DNA from: Escherichia coli
Lineage (GTDB): Bacteria; Pseudomonadota; Gammaproteobacteria; Enterobacterales; Enterobacteriaceae
NCBI RefSeq assembly: GCF_044324875.1
Contig: NZ_CP172185.1
Reading direction: 5' to 3' (one strand)
DNA length: 64,000 nucleotides
The position numbers were made by a program, and so were the translations under genes. A model generated the notes under the pieces. The model was not told where the DNA came from and ran no database searches. It saw only the letters and a list, made by a program, of their open reading frames with translations. Positions 1 through 64,000 of the stretch are shown here, in pieces. Positions within the stretch are counted from its first letter, which is position 1; every line of letters begins with the position of its first letter.

Positions 1-15464: not shown

Positions 15465-16229
15465 CTAACCCCCAACCACTTTACGCAAAATATCGATATA
15501 CACCGGCATCAAGGGGTGGCGAATTAACACCACCAGCGCCACCACGCCGATGGCAGAAATCAACGGCGTCAGCCACAACAAACGACCGCGCGACAAATAA
15601 TGACTTAAACGATCGGTTGCTTTGCCGCTGCGCCATAACCGCCAGCACAGCCAGCCCCCAACCCACAAAAATACCGCCGTCGCCAGCAGCAACCATTTAA
15701 ACTCACCACTCTGCATCCCGGCAGGAATATCGATCGCCGCACCCGCCAGAATCCCCGGCAGGAAGTAAAACGGTGGCCACAGCAGGCAGCCGATAATATT
15801 CGGCGTAATAAATTTTGCCACCGGCAGATCCAGCATTCCCGCCACCATTGGCACCAGCGGACGCGTCGGGCCAACAAAGCGACCGACCAGAATGGTGAAC
15901 ATGCTGTGTTGATGCAACGCATGTTCAGTTTTATCGAGTAATGCTTTGTTTTTCTTTAGAAATGACCAGCGATGCAATGGCTTTTTAAAACGCCAGCCCA
16001 GCCAGAAGGAGATCCAGTCGCCCAGCAGGCAACCGAAGATCCCTGCCAGCCAGGCGTGCCAGAAACTTAACTCGCCACTGCCAATCAGCGCCCCCAGTCC
16101 CGCCATTAGCACCGTACCGGGTAAAATCAAACCGACCAGCGCCAGCGACTCCAGAAAGGCCACCAACACCACCGCCATCAATGAATACACGGTGGATTGG
16201 GTAATAAAGTGTTCCAGCAATGCTTGCAT
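15465..16229 (-). CDS. yabI: DedA-family inner membrane protein
   Basis: 254 aa hydrophobic ORF, MQALLEHFITQSTVYSLMAVVLVAFLESLALVGLILPG; between thiQ and araC. Confidence 0.85.
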   Translation of the reverse strand: MQALLEHFITQSTVYSLMAVVLVAFLESLALVGLILPGTVLMAGLGALIGSGELSFWHAWLAGIFGCLLGDWISFWLGWRFKKPLHRWSFLKKNKALLDKTEHALHQHSMFTILVGRFVGPTRPLVPMVAGMLDLPVAKFITPNIIGCLLWPPFYFLPGILAGAAIDIPAGMQSGEFKWLLLATAVFLWVGGWLCWRLWRSGKATDRLSHYLSRGRLLWLTPLISAIGVVALVVLIRHPLMPVYIDILRKVVGG

Positions 16230-16314
16230 AATGTGCCTGTCAAATGGACGAAGCAGGGATTCTGCAAACCCTATGCTACTCCGTCAAGCCGTCAATTGTC
16301 TGATTCGTTACCAA

Positions 16315-17193
16315 TTATGACAACTTGACGGCTACATCATTCACTTTTTCTTCACAACCGGCACGGAATTCACTCGGGCTGGCCCCGGTGCATTTTTTAA
16401 ATACTCGCGAGAAATAGAGTTGATCGTCAAAACCAACATTGCGACCGACGGTAGCGATAGGCATCCGGGTGGTGCTCAAAAGCAGCTTCGCCTGACTAAT
16501 GCGTTGGTCCTCGCGCCAGCTTAAGACGCTAATTCCTAACTGCTGGCGGAACAGATGCGACAGACGCGACGGCGACAGGCAAACATGCTGTGCGACGCTG
16601 GCGATATCAAAATTGCTGTCTGCCAGGTGATCGCTGATGTACTGACAAGCCTCGCGTACCCGATTATCCATCGGTGGATGGAGCGACTCGTTAATTGCTT
16701 CCATGCGCCGCAGTAACAATTGCTCAAGCAGATTTATCGCCAGCAGCTCCGAATAGCGCCCTTCCCCTTGCCCGGCGTTAATGATTTGCCCAAACAGGTC
16801 GCTGAAATGCGGCTGGTGCGCTTCATCCGGGCGAAAGAAACCCGTATTGGCAAATATTGACGGCCAGTTAAGCCATTCATGCCAGTAGGCGCGCGGACGA
16901 AAGTAAACCCACTGGTGATACCATTCGCGAGCCTCCGGATGGCGACCGTAGTGATGAATCTCTCCTGGCGGGAACAGCAAAATATCACCCGGTCGGCAGA
17001 CAAATTCTCGTCCCTGATTTTTCACCACCCCCTGGCCGCGAATGGTGAGATTGAGAATATAACCCTTCATTCCCAATGGTCGATCGATAAAAAAATCGAG
17101 ATATCCGTTGGCCTCAATCGGCGTTAAACCCGCCACCAGATGGGCGTTAAACGAGTATCCCGGCAGCAGGGGATCATTTTGCGCTTCAGCCAT
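16315..17193 (-). CDS. araC: Arabinose operon regulator AraC
   Basis: ORF 16315..17244 trimmed to [35 protein letters not shown] (292 aa); AraC/XylS HTH C-terminus; divergent from araBAD. Confidence 0.93.
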
Positions 17194-19232
<2,039 letters not shown>

Positions 19233-19242
19233 GGACACGACA

Positions 19243-20745
19243 ATGACGATTTTTGATAATTATGAAGTGTGGTTTGTAATTGGCAGCCAGCATCTGTATG
19301 GCCCGGAAACCCTGCGTCAGGTCACCCAACATGCCGAGCACGTTGTTAATGCGCTGAATACGGAAGCGAAGCTGCCCTGCAAACTGGTGTTGAAACCGCT
19401 GGGCACCACGCCGGATGAAATCACCGCTATTTGCCGCGACGCGAATTACGACGATCGTTGCGCCGGCCTGGTGGTGTGGCTGCACACCTTCTCCCCGGCC
19501 AAAATGTGGATCAACGGCCTGACCATGCTCAACAAACCGTTGCTGCAATTCCACACCCAGTTTAACGCGGCGCTGCCGTGGGATAGCATCGATATGGACT
19601 TTATGAACCTGAACCAGACTGCACATGGCGGTCGCGAGTTCGGCTTCATTGGCGCGCGTATGCGTCAGCAACATGCCGTGGTTACCGGTCACTGGCAGGA
19701 TAAACAAGCCCATGAGCGTATCGGCTCCTGGATGCGTCAGGCGGTCTCTAAACAGGATACCCGTCATCTGAAAGTCTGCCGTTTTGGCGATAACATGCGT
19801 GAAGTGGCGGTCACCGATGGCGATAAAGTTGCCGCACAGATCAAGTTCGGTTTCTCCGTCAATACCTGGGCGGTTGGCGATCTGGTGCAGGTGGTGAACT
19901 CCATCAGCGACGGCGATGTTAACGCGCTGGTCGATGAGTATGAAAGCAGCTACACCATGACGCCTGCCACACAAATCCACGGCGAAAAACGACAGAACGT
20001 GCTGGAAGCGGCGCGTATTGAGCTGGGGATGAAGCGTTTCCTGGAACAAGGTGGCTTCCACGCGTTCACCACCACCTTTGAAGATTTGCACGGTCTGAAA
20101 CAGCTTCCGGGTCTGGCCGTACAGCGTCTGATGCAGCAGGGTTACGGCTTTGCGGGCGAAGGCGACTGGAAAACTGCCGCCCTGCTTCGCATCATGAAGG
20201 TGATGTCAACCGGTCTGCAGGGCGGCACCTCCTTTATGGAGGACTACACCTATCACTTCGAGAAAGGTAATGATCTGGTGCTCGGCTCCCATATGCTGGA
20301 AGTCTGCCCGTCGATCGCCGTAGAAGAGAAACCGATCCTCGACGTTCAGCACCTCGGTATTGGCGGTAAAGACGATCCTGCCCGCCTGATCTTCAACACT
20401 CAAACCGGTCCGGCCATTGTCGCCAGCTTGATTGATCTCGGCGATCGTTACCGTCTGCTGGTTAACTGCATCGACACTGTGAAAACACCGCACTCCCTGC
20501 CGAAACTGCCGGTGGCGAATGCGCTGTGGAAAGCGCAACCGGATCTGCCAACTGCTTCCGAAGCGTGGATCCTCGCTGGTGGCGCGCACCATACCGTTTT
20601 CAGCCATGCGCTGAACCTCAACGATATGCGCCAGTTCGCCGAGATGCACGACATTGAAATCACGGTGATTGATAACGACACCCGCCTGCCCGCGTTTAAA
20701 GACGCGCTGCGCTGGAACGAAGTGTATTACGGGTTTCGTCGCTAA
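19243..20745 (+). CDS. araA: L-arabinose isomerase
   Basis: 500 aa, [27 protein letters not shown]. Confidence 0.95.
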
Positions 20746-20749
20746 GTAG

Positions 20750-20880
20750 CCGCATCAGGTGTGTAACGCCTGATGCGACGCTGACGCGTCTTATCAGGCC
20801 TACACGCTGTGATTTTGTAGGCCGGATAAGCAAAGCGCATCCGGCATTGTTTTCCCCCTCGCCCCTTTGGGGAGAGGGCC
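20750..20880. repeat. REP/BIME units followed by a GC-rich box C-like palindrome
   Basis: gcctgatgcgacgctgacgcgtcttatcaggcctac, gtaggccggataag..gcatccggc, then ccctcgcccctttggggagagggccggggtgagggg. Confidence 0.65.
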
Positions 20881-20913
20881 GGGGTGAGGGGAAACGACCT
20901 CTCAGGAGTCAAC

Positions 20914-21609
20914 ATGTTAGAAGATCTCAAACGCCAGGTATTAGAAGCCAATTTGGCGCTGCCAAAACATAACCTGGTCACGCTCACATGGGGCAACGTC
21001 AGCGCCGTTGATCGCGAGCGCGGCGTCTTTGTGATCAAACCTTCCGGCGTCGATTACAACGTCATGACCGCTGACGATATGGTCGTGGTCAGCATCGAAA
21101 CCGGTGAAGTGGTTGAAGGAACGAAAAAGCCCTCCTCCGACACGCCAACTCACCGGCTGCTCTATCAGGCATTCCCGTCCATTGGCGGCATTGTGCATAC
21201 GCACTCGCGCCACGCCACCATCTGGGCGCAGGCGGGCCAGTCAATTCCGGCAACCGGTACCACCCACGCCGACTATTTCTACGGCACCATTCCCTGCACC
21301 CGCAAAATGACCGACGCAGAAATCAACGGCGAATATGAGTGGGAAACCGGTAACGTCATCGTCGAAACCTTCGAAAAACAGGGGATCGACGCAGCACAAA
21401 TGCCCGGCGTTCTGGTCCATTCTCACGGCCCGTTTGCATGGGGCAAAAATGCCGAAGATGCGGTGCACAACGCCATCGTGCTGGAAGAAGTCGCTTATAT
21501 GGGGATTTTCTGCCGCCAGCTTGCTCCGCAGTTACCGGATATGCAGCAAACGTTGCTGGATAAACATTATTTACGTAAGCATGGCGCAAAAGCCTATTAC
21601 GGGCAGTAA
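20914..21609 (+). CDS. araD: L-ribulose-5-phosphate 4-epimerase
   Basis: ORF 20884..21609 trimmed to [30 protein letters not shown] (231 aa). Confidence 0.93.
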
Positions 21610-21640
21610 TGACTGTATAAAACCACAGCCAATCAAACGA

Positions 21641-21669
21641 AACCAGGCTATAATCAAGCCTGGTTTTTT
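21641..21669 (+). terminator. Rho-independent terminator after araD
   Basis: aaccaggc-loop-gcctggtt followed by ttttt. Confidence 0.6.
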
Positions 21670-21683
21670 ATTGGATTTTTAGC

Positions 21684-24035
21684 GTGGCGCAGGCAGGTTT
21701 TATCTTAACCCGACACTGGCGGGACACCCCGCAAGGGACAGAGGTCTCCTTCTGGCTGGCGACGGACAACGGGCCGTTGCAGGTTACGCTTGCACCGCAA
21801 GAGTCCGTGGCGTTTATTCCCGCCGATCAGGTTCCCCGCGCTCAGCATATTTTGCAGGGTGAACAAGGCGTTCGCCTGACGCCGCTGGCGTTAAAAGATT
21901 TTCACCGCCAGCCGGTGTATGGCCTTTACTGTCGCGCCCATCGCCAGTTAATGAATTACGAAAAGCGCCTGCGTGAAGGTGGCGTTACCGTCTACGAGGC
22001 CGATGTGCGCCCGCCAGAACGCTATCTGATGGAGCGGTTTATCACCTCACCGGTGTGGGTCGAGGGTGATATGCGCAATGGCGCTATCGTTAATGCCCGT
22101 CTGAAACCGCATCCCGACTATCGTCCGCCGCTCAAGTGGGTTTCTATTGATATTGAAACCACCCGCCACGGTGAGCTGTACTGCATCGGCCTGGAAGGTT
22201 GCGGGCAGCGCATCGTTTATATGCTGGGGCCAGAGAATGGCGACGCCTCCGCGCTCGATTTCGAACTGGAATACGTCGCCAGCCGCCCGCAGCTACTGGA
22301 AAAACTCAACGCCTGGTTTGCCAACTACGATCCCGATGTGATCATCGGCTGGAACGTGGTGCAGTTCGATCTGCGAATGCTGCAAAAACATGCCGAGCGT
22401 TATCGTATTCCGCTGCGGCTGGGGCGCGATAACAGTGAGCTGGAGTGGCGCGAGCACGGCTTTAAAAACGGCGTCTTTTTTGCCCAGGCCAAAGGGCGGC
22501 TAATTATCGACGGTATCGAGGCGCTGAAATCCGCGTTCTGGAATTTCTCTTCATTCTCGCTGGAAACCGTCGCTCAGGAGTTATTAGGCGAAGGAAAATC
22601 TATCGATAACCCGTGGGATCGAGTGGACGAAATTGACCGCCGTTTCGCCGAAGATAAACCTGCGCTGGCAACTTATAACCTGAAAGATTGCGAACTGGTG
22701 ACGCAGATCTTCCACAAAACTGAAATCATGCCATTTTTACTCGAACGAGCGACGGTGAACGGTCTGCCGGTGGATCGGCACGGCGGTTCGGTGGCAGCGT
22801 TTGGTCATCTCTATTTTCCGCGAATGCATCGCGCTGGTTATGTCGCGCCTAATCTCGGCGAAGTGCCGCCACACGCCAGCCCTGGCGGCTATGTGATGGA
22901 TTCGCGGCCTGGGCTTTATGATTCGGTACTGGTGCTGGACTACAAAAGCCTGTACCCGTCGATCATCCGCACCTTTCTGATTGATCCCGTCGGGCTGGTG
23001 GAAGGCATGGCGCAGCCTGATCCAGAGCACAGCACCGAAGGTTTTCTCGACGCCTGGTTCTCGCGGGAGAAACATTGCCTGCCGGAGATTGTGACTAACA
23101 TCTGGCACGGGCGCGATGAAGCCAAACGTCAGGGTAATAAGCCGCTTTCGCAGGCGCTGAAGATCATTATGAATGCCTTTTATGGCGTGCTTGGCACCAC
23201 CGCCTGCCGCTTCTTCGATCCGCGCCTGGCGTCGTCGATCACCATGCGTGGTCATCAGATCATGCGGCAAACCAAAGCGTTGATTGAAGCGCAGGGCTAC
23301 GACGTGATCTACGGCGATACTGACTCAACGTTTGTCTGGCTGAAAGGTGCACATTCGGAAGAAGAGGCGGCGAAAATCGGTCGTGCACTGGTGCAGCACG
23401 TTAACGCCTGGTGGGCAGAAACGCTGCAAAAACAACGGCTGACCAGCGCACTGGAACTGGAGTATGAAACCCATTTCTGCCGTTTTCTGATGCCAACCAT
23501 TCGCGGAGCCGATACGGGCAGCAAAAAGCGCTACGCCGGGCTGATTCAGGAGGGTGATAAACAGCGGATGGTGTTTAAAGGGCTGGAAACCGTGCGCACC
23601 GACTGGACGCCGCTGGCCCAGCAGTTTCAGCAGGAGCTGTACCTGCGTATCTTCCGCAACGAGCCATATCAGGAGTACGTCCGCGAAACCATCGACAAAC
23701 TGATGGCGGGTGAACTGGATGCGCGGCTGGTTTACCGTAAACGCCTTCGCCGTCCGCTGAGCGAATATCAGCGTAATGTTCCGCCTCATGTACGCGCCGC
23801 TCGCCTTGCCGATGAAGAAAACCAAAAGCGCGGTCGCCCCTTGCAATATCAGAACCGCGGCACCATTAAGTACGTATGGACCACCAACGGCCCGGAGCCG
23901 CTGGACTACCAACGTTCACCACTGGATTACGAACACTATCTGACCCGCCAGCTACAACCCGTGGCGGAGGGAATACTCCCTTTTATTGAGGATAATTTTG
24001 CTACACTTATGACCGGGCAACTTGGGCTATTTTGA
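21684..24035 (+). CDS. polB: DNA polymerase II (B family)
   Basis: 783 aa; [15 protein letters not shown]; exonuclease and polymerase motifs (YGDTDS); start appears to be GTG. Confidence 0.93.
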
Positions 24036-24198
24036 GCAAAAAAAGAGTTCGCCAGATACCATTTTGATGCGTGACGAATGCTTTGCCATCCAGTACCATA
24101 GCGCCCTTTCCATTCCTGGACCTGAATAACACCACTACCTCATAAGCACGGTAGCGGGTGGTTATTGCCTGCAATTAAAGATATAGAGCCGAACACAT

Positions 24199-27105
24199 AT
24201 GCCTTTTACACTTGGTCAACGCTGGATCAGCGATACAGAAAGCGAATTGGGACTTGGAACCGTTGTCGCGGTGGATGCGCGAACTGTCACTTTACTTTTC
24301 CCATCTACTGGTGAAAACCGTCTGTACGCACGCAGTGATTCCCCCGTGACCCGCGTGATGTTCAACCCTGGTGATACCATTACCAGCCATGACGGCTGGC
24401 AGATGCAAGTCGAAGAAGTAAAAGAAGAAAATGGCTTGCTGACCTATATCGGTACTCGCCTGGATACTGAAGAGTCCGGCGTAGCCCTGCGTGAAGTTTT
24501 CCTTGATAGCAAACTGGTGTTCAGCAAACCGCAGGACCGTCTGTTTGCCGGGCAGATTGACCGTATGGACCGCTTTGCGCTGCGTTATCGCGCGCGTAAG
24601 TATTCCAGCGAACAGTTCCGTATGCCGTACAGCGGCCTGCGCGGTCAGCGTACCAGCCTGATCCCGCACCAGCTCAACATCGCTCATGATGTTGGCCGCC
24701 GCCACGCGCCACGCGTCCTGCTGGCTGACGAAGTGGGTTTAGGGAAAACCATTGAAGCCGGGATGATCCTGCATCAGCAACTGCTCTCTGGCGCTGCTGA
24801 ACGTGTGCTGATTATCGTCCCGGAAACCTTACAGCATCAGTGGCTGGTAGAAATGCTGCGCCGTTTCAACCTGCGCTTTGCTCTGTTTGATGATGAGCGT
24901 TATGCCGAAGCTCAGCACGATGCTTACAACCCGTTCGATACCGAACAGCTGGTGATTTGCTCGCTGGATTTTGCCCGTCGTAGCAAACAGCGTCTGGAAC
25001 ATCTCTGTGAAGCCGAATGGGATCTGCTGGTGGTCGATGAAGCCCATCACCTGGTGTGGAGCGAAGATGCGCCGAGCCGCGAATATCAGGCCATTGAACA
25101 ACTGGCAGAGCATGTGCCGGGCGTTCTGCTGCTGACCGCAACCCCGGAACAGCTGGGGATGGAAAGCCACTTCGCCCGTCTGCGTCTGCTGGACCCGAAC
25201 CGTTTCCACGATTTCGCGCAGTTCGTTGAAGAGCAGAAAAATTATCGTCCGGTAGCAGATGCCGTTGCCATGCTGCTGGCAGGTAACAAACTGAGCAATG
25301 ATGAACTGAACATGCTCGGTGAGATGATCGGCGAGCAGGATATCGAGCCGCTGTTGCAAGCAGCAAACAGCGACAGCGAAGATGCACAGAGCGCCCGTCA
25401 GGAACTGGTTTCCATGCTGATGGATCGCCACGGCACCAGCCGCGTGCTGTTCCGTAACACCCGTAACGGTGTGAAAGGCTTCCCGAAACGCGAGCTGCAC
25501 ACCATTAAGCTGCCGCTGCCGACACAGTATCAGACGGCTATTAAAGTCTCCGGAATTATGGGCGCACGTAAAAGTGCGGAAGACCGCGCTCGCGATATGC
25601 TCTACCCGGAGCGTATTTATCAGGAATTTGAAGGCGATAACGCCACCTGGTGGAACTTCGATCCGCGCGTTGAGTGGCTGATGGGCTACCTGACCAGCCA
25701 TCGCTCTCAGAAAGTGCTGGTGATCTGCGCCAAAGCTGCCACTGCGCTGCAACTGGAGCAAGTACTGCGCGAACGTGAAGGTATTCGCGCCGCGGTATTC
25801 CACGAAGGTATGTCGATTATTGAACGTGACCGCGCTGCCGCCTGGTTTGCTGAAGAAGACACCGGTGCGCAGGTACTGCTGTGCTCGGAAATCGGTTCTG
25901 AAGGACGTAACTTCCAGTTTGCCAGCCACATGGTGATGTTTGACCTGCCATTCAACCCGGATCTGCTGGAACAGCGTATTGGTCGTCTGGATCGTATCGG
26001 CCAGGCGCACGATATTCAGATCCATGTGCCTTATCTGGAGAAAACTGCTCAGTCGGTGCTGGTGCGCTGGTATCACGAAGGTCTGGATGCATTCGAGCAC
26101 ACCTGCCCGACCGGACGCACTATTTACGATAGCGTATACAACGATCTGATTAACTATCTGGCTTCACCGGATCAAACCGAAGGCTTTGACGATCTGATCA
26201 AAAACTGCCGCGAGCAACATGAAGCGCTGAAAGCACAGCTGGAACAAGGTCGTGACCGCCTGCTGGAGATCCATTCCAACGGTGGCGAAAAAGCCCAGGC
26301 ACTGGCAGAAAGCATTGAAGAGCAGGATGACGATACCAACCTGATCGCCTTCGCCATGAACCTGTTCGATATTATCGGTATCAATCAGGACGATCGCGGC
26401 GACAACATGATCGTGCTGACGCCGTCCGATCATATGCTGGTGCCGGACTTCCCTGGCCTGTCGGAAGACGGTATTACCATTACCTTCGACCGTGAAGTGG
26501 CGCTGGCGCGTGAAGATGCACAGTTTATTACCTGGGAACATCCGCTGATCCGCAACGGTCTGGATCTGATCCTTTCTGGCGATACCGGTAGCAGCACGAT
26601 TTCACTGTTGAAAAACAAAGCGTTGCCGGTAGGTACGCTGTTGGTGGAACTGATTTACGTGGTTGAAGCCCAGGCTCCGAAGCAGTTGCAGCTCAACCGC
26701 TTCCTGCCACCGACGCCGGTACGTATGCTACTGGATAAAAACGGCAACAACCTGGCAGCGCAGGTGGAGTTTGAAACCTTTAACCGTCAGCTTAACGCGG
26801 TTAACCGTCACACCGGCAGCAAACTGGTTAACGCCGTGCAGCAGGATGTTCACGCGATCCTTCAGTTGGGTGAAGCACAGATCGAGAAATCTGCCCGTGC
26901 ACTGATTGATGCCGCACGTAACGAAGCCGACGAAAAACTGTCTGCCGAGCTGTCTCGTCTGGAAGCTCTGCGTGCAGTGAACCCGAACATTCGTGACGAC
27001 GAACTGACCGCCATTGAGAGCAACCGTCAGCAGGTAATGGAAAGCCTGGATCAGGCAGGCTGGCGTCTGGATGCCCTGCGTTTGATCGTTGTGACGCATC
27101 AGTAA
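24199..27105 (+). CDS. rapA: RNA polymerase-associated SWI2/SNF2 ATPase RapA (HepA)
   Basis: 968 aa; [23 protein letters not shown]; helicase motifs [13 protein letters not shown]. Confidence 0.93.
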
Positions 27106-27116
27106 CGGAGCCGAAA

Positions 27117-27776
27117 ATGGGGATGGAAAACTACAATCCACCGCAGGAACCCTGGTTGGTTATCCTGTATCAGGATGACCATATTATGGTGGTCAACAAG
27201 CCGAGCGGTTTGTTGTCTGTGCCGGGTCGTCTGGAAGAGCACAAAGACAGCGTGATGACGCGCATTCAGCGTGATTATCCGCAGGCGGAATCGGTGCATC
27301 GTCTGGATATGGCTACCAGCGGCGTGATTGTAGTGGCGCTGACCAAAGCCGCGGAGCGGGAGTTAAAACGCCAGTTCCGCGAGCGCGAGCCGAAAAAGCA
27401 GTATGTGGCCCGCGTCTGGGGGCATCCATCCCCCGCAGAAGGTCTGGTGGATCTGCCGCTGATTTGCGACTGGCCAAACCGCCCGAAACAGAAAGTCTGT
27501 TACGAAACGGGTAAACCTGCGCAGACGGAGTATGAAGTGGTGGAGTATGCGGCGGATAACACGGCAAGAGTGGTGTTAAAACCGATTACCGGGCGTTCGC
27601 ATCAATTGCGTGTGCATATGCTGGCGCTGGGTCATCCGATTCTCGGCGATCGTTTTTATGCCTCACCAGAAGCGAGAGCGATGGCACCGCGTTTGTTACT
27701 ACATGCAGAGATGCTGACGATTACCCATCCGGCGTATGGCAATAGTATGACGTTTAAAGCGCCAGCGGATTTTTAA
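27117..27776 (+). CDS. rluA: 23S rRNA/tRNA pseudouridine synthase RluA
   Basis: 219 aa; HRLDMATSGV catalytic Asp motif. Confidence 0.92.
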   Translation: MGMENYNPPQEPWLVILYQDDHIMVVNKPSGLLSVPGRLEEHKDSVMTRIQRDYPQAESVHRLDMATSGVIVVALTKAAERELKRQFREREPKKQYVARVWGHPSPAEGLVDLPLICDWPNRPKQKVCYETGKPAQTEYEVVEYAADNTARVVLKPITGRSHQLRVHMLALGHPILGDRFYASPEARAMAPRLLLHAEMLTITHPAYGNSMTFKAPADF

Positions 27777-27797
27777 TAGTCACGCTGGCGAAGTTCG

Positions 27798-27860
27798 GTA
27801 GGCCGGAGAAGGCGTTCACGCCGCATCCGGCAATTTTGCGCCGATTGCCTGATGCGACGC
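27798..27860. repeat. REP/BIME unit and the left half of an interrupted palindromic unit
   Basis: ggtaggccggagaaggcgttcacgccgcatccggc then gcctgatgcgacgc directly abutting the IS left end. Confidence 0.6.
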
Positions 27861-27915
27861 GGGCTGAACTGCACCCCAAATGTTGGACATAATCTGACAT
27901 CTGAAGGTGCAGTTT

Positions 27916-28437
27916 ATGAAACATTCATTTGAAGTAAAACTTGCCGCTGTAAATCACTACCTGGCTGGTCATGCAGGCATCATTTCTACGGCAAAACTCT
28001 TTCAACTTTCTCACACCAGCCTCTCACACTGGATTAATCTTTTTCTTCTTCACGGTCCTCGGGCACTGGATTGCAGACACAAGCGTAGCTATTCTCCTGA
28101 AGATAAACTTTGCGTGGTTCTTTATGCTCTCGGGCATTCTGAGTCTCTACCCCGGGTAGCTGCCCGGTTTAACATTCCCAGCCACAACACGGTTAAAAAC
28201 TGGATAAAAGGCTACCGCAAATCTGGTAATGAGGCCTTTATCAGGCGCTGGAAGGAGAAAAGCATGACCCGTTCTGATGATACCCATGAAAACGAGGCAA
28301 ACATGACGCCGGAAGAGATGAAGAATGAGCTGCGTTATCTTCGCGCAGAAAATGCATATCTGAAAGCCATGCAGGAGCATCTCCTGGAAAAAAAGCGCCA
28401 GGAGCTGGAGAAAAAACGAAAGTCATCCGGAGCCTGA
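27916..28437 (+). CDS. IS3-family transposase OrfA (HTH DNA-binding)
   Basis: ORF 27907..28437; ATG at 27916 with gaagg SD; HTH region plus C-terminal leucine zipper-like LRYLRAENAYLKAMQEHL. Confidence 0.8.
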   Translation: MKHSFEVKLAAVNHYLAGHAGIISTAKLFQLSHTSLSHWINLFLLHGPRALDCRHKRSYSPEDKLCVVLYALGHSESLPRVAARFNIPSHNTVKNWIKGYRKSGNEAFIRRWKEKSMTRSDDTHENEANMTPEEMKNELRYLRAENAYLKAMQEHLLEKKRQELEKKRKSSGA

Positions 28438-28541
28438 GGTGCGGACACTGCCAGTCTGACCTGTTAAAGGCTGCAGGGCTGGCCAGAAGCACGCTGTACT
28501 ACCAGCTGTCACTGCAGAAGGCTAAGGACAAGTATGCTGAT

Positions 28542-29296
<755 letters not shown>

Positions 29297-29328
29297 CACC
29301 GCGTCTTATCAGGCCTACACGTTGAAAC

Positions 29329-30144
29329 TTATTTAAACCCTTTCTGCTGCTTTATCAGCTCGTAGGCCTGCTGAATTTCCTGCGCTTTCTGCTTCGCCAT
29401 CTCCATCATCTCTGGCGGCAAACCTTTCGCCACCAGCTTATCGGGATGGTGTTCACTCATCAGCTTACGGTAGGCACGTTTGATTGTGGTCGCATCATCC
29501 GTCGGCTTCACGCCCAAAACATTACAGGCATCTTCCAGCGTCGGGCCACGCTGCGCTTGCTGCCAGTTACCACCGCCAGATTGCTGCTGATAACCGCCGC
29601 CAAACTGTGCACCGCCCTGCATCATGCGCAAAAACTGGTCAAACTGGGCGCGGGAGATCCCTAATTCTTCAGCAATAACATACAGCACCGCCCGTTCATT
29701 CGGGTGCAGTGAACCATCAGCAAACGCCGCCTGAATCTGGATCTCCAGAAACATACGAATTAAGTCAAAACGACCAAAGCAAACACTGCGAAACTGGCGC
29801 ATCTTTTCGCGCAGCGGGTAATTGTCTGATTTTCCCACCCGGAACGCGTTTTGCGCCGCAGTACGGGAAGCGCCATGAAGGTTCATTCGGTCCATCAACT
29901 GGCTGGCGATATGAATATCAGCCTCTGTGACGCGACCTTTGGATTTGGTTAAATGCCCCATCACTTCAAAAGTGGTGGCAAAAAACAGCGCCTGACGCTC
30001 ACGCTGGTTGGCGAACCACGCCATTTTACGGCTACGGGCTTTATCAAACATATGGCCAATTAACAGGCCTAACACTACGCCCCAAAAGCCGCCGCCCATC
30101 AGTAAGGCCACGGCCACGCCAATGATTTTTCCCCAATACTGCAT
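29329..30144 (-). CDS. djlA: DnaJ-like membrane co-chaperone DjlA
   Basis: ORF 29329..30189 trimmed to [22 protein letters not shown] (271 aa); C-terminal J-domain HPD motif. Confidence 0.9.
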
Positions 30145-30398
30145 ATATTCCCCAAATCGACACACGGATATCAGGGCTATCTCCCACAATATAAAGGTGC
30201 TTTTACCGTTTTCCGGCTGCGGTCAATTGTGGGACATCGCCTATAATTTGCATTATCATACCTGTCATTCAATGCCGTGCCTAACACCACTGACGCTATT
30301 CGGACAGGATTAACACTAGCGTAGAGATGACGAGTACGTTAGTCTCTGACCGTTTGTCACGCGCAACGTTACCGATGATGGAACAATAAAATCAACGT

Positions 30399-32768
30399 AT
30401 GAAAAAACGTATCCCCACTCTCCTGGCCACCATGATTGCCACCGCCCTTTATAGTCAACAGGGACTGGCAGCCGACCTCGCCTCACAGTGCATGTTGGGC
30501 GTGCCAAGCTATGACCGTCCTCTGGTACAGGGCGATACCAATGACTTACCCGTGACTATCAATGCTGACCACGCGAAAGGGGACTACCCGGATGACGCCG
30601 TGTTTACTGGCAGCGTGGATATCATGCAGGGTAACAGCCGCCTGCAGGCCGACGAAGTGCAGCTCCATCAAAAAGAGGCACCAGGACAACCGGAGCCGGT
30701 ACGTACCGTTGATGCGCTCGGTAATGTCCATTACGACGATAACCAGGTGATCCTCAAAGGGCCGAAAGGCTGGGCGAATCTGAACACCAAAGATACCAAC
30801 GTCTGGGAAGGTGATTACCAGATGGTGGGTCGTCAGGGCCGCGGTAAAGCGGACCTGATGAAACAACGTGGCGAAAACCGCTATACCATTCTGGATAACG
30901 GTAGCTTTACCTCCTGTCTGCCGGGTTCTGACACCTGGAGCGTGGTAGGTAGCGAAATTATTCATGACCGCGAAGAACAAGTTGCGGAGATCTGGAACGC
31001 CCGCTTTAAGGTGGGTCCGGTACCGATCTTTTATAGCCCCTATTTGCAGTTGCCGGTGGGTGACAAACGTCGCTCTGGTTTCTTGATCCCGAACGCCAAG
31101 TACACCACCACCAACTACTTTGAGTTCTACCTTCCATATTACTGGAACATCGCGCCAAATATGGATGCCACCATCACGCCGCATTATATGCATCGTCGTG
31201 GCAATATCATGTGGGAGAACGAATTCCGCTACCTCTCCCAGGCGGGCGCTGGCTTGATGGAACTGGACTATCTGCCTTCAGATAAAGTCTATGAAGATGA
31301 ACACCCGAACGATGACAGTTCACGTCGTTGGTTATTCTACTGGAACCACTCCGGGGTCATGGATCAGGTGTGGCGTTTCAACGTCGACTACACCAAGGTC
31401 AGCGATCCTAGCTACTTCAATGATTTTGATAACAAGTACGGTTCCAGTACTGACGGCTACGCAACGCAAAAATTCAGCGTTGGCTATGCGGTGCAAAACT
31501 TCAATGCCACCGTTTCAACCAAGCAGTTCCAGGTCTTCAGCGAGCAGAACACCAGTAGCTACTCGGCAGAGCCGCAGTTAGACGTTAACTACTACCAGAA
31601 TGATGTTGGTCCGTTTGATACACGCATTTACGGCCAGGCAGTGCACTTTGTTAACACCAGAGACGACATGCCTGAAGCAACCCGTGTTCACCTGGAACCG
31701 ACCATCAATTTGCCGCTCTCTAATAACTGGGGCAGCATCAATACCGAAGCGAAGTTGCTGGCAACCCATTATCAGCAAACCAATCTTGACTGGTATAACA
31801 GCAATCCACAAAACAATAAGTTGGCAGATTCTGTTGACCGTGTAATGCCGCAATTTAAAGTTGACGGTAAAATGGTCTTCGAACGTGATATGAATCTGCT
31901 AGCACCGGGCTTTACCCAAACGCTGGAACCGCGCGCGCAGTATTTGTACGTGCCGTATCGCGATCAGAGCGATATCTACAACTACGACTCTGCCTTATTG
32001 CAATCCGATTATTCGGGCTTGTTCCGGGACCGGACTTACGGCGGTCTTGACCGTATTGCCTCCGCTAACCAGGTGACGACCGGTGTCACATCTCGCGTAT
32101 ATGATGATGCTGCCGTTGAACGTTTTAATATTTCCGTTGGTCAAATCTACTATTTCACGGAGTCTCGCACTGGCGATGACAACATAACATGGGAGAATGA
32201 CGACAAAACGGGATCACTGGTGTGGGCAGGCGACACCTACTGGCGTATCTCCGAGCGTTGGGGATTGCGTGGCGGGATTCAGTACGACACTCGCCTGGAT
32301 AACGTGGCGACCAGTAGTTCTAGTATTGAGTATCGCCGAGATGAAGACCGTCTGGTGCAGCTGAACTACCGTTACGCCAGCCCGGAATATATTCAGGCTA
32401 CACTGCCAAGAGACAGTAGAGATAAACGTTGGAATGCCCCTCAGTACAAAGATGGTATTTCGCAGGTAGGTGCCGTCGCCAGCTGGCCAATTGCCGATCG
32501 TTGGTCCATTGTTGGAGCCTACTACTACGACACCAATGCGAACAAGCAAGCCGACTCTATGTTAGGTGTGCAATACAGCTCCTGCTGCTATGCAATTCGC
32601 GTCGGTTACGAGCGGAAGCTGAACGGTTGGGATAACGATAAACAACATGCGGTATATGACAACGCAATCGGCTTTAACATCGAACTTCGCGGCCTGAGCT
32701 CCAACTACGGCCTGGGTACGCAAGAGATGCTGCGTTCGAACATTCTGCCGTATCAAAACACTTTGTGA
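30399..32768 (+). CDS. lptD: LPS assembly outer membrane protein LptD
   Basis: 789 aa, [24 protein letters not shown] signal peptide; followed by surA. Confidence 0.93.
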
Positions 32769-32820
32769 TTTGTTGATTTACCACGTAATCCGCAGTGCGG
32801 TTAATTGAAATGGAAAAAGT

Positions 32821-35914
<3,094 letters not shown>

Positions 35915-35916
35915 CG

Positions 35917-36294
35917 ATGATCAATTCGCCCCGAGTGTGTATTCAGGTTCAAAGCGTCTACATTGAGGCACAATCTTCACCTGATAATGAACGTTACGTT
36001 TTTGCTTATACCGTAACCATACGCAATCTGGGGCGAGCGCCAGTGCAGTTGTTGGGGCGTTACTGGCTGATCACCAATGGCAATGGCCGTGAAACCGAAG
36101 TCCAGGGCGAAGGAGTGGTTGGCGTCCAGCCACTTATCGCGCCTGGCGAAGAGTACCAGTACACCAGCGGTGCAATCATTGAAACCCCGCTGGGCACCAT
36201 GCAGGGTCACTACGAAATGATCGATGAAAATGGCGTCCCTTTCAGCATCGACATTCCCGTATTCCGACTCGCCGTTCCCACACTCATTCATTAA
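35917..36294 (+). CDS. apaG: ApaG (DUF525) protein
   Basis: ORF 35863..36294 trimmed to [39 protein letters not shown]. Confidence 0.9.
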
Positions 36295-36300
36295 AAGAAT

Positions 36301-37149
36301 ATGGCGACATACCTTATTGGCGACGTTCATGGTTGTTACGATGAACTGATCGCATTGCTGCATAAAGTAGAATTTACCCCTGGGAAAGACACCCTCTGGC
36401 TGACAGGCGATCTGGTCGCGCGCGGCCCTGGTTCGCTGGATGTTCTGCGCTATGTGAAATCCTTAGGCGACAGCGTACGTCTGGTGCTGGGCAATCACGA
36501 TCTGCATCTGCTGGCGGTATTTGCCGGGATCAGCCGCAATAAACCGAAAGATCGCCTGACACCGCTGCTGGAAGCGCCGGATGCCGACGAGCTGCTTAAC
36601 TGGCTGCGTCGCCAGCCTCTGCTGCAAATCGACGAAGAGAAAAAGCTGGTGATGGCCCACGCCGGGATCACGCCGCAGTGGGATCTGCAGACTGCCAAAG
36701 AGTGCGCGCGCGATGTAGAAGCGGTGCTGTCGAGTGACTCCTATCCCTTCTTTCTTGATGCCATGTACGGCGATATGCCAAATAACTGGTCACCGGAATT
36801 GCGGGGGCTGGGAAGACTGCGGTTTATCACCAACGCCTTTACCCGTATGCGTTTTTGCTTCCCGAACGGTCAACTGGATATGTACAGCAAAGAATCGCCG
36901 GAAGAGGCCCCTGCCCCACTGAAACCGTGGTTTGCGATTCCTGGCCCTGTCGCTGAAGAATACAGCATCGCCTTTGGTCACTGGGCATCGCTGGAAGGCA
37001 AAGGTACGCCGGAAGGTATTTACGCGCTGGATACTGGCTGCTGCTGGGGGGGTACATTAACCTGCCTGCGCTGGGAAGATAAACAGTATTTTGTCCAGCC
37101 GTCGAACCGGCATAAGGATTTGGGCGAAGGAGAGGCGGTCGCGTCTTAA
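36301..37149 (+). CDS. apaH: Bis(5'-nucleosyl)-tetraphosphatase (symmetrical)
   Basis: 282 aa, [16 protein letters not shown], metallophosphatase GDLVARGP...GNHD. Confidence 0.93.
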
Positions 37150-37173
37150 CGCTTTACCATTCAGGGAGGAATA

Positions 37174-37773
37174 ATGGCTGACTATTTTGAAATACGTGCT
37201 GATTACAATCAGCACACCATCACGGTTTATCAGGCTTACAATGATGCAATCGCTGACGTCGCCGTACGTGACGGGCGATTTGACGCACCTTTTTCATTCA
37301 ACCGCATGACCTGGATTAAACCCTCTTTTATGTGGATGATGGAGCGTAGCAACTGGGGACTGAAAAAAGATCAACAACGCATTCTCGCAATCCGAATCAA
37401 ACGCACCTTCTTTGATACATTGCTGGAACAAGCGGTGCTAACTACGCCGGAAGCCCATGTCTACCCACATGCAGGAGTTTGGGAAACGTTATTTGCGCAA
37501 GCAAATGTATATGTTCAGTGGGACCCAGAACGCAGCATAAATGGCAAAAAACTGGAGCACCGATCATTACAGCTTGGTATTTCTCGTAACTTGATCAGTC
37601 AATTTAACGAAGACGCGATTGTTGCCATTGATGATCTGACGCCGCTGGTGCGAAAGTGTCATAACCTATTGATAAACGGCAAAACAACACAGGCGAAATC
37701 CTTCCTGCCGCCAGAAGAAATTTATCCTGTTAGTGCAGCTGCAAGAAAGGCTTTGGGAATGAAAAATTTCTGA
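37174..37773 (+). CDS. Hypothetical protein (199 aa), strain-variable, no family assigned
   Basis: Strong SD (gggagga) just upstream of ATG; starts 24 nt after apaH stop; lower GC than flanks; Trp-rich motif TWIKPSFMWMMERSNWG. Confidence 0.6.
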   Translation: MADYFEIRADYNQHTITVYQAYNDAIADVAVRDGRFDAPFSFNRMTWIKPSFMWMMERSNWGLKKDQQRILAIRIKRTFFDTLLEQAVLTTPEAHVYPHAGVWETLFAQANVYVQWDPERSINGKKLEHRSLQLGISRNLISQFNEDAIVAIDDLTPLVRKCHNLLINGKTTQAKSFLPPEEIYPVSAAARKALGMKNF

Positions 37774-37808
37774 GACAAATACGCGCCTATTAAGCGGAAA
37801 ATATCTAA

Positions 37809-38276
37809 GTGCGACAAATCAATGCCGGGCTTAATACCAGAGAAATTATTCTGGAAATGATTGACGAAGCAGATGAACCCCCATTTGCTGAGCAGCGAAC
37901 CTGGCATCGCAGGCGAATCACTTTTCTTTGTGATTGCATCAGCGTTGCTGTCGACTACGGCTTCTTCTGTTCTGTCTCTCAGCAGTCAATAATGAACATA
38001 ACCAGGATGGCTGAAGATGTATGGATAACAGAAAGTAAAACGACCCAACTCATTGATATCTGGCAACAACTTAAGCGGCTTTATCCGCCAAACATTATTC
38101 CCTGCACCCAGCAGTTACCCGCTAAAGAATTGCTTGAACTGCTACTTTCCAGTCCTGACGATCTTCGAATAATTGAAATCCCTGACATCATCGGTGATGT
38201 TTTTGATGACCAAACCTGGATTCGATTATTCAAAAAACACTTTGCTGATATTATCTTACTACGATGTAATGTGTAA
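37809..38276 (+). CDS. Hypothetical protein (139-155 aa depending on start), strain-variable
   Basis: ORF immediately downstream and co-directional with 37174..37773; AT-rich; start codon uncertain (non-ATG at 37809 or ATG ~37857). Confidence 0.4.
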   Translation: MRQINAGLNTREIILEMIDEADEPPFAEQRTWHRRRITFLCDCISVAVDYGFFCSVSQQSIMNITRMAEDVWITESKTTQLIDIWQQLKRLYPPNIIPCTQQLPAKELLELLLSSPDDLRIIEIPDIIGDVFDDQTWIRLFKKHFADIILLRCNV

Positions 38277-38574
38277 CAATCTAAAATACATCGCCAGACG
38301 ACAGACCAAAAAGAAAGTATTTAGCAGATACTCAACATTCTGACTTCTGTACAGAAATAGCAGAGTTTAAAAACTTAAAATTTCCGGTACTCATCAGAGA
38401 AACATCCTGTTTCTTCTGCAAGTTCATTTAATGCCGAGATGGCATCCTCGTTTACTTCAGTCCACTGTAGAGTGGCTTGAGGGTTTAGACCTACGCAATG
38501 AGCGCGACTCACAAAATCGCGCTCACTGGTAAAATCAGACGTCTTATCGTTCAATTTGTAGTCATAGCAAAAAC

Positions 38575-39084
<510 letters not shown>

Positions 39085-39244
39085 CTATACGTAAAGCGTA
39101 AACCGTCGTCGACTGGTGCGAGGATGATGTTGAGGAAAATTTTATATTCTGCTGGCGAGTCCACGCTCTCTCCCTGGACTCGCCGCATTACAATGAAACA
39201 AAAACAAACAGTTAGCTGTAAAGTGTGATTTACGTCACTCTTTA

Positions 39245-41107
39245 TTAGGATGAGGGTTTCGTTTCCGGTTCATCCGCCATGTTGCCGGTATGTTTACCTT
39301 CTTCTGTTCCCTGCCAGCCATGTCGTTGAATTAATGACAGATGTTCGCGGTCCTCGGTAATGATCTCACTTAACATCGCGCTGGTGCGTTTATAGACCGC
39401 CGCGCGGGCTTTGGTGTCGTTCTCAACCATTGCCATCTCTTCCACCATCTGAATATTAAAGCGGCGGAACACATCGGCACGTTCTCGCGCTTCATACGGC
39501 CCCAGACCTAAACTTTCCAGTGCCAGACGCCCGGTTTTCAGCGCACCTTCGAAGGTTTCACGCTCCGGCTTTTCAACGCCTGCCTGACGCAAACGAATGT
39601 AGTGGTCGACATCGCGGGCGCGGGCAATAATCTGCAAATGCGGGAAATGTTCTTTCACCATCTCCGTCAGTTGCAGGTTGGTTTGCGGATCGTCGATGGC
39701 GTTAATCAGCACTTCCGCTTTCGCCGCTCCCGCAGATTCCAGTAAATCCATCCGCGTGGCATCGCCATAAAACACTTTCATACCAAATTTACGCAAGGTT
39801 TCGATATGGTCCGGATCGTGATCGAGCACCACCATTTTCACCCCGCTGGAGAGCAGTAAACGTCCGGTGATCTGCCCAAAACGACCGAATCCGGCGATGA
39901 TTACCCGCGGCTGTTCTTCGTCGATCTCATCGGCTTCACGCGCCTCTTCAGTAGAAGATTGCTCAAGGCGATTGAGGATCACCAGCAGAATCGGCGTTGC
40001 CGCCATCGACAGCGCCACCGCCAGGGTCAGCGATTTCGCCCACTCCGGCTCCAGCACATTCGCCATCTGCGCCGCGCCAAACACCACAAAAGCAAACTCA
40101 CTGCCCTGCCCTAACAGCACCGCAAACCAGCGACGCTGTTTATTTGGCACCTGCAACGGTCGGGCAATCAGCCACAACATGGCGATTTTGATGATGAGGA
40201 AACCGAGCAGCAAAATGACAATGCGTAATGGGTTTTCAATCAGCGTGCCAAAGTCTATCGACATGCCAACACCGATGAAAAACAGCCCCAGCAGCAAACC
40301 TTTAAATGGCTCGATATCGCTCTCCAGCGCATGACGGTATTCCGAGCTTGCCAGCAGTACGCCCGCCAGAAACGCGCCCATCGCCATCGACAAGCCGACC
40401 TCTTCCAGCAGCAAACCAAAGCCAAACACGAGGAATAACGCCACGGCACTAAACACTTCCCGCAAGCCAGAGCGGGCAACAAAACGCAGCGCCGGACGCG
40501 TGACATAGCGCCCCAGCAATACCACCAGCACCAGCGCACCCGCCACTTTTAACGCCGAGAGAGCAAATGCGCCCATCGTCGTCGAGGCACTGCTCGCTGC
40601 CAGTAGCGGGATCATCGCCACCAGCGGGATCGCCGCGATATCCTGGAACAGCAGCACCGCAAAGGCACTGCGACCCATTTGCGTCACCATCAGATTGCGT
40701 TCATTCATCGCCTGCATGGCAATCGCCGTAGAGGAGAGCGCCAGCGTCATGCCGATCAATTCCGCGACCTGCCAGCGCAGCCCAAGCAACATACAGAACA
40801 GCCCCAGCAGGCCGCCGCAAATCACCATCTGCAATGCGCCGCCGCCGAACACCGCCGCACGCAGCTTCCACAGCCTTTGTGGATCGAGTTCGAGGCCGAT
40901 AATAAACAGCATCAGCACCACGCCAATCTCGGCAAAGTGCAGAATAGATTCGGCATCGGTCACCAGTCGCAGCCCCCACGGGCCAATAATGCAGCCGGCG
41001 ATCAGGTAGCCAAGTACCGATCCCAGACCGAGACGTACCGCAATGGGAACAATCAGCGCCGCCGAACCGAGATAAATCAGCGCCTGAATAAGCGTATGGC
41101 TATCCAT
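39245..41107 (-). CDS. kefC: Glutathione-regulated K+/H+ antiporter KefC
   Basis: ORF 39245..41203 trimmed to [20 protein letters not shown] (620 aa); C-terminal KTN/Rossmann domain GFGRFG. Confidence 0.92.
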
Positions 41108-41630
41108 GATGTGCCTCCTGCCATTCCAGCAGACGTTGCTTATAGTGCCGCGCCTGCCCTTCGAGGGTTTCGTCGTCACAAATAAAGGTGCAGTGCATGG
41201 CAAACGGTGGCAGCCAGTTCAGCCCGCAGTAGATTGCCGTCGCCTGTAGCGGCTGTGACAGCACATCAAAGCCCGGATGCGCACCAATCTCAAAATGGCT
41301 TTCCCCACCGCCGGTCGTCACCGCCCACAGTAAATGTTTGCCATGCAGCGCCGTGCCGCCGTGACCGTAAGCCCAGCCGTGCGAGAAGACTTTATCGATC
41401 CAAAGTTTAAGAAGCGGAGGAATGCTGTACCACTGCATCGGGTGCTGCAAGACGATCAGATCGGCGCGAGACAGCGCCTCCTGCTCGGCGGCAATATCGA
41501 TATTGAAGTCAGGATAGAGTTGATAAAGAGAGCGAATTTCGACGCCTTCCAGCGTCCTTGCCTGTTCAAGCATCCGTTTATTCGCATGGGAATGATGCGG
41601 ATATGGATGCGCATAAATTATAAGAATCAT
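41100..41630 (-). CDS. kefF: KefC ancillary flavoprotein (quinone oxidoreductase-like) KefF
   Basis: 176 aa, [23 protein letters not shown]; overlaps kefC start by 8 nt. Confidence 0.92.
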
Positions 41631-41737
41631 AGGTAGCCCGCGTGATTACGCCTTTGTTTTCCCACAAAGTGTAGTCATATATTCACGCAGCTTATAGTCA
41701 ATAATATTGATTCAGAAAAGAGAGAAATCTGAACAAA

Positions 41738-43069
41738 TTACCCCATTCTCTGCCCGCGGATCGTCATATTGCTGGTCTGCGCCAGTGACATCCCTCGAGT
41801 CTCCGGGGCAAACGCTACGGAAATCAACAAGCCAAACAGCGAGATACCCGCCCCCATTAGCATCGTGTTACTGATACCGTAATTATTGATAAAGATCGGC
41901 AGTGCCCAGGTCGAAACAATAGTGCCAATACGGCTTAAGGACATAATCACGCCCACGGCAGAGGCGCGGATATCCGTCGGGAAGAGCTCATTAGGATAGA
42001 GCCACTGCAAATTACCCGGCCCGCCAGAGAAAAAGGCATATACCGCAAAGGCCATCACTACCAGCCAGATCCCCATATCCGGGATCAGCCCCAAAACCGC
42101 CAGCGCCAGCGTCATCATGGCAAAGCTGCCAATCAACAATGGACGCCGTCCGGCAGTGTTTAACCACAGCATCGGTGGAATACAGCCGAGCATAAAGAAC
42201 AGGCTAATCACCACGTTCCCCAGTGCCGCGTTTTTGCCAACACCCAATCCCAACAAACCAACGATTTGCGGGCCAAAGGTGTAGATGGCGAACATCGGGA
42301 TCACCTGGCAGGTCCAGATGGCGGCAACAAACAGAACAAAAGGAAAATGGCGGCGATTAAACAGATCGCGAAAACGGGTTTGCTGCGGCTGCTCTTCATC
42401 GAAAGCCACCGGTTCGCCAAACAGTTTGATCATCATCTCTTCGCACTCTTTTACTCGCCCTTTGCGTAACAACCAGCGGGGAGATTCAGGCAGTTCGAAT
42501 CGACCAATCAAAATCAACAAACAGGGGATCGCTGCGCTACCCAGCATCCAGCGCCAACCACCTTCCACATCATAAAGCCAGTAACCGACCAGATCGGCGC
42601 AGGTCGCGCCGACATACCACATCGCGGCAATAAAGCTGATGGAAAACGCCCGCTGACGGGTACTGGAGAACTCAGTGATCATCGAAGTGGCGATGGGATA
42701 ATCTGCACCGATGACAATGCCGATGAGTACCCGCATCACTAACAGTTCGACGGGGGATGAGACAAACATCGTCGCCACCGATATCACGCCGATGGCGATG
42801 ATATCGATGAGGAACATTTTGCGCCGTCCGACTTTATCGGAGATATAGCCAAACAGCGATGTGCCAACGAACAGCCCGGCGAGCGTTCCCGCGCCCAGCA
42901 AGCCAATCCAGTCAGCGTCCAGTTTCAGCGCCGGAGTCAGTTGCTCCAGCGCCACGCCAATCATTACCAGTACATAACCATCCAGAAACGGACCACCGCT
43001 TCCCCACAGCAAAATGCGGCGGTGAATAGAAGAGAATTTAAGATCGTCAAAGTTTCTGGACGGTTGCAT
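41738..43069 (-). CDS. yaaU: MFS transporter
   Basis: 443 aa polytopic ORF with sugar-transporter-like motifs; between kefF and fixX. Confidence 0.88.
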   Translation of the reverse strand: MQPSRNFDDLKFSSIHRRILLWGSGGPFLDGYVLVMIGVALEQLTPALKLDADWIGLLGAGTLAGLFVGTSLFGYISDKVGRRKMFLIDIIAIGVISVATMFVSSPVELLVMRVLIGIVIGADYPIATSMITEFSSTRQRAFSISFIAAMWYVGATCADLVGYWLYDVEGGWRWMLGSAAIPCLLILIGRFELPESPRWLLRKGRVKECEEMMIKLFGEPVAFDEEQPQQTRFRDLFNRRHFPFVLFVAAIWTCQVIPMFAIYTFGPQIVGLLGLGVGKNAALGNVVISLFFMLGCIPPMLWLNTAGRRPLLIGSFAMMTLALAVLGLIPDMGIWLVVMAFAVYAFFSGGPGNLQWLYPNELFPTDIRASAVGVIMSLSRIGTIVSTWALPIFINNYGISNTMLMGAGISLFGLLISVAFAPETRGMSLAQTSNMTIRGQRMG

Positions 43070-43127
43070 GGGTTATTCCTGTTTTTTTGCAATGAGAGTC
43101 AGTACGGCGTTACGTATCAAACCAACA

Positions 43128-43415
43128 TCAGCCGTAACGGAACTCCACACCAAAGGTGCCGCGCGGGTATTCCCACTGTTCCAGCGCCGACCCCAGCCCC
43201 AGAATGCGACAGGTGCCGCACTCCAGACATCCGGCGTAATCGAAGCGCACACTGCCGTCATCCTGCTTCTTGTACAGACCTGCGGGGCACGCTTTCACCA
43301 GCAGCTCCAGCGCCTGTTTATCGGCATCGGCCTTCACAACAATGTGCGGATGCTCTTCATCGACATTGAATTTATTGACGCCCAGTTTGACGTCCACATT
43401 GACGGGAGAAGTCAT
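43128..43415 (-). CDS. fixX: Ferredoxin-like protein FixX
   Basis: 95 aa with Cys cluster CGTCRILGLG..., overlaps fixC. Confidence 0.9.
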   Translation of the reverse strand: MTSPVNVDVKLGVNKFNVDEEHPHIVVKADADKQALELLVKACPAGLYKKQDDGSVRFDYAGCLECGTCRILGLGSALEQWEYPRGTFGVEFRYG

Positions 43416-44698
43416 AAAACGGTCACTCCTTTCATGCCATCCTTGATCAGATTGATGAAGCCCACTTTCTTGCCGTGGCGGAGGATTTTCTTGCGCATCA
43501 GTTCCGGCGCACTGCCGTCAATGGTGAACAGGTCACGCGCCACGCCCACCGCCAGTTCCGGGTAGCCGCTAAACATGCGTGGGTTATCAAGGAACGCCGG
43601 TAGTTTCTGGTACATACGCATATCGCGCAGCGGGCCACTCTCAAGATGCTGACGATATTCCGCCAGTTTTTGCTTACTGAAATCGTCGCTTTTCATCGCT
43701 GAAAGCACGGTTTTTGCTGCGGCTTCCCCGGCGGCAATCGCCAGATCCATACCGCGAATGGTAAAACCGAGGTTCATACACATTCCGGCGGCATCACCGG
43801 CAATCAGTACGCCGTCACCGACCAGCTCCGGCAGCATGTTGATGCCTGCTTCCGGCACTACGTGAGCGGAATATTCCACCAGCTTGCCGCCCGCGATCAG
43901 CGGTGCAACGGCCGGATGTTGTTTGAAATCTTCCAGCATTTGCGGCACCGATTTTTTTGCGTCATGCAGATGATGGAGACCACAAACCAGCCCCAGCGAC
44001 AGGGTATTTTCATTGGTATAAAGGAAGCCGCCGCCCATCAGGCCATCGGTGGGGGAACCCGCAAACAGGCAAGCCGCACCCTGATTACCCTGCAACTGAA
44101 AACGGTCTTCGATAACCGACTTCGGTAACTCGATCAGTTCCTTCACGCCAACCGCCACATCCGTCGGTTTGACGCGTTTTGCCATCCCCAACTTTTCGGC
44201 AAGGATGGAGTTCACCCCATCAGCAAGGATCACCGTTTTCGCTTCAATCACATCGCCATCGGCTTCTACACCGACAACTTTGCCATCGCGCTGTACGAGG
44301 TTATCGACGCGGATCCCGGTAATTAACTGCGCGCCCGCTTCTTCGGCCTGCTCCATCAGCCAGGCATCAAATTTACTGCGCAAAACGGAGTAAGAACGCT
44401 GGGATGGCGAGGTTTCGTCACCGTTGCAGTAGTCCATAGTCATCGCTGACTTTTCCGTCATAAACGCGAGTTTTTCATGGGTGATCAGGCGTTCTACGGG
44501 GGCGGATTCGGCGAAACCTGGAATAATGTGTTCCAGACTGTGGGCATAGAGACGCCCGCCAGTAACGTTCTTGGCACCTGCGGAATTGCCACGCTCGATA
44601 ACTAACACTTGCGCCCCTTCGCGGGCGAGCACCAGTGCGGCAACCGAACCGGCAAGCCCTGCACCGACGATGATGGCGTCAAAGATATCTTCGGACAT
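43412..44698 (-). CDS. fixC: FAD-dependent oxidoreductase FixC (ETF-QO-like)
   Basis: 428 aa, N-terminal FAD fold DAIIVGAGLAGSVAA. Confidence 0.9.
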   Translation of the reverse strand: MSEDIFDAIIVGAGLAGSVAALVLAREGAQVLVIERGNSAGAKNVTGGRLYAHSLEHIIPGFAESAPVERLITHEKLAFMTEKSAMTMDYCNGDETSPSQRSYSVLRSKFDAWLMEQAEEAGAQLITGIRVDNLVQRDGKVVGVEADGDVIEAKTVILADGVNSILAEKLGMAKRVKPTDVAVGVKELIELPKSVIEDRFQLQGNQGAACLFAGSPTDGLMGGGFLYTNENTLSLGLVCGLHHLHDAKKSVPQMLEDFKQHPAVAPLIAGGKLVEYSAHVVPEAGINMLPELVGDGVLIAGDAAGMCMNLGFTIRGMDLAIAAGEAAAKTVLSAMKSDDFSKQKLAEYRQHLESGPLRDMRMYQKLPAFLDNPRMFSGYPELAVGVARDLFTIDGSAPELMRKKILRHGKKVGFINLIKDGMKGVTVL

Positions 44699-44748
44699 AA
44701 GAGCTCCCTGTCAGCGGCAGGGCCGTAATGCAGCCCTGCCAGAGTGGA

Positions 44749-45690
44749 TCAACGCGCTAAAGCTGCGGTCAGCGCCGGAAGGATCTTCACGGCGTCGCCA
44801 ACAATGCCGTAATCCGCGTACTGGAAGATCGGCGCATTTTTATCTTTGTTGATGGCGAAAATGGTTTGCGACGCATTAGCGCCAACCATGTGCTGGATCT
44901 GCCCGGAGATCCCCACCGCCAGGTACAGTTCAGGTTTCAGCATCAGGTTGGAGATACCGACATAGCGTTCGTGCTCCATCCATTTTTCGTTTTCTGCCAC
45001 CGGACGAGAACAGGCCAACTCCGCACCTATCGCCTTGCAAAGCTGTTCTGCCAGCGCAATGTTCTCTTTGCTGCCAATACCGCGACCGACGCTGACCACC
45101 AGGCGGGCTTTGTCGAGATCGACGCTGTTGCTCTGGCGCGCCTGGGTTGCCGTGCGGGTAATCGCCACAGCCGGAGCCTGCCACTCCACGGTGTGCGTTT
45201 CGCCAGTGCGTGACGCGTCTGGCTGAGCCGCATCAAACGTGCCGCTGCTGATGGTCAGTACCGCATACGGCGTGGCAATGCGTTCTTCGCCAATCGCCAG
45301 ACCGCCGTAAACCATGTGTTTCACTGTCGCTTTCCCGTCCTGTACGCTGACGGTGCTGGCATCGTTAGACACCGCCGCTTTAAGGCGATAACCCAGTTTT
45401 GCCGCCAGTAATTTGCCGCGACGGGTATTCGGCAACAGCACCAGACCGTCTGCGCCGTGCTGGCGAATAGTGTCCGCCATGACACCGGCGTAATCTTCGA
45501 CCATCCGATCGTCCGGTTTGCCGTTTAATTTCCAGACATGATTAGCGCCTAGCTGGATTGCCTGTGCGCCGTCGGCATCATTGAGGACAAAGGCATTGAT
45601 TTGATTAGCTAAAGCCTGCGCACCGTTCATCAGTTCCGGCAGACGAGAAGGGGTATCGCTGAATACCCAGACTTGAGAAAACGTGTTCAT
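44749..45690 (-). CDS. fixB: Electron transfer flavoprotein alpha-subunit homolog FixB
   Basis: 313 aa ETF-alpha-like. Confidence 0.9.
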
Positions 45691-45704
45691 AGCATCCCCT
45701 GTAA

Positions 45705-64000: not shown

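Follow-up and report, generated by a model that had tools for sequence, protein, structure and literature searches.

A BIME-2-like REP unit and a BoxC element as probably independent neighbours in the araA-araD spacer of Escherichia coli: a sequence analysis

The window considered here, a stretch of 64,000 nucleotides of Escherichia coli DNA (contig NZ_CP172185.1, assembly GCF_044324875.1), carries araB, araA, araD and polB on the same strand. The genes come from an open reading frame list and their names from matching RefSeq records with identities of up to 100%; NZ_CP071263 is 100% identical. Sequence and reading frame list together place a spacer of 168 bp (20746-20913) between araA and araD, and within it lie a truncated REP arm, a z2-type REP, an inverted y-type REP and a GC-rich element. 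Downstream of the y REP the order is a T-run, the GC-rich element at 20856-20891, AAACGACCTCTC, the araD Shine-Dalgarno sequence and the ATG. An inverted-repeat finder recovered every REP arm and every BoxC arm of the spacer. The features of this part of the window are as follows.

17532-19232, + strand: araB.
19243-20745, + strand: araA, its TAA stop at 20743-20745 forming the left border of the spacer.
20749-20759, + strand: truncated REP arm GCCGCATCAGG, left over from the 3' half of an inverted REP.
20768-20803, + strand: z2-type REP (palindromic unit) GCCTGATGCGACGCTGACGCGTCTTATCAGGCCTAC, inverted repeat I2, with the CTAC end.
20804-20815, no strand: S-type (short) linker of 12 nt between the head-to-head REPs, read from the sequence.
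20816-20846, - strand: y-type REP, inverted, TGTAGGCCGGATAAGCAAAGCGCATCCGGCA, with (T)GTAG at its start, inverted repeat I1.
20847-20903, + strand: allele-specific insert of 57 nt replacing the CGA of BoxC-free alleles, made up of BoxC plus 9 flanking nt (CGACCTCTC), as delimited by an alignment that includes E. albertii.
20852-20894, + strand: extended stem, in which the TTT before the C-arm pairs with the AAA after G-arm 2 (inverted repeat I3; RNA and DNA folds).
20856-20891, + strand: BoxC / PIT / TMECO core ccctcgcccctttggggagagggccggggtgagggg, type B, with one mismatched triplet.
20856-20864, 20865-20869, 20870-20878, 20879-20881, 20882-20890 and 20891, + strand: parts of the core, namely C-arm, loop 1 (CTTTG), G-arm 1, loop 2 (CCG), G-arm 2 and a final G.
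20904-20908 and 20914-20916, + strand: araD Shine-Dalgarno sequence AGGAG and ATG; AGGAGTCAACATG is the same in every allele.
20914-21609, + strand: araD.
21684-24035, + strand: polB.

The left part of the spacer is made of REP sequences. Queried by blastn-short with sequences that we take to be the REP consensus, it gave a strong cluster at 20765-20848 (best E = 1.8e-18). Inverted repeat I1 joins 20790-20804 to 20816-20830 (93% complementary), while the truncated arm pairs with the left arm of the z2 REP (inverted repeat I4, 20751-20762 / 20766-20777, 92% complementary) and corresponds to the GCGCATCCGGCATTCAACGCC unit junction of the multi-copy alleles. Judged by its sequence, the z2 REP together with the inverted y REP is one BIME-2-like unit: z2 and inverted y, the short linker, the CTAC/GTAG feet and a strain-variable tandem copy number are all present, the last as an 85-bp unit repeated one to four times at the ara locus. 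It differs from the usual arrangement in that the 168-bp spacer of the window holds a single unit plus the truncated arm. Work on BIME-2 is reportedly also to be credited to Gilson/Bachellier. BIME-2 have been described as z2 and y units whose tandem number varies between strains (Ton-Hoang et al. 2012, PMC3333891), and REPs, in the account given there, protect upstream mRNA from 3' exonucleases and are sites of gyrase binding or cleavage. Besides chance hits, an Rfam scan of 20000-21600 (E ≤ 10) returned naRNA4 (RF02564), the best hits scoring 37.4 bits at 20727-20800 and 23.4 bits at 20820-20879. Membership of naRNA4 / REP325 was set aside, as both scores lie below the gathering score of 59.5; what is shared is a generic REP resemblance, the naRNA4 family having itself been built from REP pairs.

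The GC-rich element is, on the evidence of its sequence, a true BoxC / PIT / TMECO element of type B and as such already known. The description of BoxC is reportedly owed to Bergler/Bachellier in the 1990s, and the PIT element papers are said to be those of Hoyne and Maher from 2000 and 2002. The motif was first described as BoxC, then as the PIT element (Hoyne and Maher), and was renamed TMECO with the pattern 5'-CCCTCNCCC N3-6 GGGNGAGGG N3 GGGNGAGGG-3' (Holder et al. 2015, PMC4666352). This pattern has one exact match in the window, on the + strand at 20856-20890, and none in 100 dinucleotide-preserving shuffles; a search with the 23-nt core that allowed three mismatches likewise gave one match in the window and none in 100 shuffles. 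K-12 TMECO no. 3 (282,101-282,136, 'B mm'; Table 1 of PMC4666352) agrees with the 36-nt core at every position, and the identical sequence also appears in row 229 of Supplementary Table S8 of that paper, for E. coli 55989 at 67144-67109. The supplementary tables give coordinates without gene names; mapped onto the 55989 genome, this position falls between araD (66,391-67,086) and araA (67,255-68,757), and the ara copy of BoxC had thus already been catalogued. The exact pattern match, absent from all 100 shuffles, and the 36-nt identity to a catalogued copy together refute the idea of a chance GC-rich palindrome unrelated to BoxC. Rfam contains no BoxC family.

The element is a three-armed C/G/G motif in which both G-arms are complementary to the C-arm, an arrangement that gives a hairpin together with a third strand. 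Set against CCCTCTCCC, which is the complement of G-arm 1, the C-arm CCCTCGCCC has a single differing position, and when G-arm 1 (GGGAGAGGG) is set against the reversed form (GGGAGTGGG) of G-arm 2 (GGGTGAGGG), nine of nine positions are allowed triplets; read directly, the triplets between these mirror-related arms are G.G, A.A and T.A only. Loop 2 sets the subtype, TTA denoting type A and CCG type B, and 'mm' stands for one mismatched triplet (PMC4666352); loop 2 here is CCG (20879-20881), hence type B. The ara element accordingly shares with its family the consensus, the CCG loop 2, the mismatched triplet, the intergenic position and the presence/absence polymorphism between strains. It differs in that K-12, the reference strain for most BoxC work, has no ara copy, and in that it lies inside an operon and directly against a REP, unlike the seven other BoxC loci examined.

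The spacer is structurally variable between strains. Alleles without BoxC measure 114 bp with one BIME unit (for example ST131), 199 bp with two, 284 bp with three (K-12) and 369 bp with four, the 85-bp unit thus occurring in one to four tandem copies across Escherichia. The BoxC allele measures 168 bp, one BIME unit plus BoxC, and the element always stands beside a single unit. It was found in 1,560-1,565 of 5,426 complete E. coli genomes (about 29%) and is structurally uniform across some 1,560 of them, a uniformity that fits poorly, at the ara site, with the notion that BoxC destabilises its surroundings. Sixty records were also sampled at even steps down the match ranking, 59 of them chromosomes. 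Seventeen of these carry the BoxC allele at identical length, seven have two units, six have one and in a single chromosome the match was a joined three-unit one; some 27 matched partially, as does K-12 with its three units. By the example of the partial match in K-12, we take most of these 27 or so to be three-unit alleles.

The BoxC allele occurs on diverged backgrounds, represented by the window, O111:H8 and O145. Its O145 version (RM8988-C1) has two substitutions within BoxC, CTTTG to CTTCG and CCG to TCG; both are loop changes that leave the 27 arm positions untouched, which on these tiny numbers hints at structural constraint. The BIME part of the same RM8988-C1 spacer has variants in common with E. 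albertii (CGTTCCGA).

For the polarity of the change, species-representative genomes were scanned with a degenerate pattern for the araA C-terminus; the scan returned three Escherichia loci, sufficient to polarise the insertion, with Salmonella, Citrobacter and other genera lying outside its coverage. E. albertii has one unit, Escherichia sp. MOD1-EC7003 three and the E. coli-labelled SCPM-O-B-8794 (a GTDB species representative) four tandem units in a 369-bp spacer, the longest allele seen. All three lack BoxC, and their spacers share the end GGCACGAAGGAGTCAAC / GGCACGAAGGAG. Given that these three other lineages are BoxC-free, we read BoxC as a derived insertion within E. coli. The net gain of the insertion is 54 bp, near the 56-bp length quoted for BoxC in the literature. 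The insert follows directly on the final base of the y REP, and the comparison of filled with empty sites reveals no duplicated flank and hence no target-site duplication. Across six aligned sequences, BoxC-bearing and BoxC-free alike, the columns of the araD Shine-Dalgarno sequence and ATG do not vary.

Between BoxC and the Shine-Dalgarno sequence the allele-specific insert contains the hexamer CCTCTC (20898-20903). This hexamer can pair with GAGAGG in G-arm 1 and is not common to other type-B copies; it may be what is left of an inverted partner element, or a product of chance. A pseudoknot between G-arm 1 and this hexamer was set aside because the connecting loop of 6 nt seems too short for an 11-bp stem and because CCTCTC is absent from other copies.

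Signals that would give the spacer a role in transcription were searched for on both strands of 20600-21000, where neither promoter-like (sigma-70) nor intrinsic-terminator-like sites were found. The hairpin has TTTT ahead of it and AAACGA behind it, an order opposite to that of a terminator read on either strand, and a Rho-independent terminator was rejected since no U-tract directly follows the GC-rich hairpin. As RNA, the C-arm is predicted to pair with G-arm 2 in a hairpin of -28.5 kcal/mol that ends just before the araD Shine-Dalgarno sequence, which in the predicted RNA fold is not sequestered beyond a 3-bp stem. The z-score of the fold against shuffles is about -1.4 (-0.95 to -1.5 for the BoxC segment alone; RNA and DNA, both strands); with so weak a z-score the predicted stability is mostly compositional and is no evidence in itself.

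Published experiments on other copies of the family bear on the same question. Single-stranded 'B mm' oligonucleotides form an intrastrand triplex in vitro, as seen by CD and NMR, with a Tm of 70 °C, and the fold given for the identical 36-mer is a C-arm:G-arm 1 hairpin with G-arm 2 in its groove as a purine-motif third strand (PMC4666352). The triplex went undetected in duplex DNA, and when the identical K-12 copy was footprinted with DMS in vivo, no protection was seen (PMC4666352). As summarised in the same paper, Hoyne and Maher saw neither promoter nor terminator activity, and the activities of RNA polymerase and reverse transcriptase, as well as conjugation, were unaffected; DNA polymerase was blocked in vitro, and in vivo no effect was seen. 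The sole association reported by Holder et al. is a higher local sequence variability (PMC4666352).

Elsewhere in the species BoxC is a dispersed family. Searching with the 63-nt segment by blastn gave a median of 19 and a maximum of 36 places per complete E. coli genome. Copies were fetched from lldD-trmL, cpsG-wcaJ, ugpB-ugpA, ygfF-gcvP, cca-bacA, downstream of alx, yagA-yagE and xynR-argF, and all of them lie between genes, in unrelated contexts and in both orientations. TMECO counts range from 1-2 in B2-type strains such as CFT073 to 23 in K-12 and 26-30 in IAI1, 55989 and W (Holder supplement, PMC4666352). Across nine aligned type-B copies a conserved block TTTTCyCCCTCGCCCC...GGGAGAGGGCCGGGGTGAGGG can be recognised, and the upstream T-run and downstream A-run are common to other type-B copies. 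Copies of type B and type A often occur in inverted pairs (ygfF-gcvP, cca-bacA and downstream of alx; also lldD-trmL and ugpB-ugpA), a pairing already reported by Hoyne et al. and Holder et al. (PMC4666352). In the convergent pairs at ygfF-gcvP, cca-bacA and alx the two copies stand apart by a conserved linker of some 27 nt, such as aaatattcgcgccagtgccggcctgtt. Several type-B copies have a loose GCACCG...TTTTC left flank, and of the 19 nt on the left side of the identical K-12 yagA-yagE copy (GCACCGAGCCATCTTTTCC; 283-301 of the fetched locus), 12 agree with window positions 20837-20855 (GCATCCGGCATTGTTTTCC), which comprise the REP end and the T-run; this likeness could be microhomology relevant to the arrival of the element, or chance. 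No REP was found at the seven other BoxC-bearing loci examined. The juxtaposition of REP and BoxC at ara is therefore best regarded as coincidental, with no composite unit, and the targeting of REPs by BoxC as a property of the family was rejected on the same ground.

An earlier sequence-only reading of the window had seen in this spacer two REP-type units followed by an imperfect GC-rich palindrome resembling box C, together forming a composite repeat that ended at 20883. The two units are there, as the z2 REP at 20768-20803 and the inverted y REP at 20816-20846, and the likeness to box C is borne out by the exact TMECO match and the 36-nt identity to K-12 no. 3. An absence of similarity to box C copies elsewhere in the genome, which had been named as the outcome that would speak against the assignment, is not what the median of 19 related places per genome indicates. 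The comparison of the spacer across strains that had been proposed yielded BoxC in about 29% of genomes and BIME of one to four units. Other points need amendment. An end at 20883 cuts off the last 8-11 nt, the core ending at 20891 and the extended stem at 20894; the supposed imperfect palindrome is a three-armed motif. The term 'composite repeat' overstates the case, as seven other BoxC loci have no REP close by and BoxC-free alleles of this spacer occur in most E. coli and in other Escherichia.

We consider it very probable that the ara spacer holds two independent, already described non-coding repeat families side by side, with BoxC as a near-neutral passenger. The first would be a BIME-2-type unit, composed of z2 REP, short linker and inverted y REP and preceded by the truncated arm; a BoxC of type B would then have gained a once-empty site next to it, as a derived insertion of about 54 bp net. 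BoxC would be tolerated within the operon because it neither terminates transcription, having no U-tract terminator, nor disturbs the araD initiation region, whose Shine-Dalgarno sequence and ATG are untouched. Its contribution to the araBAD mRNA may amount to a stable hairpin of about -28 kcal/mol, as predicted, and to this only. The REPs probably play their usual parts, shielding the upstream araBA message from 3' exonucleases and providing binding sites for gyrase and Pol I. Structural polymorphism of the spacer, and not regulation, would thus be the main consequence of both repeats. We infer the neutrality from the missing signals and from the published experiments at other BoxC copies.

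Set against this near-neutral reading is the proposal that the BoxC hairpin, situated 7-10 nt upstream of the araD Shine-Dalgarno sequence, acts as a lineage-specific cis-regulatory RNA which alters araD translation or the decay of araBA versus araD mRNA, either by stabilising a 5' end left by cleavage or by adding a further barrier to 3' exonucleases. The predicted hairpin of -28.5 kcal/mol just ahead of the Shine-Dalgarno sequence and the O145 arms, unchanged while both loops changed, are consistent with such a role, as is the stabilisation of upstream mRNA by REP-type hairpins in the account of PMC3333891. However, about 71% of E. coli and the three other Escherichia lineages are without BoxC and have the same Shine-Dalgarno sequence and ATG, the motif is scattered over unrelated contexts in both orientations, the published tests were without promoter, terminator or RNA-polymerase effect (PMC4666352), and the Shine-Dalgarno sequence is sequestered by a 3-bp stem at most; we regard a regulatory RNA as very unlikely. 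Still harder to credit is a BoxC insertion that serves as a natural cis-regulatory polymorphism of araBAD, shifting AraD versus AraA/AraB output or the stability of mRNA segments on the non-template strand or as an RNA hairpin just ahead of the araD ribosome-binding site, and that might also freeze the BIME at one copy; a related reading has the position at the REP edge reveal how BoxC spreads. If true, it would mean a regulatory effect in the roughly 29% of E. coli that carry BoxC. The G-rich half of the element (GGGG AGA GGG CC GGGG TGA GGGG, 20869-20891) comprises four G-runs of at least three with loops of 3, 2 and 3 nt, and might be pictured as a three-tetrad G-quadruplex in non-template DNA or mRNA, a structure that Holder et al. 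held possible in principle and that their CD spectra were unable to exclude (PMC4666352). NMR of the full oligonucleotide, on the other hand, gave 18 sharp imino signals and was read as triplex and not G-quadruplex (PMC4666352), and the adjacent, fully complementary C-arm competes strongly in both DNA and RNA folds, so that we give the quadruplex next to no credence.

The mobility of the element is a separate matter. BoxC might have come to the edge of a REP by transposition, as a MITE-like or REPIN-like miniature mobile element, the adjacency then reflecting a target preference like that of IS1397. The presence/absence polymorphism with a BoxC-free ancestral state, the strongly lineage-dependent copy number (Holder supplement, PMC4666352) and the abutment on the last base of the y REP would all suit such an origin. 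Yet the insertion replaced 3 nt and left no target-site duplication, the element has no terminal inverted repeats other than its internal arms, REPs are missing near all seven further BoxC loci examined, and Holder et al. reported no association with transposons, phages or plasmids (PMC4666352); transposition into a REP target is in our estimation unlikely.

The value of the result lies chiefly in annotation. The 'palindrome' becomes a BoxC/TMECO of type B and the REP part a BIME-2 unit at a locus of variable copy number; the significance beyond this is small. A by-product is a clean pair of filled and empty sites with the ancestral state fixed by outgroups, of modest value for the mechanism by which BoxC spreads. 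It also constitutes a natural pair of operon alleles suited to the long-standing question of whether BoxC does anything.

The remaining statements of the sequence-only reading concern the rest of the window, in which it had listed further REP clusters, a dense BIME landscape and a REP unit near 27860 used as an IS target. Clusters at 15362-15444, 49647-49729 and 54104-54186 are genuine, with best E values of 2e-8 to 1e-13 (blastn-short, REP queries). The fourth, at 63105-63165, proved to be a weak, atypical REP-like palindrome, tgccggatgctgcctacgatttcgtaggcaatctgtaggccgcatccggca, with REP-like outer arms, GCCTAC/GTAGGC inside and an E value of about 0.08 against the standard REP queries. The landscape is typical and not dense: with six or seven clusters over its 64 kb, or roughly one every 10 kb, the window is near the genome average, K-12 having, as stated in PMC4550694, 355 annotated REP elements in 4.64 Mb or about one per 13 kb. 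The IS target is confirmed, with IS1397 lying inside the loop of a z2 REP.

27865-29296: IS1397, 1,432 bp, IS3 family, with TG...CA ends and two open reading frames at 27907-28437 and 28542-29264.

Insertion of IS1397 into REP loops was reportedly described by Clement et al. in 1999. The element is known to insert specifically into REP units (PMC3333891), and insertion into the REP loop is treated by Tobes and Pareja (2006, PMC1525189); the copy in the window conforms to this, splitting the z2 REP in its loop. The halves of that REP lie at 27798-27860 and 29300-29319, and no clean target-site duplication was seen by eye at the insertion (left flank GGGC, right flank CACC). The event lies 7 kb from the ara spacer and is separate from and unrelated to BoxC. 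The copy is 100% identical to annotated IS1397 copies, and 1,707 of 5,426 E. coli genomes have at least 80% of IS1397; in the window it sits downstream of an open reading frame of 219 aa at 27117-27776.

Follow-up and report, generated by a model that had tools for sequence, protein, structure and literature searches.

At which codon does translation of polB begin, and does the same kind of answer hold for other genes of this region that seem to start at something other than ATG? In the stretch of Escherichia coli DNA analysed here, 64 kb long and referred to below as the window, the original prediction placed the polB start at a GTG (21684..21686, plus strand; CDS 21684..24035, 783 aa), that of carA at a TTG ending at 59257, and those of thiB and caiE at GTG 12100 and GTG 53508, respectively. 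Here, we propose that these four genes almost certainly do begin at GTG or TTG, and that the Shine-Dalgarno sequence sets the site, whichever start-like codon comes first in the reading frame. All four codons are present and in frame, coincide with the curated starts of E. coli K-12 MG1655, and directly precede the family-typical N-terminus of their protein. For polB and carA, the prediction that the non-ATG starts match known annotation holds, the MG1655 RefSeq record giving identical codons at identical positions. The GTG starts of thiB and caiE, which had been called only “probable”, are borne out, and that of thiB can be upgraded to experimentally shown (PMC11487190). Alignment of N-termini with those of orthologues, which had been suggested as a check, supports all four non-ATG starts across genera. 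Both the curated K-12 annotation and the literature already give these starts; they are a routine annotation point, and the finding as such opens no new question.

The window is a segment of the E. coli chromosome over its full length, with best matches at 98.4-98.9% identity, and it runs as the reverse complement of MG1655 from ilvH to lspA. The K-12 gene order is kept, a few accessory differences aside. When the MG1655 coding sequences were mapped onto the window by BLAST, 51 were placed, with nucleotide identities of 92.9-100% per mapped gene (rihC, at 92.9%, being the most divergent), and the 49 complete genes were used to compare starts. The curated MG1655 start, in both position and codon, is that of the window in all 49. 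Among these genes, 44 begin with ATG, 4 with GTG (polB, thiB, caiE, and yabR) and 1 with TTG (carA). E. coli is reported to use AUG, GUG and UUG in 83, 14 and 3% of its genes (10.1101/063800), from which about 6.9 GTG and 1.5 TTG starts would be expected among 49 genes, against the 4 and 1 observed. Hence, non-ATG starts are not enriched in the window (5/49; P(X>=5)=0.94), and relative to the general class of near-cognate bacterial starts, which covers about 17% of E. coli genes, the window lies, if anything, slightly below average.

The fifth non-ATG start annotated in K-12, that of yabR, had not been included in the original prediction. This gene lies between ilvI and leuO and encodes a small protein of 14 codons (2282..2326, plus strand; GTG at 2282..2284), with a 100% match to the MG1655 yabR coding sequence. 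Its Shine-Dalgarno, AGGAGG (-10.3 kcal/mol), is the strongest in the window. For the MG1655 counterparts of the five genes, polB (b0060), carA (b0032), thiB (tbpA, b0068), caiE (b0035) and yabR (b4726), the start positions and the codons GTG, TTG, GTG, GTG and GTG are shared with the window, as are the protein lengths of 783, 382, 327, 196 and 14 aa. The 25 nt upstream of the carA, thiB and yabR starts are likewise identical in the two strains. On the K-12 chromosome, the polB, carA, thiB and caiE starts correspond to positions 65780, 29651, 75480 and 35371. Nucleotide identity to MG1655 is 96.3-98.1% for the four predicted genes and 100% for yabR, so that the divergence is at strain level only.

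How do such codons serve as starts? GUG and UUG are read by the initiator fMet-tRNA through a first-position mismatch, such that the protein still begins with methionine. They typically initiate less than AUG does, and a Shine-Dalgarno at a working distance fixes the site in each gene. In reporter tests, initiation from GUG and UUG reaches 10-100% of the AUG level, and from AUU only 1-2% (Hecht et al., 10.1101/063800).

In polB the choice of start is the simplest. GTG 21684 is the first and only ATG, GTG or TTG after the in-frame TAA at 21651, and the Shine-Dalgarno is weak, being GGA only (-3.1 kcal/mol, rank 40 of 49), with no ATG, GTG or TTG as a rival. We compared 80 polB loci from about 20 Enterobacteriaceae genera, taking one genome per species. 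Every one of the 79 other loci with enough upstream sequence has GTG as the first codon of the conserved N-terminus, and in 71 of these no other ATG, GTG or TTG lies between the N-terminus and the stop before it. The first base of this codon is invariant in all 80 sequences. Over the first 290 codons of the 80-sequence codon alignment, variation occurs at all 35 four-fold and all 16 A/G two-fold synonymous sites that belong to invariant residues; a G/A position left unconstrained at the start would therefore almost certainly have changed. Judging from this alignment, the preference for GTG over ATG at the polB start seems to be kept up by selection across the family. This strict conservation adds modestly to the known facts, as one mild extra. 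The Pol II chain in the PDB begins MAQAGF and is 783 aa long, which agrees with the start but follows the database sequence and is no independent proof. In papers of 1990-91, purified Pol II was reportedly sequenced from its N-terminus and matched to the dinA/polB reading frame. A full-text literature search found no published statement of the polB GTG start, and direct experimental mapping of the N-terminus or initiation site was likewise not found in the literature searched, either for polB or for caiE.

The polB control region (21612..21666, plus strand) holds a LexA-box-like sequence, CTGTATAAAACCACAG, at 21612-21627 and a -10 hexamer, TATAAT, at 21649-21654. The hexamer lies inside the loop of a hairpin (21640-21666) that is followed by a run of T; together, hairpin and T-run look like the araBAD terminator. 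Of the 80 Enterobacteriaceae sequences, 70 have a LexA-like box, which in 66 of them precedes the GTG by 71-73 nt; the -10 hexamer precedes the GTG by 29-31 nt in 75 of the 80, and the hairpin arms are exactly complementary over at least 6 nt in 64. The leader differs from that of MG1655 by three substitutions, including the change of the -10 hexamer from TATACT in MG1655 to TATAAT in the window.

In light of this constancy, what might the polB GTG be for? The gene is the LexA-regulated dinA gene, and a cell contains about 50 molecules of Pol II, a number that SOS raises about 7-fold (PMC2680738). A start at which both codon and Shine-Dalgarno are weak, behind a promoter under LexA control, fits a low basal amount of Pol II, and we infer that the weak start may have been selected to limit the enzyme. 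A further-reaching proposal is that the GTG, the weak Shine-Dalgarno and the -10 hexamer in its hairpin loop are together under purifying selection in Enterobacteriaceae as a deliberate brake on Pol II translation, possibly a start-codon-dependent control point (e.g. one sensitive to IF3) during stress, and not a frozen accident; this we put forward tentatively, as a possibility that is rather less than likely.

For the other three predicted genes, a second reading has to be weighed, namely that translation begins at the codon that opens the longest open reading frame. These codons are GTG 59284 in carA, TTG 12088 in thiB and GTG 53487 in caiE; each is in frame without an intervening stop and would make the protein 9, 4 or 7 residues longer, respectively. 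We regard this reading as very unlikely. The original prediction listed 14 genes in which the longest frame overcalls the gene, and all 14 do extend beyond the curated start, by 4 to 36 codons: ilvI (+4), leuO (+28), araC (+17), araD (+10), kefC (+32), fixA (+21), caiC (+5), caiD (+36), caiF (+35), ispH (+28), djlA (+15), apaG (+18), sgrR (+7), and thiQ (+7). Added to that list are leuB (+1 codon) and leuL, and the excess in the non-ATG genes themselves is +9 for carA, +7 for caiE and +4 for thiB. Every candidate start was scored by the pairing energy of positions -20 to -3 with the 3' tail of 16S rRNA. In 16 of the 18 genes with a longer alternative the Shine-Dalgarno is stronger at the curated start, the exceptions being araD and leuB, the latter a case of adjacent codons. 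As a matter of annotation hygiene, the longest-frame track overcalls about a third of the window's genes, and Shine-Dalgarno context with cross-genus comparison recovers the curated starts, non-ATG ones included.

In thiB (tbpA), the GTG at 12100..12102 (plus strand; CDS 12100..13083, 327 aa) is followed by codons for LKKCLPLLLL or, read further, for LKKCLPLLLLCTAPVFAKP. A GAGG at 12090-12093, 6 nt upstream of the GTG, pairs at -6.9 kcal/mol, compared with -0.1 kcal/mol at TTG 12088, which overlaps the Shine-Dalgarno itself. In Enterobacter, Cronobacter, Citrobacter and Klebsiella the sequence at this place is (G/A)AGGTGCAAA-GTG, with the Shine-Dalgarno, spacer and GTG of the window. The upstream TTG is kept in 2 of these 4 other genera, but Cronobacter has TAA in its place. 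The start has moreover been tested by experiment: changing GUG to GAG (U130A) abolishes expression of a tbpA translational fusion, the Shine-Dalgarno mutation G121C lowers it, and the toeprint of the 30S subunit with tRNA-fMet falls at C144, which is +15/16 from the GUG, and is reduced by TPP (PMC11487190). The GUG start, and with it the short form of the protein, is thus experimentally shown, by published mutagenesis and toeprinting. The solved ThiB chain in the PDB can be aligned no further back than the first residue behind the predicted signal peptide. This implies cleavage of the N-terminus, so N-terminal proteomics cannot test this start.

The thiB start also belongs to a known regulatory element. 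A TPP riboswitch aptamer (Rfam RF00059) is recognised at 11970..12069 (plus strand) with 66.1 bits (E=9e-11), above the gathering score. In the minimum-free-energy fold, a hairpin past the aptamer takes in GAG of the Shine-Dalgarno and the spacer GCAAA and ends beside the GTG. The Shine-Dalgarno and GTG lie in the expression platform of the riboswitch and are hidden when TPP is bound. In the published E. coli tbpA riboswitch, the Shine-Dalgarno is sequestered once TPP binds, and the 30S subunit is kept from binding (PMC11487190); the aptamer, Shine-Dalgarno, spacer and GUG described there are all shared with the window (Commun Biol 2024, PMC11487190). Nothing of substance differs between the two, though the window strain has espY2 inserted between sgrR and the riboswitch. 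The riboswitch and start region is invariant in the five genera, and therefore without covariation. Two alternative pairings are open to the element CCUUUGCC (12072-12079): one with GGCGAAGG, at the aptamer's 3' end, and the other with GCAAA of the spacer together with the first G of the GTG. We speculate that pairing of this G with C12073 of CCUUUGCC might constrain the position to G rather than A.

The caiE GTG (53508..53510, plus strand; CDS 53508..54098, 196 aa) lies 5 nt past the TAA of caiD (53500-53502). Its Shine-Dalgarno, AGGA, is inside caiD, 11 nt upstream, which is a long spacing, and pairs at -5.7 kcal/mol, compared with -3.0 kcal/mol at the rival GTG 53487, which itself lies inside caiD. 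CaiE homologues from more than 10 genera, including Citrobacter, Phytobacter, Pseudocitrobacter, Kluyvera, Plesiomonas, Proteus, Providencia, Yokenella, and Aeromonas, are about 195-202 aa long and begin with MS[YIF]Y[AS]FEG or a close variant. The codon homologous to the caiE GTG is ATG in Citrobacter, Proteus, an Aeromonas-like contig and Phytobacter (4/4). In-frame stops occur upstream of the start at a distance of 6 codons in Citrobacter and 2 codons in Phytobacter, and these rule out the 7-codon extension. Judged by this comparison, the E. coli GTG is the true caiE start, at a position that has alternated between ATG and GTG. Set against the constancy of the polB GTG, this turnover is a minor example of start-codon choice being open to selection. 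A start 5 nt after the end of caiD, with its Shine-Dalgarno within that gene, hints at translational coupling, and the arrangement suggests that caiE may be coupled to caiD.

The carA TTG (59255..59257, minus strand; CDS 59257..58109, 382 aa) follows, at a distance of 5 nt, a GGAGG at 59267-59263 that pairs at -9.8 kcal/mol and ranks 3 of 49, and GGAGG(A/G)TGTT precedes the carA start in all compared records. TTG is the weakest of the three common starts, and this is offset by the near-perfect GGAGG, which is among the strongest Shine-Dalgarnos of the window. Elsewhere, the start codon is TTG in records labelled Klebsiella, Yersinia and Erwinia, GTG in one labelled Salmonella, and never ATG. 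The upstream GTG that opens the longest frame (59282..59284, minus strand) has a GTG or TTG counterpart 9 codons before the start in all five records, with no intervening stop, so that the comparison alone does not rule it out. We judge it to be unused: it lacks Shine-Dalgarno pairing (+0.4 kcal/mol), and it sits in conserved, AT-rich, operator-like DNA, where conservation need not mean coding. We take this conserved sequence to be the arginine operator. The initiation codon of carA is stated to be TTG in a review by Charlier and colleagues (PMC6245113). The CarA chain in the PDB, of 382 aa, begins MIKSALL, but as it follows the database sequence it is no independent proof. Within the carAB control region, the stretch immediately before carA at 59305-59357 (minus strand) matches the Rfam sRNA family ES003 (RF02750) with 87 bits.

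The least credible alternative is that carA is initiated at the adjacent ATT (59254-59252) to give a protein one residue shorter, for which GGAGG, 8 nt upstream, would also be at a workable spacing, and PDB chain 1a9x_B (379 aa) begins at the CarA residue after the methionine; a carA paper of 1984 is said to have left the choice open as “UUG or AUU”, but across the records codon 1 varies between the start-capable TTG and GTG, which as sense codons would mean a replacement between Leu and Val, whereas codon 2 changes only synonymously, as Ile (ATT/ATA), a pattern that favours TTG over its neighbour. The AUU rate of 1-2% of AUG, compared with 10-100% for UUG (10.1101/063800), and the recent review (PMC6245113) also stand against ATT, and TTG 59257 is retained as the carA start.

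Some accessory features of the window also bear on its annotation. Compared with K-12, setA is absent, and leuD, sgrS/sgrT and sgrR are therefore adjacent (region 8945-9271); of the 132 nt of sgrT, only the first 110 are matched to K-12. The type III secretion (T3SS) effector gene espY2 (11160-11729, minus strand, 189 aa) lies between sgrR and the TPP riboswitch, within 10931-11969, and the stretch that carries it is found, at a query cover of at least 80%, in about 1025 of 5426 complete E. coli genomes. In the gap between rluA and djlA, where K-12 has yabP/yabQ, there is an IS1397-like element of the IS3 family (27916-29264, plus strand), with a programmed frameshift that links its orfA to orfB; its annotated start is ATG 27916, and the longest frame, from GTG 27907, overcalls it by 3 codons. 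Between apaH and folA lies an accessory island (37174-38512) that is present in about 536-795 of the 5426 E. coli genomes. It encodes a DUF4291 protein with an ATG start (37174-37773) and two products with GTG starts of the PGAP style that had not been listed by the original prediction: a hypothetical protein of 155 aa (37809-38276), without a clear Shine-Dalgarno, and a 45-aa remnant of ccdA, for the CcdA antitoxin (38512-38375, minus strand). Finally, protein lengths differ slightly between the window and K-12 for LptD (789 versus 784 aa), CarB (1072 versus 1073), ApaH (282 versus 280) and SgrR (552 versus 551), the loci being 30399-32768, 54873-58091, 36301-37149 and 9272-10930, respectively.

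Follow-up and report, generated by a model that had tools for sequence, protein, structure and literature searches.

A probably composite, partly decayed islet with a DUF4291 gene in the folA–apaH hotspot of Escherichia coli

The folA–apaH region of Escherichia coli was found in three alternative states: an islet of the kind analysed here, a ccdA–ccdB pair that occurred in many genomes, O157:H7 being an example, and a short spacer, of which K-12 is an example. In 2009, Mine and colleagues reportedly listed a variant of this region as a large piece of DNA with a remnant of the ccdA antitoxin gene and ORFs of unassigned role, and the islet here is presumably of that structure type. Reportedly, that work left its ORFs without a family. 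The plasticity of the region is credited to Mine et al. (2009) in later papers (PMC3184786, PMC7167474, PMC7232551), and the spacer of K-12 measures 77 bp (PMC7232551). Compared with the ccdO157 hotspot variants, the islet had the same position and the same alternative states, mobility genes were likewise absent, and no structural differences were seen.

To our knowledge, RhsP2 is the only known RNA 2'-OH ADP-ribosyltransferase (ART). Its C-terminal ART toxin domain (Pseudomonas aeruginosa, PDB 7RT7) forms the tip of a secreted Rhs protein and has a cognate immunity gene. The substitution E1576Q inactivates RhsP2 (PMC12340436). PARG-type enzymes reverse the RhsP2 type of RNA modification, and ADP-ribose hydrolases can serve as immunity enzymes against RhsP2 (PMC11833690). 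A 2025 survey placed DUF4291 among the predicted atypical ARTs, with the motifs QA[YF], WIK and [AS]IQ, and found it to be common in fungi (PMC12522546). The rAID-1 orphan immunity clusters of Bacteroidales, which are recombinase-headed arrays, are a further point of comparison (Ross et al., bioRxiv 10.1101/471110).

The window, that is, the whole 64-kb stretch of E. coli DNA that was analysed, contained the core operon pdxA–rsmA–apaG–apaH on the plus strand, with apaH as its final gene; folA and kefC were both on the minus strand. The interval from the apaH stop at 37149 to the folA boundary at 38575 was 1425 bp long. The features are given below.

36301 to 37149, plus strand: apaH, the left boundary of the islet (ORF list and RefSeq synteny)
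37164 to 37170, plus strand: Shine-Dalgarno sequence GGGAGGA of ORF1, 3 nt upstream of its ATG (sequence)
37174 to 37773, plus strand: ORF1, a DUF4291 gene of 199 aa
37809 to 38276, plus strand: ORF2, 155 aa from a GTG start
38375 to 38554, minus strand: ccdA relic, 59 aa from a TTG start (45 or 59 aa in RefSeq)
38575 to 39054, minus strand: folA, the right boundary of the islet (ORF list and RefSeq synteny)

The original prediction had described two ORFs in an interval of about 1.4 kb, and the ORF coordinates and the ends of apaH and folA agreed with the ORF list. Both ORFs were real, but a third gene had been missed, namely the minus-strand ccdA relic, which began 20 nt past the folA stop. 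In RefSeq, the three genes are named, in order, 'DUF4291 domain-containing protein', 'hypothetical protein' and 'CcdA family antitoxin'. The AT-richness noted by eye was borne out by the composition: the GC content was 0.429 (42.9%) for the islet versus 0.527 (52.7%) for the window, and GC3 was 0.445 for ORF1 and 0.410 for ORF2 versus 0.60–0.61 in apaH and folA. As had also been stated, neither an integrase nor a transposase was present in or beside the interval according to the ORF list. Repeat and Rfam scans of the islet and its borders gave no boundary repeat, RNA element or insertion scar. The strong Shine-Dalgarno sequence claimed for ORF1 was found where expected, and ORF1 started 24 nt past the apaH stop. 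The terminator scan gave zero terminator-like sites between apaH and ORF1; the promoter and terminator scans were otherwise uninformative. Hence, on the basis of the short gap, the strong Shine-Dalgarno sequence and the absence of a terminator-like site, ORF1 is probably co-transcribed with apaH by read-through.

The distribution of the islet was explored by megablast against 5426 complete E. coli genomes. It was present in 536 of them (about 1 in 10) at an identity of 95.6–98.9% and was thus not universal at this position; it was absent from K-12, for which the original prediction had correctly given a spacing under 100 bp. EHEC strains of O26 and O111 were among the carriers. The allele in the window was somewhat divergent: the best-matching complete genome was 98.9% identical to it, and most reached about 96%. 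Proteins identical to those of the window were found on about 130 E. coli contigs. Homology between the window and O157 ended at the apaH stop codon and resumed at 38571, 4 nt before the folA stop. Inside the interval, the alignment with O157 was limited to 77 bp of the ccdA 3' end, at 80.5% identity. The islet is accessory, horizontally acquired and of foreign origin.

The same site carried the islet in E. albertii, in a record labelled E. fergusonii and in more divergent Escherichia, including Escherichia sp. 93.0816, whose apaH was about 90% identical to that of the window. In Superficieibacter electus, the gene order was apaH, DUF4291 (81% amino acid identity), a full-length ORF2 homologue of 218 aa (48%), a PRiA4_ORF3 gene and folA. 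On another enterobacterial scaffold, the apaH–folA interval held an ORF2 homologue alone (P0134, 189 aa, 56% identity), without DUF4291. The occurrence of the islet or of ORF2 homologues at this site in other lineages indicated that the folA–apaH site is an old hotspot, and the short-spacer state of K-12 may be the derived one.

The third gene was compared with CcdA of the F plasmid and the O157 chromosome. The last 33 residues of the relic matched positions 39–71 of the 71 positions in the Pfam CcdA model (PF07362, E = 3e-8), and the 38 N-terminal model positions were unmatched. The relic was 48% identical to CcdA-O157 with a 14-residue internal gap; its C-terminal 27 residues were well conserved with CcdA-O157, and it occupied the equivalent place downstream of folA. 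In contrast to CcdA, it had lost the N-terminal ribbon-helix-helix DNA-binding part, whose DNA-binding strand was replaced, as well as the 14 internal residues and the adjacent ccdB; the ORF list contained no ccdB ORF in the interval. The C-terminal CcdB-binding region, as judged from the alignment, is kept. The dN/dS values, which rested on few sites, lay between 0 and about 1 and were roughly neutral. The relic was 99.4–100% identical across lineages whose apaH and folA DNA differed by 4–10%; this near-identity beside diverged flanks points to exchange by recombination.

Neither protein could be placed in a family by the original prediction. This held for ORF2 but not for ORF1, which was a full-length DUF4291 protein (Pfam PF14124, E = 2.6e-68, model positions 1–180 of 180); neither protein belonged to a characterised housekeeping family. 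ORF1 shared every motif of DUF4291, as Q20-A21-Y22, W47-I48-K49 and S131-L132-Q133, and its Trp-rich motif TWIKPSFMWMMERSNWG was the invariant signature of the family. The alignment of 46 ORF1/DUF4291 sequences had 40 invariant columns, and Y19, Q20, W47, I48, K49 and Q133 were unchanging in all 46. A total of 7704 homologues were found at E below 1e-10, and ORF1 was 47–59% identical to proteins of Bacteroidota, Planctomycetota, Myxococcota, Actinomycetota and Chloroflexota. The dN/dS of the Escherichia alleles was 0.08–0.28. In the 90% cluster of ORF1, all complete members listed were 199 aa long, and one entry marked 'partial' had 197 aa. The full-length match, the low dN/dS and the constant length show that ORF1 is intact, under purifying selection and the sole clearly functional gene of the islet.

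In the structural model, ORF1 had the ADP-ribosyltransferase fold, and its nearest structural neighbour was the RhsP2 toxin domain. The identity between the two was 10%, and the sequence similarity was undetectable. A sequence search of the PDB with ORF1, as a single query or as a profile, gave nothing usable, and a literature search for PF14124 and DUF4304 gave no returns. RhsP2 has an R-Y-E triad, whereas DUF4291 has Q-A-Y, W-I-K and S-L-Q with an invariant Gln. None of the canonical triads ending in Glu (H-Y-E, R-S-E, R-Y-E) was found in ORF1, whose third motif ended in the invariant Q133; Q133 takes the position of the catalytic Glu according to the structural alignment of the survey (PMC12522546). 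Moreover, the RhsP2 domain belongs to a secreted protein with its own immunity gene, whereas ORF1 stands by itself as a cytoplasmic protein and has no fixed partner.

The neighbourhoods of DUF4291 were sampled at 80 genome loci, none of them from Escherichia; for the high-GC loci, the ORFs were called by a crude method. In Bacteroidota, the DUF4291 gene sat in co-directional clusters with ADP-ribose-related genes. The neighbours over the 80 loci were MacroD (12), NADAR (11), KptA/Tpt1 (10), a DarG-like macrodomain (9), Sir2 (7), ARH (6) and a TIGR02452 PARG-like protein (5), which reproduced the published links of DUF4291 to Macro, ARH and PTS_2-RNA (PMC12522546). An ApaH/PrpE-like metallophosphatase was a neighbour of DUF4291 at 6 of the 80 loci, counting the apaH of Superficieibacter, and such phosphatase neighbours occurred in Flavobacteriaceae. 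A 138-aa protein, which had no match in Pfam or NCBIfam, was near DUF4291 at 10 of the 80 loci and often lay directly downstream in Chryseobacterium and Dysgonomonas. No universal adjacent gene was found among the 45 cleanly called loci, and 20 of these had no same-strand gene within 150 nt downstream. The only immunity-type neighbours at the 80 loci were the ORF2 homologue of Superficieibacter, which was also the single ORF2-type neighbour, and one opposite-strand SMI1_KNR4-like gene. Elsewhere, one DUF4291 gene (E = 1.9e-64) was a cassette in a Bacteroidales polyimmunity array (L113), where an Imm43 homologue flanked it on one side and the ORF2-family and Imm5 genes on the other.

ORF2 had no match in Pfam, NCBIfam, PADLOC or PHROGs, and Pfam gave none for the wider family either; the NCBIfam search was negative for ORF1 and the ccdA relic as well. 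A phmmer search with ORF2 against 1.84 billion representatives returned five proteins only, and a profile search extended the family by Bacteroidales members of 208–249 aa. The architecture of the family was an N-terminal CxxC..CxxC zinc ribbon followed by a helical domain (DUF416/SsdAI-like). According to the alignments, the zinc ribbon was missing from all Escherichia copies of ORF2; E. coli ORF2 is thus an N-terminally truncated member of a small unnamed immunity-type family. The Cys cluster that the original prediction had singled out in ORF2 was not conserved in the family, and metal binding by this cluster was rejected. The matches of the homologue P0134 to oleate hydratase (E about 0.007) were judged to be due to chance.

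The distant relatives of ORF2 were located in arrays of small genes that all run in one direction, in many cases with a tyrosine recombinase at the head, and these arrays contained Imm43, Imm5, SUKH/SMI1_KNR4, PoNi, Imm17 and ankyrin genes. Membership in polyimmunity arrays was seen at the loci L016/L017 and L098–L100 and at 46 metagenome loci. The metagenome scan gave 48 ORF2-family loci, the majority of them from human gut samples. An rAID-type recombinase was assigned, by homology to labelled array genes, at 14 of the 48, Imm5 at 9, PoNi at 8 and Imm43 at 7. The ORF2 homologues lie in recombinase-headed arrays with the architecture of the rAID-1 clusters, whereas the ORF2 of the window was isolated in an enterobacterial core-gene spacer, without a zinc ribbon, recombinase or array. 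A search for a cognate toxin gene beside the ORF2-family members at the loci inspected was negative. The large neighbouring proteins that were inspected did not resemble toxins; read by eye from their sequences, they looked like V-ATPase subunits, a KAP-NTPase-like protein, a surface protein and a SUKH-like fusion.

ORF2 was also variable within Escherichia, where its dN/dS was 0.15–0.57. A premature stop was found at codon 150 in L012, L013 and a 149-aa cluster. In E. albertii (L010), ORF2 was frameshifted near codon 26 beside an intact ORF1 of 199 aa. In the E. coli loci L101–L103, which were 98.5% identical to L002, ORF2 was independently cut to 94 aa, again with ORF1 intact. Forms of 94, 119 and 89 aa occurred on many large contigs. 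These changes indicate that selection on ORF2 is relaxed and that the gene is decaying and often disrupted. Most alleles were full-length at 155 aa; together with the dN/dS below 1, this means that ORF2 may keep some function.

On this evidence, we consider it likely that the locus is a composite, partly decayed islet with three unrelated parts, rather than a working toxin–antitoxin or anti-phage pair. The islet is one of three fillings of the E. coli folA–apaH hotspot, beside ccdAB-O157 and the empty 77-bp spacer. ORF1 may be a non-lethal enzyme that handles NAD+ or ADP-ribose on RNA or nucleotides, and not a toxin, since Gln stands in place of the catalytic Glu and the gene is kept without a neutralising partner. 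Its kind would be that of the Bacteroidota clusters with Macro, NADAR, ARH, PARG-like, Sir2, KptA/Tpt1 and ApaH-like phosphatase genes. ORF2 is a truncated, decaying orphan copy of an immunity-type family, and the short minus-strand ORF is the relic of a ccdA antitoxin gene. The data supported descent of all three genes from conflict-system families: ORF1 has a fold like that of ART toxins, ORF2 is of the immunity type, and the third gene is what is left of an antitoxin. The original instinct about ancestry was therefore reasonable, because the islet is accessory and built from conflict-system parts.

The compact two-gene toxin–antitoxin module that had been proposed did not hold up. ORF1 and ORF2 are not an obligate pair, and ORF1 is independent of ORF2: they were paired only at folA–apaH, in Escherichia and Superficieibacter, ORF1 had thousands of homologues, and an ORF2-type neighbour occurred at 1 of 80 loci. 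A functional pair is argued against by this independent distribution and by the truncation or loss of ORF2 beside an intact ORF1, as well as by the absence of a defence-model match and of the residue that RhsP2 needs. It is accordingly rather improbable that ORF1 is an RhsP2-like RNA ADP-ribosylating toxin restrained by direct binding of ORF2. In structure, ORF1 is indeed closest to a bona fide toxin, and the gene next to ORF1 resembles immunity genes; with pI values of 8.6 for ORF1 and 4.8 for ORF2, the one protein is basic and the other acidic, and their adjacency was kept in two genera. However, a toxin gene should not be kept intact once its antidote is lost, and ORF1 remained intact at 199 aa beside the frameshifted ORF2 of E. 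albertii and the 94-aa ORF2 of E. coli. The further truncated forms of ORF2, the missing zinc ribbon in every Escherichia copy, the 20 of 45 clean loci without a close downstream gene and the ORF2 homologue that stands alone in apaH–folA of another enterobacterium all speak against the pair, as do the Gln of ORF1 where RhsP2 requires Glu and its cross-phylum identity, which is unlike that of fast-evolving toxins. An anti-phage system formed by ORF1 and ORF2 was judged to be highly improbable. The islet does belong to the accessory genome, has a low GC content and varies in presence, and DarTG and CmdTAC are examples of defence systems with ART enzymes. Nevertheless, the three proteins matched no PADLOC model (E up to 1) and no PHROGs entry, the neighbours were core genes and not a defence island, a conserved two-gene architecture was absent, and DUF4291 is widespread in fungi (PMC12522546).

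A different reading takes all three genes as protective and none as offensive: the ccdA fragment would bind CcdB, ORF2 would be an orphan immunity protein, and DUF4291 would protect against, or repair the damage of, RNA-targeting ADP-ribosylating toxins. The DUF4291 cassette in the Bacteroidales array, the clustering of DUF4291 with several ADP-ribose erasers, the action of ADP-ribose hydrolases as immunity enzymes against RhsP2 (PMC11833690) and the toxin-binding C-terminus retained in the relic are in its favour, and the absent neutralising partner and high conservation of DUF4291 are in keeping with an enzyme whose substrate is universal. Still, DUF4291 was found in an immunity array at 1 of 46 non-Escherichia ORF2-family loci and at 0 of 80 DUF4291 loci, and the relaxed or near-neutral evolution of ORF2 and the ccdA fragment does not suggest a current protective use. 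Moreover, we know of no ART-fold protein that removes ADP-ribose, and this reading is held to be quite unlikely. The composite, partly decayed islet was preferred. As an undescribed system, the lead is closed, because all three genes are annotated in RefSeq, this variant of a well-studied hotspot, whose plasticity is in the literature, had reportedly been noted before, and the behaviour of a two-gene system was not borne out.

The DUF4291 family itself is of wider interest, as it is large, highly conserved and nearest in structure to RhsP2, yet without the catalytic Glu. We regard it as doubtful, but worth stating, that DUF4291 is an ART-fold enzyme, conserved and not toxic, which acts in conflicts that involve ADP-ribosylation of RNA or nucleotides and is functionally coupled to ApaH-type phosphatases. 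In that case, DUF4291 might be a repair or immunity enzyme, or a Tpt1-like transferase for which a phosphate group attacks NAD+. The position after apaH, the phosphatase neighbours in Flavobacteriaceae and the DUF4291 gene of the Bacteroidales immunity array would then belong to one protective pathway. The E. coli strains with and without DUF4291 offer an easy genetic system. Furthermore, ORF2 defines an unnamed immunity-type family that was frequent in the immunity arrays of human-gut Bacteroidales.

The interval between apaH and folA was originally noted to carry two ORFs, and both were present; a remnant antitoxin gene on the folA side of the islet had been omitted from that note:

38375-38554, minus strand, truncated ccdA antitoxin relic, 20 nt downstream of folA

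The C-terminus for CcdB binding was retained in the relic, and no ccdB was present alongside it in the window islet. Between the window and other islet-bearing lineages (L011, L012 and L013), the identity of the relic was 99.4-100%, and the flanking apaH and folA diverged by 4-10%. Moreover, the dS of ORF1 was approximately half that of apaH in the same comparisons. The islet seems, on this pattern of divergence, to have been transferred between lineages via homologous recombination. In Superficieibacter electus, by comparison with the window, the position of the relic was occupied by a different gene:

L008:7558-8178, minus strand, PRiA4_ORF3 (PF07929) gene

The ORF2 homologue of this species was full-length with its zinc ribbon retained, whereas the ribbon was absent from the window ORF2.

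Relocation of folA together with the ccdA relic by IS1/IS26 was observed on IncY and IncF/IncN plasmids and at a second chromosomal site:

L004, pPK5074-69kb, relocated folA and ccdA relic
L005, pSW2367-1, relocated folA and ccdA relic
L006, strain EF7-18-58 chromosome near aldB/yiaW, relocated folA and ccdA relic

The plasmid-borne segments adjoined blaTEM-1, and most of ORF2 was also carried along in one of the three relocated segments. All three shared the FolA variant WP_130560492.1. The relocated folA could be a mobilised chromosomal gene that increases trimethoprim tolerance.

Outside Escherichia, ApaH/PrpE/Pnkp-like metallophosphatases were present in DUF4291 clusters of Flavobacteriaceae (L024, L033, L035, L039 and L043), and in L039 and L043 the gene lay immediately 3' of DUF4291. 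In Listeria costaricensis (L009), a His_Phos_1 phosphatase gene ended 15 nt before DUF4291. Because phosphatase genes adjoin DUF4291 in both groups, the adjacency of apaH and DUF4291 in enterobacteria may not be accidental. In Aquimarina (L033 and L036), a gene for a TIGR02452 PARG-like macrodomain ended 37 nt before DUF4291. Since 2'-OH RNA ADP-ribosylation of the RhsP2 type is reportedly reversed by PARG-type hydrolases (PMC11833690), these two genes may form a writer-eraser pair. Another neighbour was found at 10 of the 80 DUF4291 genome loci:

L025:4610-5026, gene of a 138-aa protein, homologues in L021, L022, L023 and L030

In Chryseobacterium and Dysgonomonas, this gene directly followed DUF4291, and elsewhere it took other positions within the same ADP-ribose clusters; searches of Pfam and NCBIfam gave no match for its product. 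Furthermore, DUF4291 occurred as a cassette in a human-gut Bacteroidales polyimmunity array, with an Imm43 homologue on one side and ORF2-family and Imm5 genes on the other:

L113:1767-2390, plus strand, DUF4291 gene, HMM E-value 1.9e-64

This was the sole DUF4291-in-array case among the 46 non-Escherichia ORF2-family loci.
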